From contig NC_058375.1 of the NCBI RefSeq assembly GCF_018350175.1, forward strand, positions 105,648,001 to 105,712,000: a stretch of DNA of 64,000 nucleotides, written 5' to 3'. Position 1 is the first letter of the stretch, and the number at the start of each line of letters is the position of its first letter. Below, piece after piece: positions 1 through 64,000 of the stretch. Below the pieces are notes generated by a model, which had not been told where the DNA came from, made no database searches, and worked only from the letters and a program-made list of their open reading frames with translations. The DNA comes from Felis catus (lineage: Eukaryota). A program made the translations under genes and the position numbers.

Positions 1-21
1 ACATTAAAAAAAAAGGGGGGG

Positions 22-235
22 GGGGCGGTGCCTGGGTGGCTCAGTCAGTTAAGCGTCTGACTTTGGCTCAGGTCATGATCTCGTAGTTCATGAGTTTGAA
101 CCCCACGTCAGGTTCTATGCTAACAGCTAAGAGCCAGGAGCCTGCTTCGGATCCTGTGTCTCCCTCTTTCTCTGCCCCTCCTCCACTTACGCTCTGTTTC
201 TCTCTCTCTCAAAAATAAATAAACATAAAAAAAAA
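22..235 (+). mobile_element. Can-SINE (feliform type)
   Basis: tRNA-derived head GCCTGGGTGGCTCAGTCAGTTAAG, body GCTCAGGTCATGATCTC, (CT)n tract and AATAAA/A-tail. Confidence 0.92.
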
Positions 236-1256
236 TTTTTTTTTAAAGCAAAATTATTTCCTACAAAAGAAAATATCTCAGTGTCATTGTGACGGGTGTT
301 AGCAGTGTGTGGTAACTGACCCTCAAGAGGACAAATAGGTGTGTAGAGGATAGAGTAGTGAAATATACTGGAGGGGAGCAGAGGATACGAGGGAAAGTTT
401 CCTAAGAGAGTTGACCCTTGATCTCACTCTTGAGTGTTTGTTCTTGGAATGGGGAGGTGAGGTAGTTAGGAAGAGCATCCAGGCAGAGAGAGGAATTAAT
501 ATAAGCAAAGGCAGGCAGGCATGAAATAGCATGGTAGATTGGGAGAAATGGAATTTGTTATGCATGGCTGGAGCATAAAATGTGACCCAGAAGTAGGACA
601 TAGGAAGAGATGAGACTAGGGAGGTGGATGGGGCTAGATTTTGGACACCCTTTAGGCCCTGCCAAGGAGATTAGACTTGATGTTAGGATAGAGGGGAGCT
701 ATTGTGAATTATATTTTATCCAGATCCTGACAGAATCAAATTTGCATTTTTCAGATGATCACTCAGCAGCTTTGTGGAGGATAGCTTAGGAGGGCCTGAG
801 ACGGGAAGTGGGTGTTTGGTTGGGAAATTGTTGGAACGATCTAGGTGAGAGATATTGAGGGCTTAGAATAAAGCGATAGCAGAGGGTTGGAAAGGAGGAG
901 ACAGATAAGGATTGAGGTAGAGTCCATAGGATCTGGTGAACTGTGTGCCATTTGGGTATTAAGCAGATTGAGTGACAGGAGAGACTGAAATACTGGGTGC
1001 CAAGCGTGTCAGTCGGAAAGGCAGCTCCTAAGGAGATCAAATACGTGGATGAGATGCTTGTCGCTGATACTTCACCAAGTTCACTTATATACTATTTTTT
1101 CCCGTTTATATACTATTTAAAGATGACTTCGGTTCTCACATGAAAGAAAAGAATTGAGAGCAGTGAGGCCGAGGTGGAAGTGACCAAAGTTCTCAAGTGT
1201 TTGCCTAAGATGTGCATTTTCCTTCATGGGTGAGGTGGAGCTTTGGTTACAAGTAG

Positions 1257-7551
<6,295 letters not shown>

Positions 7552-8573
7552 CTGCTGGGGGCGGTCGGGGTAGGGAGGGCGGTTGCTCAAACCACCTCAG
7601 TTGCACGTGTTGAGATGTGTCAGCAGTTCTGACTTCGGTGCTCTGGGGTCTGGTGTACTGTTTTCGTGAACCTGGGAGGAGAAAGAAGTGAAAGAAAACA
7701 GTTGCTTGAGGGATGGCTTTTGGCCTTTTCTCCAGATCTCTACCCATTAGACAGATTATATTATTTAATTCTCCAAATCTGCACTGACTCTCCTCTGTTT
7801 CGTTGGCCAGGGGCACAAGGTAGTACCTGCATAGCTGCGGCAGAGCGGCACAGGAAAGCATACCCCAGCAGTGCCCTCAGTAAGGCTCTTCAACAGAACC
7901 GGTATCTCTCATGAAACCAAGCAATCATTGTCTCCTTGTATTCATTTATTCTCTTATTCATTCAGGTATTTATTGGTTACCTCCTTTAAGCTAGATAGAA
8001 GACAGTGTGTGCTTTTGGAAACTTCTCTTGCTGTTTTCAGCCTTCAGCAGAATCCGGCCCCATGATTCCTCTTTCTGCCCCCAGTTAAGTGGTGGTGTCT
8101 AAGGCCGAGTTGGCCACAGTTGTGTTCTGAGCTCATTCTGACTCTTTTAGGATTGTTGGGAGGCCATTATCTTCTGTCCTGGTCAGCTGGCCTGGCTCTC
8201 AGTTTCTGGGATACCCCAGAGCCACGGGGACCCTGAAAAGACCCAGAAGACCCCTGGTTCTTGAGAGTTCAGGAGACACCCAGGAAGGCCTTAAGACCAC
8301 ATAGGCACTCTTCCCAAAAGACAGCAAAAGTGCAGTGAGAGCCCCGGCTCTATGCCCTGCTTTGGTGGCCCCAAATTCCTTGTCCATCTCGTTCTCTTCT
8401 TGTTCATATCGAAGGGAACATGGAGTTCTAATACTGAGTGCCGTGAACTATGTCTCTCTTGGCAAGACCCTTCATTTCTCTAGGTCTCATTTTCCCCATC
8501 TGTAAGACCAAGGGTCTGAACTAGATGTTCTCTGGTATTCTGGGATCTGCCTCTTTTGCCATCTCTCCCCTGC

Positions 8574-8576
<3 letters not shown>

Positions 8577-8620
<44 letters not shown>
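8577..8620 (+). repeat. (TG)22 microsatellite in the PRUNE1 3' UTR
   Basis: Read directly. Confidence 0.95.
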
Positions 8621-8623
<3 letters not shown>

Positions 8624-9043
8624 TTTATTTCTGTTTTCCCTGGGAAAGCTCAGGGTGGGTGAATTGTATTTATATGTGATTGTACCAAGAGACTCAGCCT
8701 CATGTAGCATGTACAGGGGTGTGATTCATACCGTAGTGACCCACAGAGCACTCCCCCACTGACTCGTTCTGCATGTGTAGAGTCTCCCTTTTGCCTTCAG
8801 ACCAACCTGCTCCCCTTTTTCCTACCCCACGGCCCTATTCCATGTAAGTTGCCAGTGGTTCCACCGAACAGTGGGATGTGTGACAGTTTTGGCATGACGT
8901 CTTCAGTAAGAGGGGGATGATGTGACTTCGCTTTAGGGGATGATGTCTGTAGCCATTGGAAGGTAAAAATAGTTGTGTGATTTCTGAACCAAAGGAATTT
9001 ATGTTTTGTAACTCGGGTACCTTATTTTGCATTTTGTTAAAGT

Positions 9044-9049
9044 ATTAAA
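9044..9049 (+). terminator. Likely PRUNE1 polyadenylation signal (ATTAAA)
   Basis: Variant hexamer with a U-rich upstream region (TTTTGTA) and a downstream T/GT-rich element. Confidence 0.6.
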
Positions 9050-9404
9050 TACTTTTTTTTTTTTCCTGTTTGGGGTCTCATTGTCTCTTTTTATAACTGT
9101 AATCAGGCCCTTCCCTCTGATAATGGTTTCAGTCTCCTCAAGACGCATCTCCCTTCTTCCTGCTCTAGGGGATGGCTCCCTTCATTAACTGTTTTTGGGA
9201 ATGAGGAGTGACAGCCTTCTATCTCTCCTTATCCTCAGCCTTTCATTTGTTTCTTCTTCTAGAACCCAGAACGCTCCTAAAGATGGCTTTCCCAATCTTG
9301 CTTATGCTCAAAAAGTGGGGCCAAGATAGTCTCAAAACCAAAATATTTTTTTACCACTGTCTTTTGCTTTTTGGTTTTTTTTTATTTTTTTGTTTAAAGA
9401 GCAG

Positions 9405-9607
9405 CCTCCAGGTGGCTCGGTCGCTTAAGGTCCAGCTCTTGATTCAGCTCAGGTCATGATCTCATGGTTTGTGAGACTGAGCCCCATGTCGGGCTATGCA
9501 CTCACTCTGCAAGAGCCTGCTTGGGCTTCTCTCTCTCCCTCTCTCTCTGCCCCTCCCCTGCTTGCTCTCTGACTCTCTCAAAATAAATAAATTTAAAAAA
9601 AAATAAA
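9405..9607 (+). mobile_element. Can-SINE between PRUNE1 and BNIPL
   Basis: Degenerate head, GCTCAGGTCATGATCTC, (CT)n tract, AATAAA tail. Confidence 0.88.
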
Positions 9608-9927
9608 GAGTAGCTTCCAGAAGATTATAAGGAGTTGGGAAGGGAAAACAAATTGCCTTCCTTGACTCCCCTGAGACTAGCCATTTTAGAAAATGTTCTC
9701 TCCTCCAAAGCCCGCCCCCACATAGGCAGGGTTTTTCTCTTGGGCAAACCTGTTCCTTGGGAAGGGAAAGGGAGGTGGCAAAACCTGTTTGAAGGCGAGG
9801 TTGCCTTCCTTGGAGGCAGGAGCATCTAGCAGTGAGACAGAGAAGGCCACGAAAGTTCTGGGGAGCCAGGACAACCCACTCTCAAGACAGCTGCAAGCAT
9901 TTAAGGGAGACAGACCAACGTGGCAAG

Positions 9928-12900
9928 ATGGGGACCACACAAGAGGTGGGAGAAAAGACATTAGACCTTGGGTAAGTAAGATCTGGCCCACTGGATTGGA
10001 AACGAGCAATGAATAGTTGTGAGCTCTGACCAGGGCAAATCTTGGCTTCCTGGAAGAGACCCGACTGCAAGAAAAGGAATTTGCAGAGGAGTAGGGTGGC
10101 TTCAGGTAGAAAATGGGGAACTGGGGGTTCAGGATAATCCCCTATTGTGTTGTATCTGATAAAACTGCCCATTGGGGGGCCTGGGTGCCTTAGTCAGTTA
10201 AACGCCTGACTCTTGGTTTCGGCTCAGGTCATGATCTCATGGTTCGTGGGTTCAAGCCCCACATCTGGCTCCGTGCTGATGGTGTGGACCTGCTTGGGAT
10301 TCTTTCTCTGTCCCTCTCCTGCTCGCTCTCTCTCTGTCNNNNNNNNNNNNNNNNNNNNNNNNNNNNNNNNNNNNNNNNNNNNNNNNNNNNNNNNNNNNNN
10401 NNNNNNNNNNNNNNNNNNNNNNNNNNNNNNNNNNNNNNNNNNNNNNNNNNNNNNNNNNNNNNNNNNNNNNNNNNNNNNNNNNNNNNNNNNNNNNNNNNNN
10501 NNNNNNNNNNNNNNNNNNNNNNNNNNNNNNNNNNNNNNNNNNNNNNNNNNNNNNNNNNNNNNNNNNNNNNNNNNNNNNNNNNNNNNNNNNNNNNNNNNNN
10601 NCTAATATCCACTCCCCAGAATGGCCCTCAGGAAAGCTGACCCAGAAAGAAGCTGAGGTCCAGGTACTCCTTCCCAGCAAATCTTCCTCCTTACCTTCTT
10701 CCCCCACCCCTCCACCTCTGCCAGGCTTTGCCCTGACCACTCCCCAGCATCAGGCCTGACGAGGTGCCATCATCCCCAGCCCTGCCTGGTGACAGCTGGG
10801 CGGGTCTGTCAAGTTCCACCCAATCGTATGTAACAAGGAATATCTTTACCACTCTCGTGTAGGTAGAGCAAGGCCACAGAGTTAAATACGATTATACGAT
10901 TAGCTTTACATTCCACCCTCCCTGGGCTCTGAAAACCCCACCGTGGGGGTGATCTGTTTCCAGGAAGGGGTGGAGGTAGTAGAAGTATCCAGAAGACAAG
11001 AGATCTGAGGGTTTTCTTAAGGCCTGCTCTCTGCTCTGTACCTTAATTACTGTTCATTCCAGTGTCTCCTACCTACGATCCAGTTCCCTGAAGACACTGC
11101 CGAGTTTGTCTCACGATCACCTCTTCTCCCCTGGGACTCTTAGGGCTGGGGAGAATGCTGAAGCAGGGCCAGCAGCACCCCTGAGACTCGGGGAGCTGGA
11201 GCTGAAGGAAGAGTGGCAGGATGAGGGATTCCCCAGGTGAGGACTTTAAGGGATGTTCCTTAGGACTTGAAGGAAGGAGCGGGGGAGGGAGGCAGAGGTG
11301 AGAAAATCGTGGCAGGGCAAGAGGACTGATAAACTGATACCTGGCTCGATGCGGTTACCCTCATTTCTGCTCCCCCTTGGAATCTTTCCCCTCTAGACTT
11401 CTTCCTGAAGAAGTTGACCGTTCTGAAGATCCTGAGGATCCCAAGAGAGACTCACAGGCAGGTTGGTAAATTAGAACATAGGTCTCGGGGCCCCTGGGTG
11501 GCTCAGTCGGTTGAGTGTCCAACTTCGGCTCAGGTCATGATCTCACGGCTCATGAGTTCAGGCCCCGTGTCAGGATTTGTGCTGACAGCTGGGAGCCTAG
11601 AGCCTGCTTCGGATTCTGTGTCTTCCTCTCTCTCTGCCCCTCCTCCACTCACGCTCTTTCTCTCTCAAAAATAAATAAACATTAAAAAAAAAAAAAAAAG
11701 TAGGCCTCAAGTTCTTGATTCTAGCCCAGACTGCTGCCCTCATCCCATCACAGTTCTACTTCTCTTTTCCCCAATGTCCCATGTTAGTTCTTCTTTAGAA
11801 TTTACCCCATCTCACTACTTCTATATGCAGGAATTCCATCTCTTCTTGCCAACACACACATATTTTTTTATTCTTTTCTCCTTTCTCCCAATCCCAGGTA
11901 CACCAAGCACTTTAGCCCTGTGTAGCCCACGCCCCATGCGTAAGCGTCTCTCTGCCCCAGAGTTGCAGCTGAATCTGACTAAGGAGAGTGGAGGCCGTGG
12001 AGCTTCTCCCACTCATTCCGAACCTTCCTCTCCTGATGGCAGTTCTGACCTGGAGGTAGACGAACTGGAGACACCTTCAGACTCGGAGCAGCTGGACAGT
12101 GGACATGAATTTGAATGGGAAGGTGGGAAAGAAACCTGAGGCTGGAGCTGGTAGGAGTAGAAGCTAGAGTTAAAGCAGCTCAGGATGGATTTAATCGGAC
12201 TAAAGTTAGAAGCAATAATGTGGGGACCAAGTGATAAGGTCAGCAAAATTACTTTCCTCAGAACAGAAAGCTAGAGCCTATAGATCCCATGCGAGAGTCA
12301 TCAGTAGAGGGGTGGGGAGGGTCCTTTGTTTATTAAGGAAAATTTTATCCGGTGAGTGTTACATGCTATTACTGACCAAGAACCAAGTTATAAAGATGAA
12401 TAAGATAGTCCTATCCTCAGGGAATTCTCTGTTTAATAGGAAATTAAAATATACATATTTTATGCAAATAAATATAGTTAAGGATTATGGTCTACATATG
12501 TATAGGTTATGGGTCAGCAGGGATGAGAACAAGGTCAATTCTGCCTGAGAAACATTAGGAAAGACTTCACAGAGGAGGTGATTCTGAGCTGGCCTTTATC
12601 AGGTAGCTGGGGAGGCATTCTAGGTGGAAGAAACAAGTTGAGTAAGAACGTGGCATGTTGGAGAATTCAAAGTATTAAGCATGACTATTTTGATATTAAG
12701 GAAAACTTTGTTTCTTCTCTACTCACAACACTTCCGACACCAGATGTGTGGGTTTTCCCCACCCCAACCAATTCTCCACTTCTCCAGACATCAAAAGGGT
12801 GTCTTACAGTTCAGCCATGCTGCTTGACTGGAGTCAGCACAGACCCCACAGGTTAAGGGCTCCCCTACAGGACTGCCCTGGACTTCAGATGCCAACCACA

Positions 12901-15900
12901 TGTCCAAATTGTCACTTGAGCTTCTGAATCAGGGTGCTATGTTAAGTTGGCAAGAGTCAAATCATGGAGGTCCTTGCTACCATACTGAGGAGTTTAGATT
13001 TTATCCAGTAGGCAATGAAAAGGCACTGAATGGTTTTAATCAAGGGAGTAACATGATCAGATTTGACGGCTCTAAAGAGGTTGGAAACAACCTAAAGGTC
13101 CATCAGTCGAGTATTAAATCTAATACAGTGTGTCCATGCAATGGAATACTAAATACTAGGCAACAATTTCTTAAGATGAAGCGGCTGTTTCCATTGCTAT
13201 GGAAGGATCATGCAGAATTGCTGGATATGGTATATTGCCATTTGAATAAGAAAGATAGGGTAGAAAACAAAGCTTGCTGTAGCAAGGGGGTAGAAGGTGG
13301 AATGAAGTAAACAAACTAGAGGCAAGGAGACCAGTTAAGAGGTTAGCACTAAAGCCAGGTGAGTAATGCTAAGAACCTGAATCAGGACAGCAATAGTGGA
13401 AAGAATAATAAGAGAATACAATGGAGATAGATGGAAGAAGATATGGGGTCCAGCTGGCTTGAGCACTGACAGAGAAGAAAATCTTGGATGACATCAGTTT
13501 TCTCTCTCAGGCCGCTAGATGGGTGGAGTCATCAAGAAAGGAAATATGGCTGGGGCACCTGGGTGGCTCTGTTGATTGAGTGTCTGACTTTGGCTCAGGT
13601 CATGATCTTGCAGTTCATGAGTTCGAGCCCCACGTCAGCTTCACTGCTGTCAGCCTGTCAAAGCAGAGCCCACTTCAGATCATCTGTCCCTCTTTCTCTA
13701 CCCATCCCCTACTTGTGCTCTCCCAAAAATAAGAAAAAAAAAAAAAAAAGGAAATATGGGAGAGAGGAGGAAGAGAATGAGTCTGACTTACAGCTGGGTG
13801 TGGTGACTTGAAGATGACACAAACTAGAGATGTCCACTCTAAGCGTTTAGGGACATGGGCCTGGAGTTAGGAGAGACGTGTGGGTTAGAGAGGCAAATTT
13901 GGAATCATCACCTTACTGGTGGTGATTGAAGACATGGGAAGAGATGAGCTCACCCAAGGAAAAGCATGGAAAGAAGAATCCGGAAAAAAACTAATACTGG
14001 CAAGGGCCATGGACCTACCATAGTGCAGGGTTACCTCAAGGCCAGTGTCTAGTGAAAAAGTGAGGATCATGAGTCACAGGAAATAGAAACCAGCAAGCGG
14101 TTGTATTGATTGGACAAACTAGGGCTGGAGTCCTGGAAAACACTGAGGAATGAGATGTTGGAGTAATCAACTCTAAGAACCTGGGGAAGTTACAAGACAC
14201 TGAAGGTATGTACTGTGCCTTATGGACCCTTCCCCATCCCTCTCTTTTAGATGAGCTGCCCCGTGCAGAGGGTCTGGGGGCCAGTGAAGCAGCAGAAAGG
14301 CTGGGCCGGGGTTGTGTGTGGGATGTAGCTGGAGAAGATGGTCGTCACTGGAGAGTGTTCCGAACAGGACAGCGGGAACAGCGAGTGGACATGACAGTCA
14401 TTGAGCCCTATAAGAAAGCCCTCTCTCATGGAGGTAATGACTACCATAAGTGGAGGGGTAAGAACTGTGACTTACTGAATAAAAGGCTTGAGTTGGAAAC
14501 TCAGTTACTGGGTACAAAATCCTTCCTGTAACTTTCAGAGACCCTCAGAGTCCTTCAACCTAAACAGATGTACTGTCAATGTGTAGCTGTTGACTGAATA
14601 AATGGTCCCTTTGTCCTCTCCAGGTTACCATGGTGATGGCCTCAATGCTGTCATTGTCTTTGCTTCCTGTTACCTACCCAGCAGCAGCATCCCCAACTAT
14701 ACCTATGTCATGGAGCACTTGTTCAGGTGAGTCCGACGCCCTGAAGGGCCCCAGGGTGGATGTTGGGAGGGAAAAGCAACAACAAGAACGCCCTGTGATC
14801 AGCAGCTGACTGGAAAGTCTACAGTCATGTCCCCCCGACACCCCACATCCTGAAGCATGTCCCTTCCTTGACAGTTGTGTGCCCCCCAGGTATATGGTGG
14901 GAACTCTGGAGCTGCTGGTAGCTGAAAATTACCTGCTTGTCCACTTGAGCGGAGGCACGACTAGAGCCCAGGTCCCACCTCTGGGCTGGATGCGCCAGTG
15001 TTACCATGCTCTGGACCGGCGGTGAGCCACGGGGCAGCGGGGCTGCCACTCTCTCTGTGCCTTCTCTTTCCCTCTTTCCATTCTTTCTTCTTCCACGTAG
15101 CCCCGTCCTCTTCATCTTGTCCCTCTACACCCCTTTCCAGGCCTCTCCTGTCTTCCGTCCTCTCTCGGAGTCAGGGAAATCTAGTCGCAGATCTTGCCTT
15201 TCCCATTTACCTGCTGTATGACTTTCGGCAAGTCACTTAGCCTCCCTGGGACTCCATTTCCTTCTCTGCAGAACAGCAACAAGAATACCTTCGCCATCGC
15301 GCACGTGTGAAAATCAAATAAATCAGCGTGGCATGTTGCCTGGCACACAGAAGGTGCTCCCTTTGGTCACCATCTCACCATTTATTTCATTTCCCAGGAG
15401 CCACTGTCTCTGCCTCTCTTCTCTGCCTGCTTCCCTGACCCGTAAGGCTTTGTTCCATGCGATGTTCCCTTTTCCTCCTTTCTTTCCCCCATCTTCCCTT
15501 TGCTCACTTTTCTCTTTCTTTTTGTTTCTTCCCCCCTCCCCCCCACTGGCCTTCCTCCACCTGGAGTTCTGTCAGTTGTCCTCGTCACAAGGGGAGGGGA
15601 CAGGGGAGTCACCAAGGACTTAGACAAGGGTAGGGCACAGGAGGGAGGTGGGGCAGAGGAGGACTCCAGGCTGAAGAGTTCTGGCAAGAGATTCCTAAAA
15701 CCAAGGAGCCTTGGGGCACCTGCGTGGCTCAGTTGGTTAAGCTCTGGCCTTGGGCTCAGGTCATGATCTCACAGTTCACAAGTTCAAGCCCCGCATCGGG
15801 CTCTGTGCTGACAGCTCAGAGCCTGGAGCCTGCTTCGGATTCTGCTGTGTCTCCCTCTGTCTCTGTCCCTCCTCCTGCCTGCATTCTGTCTCTCTCTCTC

Positions 15901-16895
15901 TCAAAAATAAATAAACATTAAAAAAAAAGATTTAAAAAGAAATAAAACTGAGGAGCTTCGCAGGGCTAAACATGATGGGTGGGGCTTAGACTGTGGCCGA
16001 GGAGCAGGGACTAGCCCCAACTGCCAGAGAAATCTAGAAACTGCAGAAGTGAAAGCACAGAAGATAGCTCCACCTGATTTTCTGGAATGAAGGTGGGAGA
16101 ACAGAACAATCTCCTATTCTGCAGCCTCCGGAAAAACCTGCGTGGCCTGGTCGTTGTCCACACCACATGGTATGTGAAGGCATTCTTGGCACTGCTGCGA
16201 CCCTTCATCAGGTACAAGCTTTGGGGACCAGGACCCGCTCCCATTTTCAAAATCAAGATTAAGAAGATCTTGCCCCACCCTGGCTCCTTCTAGCCTTAAC
16301 CATGATATACTTGTCACATGTCCCTTTGTAAGCCTCTCCAGGAGCCCTCTTCCCAGTACAACACACACTTGGCTTATCCTCTCTTTTCAGTTCCAAGTTC
16401 ACACGAAAGATCCGTTTTCTGAACAGCCTGCGAGAGCTGGCCCAACTCATCTCCTTGGATCAGGTTCACATCCCTGAAGCTGTCAGACAGTGAGTTCCGA
16501 GCTTAAGGATAAAAGTTGGGGGTGGGATGTATAAAGCCAATTCCCATTTTCTTAATGCCTTGGGAGAGATGCAGGGGAACTAAATAAAAAACGATACATA
16601 TAAGTGCTGAGGCATCCAAGAATAAAGGAATATTCACAGCACCGAATTTAGAGGAGACTGAGATCACCCCTAGAGGTCAAGAAGGGATATGTTGGCAGTG
16701 CAAAGGAGAAAACATGTGTTGGGGGGAGGTCCTAGGGGACCTCCAGCTTAACCAGCACCAGATCTTCTCCTTCAATTCTCTGGCTTCTCTCCCCAAACCA
16801 GTAGGTAAAATCCAGGTCTTGCTCCTGTACCACCTTTTTGTTTTTCTCTCTCTCCTAGGCTGGACAGGGATCTCCATGGCTCAGGAGGTACCTAG
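9928..16895 (+). CDS. BNIPL: BCL2-interacting protein like (BNIP-2-like; BCH/CRAL-TRIO domain), 355 aa
   Basis: Ten exons: 9928-9971, 11144-11236, 11397-11461, 11898-12122, 14251-14433, 14624-14726, 14890-15021, 16125-16211, 16391-16489, 16859-16895. Total 1068 nt, open frame ending TAG. Motifs include [71 protein letters not shown] and [11 protein letters not shown]. Confidence 0.96.
10174..10338 (+). mobile_element. Can-SINE truncated by the assembly gap
   Basis: Head and body present; the (CT)n tract runs into N. Confidence 0.88.
10339..10601. other. Assembly gap (263 N) in BNIPL intron 1, starting in a SINE (CT)n tract
   Basis: Run of N. Confidence 1.
11487..11699 (+). mobile_element. 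Can-SINE 25 bp downstream of BNIPL exon 3
   Basis: Full-length head, body and tail. Confidence 0.93.
12700..12930. mobile_element. MER21-like ERV LTR fragment
   Basis: TACTCACAACACTTC.GACACCA.ATGTGTGGGTTTT...CAGACCCCACAGGTTAAGGGCTC...ACTTCAGATGCCA resembles the MER21 family as I recall it. Confidence 0.65.
13552..13749 (+). mobile_element. Can-SINE in BNIPL intron 4
   Basis: Head GGGGCACCTGGGTGGCTC; flanking duplication AAAGGAAATATGG on both sides. Confidence 0.92.
15713..15945 (+). mobile_element. Can-SINE in BNIPL intron 7
   Basis: Full-length; flanks AAAACCAAGGAGC / AAAACTGAGGAGC. Confidence 0.92.
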
Positions 16896-17379
16896 TATAA
16901 GACAGGACTCAAGGACCTTAGAACCAAGCAAAGATACTGATCTGCCTATGCCCTAACCCTGAAATATCTGGGCTGCTTCCTAAACCACCTCATCTTCAAC
17001 CCTAGTGCCACTGGACCTTCACATATCATTGGGGTGTCATTCCTCTCATAACCCTGCCTTCAAAGTTCTGAGGTCCGGAACCTGATCTGCGGGGGGGGCG
17101 GGGAGGCAACACATCATTTCAGCAGTAGGGGTGCATGTAGGGGTGTCTTGTATGGGAAAGGTCAAGGCTGTGGGTTTTAGTCCTGCTTGAGCTGCAGAAC
17201 CCTGGGCAAATAACTGCATCTCACTGAGTGTCCTCTTTTCCTCCCCCTTCAAATGGGAGCCCCTGGTCACCTGTGAAGCTCAGGGTGGGTGGGGCATAAC
17301 TGACCGCGGCAAGCCCCCCACCCCCACCCCGTCTGTTGGGGGACCAGGAGTCAGCTCCCTACGTATTGAAGAACCGCTG

Positions 17380-18200
17380 TTTCCTTCTTCGTCACGTCTG
17401 CTGCCTGTGAGCCTGGGAAGGAGCTCTTTCAAAGCCTGTAGTTTCGTCTTGTCTCGTAAACTCAGATCCGTAGCGGTTAATAAACTGCGATGCACGATGT
17501 AAGCTCGGCTCCGAGGAAGTGCACTGCCTGACCAGGCCCTTACGTCACAATTGCGTCTGGTGGTTCCGCAGGAGTTCTGGCTGCTGGAGTTCCTGGGATT
17601 TTAGCTCAGCCCCTCGGGCTACGGGCTACGCCGAGAGGGCCTGGGGGAGGGGCGTGGCGCGCGGTAGGAACCCCACGGGCCTCGGTTCCAACGACCCCCT
17701 GGGTCGAGAGTGGAAGGGAGGGAAGAGGTGGGAGACCCGGCCTCCTTCGCTGGCCTCCTCCTCAGCCGCCCACTGCCCGGCCCCATGGTCCCCGCCGCCG
17801 GCGCGCTGCTCTGGGCCCTGCTGCTGAGTCTGGGGCCCCGGGTGGCGGGGGCCCAAGGCCTGACTTCCACCGAGTCGCAGCGGGTAAGTTTCCGCTCCGG
17901 GGTCCCGATGTCCCGCAACTACCGGACCACCCCCCGGACCGGCGCTCCCAAGAAGATGAGGGTAACAATGGAGGACGAGGATGACCTCGTGGCCCATGCC
18001 GACCGCCTGGCAGGCCCGGCCGCGGCCGAGCTTTTGGCCTCCACGGTGGCCACAGGCGTCAGAAAGTCAATTGTGTCATCGCCGGAGGAAGATGAGTCTT
18101 TGGAAGAGGGGGTTGTGATCAACGCCAGAAAGAGTAATGTGAGCGGAGAGGCTCTCCGAGCGACTTCCAATACGGCGAGGATGCCCAACCCGAGGTTTAA
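17380..18200. promoter_or_regulatory. CpG island / promoter of C1orf56
   Basis: Sharp rise in CpG and GC content. CRE-like TTACGTCA at 17540-17547 and GC box GGGGCGTGGC near 17649-17658. Overlaps the start codon at 17785. Confidence 0.8.
17479..17484 (+). terminator. Likely BNIPL polyadenylation signal (AATAAA)
   Basis: First canonical AATAAA I found downstream of the BNIPL stop (about 580 nt). Confidence 0.6.
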
Positions 18201-19688
18201 AGCAAATACCCAGGAGCCCGAGATCAGGATGTCTTCTTCAGACCAGCGGGCCAACACGTGGATGTCCACTGAGGACTTGGTTCATCCCGAGAGTACCATG
18301 AGCCAGTGGTCAACAGCAGGGTCCACCCCGAGACCGTGGCCACACCCCTCACCAACAGCCATGCCGCCAGCAGAGGACCTGCGGCTGGTTCTCATGCCCT
18401 GGGGCCCATGGCACTGCCACTGCAGGTCAGGCACCATGAGCCGGTCCAGGGCAGGCAGGCTGCAAGGCCTTTCCGGGCGCCTTCGAGTTGGAGCACTGAG
18501 CCAACTCCACACAGAGCACCGGCCTTGTACCTACCAGCAGTGTCCCTGCAACCGGCTTAGGGAGGAGTGCCCTCTGGACGCTGGTCTCTGCCCTGACACC
18601 AGCTGCACCACTCAGACCACCACCACCACCACCACCACCACCACTACCACCACCACTACCACTCCCATACCGCCCCTCAGCTCTAGACTCAGACCCACCC
18701 CCTTCCTCTTTGGCCCCAGCCCCAGCCCCAGCCCCAGCCCCAGTCCAGCCCTTGCTTTTTGGAGACGAGTCCGGATCGGGCTGGAGGATATTTGGAACAG
18801 TCTGTCTTCAGTGTTCACAGAGATGCAACCAGTAAGTGTTTGGTGATAGCCAAGGACCTTTGTTGATGAAAAGTCCTGACATCCAAAATCCTGTTGGGTC
18901 AACCAGCCGGTGTGCTTCCATGAACGTCATCTGTTTGGTCATTCATTCATAATATACTAGTTATTCACATTATTGTTAGCCATTGATTCCACTCATTTCT
19001 TGGGCAACTGCTGGTTGGTTAATGGGTAACATGTATGGATCGTTAGAGAATTATTGACCAAATTGTGAAGATTGTAGGTATATCAACAATTCTTGATGCA
19101 GACAATAGATGTGGAAGATATAAATCATTCTCAGCTCATGAATGCAGTCTAATAGTAACAACAGCTAATATTTAAGGTCTTACTATGTGCACTTTACCTG
19201 GATCGACCCTCACAACAATGCTGTGAGGTGTTATTCCGTTACAGAGGAGGAAATGGGGGGCATTGACACCAGTGCCGAAGCCCTCCACCACCACTATCCC
19301 AAAGAACTCCTGGGATGATTTCCAGTAACTTAAGAATTCTTTGGGAAGAATAGTCCTCTGCATTACCAAATGAACTACCAAAGGTTCTGATTGACTTGAT
19401 AAAATATTCTCAATTGTTAGGATTTCGGGACCTTTGTGGGAGAGAGGAAGGACACTAAAATAGTATATACAGTCAGTCATTTTGCAAGTTTGTTTTTGTC
19501 CTTCTCCCCAGGTATCCAATACCAATGATTCAATATAAAGAAGCCTAAGTAGGGGGCAGTAGCGTTGAGGAAATGAGGGCTTATGGGGAGAGGGAGATGA
19601 AGCAAGGAAGGGAAAACATAGATGTGGTTCTAACATTTCCCCTCTTCTCTTCTGTTTTCTTACCCAGCTAGAGAGAAACCGCAGGTAA
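17785..19688 (+). CDS. C1orf56: C1orf56 / MENT orthologue, secreted-type protein, 355 aa
   Basis: Exon 1 is 17785-18831: signal peptide MVPAAGALLWALLLSLGPRVAGA, then DRLAGPAAAELLA, LRLVLMPWGPWHCHCRSGTMSR, Cys-rich CTYQQCPCNRLREECPLD and FWRRVRIGLEDIWNSLSSVFTEMQP; donor CCA|GTAAGT. Exon 2 is 19668-19688 (LERNRR*), after a pyrimidine tract and CAG. Confidence 0.95.
18616..18663 (+). repeat. Coding (ACC/ACT)16 trinucleotide repeat encoding poly-Thr16 in C1orf56
   Basis: ACC x9, then ACT ACC ACC ACC ACT ACC ACT, read directly from the sequence. Confidence 0.95.
18715..18744 (+). repeat. Coding (CCCAGC)4 CCCAGT hexamer repeat encoding (Pro-Ser)5 in C1orf56
   Basis: Read directly from the sequence. 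Confidence 0.95.
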
Positions 19689-20236
19689 TGGCCACTTCGT
19701 CCTCAAGAGAAGGTGTCAGCATCTCAACCTCCCCACCCTTTCAATCCCAGAACCTACTGGATATTTTTAGTACAGAAAAAATTAGAAAAAATATTGGTCT
19801 TGTGTCTCTTTACAGACGTATCTGAGGGTGGAGGCCAGAAATCTCTTCAACCTTAAAACTGAACCGTGTAGCTAACACCATCGGGCCTGATCCCTTCCCT
19901 TGTCCTCCAGCATATTTCACCCCCACTCCGTACCCCAGGATAAAATGTTCATGTTGCTCCTCTTCCTCCTTTCCCAAGTTTTTAGTGATTTTTTAAAGAT
20001 GAAGAATCTCAGATGAAAGCCAAGAAGAGGGAATAGGAAGAACAAGGAGGTGAGCTCTTGGAAAAGGATGGTAGTCTTCTTATCTTCACAGTACTTGGCC
20101 TTCTCTCCTTGGAAAGGGTGATGTTGGCACAGAATTCCATGTCGGCTACTTCCTAGGAGTGACATCAACCATATCTGTCCTTTGACCCAACACACACCTG
20201 TAGTGATCACTCTGCGACTATTTTGCTTACACGTTT

Positions 20237-20242
20237 TTTATT
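20237..20242 (-). terminator. Likely CDC42SE1 polyadenylation signal (AATAAA on the minus strand)
   Basis: TTTATT on + at the end of an AT-rich stretch, about 2.3 kb into the CDC42SE1 terminal exon. Confidence 0.65.
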
Positions 20243-21357
20243 TGAAAAATGTAGTTAAAAGTCCAACACATTTTTAATATAAATTATGACTCTTGAACCC
20301 ATTGCCATCACTCTTAAATATTGTTAAAGTGATGGTAGCATACACATTAGAAAAGGTAGCTAAAGGCAAAAGAACACCAAAGAAGACTGTGTCCAAAGAA
20401 AAGACATCAGAATAAGGCTAAAGATCAGGGTGTCCTGAGTCCACGGGCCCCCCCATCTTTCTACCCTATCCTGTTAACCCTTCAGATTGAGTATAACTCT
20501 CAGGCCATTAAGCTACTTTAGGACAAGATGAGCTACTTTCAGAGCAACTAGCTAGATTTGAACAATAAATTGGGAATGTATGACCAATCTTAGACCCTGA
20601 AAAGGGCAGGAAATACACTGAAATGGAAACACAATTAGAACCTGTCACTAGAGGAGGGACACACTGGATGGATGGTGGTCTCAGCAGAGTGGATCCTAGT
20701 TCCCACATTCCTGACCCCATCACCATCAAACAGGATGCTGCTTGTTACGGAGCTAATGAGAGACCCCCCACCCTCTCAGTCTCTGAGCAGGCGGGAGCTC
20801 ACCGGTTTTGTCCTGCCTTCCTAACCACCCTGCAAGGAAGGGGACAGAAGAAACACCTGAGAAAACAAACTGCCTAAAGACCCTGTTCCTGCATTATTTT
20901 CCCACCTAAAGCAGACTCTTCAGCCAGGTGGGGAGTGGGACCTGGTCTTCAGACGAAACTCCCTGAGTCTTATTCGTATCTGGTTCTAGGACCAGGGCAC
21001 AGAAAGAGAGCTTAAAGTTTGCAGAGGACACACCAGGGTGTCTGTGGCTCTCTCTATTGCCTCTTCTCCCTCCCTCTCCCAATCTCACCAAACCCTGTTC
21101 CTGCCTCCATACTACAGGAACCCCTTCTCCACAAACAAGAACAGAGAAGGGTAGTAGGCATCGCATCCACCGGAGACATGAACCCATGTGAGCAGAGCAA
21201 TACCCTGAATAAAGAGCCTGTTTTAGAGATGATGTGTGGCCCCGTTGAGCCTGCTTTCTAGAGGGCCTAGTTCATCAATGGCTCAGGCTTCAGATGAATA
21301 ATGAAATGGGTGTAGGGTGAGGAAAACACTTTACAGAGAGATACCTGGACTCTTGAG

Positions 21358-21545
21358 CAGTGGCCCTCAACTAGGGGTGATTTTTGCCCCCGGGGGGAGA
21401 CATTTGGCAATACCTGGACATTTTTGGTTGTCGTAACTAGGATGGGCCAGATGTGCTACTAAATATCCTAGGATGCACAGGATAGTCCCCCATTACAAAG
21501 AATTACCCAACCCAATGTCAAAAGTGTCTGGGTTGAGAATCCATG
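21358..21545 (+). mobile_element. MER20-like hAT-Charlie DNA transposon remnant in the CDC42SE1 3' UTR
   Basis: CAGTGG..CTCAAC..GGGG.GATTTTTGCCCC..GACATTTGGCAAT..GACATTTTTGGTTGTC..ATGCACAGGA..AAAGAATTA..GGTTGAGAA matches the MER20 consensus as I recall it. Confidence 0.8.
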
Positions 21546-22840
21546 CACTAGAGGTGTCCCCACTCCCATGTGGTAAGGACTGGAAGATCCCTAAACTTAC
21601 AGACGATTGTTTTCAACCAACCACTCCTCCCATCTTCAGTGGTTTGGAGGTCCACTCAGAGACCTACCTCCTAGTTTTGCAACATTCTGGGTTTCTCTCC
21701 AGATCCCTCTTTCTCCTCACCTGGGCCAGCAGGGAGATTGGCAGAGGGCAGGCAAGGTCCCCAAGAGTTAAATGGAATACCATCAGGTTAAGATCCACCT
21801 CTAACCTAGGTCTTAATCAATGGGAAACAAAAACGTTCCTAGTGGGGATGGGGTCAAGGGTAGAGGTAGTAGAAGGAGGGAGGTCATTAAGAGAACTCAT
21901 CTTAAAATTTTAATTAAAGATGTTGGGGGACTCACAATGCTACAGAAACAGGGTTAGAGGCCTAATTAGAGAAAGACCCTGGTAGTTGCAGAGAGATACT
22001 GAGGGGCTGTGAGCTTAAAGTCTGAGATCTAAAGAGAAAGAGTAGACTCGGCAGTGGTCACCCTCCCCTCCTCTCCCTGCTTGACGTCTGCTTCAGTTCA
22101 TTCCAGGAGGAAGAAGAAGGGCAGGTAAGGAGCTTCTCAGCAAAAAGCCGGCTTCAGCTTTGGGAATCTCACTCACCTACCCCATTTAAGGAGTTCCAGG
22201 TTAAGAGTTTAAAACAGATGGCACCTAGACCGTCATTCAGGAGAAGGGAACTTATCCTGGGTTCCCAGAAAACTCCTATCTCAGATCTGAGAGTGTCCGG
22301 GGCTTCAGCTGAGCTCCTCTGGCCAACCAGTAGTCACTTGGTCAGTCCTGCTGCCTTGACCCCATCTCCAGGAGGGGCTATAGCCAGAGGGAATAGAGGG
22401 AGTCCAGCCCCCAAGCCTTCTGAGGCACTAATAGGCAGATAGGGAAAAGAGGGACCCGGGGGTCACTGGTTCTAGGAGGGAGCAACATCTCTTCTGGGCT
22501 GGACATGGAGTGGAGGCTTCGACAGCAGAACCTGATTTAAAAAGAAATTGAAGAAGGAAGATTAGTCTCAAGGAAAACTGAGGCCTTAGGGGTAAGGCAC
22601 CACCTAGTGTAGACTCTCGGCTATTTCCGCAGCATGCTCTTTTCTCGATTTCTATCTGTCTGTGCCCCGCTGTCTCTCTGCCCTTCTGGGTCCTCCATTC
22701 TTGACTCCCCCATCCTAATACTTGCTTCTCTCACCTCCCATTCTTGCAGGGGATCGGGGTTCTGAGGGGGGCGTCAGGATGTGCTATCGGGCTGGAGATG
22801 TTGGACGGGTGTCCTTAGTTACTTACCATTCCTGTCGGAG

Positions 22841-24300
22841 CTACAAGCCCCTAGAATTGCTCCATGGCCTGTCTCGGTTTCCCTTGGATCTCATCTGCTC
22901 CTGGACAGCACCTGTCTGTGAAAAAGCACACGTGAGACCCTCATCCTGTCTTGATATCACACAGGAAGCGATCTCCCCTGTGCTCTCCATGGAAGAGGCG
23001 GACCCCATTGCTTAGGCAAAAAAAAAAAAAAAAAAAAAATCAATCTGAAAAGGTTAAAACCAACCACCATTCTTCCAAGGGAAGTTTCAGTGTCTCCCTT
23101 CATACTGACTTTCATGAGAATAAGATAAAATGGGTCTTCTACTAATAAGACTCTCACAAAGGACTCTCTCATATTTATCGGAGTTTCACAATTGGTGAAA
23201 AGACTCCTTCACTATCTCCAGGCCTATTTCCCTTGTTCTGAGAGCAGAAAAGTGTATTAGACATTATTTAGGACAGGGGTGCTCAGTCAGTCTTTTTCCT
23301 GTCCTAATGCACCCGGCCACAATATGACTATTAACTCTTAACTAATAGAAGGGTCTGGTTTGGGGGAAAAGCCCTCCAAGTAACTCTGGGGTCACATATA
23401 TCCCCTGTCCCAGTAAAGAATAATTTACTAATTATAAAAATGAGGGAGCTTAGGCCAGAAACCTGAAATGCCAGGTCTCAGGTTTATGTGGCTGGTGACC
23501 AGGACTAGAATCCTAGCCTCTTACTTCCCCATCGATATTCATATGTCCCCTGCTTAAACTTCAAAAAAGGGGAATGGTTCTAGGCCGCAATCCCACATCA
23601 ACCTCTCCCCACTGCCTTGTTACCATGGTAAGTCCATCTCCGGCCCCCATCTCCCCAGAGCCAATGTGAGTCAGGTGGACAAAATTCATTGGTTCCCCAA
23701 TCATGGTCCGGTCAATTCGTCTCCTCTTCTTCTTCTGCTTAGAGAAGACAGGGGAGTTAAGTCTGAAGCCCCCTCTTCCACACGAAGTGTGGAAAACCAC
23801 TAAAGGAAGAGCTAAGGGCCTGATGGGCAAGGGTATGTGGCATCACAACAGGGAAATCACTATGGTCTAACAATATAAACACAGAGAGGACACAGGCAGG
23901 GTGACAATGACAGGAGCCTGCAGAGTGAATGCCAAAGAAAGGACATATCAAAGTCACCTCTGGCTGATGAGGAAATAATGGGGGGGGTGGGGGGGGGGAC
24001 GGACAGGTATTAAGCTCCGCCTACAACTCCCAGAATGGACAGAAACAGGAAGTGACAGCTAGGGCTATTCAGTTCCTCTGTCTCCCAGTTCCCCTGTATC
24101 CCATGTGCACACCTGCCTGGCCATAGAGACTACTGTGACGGAAAGGGAGGCAAGCAGGGTGCTTTCTGGGTGCTGTGTTTGCCTTACAGGACGCGGTAAC
24201 TGACTTCTGTGTGTGCTGGGGTGGGGGTGGGGGGTTGGGGACTCACCGGCTGGGGTTTCTCTACCACGCAGCAACCTAGTTTGTGCCAGAATTCACTCAT
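22841..24300 (-). CDS. CDC42SE1: CDC42 small effector protein 1 (SPEC1), 79 aa, CRIB domain
   Basis: Coding exons on the minus strand: 24300-24247 ([18 protein letters not shown]), 23734-23624 ([37 protein letters not shown]) and 22915-22841 ([24 protein letters not shown]). Total 240 nt. The exon 2 acceptor is at 24561-24562; the UTR-only terminal exon starts at 22531. Confidence 0.98.
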
Positions 24301-27300
24301 GTTCCCTGATGGTTCCAGTTTCACTCCTCTGCCTGAGGCCCCAGAGGGCTCTTGCTCTGGTGCTTTGACTGCCCACTCCTCAGTGCCCTCAGGTGTAATG
24401 ACAACCCGGGTTTACTCAGCTGGACAGGTCTGGAGACAGCACAGTCTGTGGTACCCTTGGCTGGGCAGTGAAGGTCAGTGTCTCCGACCCTGAGGGACTA
24501 GCAGGATGAGACTGGGGTGAGCAGGCAGGCACAAGGTTATGTCTTCTCAGCCCCAGAAACCTGGATGGGCAAAAAGTAAAGAGAGAAGAAAGTTGGTGAG
24601 AAATCCCATCTCTACCACCAGCCCCTCCTTGAGAAGCCTCTTGATGAGCCTAGATCTTCTTGTTCTCTCTTAAAGACCCTGGTCCTGCACCCAACACTAA
24701 CCTCTCCAAACACAGGAACCTCACAGTGTGATGCCCAGAGAAAGGAAAAGAACCAGAAGGGCACCAAGCGGTTGAGGAGCTGCTGGAACCAAGGGAGAGG
24801 CAGGGAATAGAAGCATTTAGGGTGAGGATGGGAGGGGCCAAGGGACACTGGCACAAAGGAGCAGTTTTGGGGGTGCCACAAGTCCCTCCTCCCATCTCCC
24901 TGGGTTTAGGGCAGAAGGGGAGGGGCAGTTAAGTGACCTTTAAGAGGAAATGGTGGTTTTTTTGTTCTCACAAACAGGGCCTCCACCCTTGTCCCTCCCT
25001 TTTTCCTTGCCTTACCCTAAACATCTAGATTTTCTTTAAGACCAAGAGAGGCCTTGACTGCCCAGGTTGTAGTTGACTAACTGCAGCAGGTTGGACCTCA
25101 AGAAAGACTTTCTATGGTGAGGAGTTTCTTCCCTCTCTAATCCCTGCCCTTGTTCCTCCTCATTTCCTTCAATTGAGATCCAACCTCTCCCTTCAACAGC
25201 TCCTTTATTACTCGACCTTGAGATCTTTCCCGAAGGCTGTATACACCACACTCCTGCGTGTGCACCTCTGTGTGCACATGTGGCACGGCCAGGATTCCTG
25301 CGTGTGTGCCTTGGACAGATGATCTGTGCACAGGCTGTAGGGACACAGGTACCAGGTATCTTCTGTCCCACAAGGCGTCTTTCTCCAGCTCCCCACCCTC
25401 TTCACATGTCCCATCGTGCAGTGCCGCTCTGCTCTGCCTCATCCCCCATGGGGCCTCAGGCCTTCCCGCCTGCCTCCTACTCTCATGCTGTGACCTGTTC
25501 TCTCCTCCCTCCTCTCCACTTCCATTCCCAAGCTTCACCAGCCAACCAGACATGAGGAACTTTCCAACAGCATTAGTGTCCAGGGAAGAACTTCCTTCCC
25601 TTTTCCTCCCGGCCAGCCAGGCTAGGGCACACCTGGGTTTCCCCTGGGCTCACTGCACTTCCCCAGTCCTATGATACAGGCAGCCTCAAAGACTCCAAAT
25701 GGGGCTGCTTCATGAGTATTACACTCTAGCACGAATAGGAATCTCCCTCCCCTCCACACCTGGAACCCCGATGCTCTGGACCCAAGACCGCTCTAAGAAC
25801 TGAGAGGATTTTCTAATATAGCTTTGGGATGAGATCACACAAACACTAAGATACAGCTTGTAGGGGAGAGAAAGACCTAGGAGCCTGAGCTTTACTTCCC
25901 TTCCCACCACTGGAGGGGAGGAGTAATGAGACAGGGGCGGAAGTCAGAACACAGCTGTCCAGAGAGGGGAGCTGTGGTCAGTGGGGAAGTCAGTCAGTCA
26001 CAGGGTTTGTCGCAATGGTGGTGGTGGCGGGTGTTAAGGGCTGCAGGCGGGGGAATGAAGAAAACAATGGAGAATCAGAGGAAACCCCCAATACCACCAG
26101 CCAGGCTTTACAGAGAGTGGACTCTCCCCCAACACCCAGCTGAGTGGACAGAAGTGGAGGGTGGGAGGGAAGAGGAGAGAAGAGGGGAGAGGAGAGGGAG
26201 GGAAAGGGGCAGTGGAGAGAACAAGGACGTTTCTGTTCCTTTTCCAGGGATCTGGCAAGAGCTGGGTGGAGGGAAAGCATGTGTGTGTGGGACTTGGCAC
26301 GAAAGGGCCAATGATGATGAGAAGTGACCAGGAAATTCCATTCCCCAGGACACAGAACATAAGGGTCTCTGAAACTTGGCAGGGGAGTCGGAGTGTGGAG
26401 AAGGGTGGGCAGGGTGAATGTGGTGGTGGCAGGGGGTACAGGCCAGAAAAGGAAGTAAGAGCAACGGGCTGCCACTCTCCTTTAAAGTATCTAGAGATGA
26501 GTGGGTTGAGGAAAAATGAAGTCCGGAGCTGGTAAGCCCAGGAGGAAGAGACACCTGCATTCACTGCCCACTCTTTTAGCCCCCCAGTGGAGGGGAAGGG
26601 GCTGGGAAGAGAGCAGGAGGACTCAGCATTAGACTGTGTAAGGCCATATCCTGACAGCCTAGTAGCATTGAGAACTGGGCCTGAGTCCCAAACAGGAAGG
26701 CTGAACGATGGAGCTGGGAGACACCAAGGTCACACTAGGACTTAGGAGCTTCCCAACCACTGGGGGAGTAAGCAGGAGGAGGGATGGGAGAAAGGTTCCA
26801 GTGGGAAAGGATGTACAGAGGTAGTTCCCCGGTCCTGTTCTAGCCCCAAACCGGTTTTCCCGGTCCCGCTGCCTTCAGCCCCAAGGCCTCCAACCCGCTG
26901 CCCAACAAGCCTTCACAAGAAGCAGCTGGAGAAAGAGAAAGAGAACTGAGAGAATGGAGTGGGCAATTCTGGCTCTCAGCCCGGTGCTGCAGCTGGTTCC
27001 TTGTGGAGACCTCCCGACACGCAGGGCTGCTGAGGGGCTCCGGGGAAGTAGGGGAACAGCACTCTTCGATCAAGTGACAGGCATCTGCCCCAGTACCGAC
27101 TGTGCCTTTCCCCAAGGAAGGTCTTGTGGGGGCTTACTAGGAACTGGAGCTAGGCCCTAAGCTCCCTCCCCAGGAGACTCAGTCCCATGGACTGCATTTC
27201 TGTCCACTCCCCAACTCTACCCAGAAATCCTCTGCTCCTCCCAACGCTGAACTAGGATTGGGATCCCGCTGTGAATTTTCCAGACTGTCACTGTCTTCCG

Positions 27301-27359
27301 TGGCTGCTTTGGCCTCAGATTTGGCCGTCCCAGGACCCAGCTGTGTGCTTCACTGTCCA

Positions 27360-28500
27360 GCACACGCCACCGCCGAGGTTAGTGCGTCTCGGAGACTTTA
27401 TCCCCTCTGGCCTCCGTCCCCCCACCCCCCCATCCCAGTCCCTCCCTGCCCTCTGCCCTTCAGCGGCCACGGCCTGCGCACCGCACGGGCGGGGATGGAG
27501 ACTGTTCCTCTGGGAACGCACTCCTCTTCCCACCAACCCTGCATCTCTACAGTCCCAGCCTCCCTCCCCCCCACCCCCAGCATCCGGTGCGTCTCCACCC
27601 GGCAGCGCAGGCGGGGCTCACCGCCCGGGGACCCCCGCCGCGGTCTCACCTGCCGCGCTTCGGTGTCGAGGCGTGCGGCTGCTGCGGGTGGGGGCTCCCG
27701 CGCCGTGCCCGCCGGTGTGGGGTTCCCGGGCTGGCTCCGCGGCGCGGTGGGAGAGCCGAGGGCGGGCCGGCAGAGGTGGGGCTGGCTCGGGGCGGAAACG
27801 GCGGCGACGCGATTACGAAACCCGTCCGGCCCGGAGCTGGGCGCACTGCTCCCCCCCGGACTGGGGAGGCACTGCACCACACGGGGCCGTGGGAGGTGGC
27901 CTGGCGGCTTCGGCCGGCTGGCACCCCTGCGCGGGCCGGGGGCGGGGGGGGGGCGCCCAAGCCGCGATGCCCGCAGCCTCACGTCCCCCCCTGCGCGCCA
28001 GGCATTGCGGGGCAAAACTAAGAGGAGCCCCCAAATCCCCCGGGCCCGGCTAAGTTTAGAGATTCGTGGAAGCACCCCACCCTATCCTCCCGTGCTCTCC
28101 CCGAAGTGGAACGGGGCTAGGTTTATTTACTCATTGTGAGGGTGCGGAGGCGAGTCGCAGGAGTAGGGATTGGAGGGGGGAGGGGCGAGGATTTTTTTTC
28201 GGATTCTCAAAAATAAAACATTTCGTAACTTGAAATCCTTAAATTGAGGCATAAAGGGACACCCCTCTATTGTTATCCAGAGTTAAGCTTTTTAAATCCA
28301 TAAGCCTAAAATTAGGGGACAATTAACTACTCATTCATTGCACCCCAGGCACCAGGGGGGTGCGGGAAGAGCTCCGGAATAATTGTGCCGACCAATAAAG
28401 CCTACGGAGATGCTTTAATCCTGTCTCCCTCCCTGAAGTGTTCTGGAACCTATCATTTGAATTAGCCGAGTCAGGCAAGGAGGGGGCGGGGAGTCCTTCC
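27360..28500. promoter_or_regulatory. CpG island / divergent promoter region of CDC42SE1 (-) and MLLT11 (+)
   Basis: Very high CpG density at 27450-28160. CCAAT at 28392-28396 and GC box GGGGGCGGGG at 28482-28491. The two genes point away from each other. Confidence 0.85.
27650..27900 (-). other. CDC42SE1: Probable non-coding first exon of CDC42SE1 (5' end approximate)
   Basis: Minus-strand donor CAG|GTGAGA (CTCAC at 27645-27649) inside the CpG island. A second possible donor, GCG|GTGAGC, lies at 27617-27621. Confidence 0.6.
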
Positions 28501-28693
28501 GCCCTTCTTAGGAGGGGCTGCATTGCAGGGGGAGACTGAGCAGATAGACTCAGCCACTGGAGCGAGAGAGGGAGTGAGAAGACAAAGCCGTCAAAGCCCC
28601 AACAGCTTGCTTTTTCTCCAGCCCTGAGCAGACGCCGGAGCCTCGAGGTACTCCTTCCATCTTGGGAACACACTAGTAATTCACTGATAACAG
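28495..28693 (+). other. MLLT11: MLLT11 non-coding exon 1 (start approximate)
   Basis: Ends at donor CAG|GTAAAC (28693/28694). Resembles the MLLT11 5' UTR as I recall it; splices to the acceptor at 33090-33091. Confidence 0.7.
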
Positions 28694-29086
28694 GTAAACT
28701 AAATTGCGGGAAGGGGGGGCAAGGGGCTGCAAAGATAAAAGAGCAGCTGCTTCTGGTTAGGTTGAAGAGCCTTAATAAGGATGAGGTGGGGACAGTTCAA
28801 GAGAAGGGGCGCTGTGAACAATGGGTAGGTTTTGGTCACCTTTTTAGATCCCTTTGCTAAGATTTCCATTATTGCCTTCTAATACACAGACATTAATTTC
28901 TAACAATTGACATGGAATTATTATTTCTCAGCGTTTATCTCATTTCAAGTATCTATTTGCCTATAATTTGTCTTAGGTGTTTTATTATCTTCATTTGTTA
29001 TCTCCATCTTCCTTTTCAAGCTATAATTTGTTTTACCTGTTTTTTGATGAATCTGTAGTCTTACTGTATTGCTCTAGCCTGTACTT

Positions 29087-29089
<3 letters not shown>

Positions 29090-29125
<36 letters not shown>

Positions 29126-29147
29126 TACACACACACACACACACACA
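29090..29147. repeat. Compound (TA)n(CA)n microsatellite in the MLLT11 intron
   Basis: Read directly. Confidence 0.9.
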
Positions 29148-31966
29148 CTTTTTTTCTGTGGTGTTCCATTGATGTGTCTGCCTTCACCCCAAACTTATTT
29201 GTCTCCATAGGAGGGAATTTGGGGGAAGGGATGACATAATATTGAAAGTAATCCTGACCTCTCATTTAACAGCCTCCCACTCCCCATCTCAAACCTTTGC
29301 TCCAAAGAAAGAGGCAGCTTGAGGTAGGAAGGTGGGGGCCTCTGTGTTGGAGAACTGCCTGATCCTATATTGAAATCAGTACAGCCCACAAAAGCTACAT
29401 AGCAGATTCTGGGAAGGAATGCTTATTTGCAGCTCAGTGAGAATAGATGGGGGAAGGTCATGGCTAACAGGGAAATCCAAAACCAGAATGAGGGAGGCAC
29501 TTATACTGAAATGCCAGAGAGCTTCCATCCCCTCCAACCACCATCCCTGTCATTCCCCCCAATGGTGGCAGCATGACACAGCAAGGCCCTGTCAGGCAGG
29601 TAGGCCTTGGGTTCCCACAGAGGGTCTAGACAAAGGGTATTTGGGTGTGTCTGTGGGGCTCAGAGAGAGTGTGTCTTTTTATACTACATATTTGCTAATC
29701 ATGTATCCCTAAGAATACAAAGGGTGATATTTAGAAATTACCTTTGCCTAAAGTATCTGGATCATTTAAAATGAAGGACATTTGGAAGGATTTATTGAGC
29801 ATATATTGTGGTACAAGGCACTGTCCAAGCCCTTTAAGAAATGGAAAGAGAGATGAGGTATGGATGGAGAACAGTTGGGGAGGGGAAGAGAAAGCTTGCT
29901 GAACAGGGACCTCCTGCAAAATTTGGAGACTTGGGAATTAAATCCATACTATATTAAACACCAGAATTTCCTTACTGATGAGAGTAGTGTCAATGGTATT
30001 TTAGTTGCAATTTTCTGTGTGGTCAGTGTTCTTGACTTGAATTTAAATGTCATACATGCTTGTATGAGTGTCTTTCTATGCATTTGGTACTCTCTGTACA
30101 TGTCTCCGAGTTCATGGCATAGCTAGAAATTTTAGGCCTTGTAAGTTAATATTTTGTAAAATTTCCTTCAGCATTTTTTTATTGCAAGATACCCTCTGCC
30201 AGACGCTCAGGGATTGTTTAGACAATTGTTATACATATCTGGTTTTAAGAAAAGGAGTCAGTTTGTCAAAGAGCTTTTTCACTGTCTCAGATTCTAGCTT
30301 GCTCTCTACTGTCTTCTGCATTTTCATCATTCAGATCAGAATCACAGGAACAGTCAACATCTAATCTACTGAGTATCTGTTCTTCAGCAACTAAGAATTC
30401 TTACAAGTTTTGAGAATATTGGTATAGGATTATATAAAACTGTACGCAACTATCTATGTACAACACATCAACAAAGACCAGATGAGGAATGAGACCTATG
30501 TTCTAACTGGCTGGAAGGCTTCACGAGTCAGCAGATAATTTCTAACATGTTTTCTTTTCTTTCCTTTAAAAAAAAATATACCGTATGTTACAGCACAGAA
30601 TATATTTATTTAAGTAATCTCTACACCCAACATGAGGCTCAAACTCACAACCCCAAGATCAAGAGTAAAACACTCCACTGATGGAGCCATCCAGGAACCC
30701 TAAACATGTCTTCTAGTTTTAAAATTCTATGATTTTTCCCCCCTGTGATTCTATTTTTTAAAGACTCTATCATGTGCCCACATTATACTAAGCTTGATCT
30801 GGAGAGGACTGGTAAGGGAGGAGATATTAAAAAAAAAAAAAAAAAAAAAAAAAGCCAGCAATGTAGGCAAATAACTGGCAATTTAGTTAAAAAAGAAAAG
30901 GAAGGAAGGAAGAAGAAGAGGGGAAAAAAAAAGTCTCTGGTCAGAAGTCCGTAACATTGATGATCCTAAGGTGGTCCCTGTCTGAAGCCAGAGTAGGTAG
31001 TCTGATAGGTCCAACCATTTTTTGTAACTCTTTCTGTGCACATGTCTCTGGAAATTACTGTGGAAATGATCAGAGTTGAGTATCATAGGATGATGACCTC
31101 ACCTTTCCAGCACCCTCCCCCACCCTGTTCCAGTCCCCACATAACCTTCCTTCTAAGCAATTTCTCTGCTGAGTAATGCTCAGTTCCCAGGGTTTATTTT
31201 GGAGCCTGAACCTCAGAAGAAAAAGAGCAACTGAGAACTGGCTTTTAACATTAAAAACATCCTGGTCTGCCCACTCACCAGTCCTAAAGCCCCTACACTC
31301 ACACATAACTGTGCTCTAGATTAAGGCTTTTTTGTTCTGGCTCAGTAGAGACAGTTCACATTATATGCGGTTATAGTTCCTGTAGTGCAGTGGTTCTCAT
31401 GTTCGCCTAACACATTATATGGGGGCAGTTGGGAACCTATTTAAAGCCACTGTTTAGGAGCCTCAGGCCTGGTAGGAGCCAATGGAGTGTACTGGGAGGA
31501 AGGCCTTTTAAAATGGGGGTTCTATTTTTGGAGGCAGTGGAATGTTCATTCTGCTTCTTTGGGAACATTTCAACTAATGCTTTTGCCCCTTCTTGGCTAG
31601 TAACCAGCAGGGTGCAGGAGGCATACTAGTCCTATAACATCAGGGTGTGGGTGGGAAAAGATGATAGGAGTACTTGTTAGAGCATAGAAAAGTATCGAAT
31701 TCTGTCAAAGGACTTTCTCCTTCCGGTCTAAACTCTTACTTTCCTTACCTGGAATTCCCAATCCATTTGCTGTCAGGTAAATTCTAGCATTAGGATCAGA
31801 GAATCAAGGTCTTGTTATAGCATAGGAAAATTCTTTCAGCACCTACCTGGGCTTTGTTTTGAAGGAGAGGTAGGCTAGAGAAATCTATAAATACAGGCTG
31901 TTCAGGCTTACCTGTGGGCTAAAAGATGGGAGTGGCAAGTTATGGATGGATAAAGAGAGAAAATTA

Positions 31967-32150
31967 GGGGTGCTTTGGTGGCTCAGTCAGTTGAGCGTCT
32001 GACTTCAGCTCAGGACACAATCATGGGTTCAAGCCCTGCATCAGGCTCTGTGCTGACAGCTCAGAGCCTGGAGCCTGCTTTAGATTCTGTGTCTCCCTCT
32101 TTCTCTTGCCCCTTCCTGGCTCATGCTTTCTCTCTCTCTCTCTCTCTCAA
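31967..32150 (+). mobile_element. Can-SINE in the MLLT11 intron
   Basis: Head, body and (CT)n tract. Confidence 0.9.
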
Positions 32151-32284
32151 AGCCCTTTTTAGAGGTACCTATTAAACCAAAGTTAGCAAAAAGCCAAGTA
32201 TTTAAAAACATAAGAATTCAGGGGAATGATTTCTCTAAAGACTTGAATTCTTCTAGGGACTCCTGGTAGTCTTGAAACTTGGGT

Positions 32285-32460
32285 GGTATTTTAAGATGGA
32301 GAGCAGAGAGGAGCTTTCCAGGTTGGTGGAAACACATGATGTGGGGAGAGTGGAGCACCTGGAGAGGGCATGGGAGCTCTGCGCCCTCTTCCTGTACTTG
32401 GCCTTGTGTATCTCCTCCATCTGCCATTCCTGAGTTGTATCCTTTTATAGTAAACCGATG
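32285..32460. mobile_element. MER21-like LTR fragment
   Basis: GAGCTTTCCAGGTTGGTG..GGAGAGGGCATGG.AGCTCTGCGCCC..CCTGAGTTGTATCCTTT.AT.TAAACC. Confidence 0.6.
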
Positions 32461-32750
32461 ATCTTGTACGTAAAAGAAATAATAAATACAAAAGATGGAG
32501 AGTAGACAAAGTTAAGCAAGACAGAAATGAGCATAACTAGCAGAGACTGTACCATGGCTAGGAAGGATGAGCCAAATTCTAGAAAGCCTTGAAAACCAGA
32601 CCCAAGATTGACTTGAAGCATTAGGCAGTGAATAAGTCCTTCCAAGATGGGAGAAGGCAGGAAATGGTAGAAAATAGTAATAAAGGAAAGGTTCCCACAG
32701 CTTGTCCTAGGAAATCTGGATCATGTACAGAGGCAAATGATAATGGGAAG

Positions 32751-33009
32751 TTTTTTTTTTTTTTTATGTTTATTATTTTTTTTAACCTTCATTTATTTTG
32801 AGAGAGAGAGGGCGTGCATACAAGTGGAAGAGGGGCAGAGAGAGGGGGAAAGAGAAGCCTAAGCAGGCTCTGTGCTGTCAGTGCAGAGCCCAATGCGGGG
32901 GGGGGGGGGGGGGGGGGGGGGAGGGGCTCCGTCTCATGAACAGTGAGGTCATGACCTGAGCCCAAATCAAGAGTTGGATGCTTAACCGAAGGAGCCACCT
33001 GGGTGCCCC
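32751..33009 (-). mobile_element. Antisense Can-SINE with an internal G25 run, about 80 bp upstream of the MLLT11 coding-exon acceptor
   Basis: Poly-T, (AG)n, reverse-complement body and head; G-run at 32897-32921. Confidence 0.9.
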
Positions 33010-33097
33010 TGTGAAGTTTTTAAGTAAGGAAAGGCCGTGGGCCATGAAGAGGTTGCTATAGAATGAGGACTAACAGCTGGTTCCTTTCTAGGAAGTT

Positions 33098-33370
33098 ATG
33101 AGGGACCCTGTGAGTAGCCAGTACAGCTCCTTTCTTTTCTGGAGGATGCCCATTCCAGAGCTGGATCTGTCGGAGCTGGAAGGCCTGGGTCTGTCAGATA
33201 CATCCACCTACAAGATCAAAGACAGCAGCGCTGGCAAGATGACCGGGCAACCAACTGGAGTTGAACAGGAGAAACACTCCGAAGGCGATGCCCTCCTGGA
33301 GTACAGCACCTTCAACTTCTGGAGAGCTCCCATTGCCAGCATCCACTCCTTCGAATTGGACTTGCTTTAA
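33098..33370 (+). CDS. MLLT11: Protein AF1q (MLLT11), 90 aa, single coding exon
   Basis: ORF MRDPVSSQYSSFLFWRMPIPELDLSELEGLGL...FNFWRAPIASIHSFELDLL. Acceptor TTCCTTTCTAG lies 6 nt before the ATG. Confidence 0.98.
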   Translation: MRDPVSSQYSSFLFWRMPIPELDLSELEGLGLSDTSTYKIKDSSAGKMTGQPTGVEQEKHSEGDALLEYSTFNFWRAPIASIHSFELDLL

Positions 33371-33477
33371 GCCCAAGACTCCTCTCTCCACCACCTTGCC
33401 CTGTCTTCCCTTGCAAGCCCCTCCCTTCCCACCCTTTGTCCTGTGAATCTTGCTCTCTCCCCTCTATGGTGTTGAGG

Positions 33478-33550
33478 TGGTGCTGATGAATCTGCCAGAG
33501 TTGTGTTGTATTTATTATTTATTTATTTATTCATTTATTTATTTATTTAT
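33478..33550 (+). promoter_or_regulatory. MLLT11 3' UTR elements: miR-29 seed match (TGGTGCT, 33478-33484) and clustered ATTTA AU-rich element (33510-33550)
   Basis: Motifs read directly. TGGTGCT is complementary to miR-29 nt 2-8 (AGCACCA). Confidence 0.7.
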
Positions 33551-34325
33551 GTTATCAGTTTTTCTCAAAAGCCCTTAAGCCCCAAAGTTATCCCCCCAGA
33601 CACTAATTCCAGAAAGAAGCCTGGTGGGGGGCGCCAGAGAGTAGTATAGTAGTTCAAAATGGGGGACAATTTTTTTTTTTCATTTTAATCTTCTTCAGAG
33701 ATTGCTCAAACCTAATATCCTGCTCCAGATCGGTAAACACAAATCTTTCTTCAACAGTCGCTGAAAACCCTGGAAGCTTTGAGATTATCTACTACGAGAC
33801 AGCAGGATTTCTAAAAGGCTGTTAAGGTGTTAAGTCTTGCTGTTGGATCTTGCTCCTTACAATACCTTCTTTTCCTCAGAGAAATCGGGTGTAATGAAAG
33901 GTATAAAACAAGAGGTGATAATACCTCATGGAAAACGAAAATAAGGGAAAGAATTGAATCGTTTCAGAAATAACTATATTGTCAAAGGGGTAGTCCTTCA
34001 AACCTTTGCACTTTACAACTTTGCTCCTAACGCTAGCTGAGGGAAATGACTCCAATTTCAAATCTTAAAATGTAATCTTGCTGAGTACTATGATAATTTG
34101 TAAGGTATGATTCTGTTTCTAAAAGGCATAATAGGGTTTGGCCTTTAGTGTTTTAGTCTTGCCACCTCCTGCGTCTGCAAGGAGAATACTGATCAATGGG
34201 CCTCAGGCACAGTTCCTCAGCTACCTTGAGACCTTGAAATAATCACATTATGACCCTACACCTTGTACCCCCATTCCTTCCAAAATTATTGCTGCTGATT
34301 TGTGCTGCCATTTTCTCATTTCTTG

Positions 34326-34331
34326 AATAAA
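34326..34331 (+). terminator. Likely MLLT11 polyadenylation signal (AATAAA)
   Basis: Canonical hexamer about 950 nt after the stop, followed by a T/GT-rich stretch. Confidence 0.7.
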
Positions 34332-35299
34332 GACATTCAATCCCAGGCCTGGATTCTAGTTTTCTCTGTCTTCAAAGAGAAGCGGTATAGATCTCCGAAA
34401 TTAGCCTTGCTTTCACCTTCAGCTTATATATTGTCTTTCAATAAGAGTTCTTTTAGTAGCCTTTGTACATTAAAAATGATGAACATCAGGTTGGATAGGT
34501 ATCAATAAGGGTGAAATCAACTTAAAATTACAAAGCTATTTAGGAAGAAATGCAAACAACCACTCTGCTTGACCATTGGCTACCAACGTACTGAGGGAGT
34601 AATTCTAGATGTCTCAGAAGGCATCTGTGGCACGAACCGTGCTCTTAATGATCTCAGTATAGACGCCTTAAAAAAAGAAAGTCATCCAAATCCGTTATCT
34701 GCTTATTTATAACTCAACTCATTAAAAACAAAGCCCCACTGGTCATTTTTGGGTCCTTACTATACGAAAGGCAATGAGCCAGGAGATATAAAAGGATACA
34801 CACGGCAATGAAACAAGATTTTGACTCTCAAAAAAAGGGAACCTGTAAATACCAAGGTGGATCATACTTGGGGAGTATGCCATACTTTAAAGATGGCACT
34901 ACCAAGTTCAGAAAAGGAGGTAGACGCGAAAACAGTTGGCTTTGAAAGGCCCACCAAAACCGACAAAAGCCAAGATCTAATGAAAGTAGAGCCGAAATGT
35001 GTCCTTTTCTACGTTCACGTACTTTTGAAGGGCTTCTTTCCCGATTTCTCGCTGCCCTTAGGTAGTGGCGATCGGTGGGCGAAGGTGAGAATCATCTGGT
35101 AAGTAAAATGCGTTAAGTGGGTTTGCAAACTCAAGCTGCATGCCCTTCCAGGCCCCTCAAAAAAGCCTCCGTTATTTGTTCCACTATTCTGAGCAGACAC
35201 CAGGGCTCAACTTGAGCACAAAGCCAGGAACGTCTCCAACAGTTTCACCGGAGGCTGAGACAGAGAAAGTTTTCCCATCAATCCAAGTCTGGCCCCGAG

Positions 35300-36130
35300 A
35301 CAAGTTACCAAGAGGGTACAGGATCTACGCTGATACCGATTTGCCCTCTGCACGACGCCGGGCTCTTGGCGCCAAAACAAACCATCGGGTCCATCCCCCT
35401 ACCGGAACTACACGACACGTAAGACACGTAACAACAATCCTCCGCCTCGCCAAATAGTCCTCTCTGGGTCGTCTCGGATACACGTTTTTCCACTTCAAAA
35501 GGCCTTCGGTGGAAAAAAAAAAATGAGCCTCGGAGGTGCGCCGCTCTTCGGTTCTAATGGAAATGTGGGTTTTCTGGTCATTGTCTCCTCACAGATCCCT
35601 CCGCCAGAAATTGTATTCGCTGAGTCTTTACTTCCGGGTCCGCCATCTTGTTGCCTCCATTTCTCCACGAGGGGGGGTTAAAGGCCCCCAAAATATGCAT
35701 ATATGAAAAGGCCAAAAAGTAACCGTCAGTGACAGGGAGTCTTAACTAGAGAAGGAAACGGGACCAAACTGGCGGGCTCGGTGAAAGCGCGGCCGGCAGC
35801 GTCCCGGACGAGGAGGTGAGGGGGAAGAAAATGTGTACTCTGGGGGGCTTGAGGGCTGGAAGGGAGACTGCCGTGGGAAGGCGCACCGCGCCCAGCCCAG
35901 CCCCGAATTTCTGGGTGCAGACTGAGCGGCGCCCCTTCACCGGAGCGGGAGCAGCTCGGGGAGGGGGACGAAGAGGAAGGGGATGAGGCCGGGAGGAAGG
36001 GGAGGGGACTGAGAGGAGGTGAAGAAGGGGGTGGGTGTAAGACCTGGGGCTGGGGAGCTGGACCCAGGGAAGCTAGGGCCACAGAGGTGACCGCTAGGGG
36101 GCAGCGCGGAGCTCAGCGCCCCCCGCCGGG
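35300..36130. promoter_or_regulatory. GABPB2 promoter CpG island with ETS (ACTTCCGG, 35630-35637), YY1 (CCGCCATCTT, 35640-35649) and CTCF-like (CCGCTAGGGGGCAG, 36091-36104) motifs
   Basis: CpG enrichment and consensus matches read from the sequence. Confidence 0.8.
35645..35815 (+). other. GABPB2: GABPB2 non-coding exon 1 (start approximate)
   Basis: Ends at a strong donor, GAG|GTGAGG (35815/35816), downstream of the ETS/YY1 core promoter. Confidence 0.7.
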
Positions 36131-38047
36131 CCAAGACCTTGGCTTACTACCCCCATTGACTCTTCTTCCTGAAGGACAATGTTGCTGTCTGCAACTGGAG
36201 GGTTTGTGATGGAGGAAAAAACGGGGACTCTCAACTGTCTGACTTCAGTAGTAGCTTAAAGATTTTGAGGGAGCTCAGTAATCTGCAAGAGCAGTAAGGG
36301 CTCCGCCCTCATTTGTGGCACAGTTGTTTGTACAGCTGGCTGCCCGGTGGAGACGTGTGCAAGAGAAAAAGAAAAATGGGTCGTCATACTGTGGTTTCTT
36401 CAATTCCATTTCTCCTTCTCGTTACCTTTCTTCTGTTCTCACAGATTTCCTTGAGCCAGCAGAGATTATCCCATTCCCCTCCTTCTTCCCACAAGGACTT
36501 CTTTCTCTCTTAAACATCTACAGAAAAGGACGTTCTGTGGCTTACCTCCAACAATTTAACAACATTTTTGGCCGTCAGGGGCCATATTTTCCTAGTGCCA
36601 TTTGACCCACCCAATCCAATAGAGATGTTATTAAGCATGTATTTTCATACACTCTTTAATAACAGTGAAAGAACTGCCCCACCCAAAATCTTTTTTTTTT
36701 TTTTTTTTTTTTTTTAGTGTTTATTTATTTTCAGAGAGAGATAGCGTGCAAACAGGGAAAGGGCAGAAAAAGAACGGGAGAGAGAATCCCAAGCAGGGTT
36801 CCCCCTGTCAGTTGCAGAGCCAGACTTGGGGCTCTGTCTTATGAATGGTGAGATCATAACCTGTGTGGAAACTAAGAGTGAGATGCTTAACAGAGGAGCC
36901 ACCCAACCCCCTACCTCTCCTCCCCACAAATTCTTATGTCAACAAATGTAATTATTCTATGATAATAAGAGTACTTTGTTGTCAACAGCGCAAGCACTTC
37001 ATCAGTTATTAAAACAAACTTATCTAGGGGCACCTGGGTGGCTCAGTTGGTTAAGCATCTGACTTCAGCTCAGCCCAGGTCATGATCTCCCAGTTTGTGA
37101 GTTCAAGCCCTGGGTCGGGCTCTTTGCTGACAGCTCAGAGCTTGGAGCCTGCTTCAGATTCTGTGTCTCCCTCCCTCCCCCGCCTTCCCCCACTCACATT
37201 CTGTCTCTCTCTCAAAAATAAATAAAGATTTTTTTTTTAATTAAAAAACCACACTTATTTGGAGTTCCTGTGTGTTTGTTTGGGAGAGGGAGTGTGTACT
37301 TTGTTATTTTATTCATCTCCAAAATCCTAAGAGACAAGTTAGACCAGATTTTGTTTTGTTCTTCACTTCCAATATAGGAAAAGTAGAGGTATGTCCAGTA
37401 AGGGAGAATGTTTTCCCAGTGTTTTCAATAATCAGGGAGCTTGAAAGTGCCTCAAGCTCCTCTGGACTCTTTGGCCACATCTCTTGTCTGGTGGGTGTTG
37501 TCAGCATTTACATAGGATATGGGAGAAGGGAATACAGTCCCCCCAAAATGCTGCTGTTTTATTATTACTTTCTAAAGTTTTATTTATTTAAGCAATTGCT
37601 ACACCCCATGTGGGGCTGGAACTCATGACCGTAAGATCAAGAGTTGCACACTCCTCTGACAACCAGCCATGAGCCCCAAAATACTATTTTAAAAATACAT
37701 TTTATTTTTAACTTTGGATAGATGCTTCAGGTTAACTCAAAAGAATGGAGGATAGGGGAGAAAAGAACCTTGAAGAGCACATTTCTAGACTTTTTTTTTT
37801 TTTAACAGTGATGAATATAACTCCCTACTTACATTCTAATCCCAAAGTTTAACTATATCTTTGTATAGTAAGAAGTAAGGCTTTTCATGGCCTATTTAAA
37901 GATGGGATGACAGATGCCTGGGTCGCTCAGTCGGTTAAAGGTCCAGCTCTTGATTTTGGCTCAGGTCATGGTCTCATGATTTGTGAGTTTGAGCCCTGTT
38001 TGAGCCCCACTTCGGACTCAGTGCTGACAGCATAGAGACTGCTTGAA

Positions 38048-38088
<41 letters not shown>

Positions 38089-38738
38089 ATAAATAAACAA
38101 CAAAAAAAGAATGGGATGACAAATCTGAGTCAATTGCCATTTAGAGGTACTGATCCATGAGTCACAAATATGATTAAAGAAAAACGATACAATTAATATA
38201 TATATGAAGGCAGACTATAGTGAAAAAAATTGACTTCAAAAATACTTTGGAAGAGTTCACGTGCTAAAGACAACAGTTTCCATGGGATAAAATCAACTTA
38301 TTTATATAAAGGGTCTCATTTTCTAGAAATATCAGCTTCCCTGGAATGTAAAGCAAACCAGATTTCTCCTTAGGCAGGTACCCCAACCTTCAACAGTATT
38401 TTTTTCGTGGTAAAGAACAGCTGAAATTTCACTATTAGGATACTTCTGGGATGCCTGGGTGGCTCAGTCAGTCCGTTAAGTGTCTGACTCTTGGTTTTGG
38501 CTCAGGTCATGGTCTCACGGTGCCTGAGTTCAAGCCCGTATCAAGTTACATGCAGACTGTGTGGAGCCTGCTTGGGATTCTCTCTCTCTCTGTCCCTCCC
38601 CAACTTGCGCTCTTTCTCACTCTCAAAATAAATTAATAAACTTAAAAAAAAAGAAAGATACTTCTGCTTTTTGCCAGCATGTCTTTCCCTTTGTGACCAG
38701 TTATTATGGAAGTGTTTAAGACTTGGTGATATACTGTG

Positions 38739-38905
38739 TATATCTATATCTACCTATCTATATATATATATATACATACGCCATATATACCATATGCGTA
38801 TGTATGTACTATATATACCATATATATATGTGTGTTATGTATGTATGTATTATGTATACATACCACATATATATATGTGTGTATGTATGTATATATATGT
38901 GTATA
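38739..38905. repeat. Degenerate TA/TG-rich low-complexity tract
   Basis: Alternating purine-pyrimidine sequence, read directly. Confidence 0.85.
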
Positions 38906-39324
38906 GTGTAATTTGAGAAACTGTGAGGGAGTCATTTATGACTAATGAACCTCCTAAAAATTGTTAAGTATTAGTAATAAGATCATTAAATTGCAAGGCA
39001 ATTTTGATATTTTAAAAGGAAGGTGATTACGGAGAAATACAAAGTATTGGTTTTCTATAATAAGGTTTTGCTATCATTTTTTTCTTTAGCATTTTCTTAA
39101 GTTGTGAAAACTGACATGTAGGTTATAGAAGTTTGCTATTAAAGTGCATCCTCTCCTTGTGAACATACTCATTCAAAGGGTCTGGACTGCAGTGTGAACT
39201 GTGCTCATTCTGAACACTCTCAGGTGGTCTCCTGGACACCCAGGTTTGAGGACAATGCTCTGGGATATAGATATGGAAGGTTAAATCACATGGTGGCTGA
39301 ATGACTTGCCTAAGCTGATGAGCC

Positions 39325-40910
39325 TCAAATTTTCTGGTTTCAGGACTCATTTAAATATATATATATATGTTTATATATTTATATATTTTAATGTTTTATT
39401 TATTTTTTTGAGAGTGAGAGACAGTGTGAGTGGGGGAGGGGCAGAGAGAGAGGGAGACACATAATCTGAAGCAGGCTCCAGGCTCAGCTGTCGGCACAGA
39501 GCCCAACACGGGGCTTGAACCCATGAACTGTGAGGCCATGACCTGAGCCGAAGTCTGATGCTTAACCAAGGAGTCACCCAGGTACCCAGGTAAATGAGTC
39601 CAGGTCCACCCTTGGACTCATTTATATTCTTAAAAATTATTGAGGACACCAATGTGTTATATCTATTGGTACTTAACTATTTTCAAAATTAATTTTTATT
39701 TATTTATTTTTTAACTATGACAGGTACTTGTTTGAAATTACTTCATATTTCCTGATGTGTTTTATTTTCTTGCAAGAGAGTGTGTGTGTGCAAGGGGGGC
39801 CGGTGGGGGAAGGAGAAAGAAACTCTTAAGCAGCCTCCACGCTCAGTGCGGAGCCCAATCTGGCTTGATCTCAGGACAGTCAGATCATGACCTCAGGTGA
39901 AATCAGGAGTCAGATTCTTAACTGGTTGAGCCACTCCGGTGCTCTTGGAAATTAATTTAAAAATGTTCATTCATTAAAATACAATCATAAATCCTGTACG
40001 TGTTAACATAAATAACACATTTTTATAAGAAATGTATCTTCCGAGTTAAATAATGAGAAGAATGGCATTGTTTTGTTTTTGCAAATCTTTCTAACCTCTG
40101 GCTTAATAGAAAACAGCTGTAGTGGGGCGCCTGGGTGGCTCAGTCGGTTGAGCGTCCGACTTCAACTCAGGTCATGATCTCACTTTTGGTGGGTTTGAGC
40201 CCTGTGGTGGACTCTGTGCTGACAGTTCAGAGCCTGGAGCCTGCTTTGGATTCTGTGTCTCCCTCTCCCTGTCCCTCCCCTGCTTGCACTCTATCTCTGT
40301 CTCTCAAAAGTGAATGAACATTGAAAAAAAAACAACAGCTGCATATCTACTATTGCATGTAATCTGTTGCAATATGTACTTGGAAAAAGGAATATTTTAA
40401 TAGCTTTTTTGGGTAATTCTGGTGTTCTTTGATTCTGCACAAAAACTGTACAAACTAATGATTTCTTAAAAGTTACTTGCAGTGAAGAATCTGAAACCAT
40501 ATGAATGAAATTATTATACTCTGTTACCTTAAAACCAACTGTTCTTTCACTTAAAAGTATTGTTTTTGCTTATACGTGATTTTATAACATGCATTGGTCA
40601 TTTGAAAAATACTGGTTCTGCAAATTACGCAGATCATCCAAAAGTTGATGCATTTTATTTTACAATATTAAAAAATCACATTCATTAGTATCATAACTAA
40701 TTTCATCAGAAAACTTTATAGTAAGCTGTTAACTCATGGTGGTGGATTTGTTTCCCAAAATTCTAATTTTGCTTGAAAGCTCTAATTGTAATTAATAAAT
40801 GAACACTGCCAATTGTTTTCCTCGAAGTGGCAGGTTCACTTTATTCATTTTTGAAAAAGTTTCTGCTGTATAACTAAGTCTCAATATCTTTGGATTGTCT
40901 ATTCATCATT
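39325..40910. mobile_element. Charlie1-like hAT DNA transposon remnant fragmented by three SINEs
   Basis: Segments TCTTAAAAATTATTGAGGAC, TGTTAACATAAATAAC, GAGAAGAATGGCATTGTTTT..TTTTGCAAATCT..CTGGCTTAATAGAA.ACAGCTG and ACTAATTTCATCAGAAAA resemble Charlie1 as I recall it. Confidence 0.7.
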
Positions 40911-41382
40911 CTTTGGTGTGACATAACATTTTTTTAAAGTTTATTTACTTATTTTGAGAGAGAGAGAGGGAGTGCTCATGGGAGTGGGGCAGGGGCAGAG
41001 AGAGAGGGAAAGAAAGAATCCCAAGCAGGCTCCCCACTGTCAGCGCAGAGCCCAACATGGGGCTGGGATCTCACAAATCATGAGATCATGACCTGAGTCA
41101 AGGTCAAGAGTCAGATGCTTAACCAGCTGAGTCACCCAGGCGCCCTTGACGTACATTTCTACCCACAGTTGTTTCAAAGGGATGAAATGCTGTTTTTGAT
41201 TCCTTAAGCTAGAGAGGTGGTAATGTGTTGCACAGGTTTCCAAAGTATTTTTCTGAATACTGAACATTAAGGAACTATTGTTTAGGGCCTAAACTTTTCC
41301 AAATATCTGATTGTGTTAGATGAGGTGGAGAGAAAGTGCCATACTGGGTAGTCAGCTTGAGAAATATCTTACATATATTTAA

Positions 41383-41397
41383 AATTTTTTTTTAATT

Positions 41398-41448
<51 letters not shown>

Positions 41449-41657
41449 TTTTTTCAACGTTTATTTATTTTTGGGACAGAGAGAGACAGAGCATGAACGG
41501 GGGAGGGGCAGAGAAAGAGGGAGACACAGAATCGGAAACAGGCTCCAGGCTCCAAGCCATCAGCCCAGAGCCTGACGCGGGGCTCGAACTCACGGACCGC
41601 GAGATTGTGACCTGGCTGAAGTCGGACGCTTAACCGACTGCGCCACCCAGACGCCCC
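41383..41657 (-). mobile_element. Young Can-SINE (CpG-rich subfamily) with (TTTA)n tail and 23-bp flanking duplication
   Basis: AGAAATATCTTACATATATTTAA at 41360-41382 and 41659-41681. Diagnostic GGCGCAGTCGG...CAGCCAGGTC...CTCGCGGTCCG; most CpGs intact. Confidence 0.95.
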
Positions 41658-41771
41658 AAGAAATATCTTACATATATTTAAGTACAAGAGGTCTTCTCAG
41701 AGCATTTTACAGGCAGCTTTCCTTGTGTTTGAATTATAGCTTCCTGAAAACTTTTGTTCCTATGCATAAAG

Positions 41772-44700
41772 ATGTCTTTGGTGGACTTGGGGAAGAGGTT
41801 ACTAGAAGCGGCAAGAAAAGGCCAAGATGATGAAGTGAGAACATTGATGGCAAATGGCGCCCCATTCACCACAGACTGGGTAAGCTCTTTTCATTATTCC
41901 CAATGTGTGCTGTTGCCAATTTCTTTTTTCCCCCCAAACATTTAATTGTTTTAATTATTTTTTTAAAGTTTATTTATTTATTTTGAGAGAGAGATTGAGC
42001 ATGTGAGCAGGGGATGAGGTGGGGGGGGGGGGGGGGGGGAGAGAATCCCAAGCAGGCTTCACTCTGTCAGTGCAGAGCCCCATGCAGAGCTTGAACCCAT
42101 GAACTGTGAGATCCTGACCTGAGCCAAAATCAAGAGTCGGACACTTAACCGACTGAGCCACCCAGGCGTCAAAGATTTTTTTTTTTTTTTTTAAGTAATC
42201 TCTATACCCAGTGTGGAGCTTGAACTCACAACCCCAAGATCAAAAGTTGCACACTCTACGGACTGAGCTAGCCAGGTGTCCCCCAACCTTTTTCTTAAAG
42301 GCTGAACATACTGTATTGCCTTTTCTCATTCCCTTTCTGCTTCATTCTCCTACAAGAGTTTTGTTTTCTTCGTTTTACCTAAATACTTCTTTTAGTTTTC
42401 CAAATTGAAAGAGTCTCCTGTGGATATATATAGATGGTAATTGTAAGGTATTATATACTTGTGATTTTCCATAATGTTTCTTAGAGTATTTTCTGAAGGT
42501 TTAATTCTCCCTGGAGTGTACTTAGGTTATAGGCTTCTGTAATTAGCTAAAAATTAAACAAAATCAGTATAATAAGAGTGCATTTCTAGACTAATAAACT
42601 ACTTGTTTCCTTTTCTCTAAAGTATCCCGGTTAATAAGGAATAGTCTAGGCATTTGTTACCTTTTTACCAGTGTTAAAATACATTAAGAGGAAGGTGTTA
42701 ATTTCATGAGCCTAAACAGCCAGCTTGAAGAGCAGTGTCAGAAGATCCAGGTCCAGGTTATAATGTGGACTTGCTAAGCATTCATGGATTTTATAAGCAG
42801 TATCTAATTTAATTTTTAAAAAAAAATTTTAAATGTAATCTCTGCACACAACATGGATCTCAAACTCACAACCCCGAGATCCAGTCACGTGATCTACCAG
42901 CCGAGCCAGCCAGGCGCAGGCATTGCCTAATTTGAACAATTTGATGAGCCAGTGTCCTCTATGCTGGGGTGATTAATTTATAGCTTTAGAGGTCAGCAGA
43001 TTGTTAGCGCTTCACAAAAAGGAAGAAAAGGAAACCTATGAGATTAGCATTTCTATAAATAGACCTGAAAAGAGCAATGTGAATTAAATCCAGTCAGGCA
43101 GAAAGGCTGAATATATAAGAAAGGCAAAGAAGCAACATAGGCTTAAAATAAAGAACGTAACACGAAGAAAGGAATAGATCTCTGGCCAAAGTGGCCAAAG
43201 ATAGATAACTCTTGAAAGATGTACTTTGAGATGATACAGACGTATTGCTATTTGACAATAGCTTATTGCTGTTCACATGCCATTGCTAAAATTTTAGCAC
43301 CTCTTCATCTCATCAGTCTTTTTGCTTTGTTTTACGGTGGCAACAGACTTCTATTCCAACCAATTAAATTTTTACCCCAAATTTCTCACTAACTTTCTAG
43401 CCTCTGCCCTTTTCCTAAGAATTCTTTTGAATTTGCCTATCCCTTACCTTTACCCCAATGCAGAATGTTCCTGTTTATCCATTTTTTTTACCTTCTTCTA
43501 AGCCTTGCTTAACATCATGTCCTTTGGAGAATCTCACCTGGTAACTCCACCTGACTTAAATCCATTAGCACTTATTTAATTGGTGGGATGTTTATTTGCC
43601 TGTTAGTATATTAAGCTCTTAATTAATATTCTTTACTCCTATTGGCCACCCAGATTCTCTCTCCAAGGACAGGAACCATAGACTGTACCTCTTGTTCATT
43701 TGTGTCTCTCAATGATTTAGGACTCTGCACACAGTTGATACTCAATGAGTATTATTTTCCCACAGCTTGGAACATCACCCCTCCACCTTGCAGCCCAGTA
43801 TGGTCATTATTCCACAGCAGAAGTGCTCCTTCGAGCAGGCGTTAGCAGGGATGCCCGGACCAAAGTGGACAGGACCCCCTTGCACATGGCTGCAGCTGAC
43901 GGACATGCCCACATCGTGGAACTGCTTGTTAGGGTAATAGTGGTGGATCTATATTGTAAAAAAGATATCCACCTCCCTGTCTTCTTACTTGAATGGGTGG
44001 TAGGAAACTAGGCTGGGAGAGATTAAGTTTAGGACAGTTCATAGCACAGACTTGCATCTCTTTCAAGAGTCGTCATGGCTATGAGGATCGGGTTGCCTAA
44101 TCTTTTACAGGCTAAGCAGACTTTATTGATTTTTCTTCATTCCCTTCTGCAGGTGTTCTCTTTACTTATGCCTGTTTTTCTAGGTGCTCAGCTCTCTGTT
44201 AATAAATGCAACAAAAAATCTGCTCTTTTCTCCTTCCTTTCCCATCTGTTATAATTTCCCCGTTGTCCTTAGAAGACCTATTCATTGAAGACATTATGTC
44301 TGTCATCATTCAGGAGAATTTGAAGAATGCTTTTCCCTTTGATATGTCTTAAACGTGATCTGAATTTGAATATGTGTAATCTCCATGGAAATCCTCTCTA
44401 TTTGGGTTTTGGGATCTTGCACCTGTGCTACTGTAACCAGTGTCTGTTTGAAACAATTACTATTGTGTGACAGAACGGTGCAGATGTGAATGCCAAGGAC
44501 ATGCTGAAGATGACAGCTTTACATTGGGCCACAGAGCACCACCATCGAGACGTTGTGGAGCTGCTTATCAAGTATGGAGCTGACGTGCATGCTTTCAGCA
44601 AGTTTGACAAATCTGCCTTTGACATAGCCCTGGAGAAAAAGAATGCTGAGATTCTGGTCATCCTTCAGGTCTGGTTCTTTTTATACCCCTAGAGTATATT

Positions 44701-46148
44701 GTAACTCAAGGATTTTTTGTAGGAGCTGACTCAAAATTGAATTTTCTATATCTTATCAAGATAGTACATCTGATATGTCTCAATCTTGTGACTCACTGTC
44801 GTTAGTATTTTTTTTAACCTTTATTTATTTAAAATATTTTTTTAATGTTTATTTTTATGAGAGAGAGACAGAGCACGAGCAGGGGAGGGGCAGAGAGAGA
44901 GGGAGACACAGAATCTGAAGCAGGCTCCAGGCCCTGAGCTGTCAGCACAGAGCCTGACGCAGCGTTCAAACTCACAAACTGCAAGATCATGACCTGAGCT
45001 GAAGTCGGACACTTAACTGACTGAGCCACCTAGGCGCTCCAGTATTTCTTTTTTTTTTAATGTTTATTTATTTTTGAGAGAGAGAGAGATAGAGCACGAG
45101 GTGAGGAGGGACAGAGACAGAGAGAGAGAGACAGACAGACAGACAGAATCCAAAGCAGGCTCCAGGCTCCAGGCTCCGAGCTGTCAGCACAGAACCCAAT
45201 GTGGGACTTGAGCTCACAAATCATGAGATCAGGACCTGAGCCAAAGTTGGACTCTTAACCAACTGAGCCACCCAGGCACTCCAAAAGTTTATGATTTAGG
45301 GGTGCCTGGATGGCTCAATTGGTGAAGCATCAGACTCTTTTTTTTTTTTTTAAGTTTATTTATTTATTTTGAGAGAGAGAGAGAAAGCATGAGCAGGGGA
45401 GGGGCAGAGAGAGGGAGAGAGAGAGAATTCTAAGCAGGCTCCATACCGTCAGTGCAGAGCCCAGTGTGGGACTCGAATTCACAAACCCTGAGATCATAAC
45501 CTGAACTGAAGTCACTTAACCAACTGAACCACCCAGGTACTCTGTTATTGGTATCTTAAAAAAAAGTAGCATTCTATATAGCCCTGAATTATTCACGGTG
45601 ATTGAAGAGTAGTGTTGTGGCTAGTATAAAAACAAGATTTCTTTGGTTTAGAGTGTTTTTTTCTCCATGAAAATTTCCCTTTCTAATTGAGCGTGACCTG
45701 GGACTAAAAGCCTCTTTATGTTTTCTGAATGTACATCAACTGATACGAGGCAGTATATAGCTCTAACACATATTGAGTCATAAGGAAGCCATCTCAGAAT
45801 TAAAAAGGAGCTGTGATTATTTCACCCCTTAATTTCTTAATCCAGCACTTGTATATCAGGGAGTAATAGGATGAAGGATACAAAGGTTGGTAAGACATGC
45901 CTGCCCTTGGAGTGTTTACAGTGTGATGAAGGTAAGGATAAGAAATCAAGCATTACAATATTACATTGATACATTGGTATTTATCGAGCATTGCAGGGCC
46001 TCAGAAGAGGGAGTATGAATGATGCTTAATGCAAAGATTAAAGTGTATATAGAGGGGCGCCTGGCAGTTTCACTCAGAAGATCATGTCACTCTTGATCTT
46101 GTGGTCATGAGTTTGAGCTCCACACTGAGTGCAGAGATTACTGGGGGG

Positions 46149-46211
<63 letters not shown>

Positions 46212-49200
46212 GAACATGAACTGAGTTTTAAAGAAGTAGGCAGAGAAGTAAGAAAATTATATTCTAGGCTAGAAAAAGAGCAAGCCAATGACATAGAGGT
46301 ATGAAAGGATATGGGTTCAAGAAAGCATATGTTTTGTGACTAGAGATTGAGCAAGGGAAATGGAGTTTGGGAGTGGAAGGAGCTAAAGCTTAAGGGTTAG
46401 GCAGAGTTTTGAGTGTAGGGCTGTTACATGCAAAAGAGTTTAGACTATTTTATGGGTAATGGGGATCCAATAGAAGCTTTTAAATAGAAAATTGAGATTT
46501 CTTTTTTTTTTTTTTTAAGTAAGCTTTACGTCCAACGTGGGGCTTGAACACAGGACTGTGAGATTAATAGGAGTCCCATGCTTTACCAACTGAGCCAGCC
46601 AGGCACCCCCATTTTTAAAAATTTTTAAATATTTTATTTATTTTTTAAGCTGTTTTTTTTTTAAGTTTATTTATTTTGAGAGAGAGTGAGCGGGGAGAGG
46701 CAGACAGAGAGGGAGGCTCCCACTGTCAGTGTGGAGCCTGATGTGGAGCTTGAACTCATGAAAGTATGAGATCATGACCTCAGCGGAAATCAAGAGTCAG
46801 TTGCTCAACCGACTGAGCCACCAAGGTGCTCCTGTGAATTGTTTTTGTTGTTTTTTTTTAAAGATGATCATTTGGAGTGTGGTACACAGACCTGAGAGAA
46901 AAGATACTCAATGTGACTTTCATTAGGCCAGGGAAGGGCCAGTAGGGGCTTGAATTAAGGAAACAATAGTGGAGTATAGAAGAAGAGGCAGATTCAAGAA
47001 GGAATTTAACAGTAAGCAGAGAATGGATAATCTGTTTCACCTGAAGCTATTGGTCATAGGGATAATTATATGTAAAAAATAGCCATTTCTGTTGCATTTT
47101 CAGGGGTTTGTTTTTCCTGGCAGATGGTTCCCTATAGACTGGTTGTACTCTTCAACTTTAATTCCTTATTTAGAGCTCTTTCATAACTGGACTTTTGAAG
47201 TAGATACTATGCTTGTAGAAAACTGCTTCTGAAAGTTAGAAAATTAGATAAGCATCTTTACACCTAAATTGTACAAATACCCCTGGAAGCAAAAGTGCAG
47301 GTATGGCACTAGACTTTAAAATCTGGCACTCATTTATTTGCTTGTTATATATTCTCTTAGGGATTTCTTCACTGGCAAAGTGGAACAAGTAGTTGGACAA
47401 AACTCTGGAGAATATTGTTCTCTGTAGATTCGCTGTAGGGATCTCTTGCTAGCGCATTGACTTGTACATAATTAATTGATCGTAGAGTTTTAGAGCTGCA
47501 AATTACTTTTTAGGCCACTTCCCTCATTTTCCAAATAAAAAACAAGATCCAGACAGGTAAAGTGAATTGTCTAGAAGTTTTTACAAGTAATACACTTTTT
47601 TGCAAATAATAACACTTCTTTTTTTTTTTAAATTAGAAATAAACTTGGGAAAGCAGCCTAACATCTTTGTTGCCCTGGTCTGGAAAAACAAAACCAAACC
47701 AGTAGTCTTAATGAGAACTCTGAGCTCCCTGGGACATTGTGTGCCACAACTAGTTCTGCTCCACAGGGCACTGGGGTGCAGCGGCTGCTCAGTGACGGTA
47801 TAACTAAAGCTAACGAGCTCTGACTTTGAACTATCCTGACTTGCTTTGTAGGAAGCGATGCAGAATCAGGTGAATGCTCATCCCGAGAGAGCCAACCCTA
47901 TGACTGTGGCCACCCCATTCATCTTCACATCTGGAGAAGTTGTCAACCTCGCCAGCCTTGTTTCTTCAACCAACACCAAAACAACCTCAGGTAATATCTT
48001 GATAACATGGCATTTATTTTAGACTTGAAATTAACACAACCCCTGTTTTTCCTATGAGATGAATGGATAGCCTGTCCTTTGTTGAAATATGTAACAAATA
48101 GAAGATTTATAATAAATTTTAAAGCTAATGCACTTTTTCTTTCTTGGAGAAGGGAAGATCATACACAGGGATTATACATGAGTGCTTACTATATTAAAAG
48201 TAAAATAGTTTACAGATTAATCTGTGGAAGGGTTATATGTAACCACAAAATGAAAATATAAGGGTATTTTAGCATGGTACCATTAAGGAAAACAGTTAAG
48301 TACCATAGTCTAAAATGTGACAAATAAACCAGAATAAACATAAATAGGTGTTGGAGTGCTGCTATAAAAGAGGTACATGTGATTATTTGAATAAAGTGTA
48401 AGAGCTTCGATTTGCAATCTTGGGAACATATGTAACAACAAAATAGAGAAAAGCATCTTTTGAGATCCTTATGTTTTTAACAAAAACATCTATCTAAAAC
48501 AAATAGGGGTGCCTAGGTAGTTCAGTTGGTTAAGTGTCTGACTCTTGATTTTGGCTCAGGTCATGATCTCACGGTTCATGAGTTCAAGCCCCACATCGGG
48601 TTCTGCACTGACAGTATAGAGCCTGCTTGGGATTCTCTGTCTCTCCCTCTCTCTTTGCCCCTCCCCCACTTGCTCTTTCCAAAACCAAATGTAAATAAAC
48701 ATTTTTAAAAAATAACAAATCGGGGCGCCTGGGTGGCTTGGTCGGTTAAGCGGCCGACTTTGGCTCAGGTCATGATCTCACGGTCTGTGAGTTCGAGCCC
48801 CGCGTTGGGCTCTGTGCTGACAGCTCAGAGCCTGGAGCCTGTTTCAGATTCTGTGTCTCCCTCTCTCTCTGCTCCTCCCCTGTTCATGCTCTGTCTCTCT
48901 CTGTCTCAAAAATAAATAAATGTTAAAAAAAAAAATTTTTTTTTTAAATAACAAATCAATTTGAGGGGCGTCTGGATGGCTCAGTCGGTTGTGTGCAACT
49001 TCGGCTCAGGTCATGATCTCACGGTTCCTGAGTTTGAGCCCCGCATCAGGCTCTGTGCTGACAGCTCAGAGCCGGGAGCCTGCTTTGGATTCTGTTTCTC
49101 CCTCTCTCTGCCCCTCCCCTGCTCTGTCTCTTTCAAAAATAAACAAACATTAAAAAAATAAAAAGCAATTTGAGCTATTTTCAACATTTCCTTACATATA

Positions 49201-51697
49201 TTTGTTTTACAGTGAGGGGACTTGTGTCTTCATTTAAATAAATTTTCCAACTGACTTGGTTTCTTTTTCTGTTTCTGACTTTCATTTAAAAATAAGACAT
49301 TGTGGGGTGCCAGGGTGTCTCAGTCAGTAAAGCGTCCAACTTTGGTTCAGGTCATGATCTCATGGTTTGTGGGTTTGAGCCCTACATCGGGCTCTGTGCT
49401 AACAGCCCAGAGCCTGGGGTCTGCTTCAGATTCTGTGTCTCCCTCTCTCTCTGCCCTTCCCCTACTTACGCGCGCGCTCTCTCTCTCTCTCTCTCTCTGT
49501 CTCAAAAATAAATAAACATTTTTAAAATTAAAAAAAAAAAGGACATTGTATTCCTAGTTAAGTTTATATAATATCAAAGGAAGACCGTGAATGAAGTATT
49601 ATTATGGAAAGGCAGTGTGGCAAAAAGAAACAAGCATATACATGATATGCATAGAATTTTACATTTAGAACTGCATTCAAATACTAATTTATTGCCTACA
49701 TGCTTGACCTTGGGAAAACCTTTGTCTAAGGCTTCTTTACTTATCTACAAAATTGGGATATAATAATACGTACTTTATGAGGTGGTTGTGAGACTTCAAG
49801 TGAGATTTGTATTTCCATTTTATAGCAGGACTTCAGTAATAGTATTAAATAAAAATGTAACTTCTCAATGAAAGTTAATTCAGTTATGCCCTCAGGGGGG
49901 CAGTAGAGACCTTCATTTTGTAGGCCATCGACTATCATTTAAAATCACTGTGCTTTGCTTTCAGCCGGATGATTCAAAAGGTTTAGCTTAAAAATAAGTA
50001 TACATATAATCAGAATATTCACAGCTTTTTGGATTTGTTGTGGTTCAGGCCACAGTGATTAGAACAAATGCCTTTATAATCCAAAAGTCTTTAGAAGCTA
50101 GTAAAGTTAGGGGTGCCTGGGTGGCTCAGTTGGGTAAGGCTCAGAGCATGATCTCACGTTTCATGGGTTCAAGCCCCGCATTGGGCTCCGTGCTGATGAT
50201 GTGGAGCCTGCTTGAGATTCTCTCTTTCTCTCTCTCCCCCTTTCTCTGGCCCTCCTCTGCTCTCTCTCTGTCTCGAAATAAATAAATAAACTTTAAAAAA
50301 ATAAAAAAAAAGCTAGTTAAGTTATGTATTCACAAATATGTGAAAGGAACTAGAGTTGATAATCTAATTATTGAAATTCTTCAGACCCTGACCTGAAATG
50401 ATAAGCAAAGTTGAAGACATTTAGAATAGAGCTTCTTAGCCTTGTTTCCCATGGGTCTCTATTGTGTTCGTCATGTTGCTTTTAGCAGACCTATCGTTTC
50501 TCTCTTCTGTATGTTGCCGACCACAAATTGAGATTGCTAAACCGTTACATAATAGACCTGATCTCTCCAGTGTTGTCTTACGCATGAAACAATTCTACCT
50601 AGCTCTTCCCCTTCAGGGGAGATAATCAGTGCAGATAAAAGAGATGAGAAAAGTTATAAGACAAATTCAGGTTGTATTACTCAATTGGGTTAAAGGATTT
50701 TCTTTTCCCGAATGGTGGGTGGCTTGTTTCCCATCGTCCAGTGATATTTTTTTCATCCAGTAATATTTTTAAGAATTAACTGAAAGGGAGGGGCTACCAC
50801 ACATACACAAGAAGAATTAACTGACATTATCCTAGAATTATCATTTTGATGGATATTTTTGATAAAATTCAGATTATAAAGCTTGCTTTCATTTTTCCAT
50901 TTGTGACTAAAGATATCACTGATCATCAGTGCTACCATCAAACTGCAGCCATTCAAAAAGGCAGCTAGACTAAATTAAACATTAACCAGGGCAAAACAAA
51001 GTTATGGAGATGAATTTCCTATTTCTGTAGGATCATAAGATGCACTCCAAAGTCAAATATAAATAGCTTGTATTAGTTCATAAGGAGTACAGGCTTTGGA
51101 ATGTAATGAATTGCATTCTAATCTGAGCTCTGACATTTACTACCTGTGTGACGTGGGCAAGTTATGTAGTTTTTCTGGATCTAGTTTTCACCAGCTCATT
51201 GAAATTGCCTAGCTTACCATAGCACAGTCCCCTAAGTCGTGGTATAGAGTTTGTCGAAGCCACATTCTGAATTGGTAACAAGAGTCTTCACTGATAATGT
51301 CATTTCATTTCAAAACAACAGCATCCATGCACATTTTACTTTATTTGATGTTGGGCCTTATATTAAGGAGAAGGAAGCAATATTGTTTAACAGTAAAGTA
51401 CCTTGTTTTCCTAGAATTCACTGGGATAAGTCTGAGGAGATCATTGCTATCATCTCTTTTCAGTTTCAACTGTGCATGTCAGAATACTAAACCCAATTTC
51501 TCACAAATGTTCTTTCTTCATTTTGCTGTTGAGTGGACTTAGGTAAGTTAGTAATCAAAGGGAGAACACCCTTAGCCTGGTATCATCATGTACTGAAAAG
51601 TATATAATACTTTCTCAAAAGTAGTTTTACCTAGCTTTTCTACTTTAGCTGAGTGACCTATGTGAGGTTTGGCCTACTTGAACTTTAATTATAACAG

Positions 51698-51746
<49 letters not shown>

Positions 51747-51825
51747 TTTTAACTCTGGTAAAATAATAACAACTTTGTTTTTGGATTTCTAGTGACTTAT
51801 TGCCATATACATTCTACCCTCCTCG

Positions 51826-51873
<48 letters not shown>

Positions 51874-54800
51874 AAACCTTGGTTTGCAAGCATAATTTGT
51901 TCCCTAAACACGCTTATAATCCAAAGCACTTGTATATCAAAGTGAATTTCCCCATAAGAAATATTGGAGGGGCACCTGGGTGGCTCAGTCGGTTAAGTGT
52001 CTGGCTTCAGCTCAGGTCATGATCTTGCGGTTCATGGGTTCAAGCCCCATGTCAGGCTCTGTGCTGACAGCTCAGAGCCTGGAGCCTGCTTTGGATGCTG
52101 TGTCTCCCTCTCTCTCTGCCCCTCCCTTGCTCATGCTCTGTCTTTCTCTTTTTCTATCTCTCAAAAATAAACATTAAAAAAAAAACAAAACTGGAAACTC
52201 AGATGATTCATTCTACAACCCCAAAATATTCATATAAAAATTATTATAATACTGTAATACAAATTAATAAAGAAAATATTTATATATTTTATCGATAAAA
52301 TAATATAAACAAAATAATATAAACAATAGTATTTATAAAATATTAATAAATAAAACAAAATATAAAGAAAAATAAACACATTAACCTGTACTTCCCTTTG
52401 AAAATCTTCATGGCTGGTGTGAGGGAGACAAGAAAGAGAAGAGGTTATTTTGTAGGACGACTTTCACTATCACTAATGGAATCACTGCTTTCCGTTGGCT
52501 CAGTGGAATCTTTTCCTGCATGAGGGCCATTGTATATGTTTGCACAGATGTTGACTGCAATACAGTATTCATAAACTCTTTGCTACTGTATTTAATGTAA
52601 CTGGCAATAAGGCAGCAGAGGAAAAGGTCCATATCTGCAGGCAGCCTGACCTAGAATGAAGCAAAGCATTCCTAAGCTTACTCTTGTATGGAAAAGCAAA
52701 GGACTGTCTATAAGTGCTTGGAAGTGACAAAAAATACACTAGTGCCAGTTGTGGGCACCTTCCAACATTCTGAAATATCATTGATTTCTTCCAAATATTG
52801 CCCCTGAGACCAAGCATCCAAGCATGGGAGACAATCACAATGCTGCTGTGAGAAAGAGAGGAGAGGAGACCCATTGGCCCAGTTGTGATCATGTGATGTT
52901 TGGTGTCACATAGTACTCGTATTGCAAGACATCACTTGTTTATCAAGTGAAAATTTATTAGATATGTTTGCTGGTCTTGTGGAACACTCACAGAACAACC
53001 TACAATTCTAGGTGTTACCGTATATATATCTAAAAATTGTTCCTTGTGGGGGCGCCTGGGTGGCGCAGTCGGTTAAGCGTCCGACTTCAGCCAGGTCATG
53101 ATCTCGCGGTCCGTGAGTTCGAGCCCCGCGTCAGGCTCTGGGCTGATGGCTCAGAGCCTGGAGCCTGTTTCCGATTCTGTGTCTCCCTCTCTCTCTGCCC
53201 CTCCCCCGTTCATGCTCTGTCTCTCTCTGTCCCAAAAATAAAATAAAAAACGTTGAAAAAAAATTAAAAAAAAAATTGTTTCTTGTGTCATTGGTGAGTT
53301 TTTTTTTTTAATATTTATTTATTTTTGAGAGAGAGAGACAGAGTGCAAGCGGGGGAGGAGGAGAGAGAGACAGAGACAGAATCCAAAGTAGGCTCCAGGC
53401 TCTGAGCTGTCAGCACAGAACCCAATGTGGGGCTCGAACTCACGGACCATGAGATCATGACCTGAGCCAAAGTCAGATGCTTTACCGACTGAGCAACCCG
53501 GGCACCCCCTCATCTGTGACTTCTTATGTCAGTGTTTGGTATGATAAGTTGAGTGATGGGAAAAGCATGAATTTAGTAGGAACATTAGAGAATATAGCTG
53601 GATCTTGCTCTGCATGAAGTTATGGGATAGACATCGATTCCTTTCTGGAGGTCAGGCACTCTGTGTTCCACTCAGACTGTTTGGTTCCCTGCATATTTTA
53701 TGAAAGAATTAGAATAAACAGGGTTATCATCACTATCTCCACCCTAATCAACCACTGCCACCGTCATCATGCAAAAGCTTTGAGTAAGATCATTTGTAGC
53801 TGGGGCGCCCAGCTAGCTCAGTCGGTAGAGCATACAACTCTTGGTCTCAGGGTTATGAGTTTTTGCCCCAAATTGGATGCAGAGATTACTAAAAAAATAA
53901 ATAAATTTAAAAGAAGATAGTTTGGGGGCGTCTGGGTGTCTCAGTCAGTTAAGTGTGTGATGCTTGACCTTAGTTCAGGTCTTGATCTCAGGGTGGTGAG
54001 TTCAAGCCCCACACTGGGCTCAGTGCTGGACATGGAGCCTACTTAAAAAGAAGATAATTTGTAGCTATTAAGAGTACTATACAAGAAATCCACCTTTTTT
54101 TTTTTTATTTTAATGTTTATTTATTTTTGAGAGACAGAGAGAGAGCACAAGGAGGAGAGGGAGACACAGAATCCAAAGCAGGCTCTAGGCTCTGAGCTGT
54201 CAGCATAGAGCCCGATGCAGGGCTCGAACCCACAAATCGTGAGATCATGACCTGAGCCGAAGTTGGTCGCCCAACCTACTGAGCCACCCAGGTGCCCCAG
54301 AAATCCACCTTTTTAAGGCAAATCTTCTGAAATTTAAATTTATAAACCAGTTAAATTACCTACATTAATCATATCAGAAAAGGATCCTTTGCTCTGTGGA
54401 AGGATTTATTACAAAGAGTGTTAAATGGGAATTTCTTTATTTTACAGATAACTGGCAGTTTGATAGACAAAAGGCTGGAAAGAATCTTTAAGCATAGGTA
54501 GTGAGAAAACATAAAAATCAAGAGTACATTGAAAGGGCACCTGGGTGGCTCAGTCAGTTGAGTGTCCAACTTTGGTTACGATCTCATGATTTGTGAGTTT
54601 GACCCCCACATCGGGCTTGCTGCTGTCAGGACAGAGCCCACTTTAGATACTTGTCTCCCTCTCTTTCTTCCCCTCCTCTGTTCGCACTCTTTGAAAAATA
54701 AATAAAACATTTAAAAAATTTATTTAAAAAGTATTGGGACTCCTAGCTGGCTCATTCAGTAGAGCATGTGACTGTTGGTCTCGGGGTTGTAAGTTCCATC

Positions 54801-57800
54801 CCCACATTGGGTGTAGAGATTACTTAAAATCTTAAAGAAAATTAAGAGTACATTTAAAAAGTGGGTAAGTGTATCTGGGTCACCTAGGAGGCTCAGTCCA
54901 TTGAGCATCTGACTCTTGCTTTCGGCTCAGGTCATGATCTCATGGTTCATGAGATTGAGCCCCACGTCAGGCTCTGCGCTGACAGTGAGAGCCTGCTTGG
55001 GATTCTCTCCCTATCCCTCTCCCACTCTCTTTCTCAAAATAAATAAATATTTTTTAAATAAAACAATCAATCAGAGCCCAGTCAGGAGACTAAACTACAT
55101 GGCAAGTTGTATAATTTTTTTATAATATATAACACATAATTTGAATATGTTATACCTAAATGTATGTATAATTTATAAAAAATTATTAATAATAGTGGTT
55201 AACTACTAAGATATGAGGAGAACTCTAAAGAATACCAGAATAGCCAATTTAGGGAGCAGACACTCCTTCTGTATGACAAAACGTAGTTTCATGCTAATTG
55301 TCAAGAAATATTGATAAGGGTCCAGCTTAAGTATGACAAGGCAAGGCAAAACAGGGATTTGGAGCTGAGAAGCAATAAATTCACAACTGACACAAAAGTA
55401 TCTTTGAAGTTCTAATGAAAGACATAGTGAAATGCAATTTATTTTATAAAAGTTAGATTTATGCAAAATTGTGAAGTAATACTTTTTTTTTAATGTTTAT
55501 TTTTTAACGTAAACATGAGCCAGGGAGGGGCAGAGAGAGAGAGAATCCCAAGAAGGCCCCGTGCTGTCAGCACAGAGCCCGATGTGTGTCTTGATCATGA
55601 CCTGAGCCACAGTCAAGAGTTGGATGCTCAACAGACTGAGCCACCCAGGCGCCTCAGTAATAGTTTTGGTAAATAAAGTTAGGCATGGCTGTTGCCCGAT
55701 CTAATGCACTTTCGTCCCGGAGCGTAGTTGTAAGAATAGCACACAGAAACAAGGATACAAGGTTATAAACATAGTTGTTTTTTTAAGTGCATCATGAGAT
55801 AAGTAAGTAATTGTTTTTAGCACAAACTGGTCGTACTACTGTTTGACATTCAGTAAGTGAAGTGTCAGGTTTTTAACTGTTCCTGCAGTGGAGGTCAGTG
55901 CTATGCTTTCTCACCTGTCTAGCTGATGGATAGATGCAGTGTGGTTAAGTAAAGCCCAGGCAGAGCCTCTTCCTGCAGCAGCAATAGTTTAGAGTAAGTC
56001 ATACTCTGTGTCCTTACCACCTGCTGCCAAGCAGAGCTCTGTACAGCCAGCCGAGTGAGTGGGCGGCACTCCTGGGCTGCCGGCTACTAATGCTCAGCAC
56101 TGGCAGTGCCAAGAGAATGAGCAAATGTGGGGAATGTAGTGGCCCTATACCAAACATATTACCTTAATCCCCTTTAAAGGAAAAACTTTTCTAAACCTTC
56201 CAAACTGTTAATACCACAATCATTGGTTTATATTAGTTTGTATGGGAGAGCAAAGCTGAGGTTTTGATTTAATAAAAGCCATTTTTTAAAATGTTTATTT
56301 GAGAGAGAGAGAAAGAAAGCAGGAAAGGGACAGAGAGAGGGAGAGAGAGAATCCCAAGCAGGCACCACACTGTCAGCACAGAGCCCAACCCGGGGCTCGA
56401 ACCCACAAACCTTGAGTTTATGACCTGAGCTGAAACCAAGAGTCAGATGCTTAACCAACTGAGCCACCCAGGTACCCCAGATAATAAAAGACATTTTTAG
56501 TTCATCTCCATTTATTTTCTACACCAGACCTCATTTGCCTTTTTTACCAAAATAGGTGACCCCCATGCCTCCTCAGCAGCACACTTGGCAAATTCCACCA
56601 CCTCGGTGCTGGCCACCCTTGCAGCTCTTGCTGAGGCCTCAGCCCCCCTCTCCAACTCCCACAGAGCCACAGGTAGGTAAGGGATATCTGCTGGGCAAAT
56701 CACCATTTCTTCTTTGTTTCTAAATTTATTCACTGATTTTGGGAGAGAGAGGGAGGGGCATCAAGGGAGGGGGAAAGATAATCCCAAGCAAGCCCTATGC
56801 TGTCAGCATAGAGCCTAACAAGAGGCTCGATCTCATGAACTGTGAGATCATGACTTAAGCTGAAACCAAGAATCGGACACTTAACTGACCAAGCCACCCA
56901 GACACCCTGAATCACCATTTCTTCTTTTTGTTTTCACATTTCCAGCAGATTTAATTTGCATGAAGTATAATTAGATAAATCTAGGAAAGAGGCATGTAGA
57001 GTCATTGAGCATCAGAAAGAAAAATGACTAAGCAGTATAATCAGATGGCTGAATAATCTTAGAGAATGTCTAAGTTAATTTCTTTGTATTTTTGCAGTTT
57101 CAAGTTTTTTTGCCCTGACTCCAGTTGCTTCAGATTGAAGTGTTTAGTCTTCTATTAGAAGATTATATGGGAAATACTTTATGTTATGTTTTGACTGATG
57201 CTATCATAGGATGATTCAAAATAGCAGCTTAGATATGTTGTGTTTATAAAAGCGTCAAAATACATAGGACTGCTACCTCTCTCGTCATATCCTGGGTACT
57301 TCAGGGTAGCTTCCTTTTATTTTCACTGGAGATCATATTTTGGCACTTCTTTTTTTTTTAAATTGTTTTTAATGTTTACTTATTTTTGGGAGAGAGAGAG
57401 AGAGAGAGACAGAGCATGAATGGGGAGGGGCAGAGAGAGAGGGAGACACAGAATCTGAAGCTCTGTGTCAGCACAAAGCCCAATGCAGGGCTCGAACTCA
57501 AACTGTGGGATCATGACCTGAGCCGAAGTCATATGCTTAACTGACTGAGCCACCGAGACGCCCCCATATTTTGGCATTTCTAATAGAGTTGGGGCGACAT
57601 ATGCTGTATAGTGCCCTTCTGATATTTAAAATAAAGAGGTTTCAAGTCACTTAGTGGGAGCCAGTAGTCTATGGGGAAAAGGCTTAGAGCTCCATATAGG
57701 TAGGGGCAAATAGTCATAGGTAGGGCTAAATAGTCATGTAGGAATCTTTCTGGAGCCCTCTGGCAGAGTCTGCTCCATTATAAATGAAGGCAGATTGTTC

Positions 57801-60285
57801 TGATTTCTTTCTGCCATTGACATTTGGGTGTGAGAACATTCCTCCAATCCTATTTTTCCGACTGGCAGCAATCATAAAGATCTCCATTCACACATGTATG
57901 AGTGAGTGCCATGGCAAAGGGAAAAACAATATATTTAACTTGTGTTTGTTATTTTTATTTGCTTTTTAAAAAATTTTTTTTGATGTTTATTTATTTTTGA
58001 GAGACAGAGCATGAGCGGGGGGAGGGGCAGAGGGAGAGAGGGAGACACAGAATTGGATGCAGGCTCCAGGCTCTGAGCTGTTGGCACAGAGCCCAACCCA
58101 GGGCTTGAACCCACGAACCATGAGATCATGACCTGAGCCACAGTGGGACACTTAACCAACTGAGCCACCCAGGCGCCCTTGATTTGCTTTTTGACTGAAT
58201 AAATTACTTAACTTCTCCAGGTCTCAGTCTCCTCACCTCTGGCTGAGGTTGGATGGTTGGATCAGATTATCTGTTGAAGTTCTTTCAGCTATAACATTTA
58301 ACTGTGTTTTGTTTTTAAGAGATGTGAATGCTCTATTTCCATTTAACCACCTGAATGTGTTTCGTGTGGATAGTCCATACCCCATTTAGTGCAAAGTTTA
58401 CCTTATACTCTTTAGATAGAGAAATTCCATAGTGGTAAGAACTCTTTTCCCTAATAGTTACTGGGAATATTGACTAACCAAACTGAAAAATTTTTTTTTT
58501 AAGATTTATTTAAGTAATCTCTACACCCAATGTGAGGCTCAAACTCACGACCCCAAAATCAAGAGTCATGCTTTTCTGACTGAGCCAGCCAGGCGCAATG
58601 CACCCCCACCCCCACTTTTTAATTACCAAACTGAATTTTAATTTTGTTTAAGTGTTTATTTATTTATTTTTGAGAGAGAGCACATGGGGCAGAGAGAGAG
58701 GGAGACAGACAATCCAAAGCAGGCTCCAAACCATCAGCATAGAGCCATCAGTACAGACCCACACGGGGCTTGAACTCTTGAACCATGAGATCAGAACCTG
58801 AGCCAAAGTCAGATGTTCAACTGACTGAGCCACCTAGGTGCCCCTAAATTTTACCATCTTAGCCATTTTTTTAAACATTTATTTATTTTGGGGCACCTGG
58901 GTGGCTCAGTTGGTTAAGCAACCAACTTCAGCTTAGGTCATGATATCACAGTTCATGGGTTCAGGCACCACATCGGGCTCTGTACTGATTGCTCAGAGCC
59001 TGGAGCCTGCTTCAGATTCTGTGTCTCCTTCTCTCTCTGTTCTTCCCCCATTCACGCTTTGTCTCTCTCTCTCTCAGAAATAAATACACATTAAAATTTT
59101 TTTAACATTTTTTAATTTTTATTATTATTTTTTTTACATTTATTTACTTTTGAGAGACAGAGTGTGAGCAGGGGAGGGATGGAGAGAAAAGGAGACACAG
59201 AATCTGAAGTAGGCTCCAGGCTCTGAGCAAGCTGTCAGCACAGAGCCCGATGTGGGGCTTGGACCCACAAACTGTGAGATTGTGACCTGAGCCAAAATCT
59301 GACGCTCAACAGACTGAGCCACCCAGGCATCCTTTTGTTTATTTTTAAGAGAGAGCATGTGAGTGTGAGTGGGGGAGTGGTAGAGAGAGGATCCGAAGCA
59401 GGCTCTGCACTGTCTGCACAAAGCCTGATGTGGGGCTTGAACCCACGAACCAAACCGTGGGATCATGACGTGAGCCAAAGTCGGATGCTTAACTGACTGA
59501 GCCACCAAGGTGCCCCATGAATATCTTGATTTAACATAATATATATAAAGCTCTTAGAAAGGTACTTGGGCTATGCTGTAAGTAGTTGGTGTTAGTTGCT
59601 ATTAATATTATTGTTTATCTGTCAGATGGGAGAAGCCACCTACCATTTGTGTCTATCAGACCTCTTCAGTGCTTTGACTACTTATTATTGTTAATTCACT
59701 ATTAAATACCTCCATTTTCTTACAGAAATAGATATACTCTAATTTATAATTATTTTTCTAAGTTCCATAGATTTATTTAGACTTTCAAGATGCTTTCTGA
59801 GAAAAGAATTCCATGATCAGATACGCTGGGGAAACTCAGCATATCTTACCCCTATTGGAGAATCACAGTGCTCATTAGCCTGTTGGGGTTTCTAATACTT
59901 CTTACAAAACAAACAAAAAATTTAAGCATATTTAAACTGGCATTTTGAAAATACATTTCTGCATAGGGCCCATCCTTAGTGAAAGCTATTAACATCTCAA
60001 TGAAGACATTTTAGAAAATACTGTTCTAAAGCATTCACTATTTTCTTTTCTCCTCTGACTTAGCATTGTTCACAAAAGCTTGCTTTAGAAACTGTTGAAT
60101 CTAACTTCTTTCTTTAAGTTTTCCTATCCCTGATATTTATTATCAATTTCAAGGAGGCTGAAATTGTTAAACTCCTGTTTTTTAAAAAGCTGAAATTTCA
60201 AATTCACTTTTGTCATCTCTAGCTAATTCAGAGGAAATCATAGAGGGAGATTCCGTTGACTCATCAATCCAGCAAGTGGTGGGGA
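41772..60285 (+). CDS. GABPB2: GA-binding protein subunit beta-2 (ankyrin repeats), coding exons 2-7; partial (exon 7 runs into an N-gap and later exons are beyond the window)
   Basis: Exons 41772-41879 ([36 protein letters not shown]), 43766-43933 ([14 protein letters not shown]...ELLVR), 44474-44668 ([19 protein letters not shown]...ILQ), 47852-47990 (EAMQNQVN...KTTS), 56556-56672 (GDPHASS...SHRAT) and 60223->60285 ([21 protein letters not shown], then N). Frame is continuous. Confidence 0.96.
41955..50310. mobile_element. About 14 Can-SINEs in GABPB2 introns 2-5
   Basis: Approximate copies: 41955-42170(-), 42176-42283(-), 42810-42917(-), 44808-45040(-), 45048-45282(-), 45338-45540(-), 46054-46177(+), 46500-46610(-), 46650-46832(-), 48506-48715(+), 48722-48935(+), 48964-49160(+), 49304-49540(+), 50110-50310(+). 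Confidence 0.88.
51698..51746. repeat. (TG)n microsatellite
   Basis: Read directly. Confidence 0.93.
51869..53020. mobile_element. Non-autonomous Tc1/mariner (Tigger/pogo-like) DNA transposon with a nested Can-SINE (51969-52190)
   Basis: Degenerate terminal inverted repeats: left TAGTAAAACCTTGGTTTG, right reverse complement CGGTAACACCTAGAATTG (12/18 identical). Both ends abut (TA)n, the Tc1/mariner target. Confidence 0.65.
53049..53275 (+). mobile_element. Young Can-SINE with 17-bp TSD
   Basis: AAAAATTGTTCCTTGTG (53032-53048) vs AAAAATTGTTTCTTGTG (53271-53287); CpG-rich subfamily. Confidence 0.95.
53299..59516. mobile_element. About 17 Can-SINEs in GABPB2 introns 5-6
   Basis: Approximate copies: 53299-53509(-), 53801-53910(+), 53924-54050(+), 54094-54298(-), 54535-54720(+), 54736-54840(+), 54877-55060(+), 55483-55655(-), 56282-56478(-), 56720-56908(-), 57349-57566(-), 57963-58178(-), 58490-58596(-), 58640-58844(-), 58889-59095(+), 59100-59332(-), 59333-59516(-). 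Confidence 0.87.
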
Positions 60286-60425
60286 NNNNNNNNNNNNNNN
60301 NNNNNNNNNNNNNNNNNNNNNNNNNNNNNNNNNNNNNNNNNNNNNNNNNNNNNNNNNNNNNNNNNNNNNNNNNNNNNNNNNNNNNNNNNNNNNNNNNNNN
60401 NNNNNNNNNNNNNNNNNNNNNNNNN
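60286..60425. other. Assembly gap (140 N) hiding the 3' part of GABPB2 exon 7 and its donor
   Basis: Run of N beginning mid-codon in an open GABPB2 frame. Confidence 0.97.
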
Positions 60426-61317
60426 GGCAAATGTGTATTAAAAGATATTTTACACACTCCACATTCTTCTGAAAATGAGGCATTAAAGCAAGTAGTGGGA
60501 CTAGGAGAATGCCAGATGCCAGATGGGGCAAAGATGCTCCAAGATAGAAAAAGAAACAGAAATCAGGCTGGGAAAGCCTGATTTCCCTAATATATATAAA
60601 ACTTGTGAGTAAAAGCCAATAATCTGATAGAAAAGAGGAAATAATATGAACCAATAGTTCATAGAAAATACTAATAGGTCTTAAAATATGGAAATGTGTT
60701 CAACCTATTTCATATATAGCAAGAGAAATGCAATTTAACATTGTACTGAGATACCATTATTATACTGTATTGTCAAAAGTGTGGGGAACTAGGCACTTTT
60801 TAATTTTTTTTTTTTAATGTTTATTTTTCAGAGTGGGGGTGTGAGCAGGGGAGGGGCATAGAGCAAGAGAGACAGAGGATTGAAGTGGGCTCTGCAATGA
60901 CAGCACAGAGCCCAATGTGGGGCTCAAACTCACAAACCGTGAGATCATGACCTGAGCCAAAGTCAAGACGCCTAACCGACTGAGCCACCCAGGCGTCCCA
61001 AAATAGACACTCTTATAAATCACTAGCTGACTCAGTTGGTGGAGCATGGGACTCTTGATCTCGGAGTTGTAACTTTGAGCCCCATGTTGGGTGTAGAGAA
61101 TACTTGATCTTAAAAAAAAAAAAAAAATCACTGGTTAGAGTGTAAATTAATGTATTCTTTAAAGAACAGTTTGCAATATCTGTCAGTACTAGATACACAT
61201 ACCTTTTGGCTAAAAAGTTGTTTTCTAAGAATTTATATTCACACACAGAAGTGAAATATATACTAAGTTATTAATTACAGCATTATTTGTAATCATCAAA
61301 GATTAAAAAGAACCTAA

Positions 61318-61431
61318 TTTGATGGTAGCTATATTTGTGGTGAGCATAACGTAATGCATAGAAAAGTTGAATCACTGTGTTGTACACCTGAAACTGATGT
61401 AACATTATGTGTCAACTATACTCAAATAAAA
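61318..61431 (+). mobile_element. 5'-truncated L1 3'-end fragment (carnivore L1 type)
   Basis: GATGGTAGCTA..TTGTGGTGAGCATA..GTAATG.ATAGA..GTTGAATCACT.TGTTGTACACCTGAAACT.ATGTAACATT.TGTGTCAACTATACTCAAATAAAA is typical of an L1 3' UTR end. Confidence 0.8.
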
Positions 61432-61434
61432 CAT

Positions 61435-61786
61435 TTTTCTTTTTTTTTTTTTCTTTTTAAATTAGGCTTCACACCTAGCACAGAGCCCAACACGGGGCTT
61501 GAGCTCACAATCCTGAGATCAAGACCTGAGCTGAGATCAAGAGTCAGATGCTTGGGGCAAATGGGTAGCTCAGTCACGTCCACTCCTGGTTTCGGCTTGG
61601 GTCATGATCTCACAGTTCATCGGATCGAACCCAAGTCAGGCTCTGCGCACAGTGTGGAGCCTACTTGGGATTCTCTCTCCCCCTCTCTCTGCCCTTCCCC
61701 CATGTGCTCTCTCTCTCAAAATAAATAATTATTTACATAAAAAAAAGAGTTGGATGTTTAACCAACTGACCCACCCAGGTGCCCCT
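61435..61786. mobile_element. Antisense Can-SINE split by a sense Can-SINE (61554-61746)
   Basis: Host sequence is duplicated around the insert: AAGAGTCAGATGCTT (61539-61553) / AAGAGTTGGATGTTT (61745-61759). Confidence 0.85.
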
Positions 61787-62343
61787 AAATAAAAATAAAT
61801 ATATTTATTTATTTGTTTGTTTGTTTGTTTATTTTTAATGTTCATTTATTTATTTTGAGAGAGAGCACAAGTGGGGAAGGGGCAGAGAGAGGGAGAGAGA
61901 GAATCCCAAGCAGGCTCCACTTTGTCAGCACAGAGCCCAACTTGGGGCTTGATCACAACCCACGATATGATGACCTGAGCCAAAATCAAGAGTTGGAGGC
62001 TTAACCAACTGAGCTATCCAGATGCCCCTAAATAAAAAAAAAAATTTAATGAAAATGAAAAATTAAAACAACCTAAGTATACATCAATAGGGAACTGGAT
62101 AAAGAAATTGTTACACCCACACTTTGAAATACTATGCAGCTATTTAAAAACAATGAGGAAATGCCTTATATACTAGCATGATCTTATCTCTAAACTATAT
62201 TGTGAAGTTACAAGAGCAAGATGCAGGACAGTATAGAATATGCTGCATTTGTATTTTTTAAAAAGAGGGAGATATATGTATTTTTGCTAATATATTTGTA
62301 GACTTAGACCATCTCTGGAAGAACATTCAAGAATAACATTGAA

Positions 62344-62598
62344 GGGGCGCCTGGGTGGCACAGTCGGTTAAGCGTCCGACTTCAGCCAGGTCACGATCTC
62401 GCGGTCCGTGAGTTCGAGCCCCGCGTCAGGCTCTGGGCTGATGGCTCAGAGCCTGGAGCCTGTTTCCGATTCTGTGTCTCCCTCTCTCTCTGCCCCTTCC
62501 CCGTTCATGCTCTGTCTCTCTCTGTCCCAAAAATAAATAAACGTTGAAAAATAAATAAATAAAGTCCTGCTGAAACTCATCAAAAAAAAAAAAAAAAA
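62344..62598 (+). mobile_element. Young Can-SINE with an extra 18-nt 3' segment and second poly(A); perfect 15-bp TSD
   Basis: TSD AAGAATAACATTGAA at 62329-62343 and 62597-62611; extra segment GTCCTGCTGAAACTCATC at 62564-62581. Confidence 0.95.
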
Positions 62599-62797
62599 GA
62601 ATAACATTGAAAACGTTGGTTGCCTGCTGAGACAGTACGTGGGGATGGATGGGAGGCTTTTCACTATATATACTCTTATAGTTTTAGTTTTTGAACCATG
62701 TGAATGTATTACTTATTCAAGAAATACATCTGTAAATTATTTTTTGAAAAGAAAGAAACTAATCGCACAACTTCATTCTTTAAAAATATTGGAGTTC

Positions 62798-63764
62798 AGG
62801 GGCTCAGTCAGTTGAGCGTCAGACTCTTGATCGCAGGGTCGTGAGTTCAAGCCCCACAGTGGGCTCTGTGCTGGGAGTGAAGCCTACTTTAAAAAAAAGA
62901 AAAATGGGGGTTCCTGGGTGGCTCAGTTGCTTAAGCATCCTACTTCAGCTCAGGTCATGATTTCACGGTTTGTGAGTTCGAGCCCCATATCAGGCTCTGT
63001 GCTAATAGCTCAGAGCCTGGAGCTGGCTTCAGATTCTATGTCTCCCTCTCTCTCTGCCCTTCCCCCGCTCACACTCTATCTCTCTCTCAAAAATAAATAA
63101 ACATTTAAAAAAAAATTTTTTTTTAATTGGAGTTTGAAAAGAGGAGGGTTGGTTTATTGAATCTGAGTCACCAAAATTTTCACTTGGCCTAATAGTGATA
63201 GGGATTTTATAATTTTCAAACTTTAAATTGGTGGATCTTTGCAGTATAGGAAGAAAGAGTAGGAATTAAACCTTTATAATCCAAGTTTTGGTATCATAAA
63301 TTCTTAATGGTTTTATTTGGAAATATATTATTGATGTTTTTGTGAACATAATTATCACTTAATGCTTTGGGGGCTTCATTGGGTAGGTGAGAGACTCTGC
63401 TTATAATGGAGTTAAATAAATGAGAATGGAGTTGTTTCAAAGAGAAAAAAATTGAGGTTTTGCCTGGATGAACTATACTGCTTTTTACAAATGTATTAAC
63501 CAGGCACACAGAAGGACAGAAGGACAGCTGAGATTTTGTGAATTATCTGCAGAAAGTTTTAAAACCCAGACTAAAGTTCCTTTTCCACTTAGCTGATATC
63601 TAAGCTGTTTTCTATTGCCATCAATTGATGAGTACCCACAGAATACAAGCTAATTTTTATTTTATTTTATTTTACTTCTTTGAGAGAGATGGGGGAGCAC
63701 AAGTGAGAGAGTGCGGGCAGAGAGAGAGAGAGAATCTCATGAGAGGCAGAGAGGGAGAGAGGAT

Positions 63765-63795
<31 letters not shown>

Positions 63796-63935
63796 GCAGG
63801 GCTCACCCAAAACAGGGCTCACGTTTTACCCGAAGTGTGGCTCGAGCTCACCCAGTGTGGGACTTGAACTCCTAAACTGTGAAATCATAAGCTGAGCTGA
63901 AGTCAGATGCTTCACAACTGAGCCATGCAAGCACC
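62798..63935. mobile_element. Three further Can-SINEs in GABPB2 intron 7
   Basis: Approximate copies: 62798-62900(+, short), 62906-63115(+), 63655-63935(-, extended AG tract). Confidence 0.85.
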
Positions 63936-64000
63936 TCACAAGCTAATTTTTAAATCAACCAAACCAAATAACTAGATAAATCTTCTGTTTTAAACAAAAA

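Follow-up and report, generated by a model that had tools for sequence, protein, structure and literature searches.

We found that a young felid CanSINE in the cat genome is the daughter of a second SINE copy on C2, and that it carries the target-site duplication (TSD) and adjoining flank of this parent as a partnered SINE 3' transduction. The insertion lies at 62329-62611 of the 64,000-nucleotide stretch of Felis catus DNA that was analysed here (hereafter the window). Taken together, the two loci document a SINE 3' transduction in which the parent is resolved and the poly(A) junction lies off the terminator.

Structure of the tagged insertion

The insertion is bounded by a 15-bp direct repeat that is exact at both ends (5' TSD 62329-62343, 3' TSD 62597-62611), and all features described below are on the plus strand. 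The nick at the 62329-62343 repeat reads TTCTT/GA on the bottom strand, which is near the L1 endonuclease consensus printed in passages of PMC3415434 and PMC11260458. Between the repeats, a full-length and young SINE body of 203 nt begins at base +1 (62344-62546), with an A box at 62356-62367, a B box at 62412-62420 and a (TC)n tract. It is followed by an A-rich tail copied from the parent (62547-62563; A5 in the daughter versus A9 in the parent) that holds AATAAA at 62550, 62554 and 62558, the last of the five AATAAA of the whole insert being that at 62558-62563. An 18-nt tag of non-SINE sequence (62564-62581) separates this last AATAAA from a second and pure poly(A), which measures 15 nt outside the TSD (62582-62596), or 17 (62582-62598) when the two A that belong to the 3' TSD are counted. 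The original prediction, made from the letters of the window, had named the TSDs, SINE, last AATAAA, tag and A-run, and each was recovered in its place. Likewise borne out were the spacing of 18 nt from AATAAA to poly(A) (62558-62563 versus 62582) and the lack of a T-run terminator in the copy's own tail, as neither TTTT nor TCTTT occurs within the insert.

With its 15-bp TSD, its A-run of 15-17 and its TTCTT/GA nick, the daughter has the marks of a copy mobilised by L1 through target-primed reverse transcription (TPRT), and the placement of non-element sequence between SINE and poly(A) within one TSD pair is that of a partnered 3' transduction. The tRNA-type A and B boxes, (TC)n tract, A-rich tail and TSD are those of a felid CanSINE. 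Its subtype is likely IIB (SINEC_Fc1 group), for which the relevant passage of PMC4084570 gives as marks an A-box T>G change, a T indel near position 51 and the subfamily II motif GGCTCGG. The daughter lacks the T that is present in an older neighbour SINE at 62.9 kb (the passage leaves unstated which subtype carries it), and it reads GGCTCAG, one transition away from the listed motif, the G of which (A105G) is present in some of its close relatives; because this one motif differs, subtype IIB was not formally assigned. At body position 17 the close relatives have G and the daughter A.

Parent copy on C2 and direction of copying

The parent is a full-length SINE at G000:C2:85,890,416, on the minus strand and with a 13-bp TSD of its own. 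In the same orientation, 17 of the 18 tag bases match the DNA directly behind this SINE, the sole mismatch being the last base, and the match to AATAAA plus tag spans G000:C2:85,890,175-85,890,198 on the minus strand. The tag is made up of the last nine bases of the parent's TSD, eight bases of its unique flank (62573-62580) and a junction C (62581) that is T in the parent; the copied 13-bp 3' TSD as a whole occupies 62560-62572, its first four bases completing the last AATAAA. Since the same tag stands behind the C2 source SINE, the proposal that it had been carried within the retrotransposed RNA is upheld, as is the proposal that a source SINE was read into its flank, for which a locus with SINE and tag running on into unique DNA had been foreseen. 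The exact search that had been suggested for finding this locus succeeded in part: the 18-mer occurs in one place genome-wide, the daughter itself, and the parent appeared once mismatches were allowed. With three mismatches allowed, AATAAA plus tag was found in three places, namely the daughter, the C2 parent and a locus designated L004. Template switching from the 3' end of a cellular mRNA, which had been put forward as an alternative, is not needed, the only other near-match being L004, which has 2 mismatches and no SINE in front of it and was rejected as a tag source, being taken as a chance match. A 17-mer match at a further locus (L007), also with no SINE ahead, was set aside in the same way.

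Elsewhere in the window the tag is absent at up to 3 mismatches, and the sister copies at 41.4 and 53.0 kb are without it, as had been noted. One sister copy (41375-41659, minus strand) has a long (TAAA)n tail that ends in a TT stub.

Copying proceeded from C2 to the window, because the tag holds the scar of the parent's TSD together with its continuation into the parent's flank. Ahead of +1 and past the tag the two loci have nothing in common, and with such unrelated flanks they do not represent a segmental duplication. Parent and daughter also have in common the body variants A17 (62360) and T155 (62498), which occur together in none of the 57 other copies scored: the pair was absent from all 28 of the remaining top BLAST loci (of 746 candidates, 40 had been scored) and from all 29 scorable T155 copies (30 fetched of 1,271), figures that are samples and not a census. 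The two bodies differ at 3 of 203 positions, and each time it is the daughter that has the family base. On the parent side all three are C>T or G>A; two are CpG transitions, and the third, a non-CpG C>T, creates an internal TTTT in the parent's present allele (body positions 120-123; L003:1620-1623). TTTT is a stop signal for Pol III. The parent would have acquired these three changes, including the internal TTTT, after the daughter was copied, and because the daughter keeps the family base at this site, the parent probably lost its output of full-length RNA following the copying event.

These results do not agree with the idea that the tag marks an active master locus and its offspring, as there is one tagged daughter, no tribe of A17+T155 copies and an internal TTTT in the parent. 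Searches for the tag at 18, 24, 17 and 16 bases in this assembly returned no further tagged offspring, and among 13 matches to the tail plus the first 6 tag bases (11 of them unrelated) there were no siblings with shorter tags. The parent is not a master, high-output source; there may exist offspring that are missing from the assembly, or that are untagged and mutated.

Formation of the transduced RNA

The daughter begins at +1, with neither upstream flank from the parent nor microhomology, and the same start was seen in 28 of 30 copies chosen by a 3' body motif. It is likely that the source RNA was started by Pol III.

At the other end of the RNA, the parent reads CATT-ATTGGTA-TTTTT 3' of its tail. 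There is no terminator in the parent tail itself, and the first T5 starts 25 nt past the last AATAAA. In the daughter, poly(A) sets in 18 nt behind AATAAA, which is 7 nt before the parent's T5, and its run of fifteen or more A corresponds to a single A in the parent. This poly(A) is not encoded at the source, and we infer that a single A is too little to seed slippage on an encoded A-tract of the kind described in part of PMC3415434. Ordinary young copies in this genome conform to the published T+ route and have a TT or TTT stub in 12 of 19 and 4 of 8 tails, with the A-run placed 15-19 nt after AATAAA; the daughter junction keeps this usual spacing and has no T stub. It had been suggested that the final TC of the tag was the stub of a TCTTT terminator, and this does not hold, as the last C does not match the parent, whose T5 starts 7 nt past the junction. 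The C itself has one of two origins: parent or daughter mutated at this position later, or an extra base was put on as the junction formed. Folding of the parent RNA (z -2.28) gave nothing decisive at the junction.

How this compares with the polyadenylation of T+ SINEs can be judged from the literature. T+ retroposition in Kramerov's sense involves tailing that requires AAUAAA, CFIm, mPSF and PAP. In published T+ cases the poly(A) stands directly behind a shortened terminator (passages of PMC12101331 and PMC9599045), and the terminator may be a random one up to about 60 bp downstream (PMC12101331, in the portion available) or may sit inside the TSD (PMC9599045, likewise). Read-through RNAs of mouse B2 are polyadenylated over a range of terminator distances that covers 25 nt, according to the same portion of PMC12101331, and available passages of two other papers (PMC10572872 and PMC11699766) bear on signals only. 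In the present case the element has AATAAA and (TC)n, and the parent has a Pol III terminator (T5, at 25 nt) within about 60 bp. Its poly(A) is not directly behind a shortened terminator and there is no T stub at the junction; therefore the copy appears to have been made in a T+-like manner, and we do not file it as a standard T+ case.

The course of events that we consider most likely, with a probability of roughly 0.6, starts with termination at T5, after which the RNA was trimmed back to the usual spacing and tailed in dependence on AAUAAA. In this scheme, a read-through transcript made from the parent by Pol III would have entered the flank and stopped at the T5 located there; this RNA was likely shortened, presumably by exonucleolytic trimming, to 17-18 nt behind the last AAUAAA; the shortened RNA would have been polyadenylated at that point in a manner that probably depended on AAUAAA, as had been supposed for CanSINE RNA at this locus from the start; and the tailed RNA was then probably inserted by L1 through TPRT. 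Set against trimming are the junction C, which that model does not explain, and the fact that this is one event only. Trimming past a terminator is described in no passage that was found in the available part of PMC12101331.

The main rival to trimming retains the same parent and the same Pol III start, and has CPSF73 cut the RNA in mRNA fashion, at a CA located 18-19 nt past AAUAAA, with the flank acting as a GU/U-rich downstream element; the junction C would be ancestral and the parent would have changed later from C to T. CA is the preferred cut site in mRNA-type cleavage. The junction dinucleotide is CA in the daughter (TA in the parent), the AAUAAA stands 18 nt ahead, and behind the junction the parent continues with TTGGTATTTTTCTT, which by eye is GU/U-rich; that the body differences are without exception C>T or G>A on the parent side agrees with a later loss of the C. 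The spacing falls within the 15-25 nt between AAUAAA and tail reported for mRNA in a passage of PMC12101331, and CstF64/77 and CPSF73 were found on B2 RNAs, their role being left open in the text of PMC12358842 at hand. The reference base of the parent is nevertheless T, a Pol III RNA that ends at T5 leaves about 10 nt past the cut, and the cleavage factor was found not to be involved (PMC12101331). Because CPSF73 is also dispensable for B2 polyadenylation, which its knockdown barely affects (PMC12358842, relevant passage), we favour trimming, and regard mRNA-type cleavage at an ancestral CA as somewhat unlikely. A decidedly unlikely variant derives both poly(A) and C from another RNA, with reverse transcription beginning on a foreign tail and then jumping to the shortened parent RNA, or with such a tail being ligated to it. 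This would account for the junction C and for an end that ignores the terminator, and U6/L1 chimeras made by ligation are known (PMC11260458, in part), yet a jump does not predict the usual AATAAA-to-tail spacing seen at the junction, there is a single foreign base, and TSD and nick are ordinary.

Explanations that depart further from a Pol III transcript of the C2 copy were also weighed. A Pol II transcript crossing the parent might have used the AATAAA of the SINE, dog CanSINEs being a documented supply of poly(A) signals to Pol II transcripts (a passage of PMC11699766) and the 3' geometry being mRNA-like. The 5' truncation would then have fallen exactly on the first base of the SINE, where the copy in fact starts cleanly; three L1 3'-end probes detected no L1 3' end on the parent strand over 49.6 kb of sequence ahead of the parent, and a Pfam search with 100 of 169 filtered ORFs from the surrounding 100 kb gave no host-gene match, but only L1 pieces and one sub-threshold match, a search in which small exons and non-coding transcripts would be missed. 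We judge a Pol II origin very unlikely. It is highly improbable that the window copy arose at the DNA level, by gene conversion or break repair that overwrote an older SINE from the C2 copy and continued through 17 bases of flank. Such an event would account for the junction base and for an end at an arbitrary place, but it needs a tract of >220 bases, from A17 to the tag, and lacks homology at its 3' end, and the poly(A) left behind is clean and the TSD perfect. Finally, candidate AluY transductions have all proved to be mutated tails (bioRxiv 10.1101/2024.04.29.591526), and the cat tag might by the same token be a chance match, a degenerate A-tail or an assembly error. A 17-base match to the parent is expected 0.16-0.27 times anywhere in the genome by chance, and about 3-5 x 10^-5 times directly behind a SINE tail if 10^6 SINE tails are assumed. 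Tail and tag together form 34 contiguous bases that are identical in parent and daughter, the tag is complex, the second locus has a SINE directly ahead of it, and two body variants are common to both loci, all of which make coincidence or artefact extremely improbable. Of the sequencing runs listed, 15 of 24 contain at least half of 53 sampled words (the two best, from two studies, reaching 0.94 and 0.93), which hints that the junctions are present in other animals, though one run may be the source of the assembly and these figures are not counted as support here.

Comparison with known systems and survey for other tagged copies

The closest system is the T+ Can SINE of the dog (Kosushkin et al. 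2022, PMC9599045). In the parts of that study available to us, as in the cat, the element has AATAAA and (TC)n, the parent tail is without a terminator, a (TAAA)n tail stands ahead of a TSD that starts with TAAA, and the daughter gains sequence from behind the parent together with a longer pure A-tail. The differences are that dog parents were set by body identity and the cat parent by a flank tag, and that the dog daughter ends in a T stub, its terminator having been captured from the TSD, whereas the cat copy has its tail beginning 7 nt short of the terminator and carries unique flank in addition to the complete TSD. For mouse B2 category C (Borodulina et al. 2025, PMC12101331, in part), Pol III likewise enters the flank and tailing takes place within about 60 bp; those are RNAs tailed at the downstream terminator, whereas the cat case is a genomic daughter tailed upstream of it.

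Partnered 3' transductions of L1 and SVA, including dog L1 (passages of PMC13141329, PMC13103737 and PMC13756887), also join element, flank and poly(A) within one TSD and have a traceable source. They are products of Pol II and of autonomous or composite elements, in contrast to a tRNA-derived SINE with an 18-nt tag, and the dog transduction searches, as far as these passages go, had a lower limit of 25 bp. Alu 3' transduction (Halabian et al., bioRxiv 10.1101/2024.04.29.591526) likewise concerns a Pol III SINE plus flank, with T4 or longer downstream in the source. Alu, which is not T+, is primed on an encoded A-tract, unlike the cat copy with its second, non-encoded poly(A). With a cut-off of over 70 nt that study confirmed 0 AluY transductions among 118,489 full-length copies, and it cites Kojima's Alu-monomer transduction. 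We found no published report of a transduction by a felid or tRNA-derived SINE with a flank-identified parent; such a case may be contained in supplements or subscription papers.

Since the bodies of SINEs are nearly identical, it is difficult to tell which copy was a source; here a flank tag names one parent, showing that an ordinary copy without a terminator or a long A-tail can yield offspring. The locus is a natural substrate for the question left by the available text of PMC12358842, namely whether the cleavage factors found on Pol III SINE RNAs ever cleave these RNAs. Although speculative, and in our estimation rather unlikely, it may be that the mRNA machinery can cut Pol III SINE RNA when the flank offers a downstream element, and that tRNA-derived T+ SINEs would so leave barcodes of 15-20 nt of flank, with a length set by AAUAAA and not by the terminator. 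If this were true, such tags of 15-20 nt would fall under the published length cut-offs, and parent-daughter pedigrees of SINEs could be read from genomes. The weight of the present case is limited because it is one event of 18 bases and nothing points to an effect on the host.

A survey with three degenerate patterns gave 1,121 matches (100 listed, 50 scored), 11 matches (all scored) and 143 matches (100 listed, 70 with loci). This came to 130 loci scored (61 + 69), one place being included twice, and unscored rows looked like ordinary tails on inspection and were put aside. These 130 pattern-picked loci included no second young tagged copy, a result that does not show rarity because the patterns cover no more than a few percent of the tags that are possible. 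Four older CanSINEs (L138, L162, L179 and L196, around position 1500 or 500 of each locus) have 13-17 complex bases between AATAAA and poly(A), with imperfect TSDs by eye and with tags that all end in TT, TTT or TCTT, and are candidates for terminator-ended transductions; for L138 no parent was found at 2 mismatches. At eight further loci (L109, L117, L186, L175, L180, L182, L190 and L199) an L1 3' end runs into AATAAA, behind which come 13-18 foreign bases and then a second A-run; these are likely micro-transductions too short for the dog studies with their 25-bp cut-off. Two young copies with clean TSDs, L097 and L103 (around position 1500), both begin their tail with an unusual GGGG and are possibly a small tribe.

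The window also holds coding sequence. Ankyrin-repeat exons were recognised by Pfam at 41790-44689 on the plus strand, the tagged SINE being located on the same strand 18 kb further on, and their peptide is one that we take to resemble GABPB2. A PDB search of the ankyrin exon returned generic ankyrin matches, GABP beta 1 being one of many. In addition, an open frame at 33092-33367 (plus strand) matches PF15017 (WW-binding domain and destruction box) with an E value of 4e-26.
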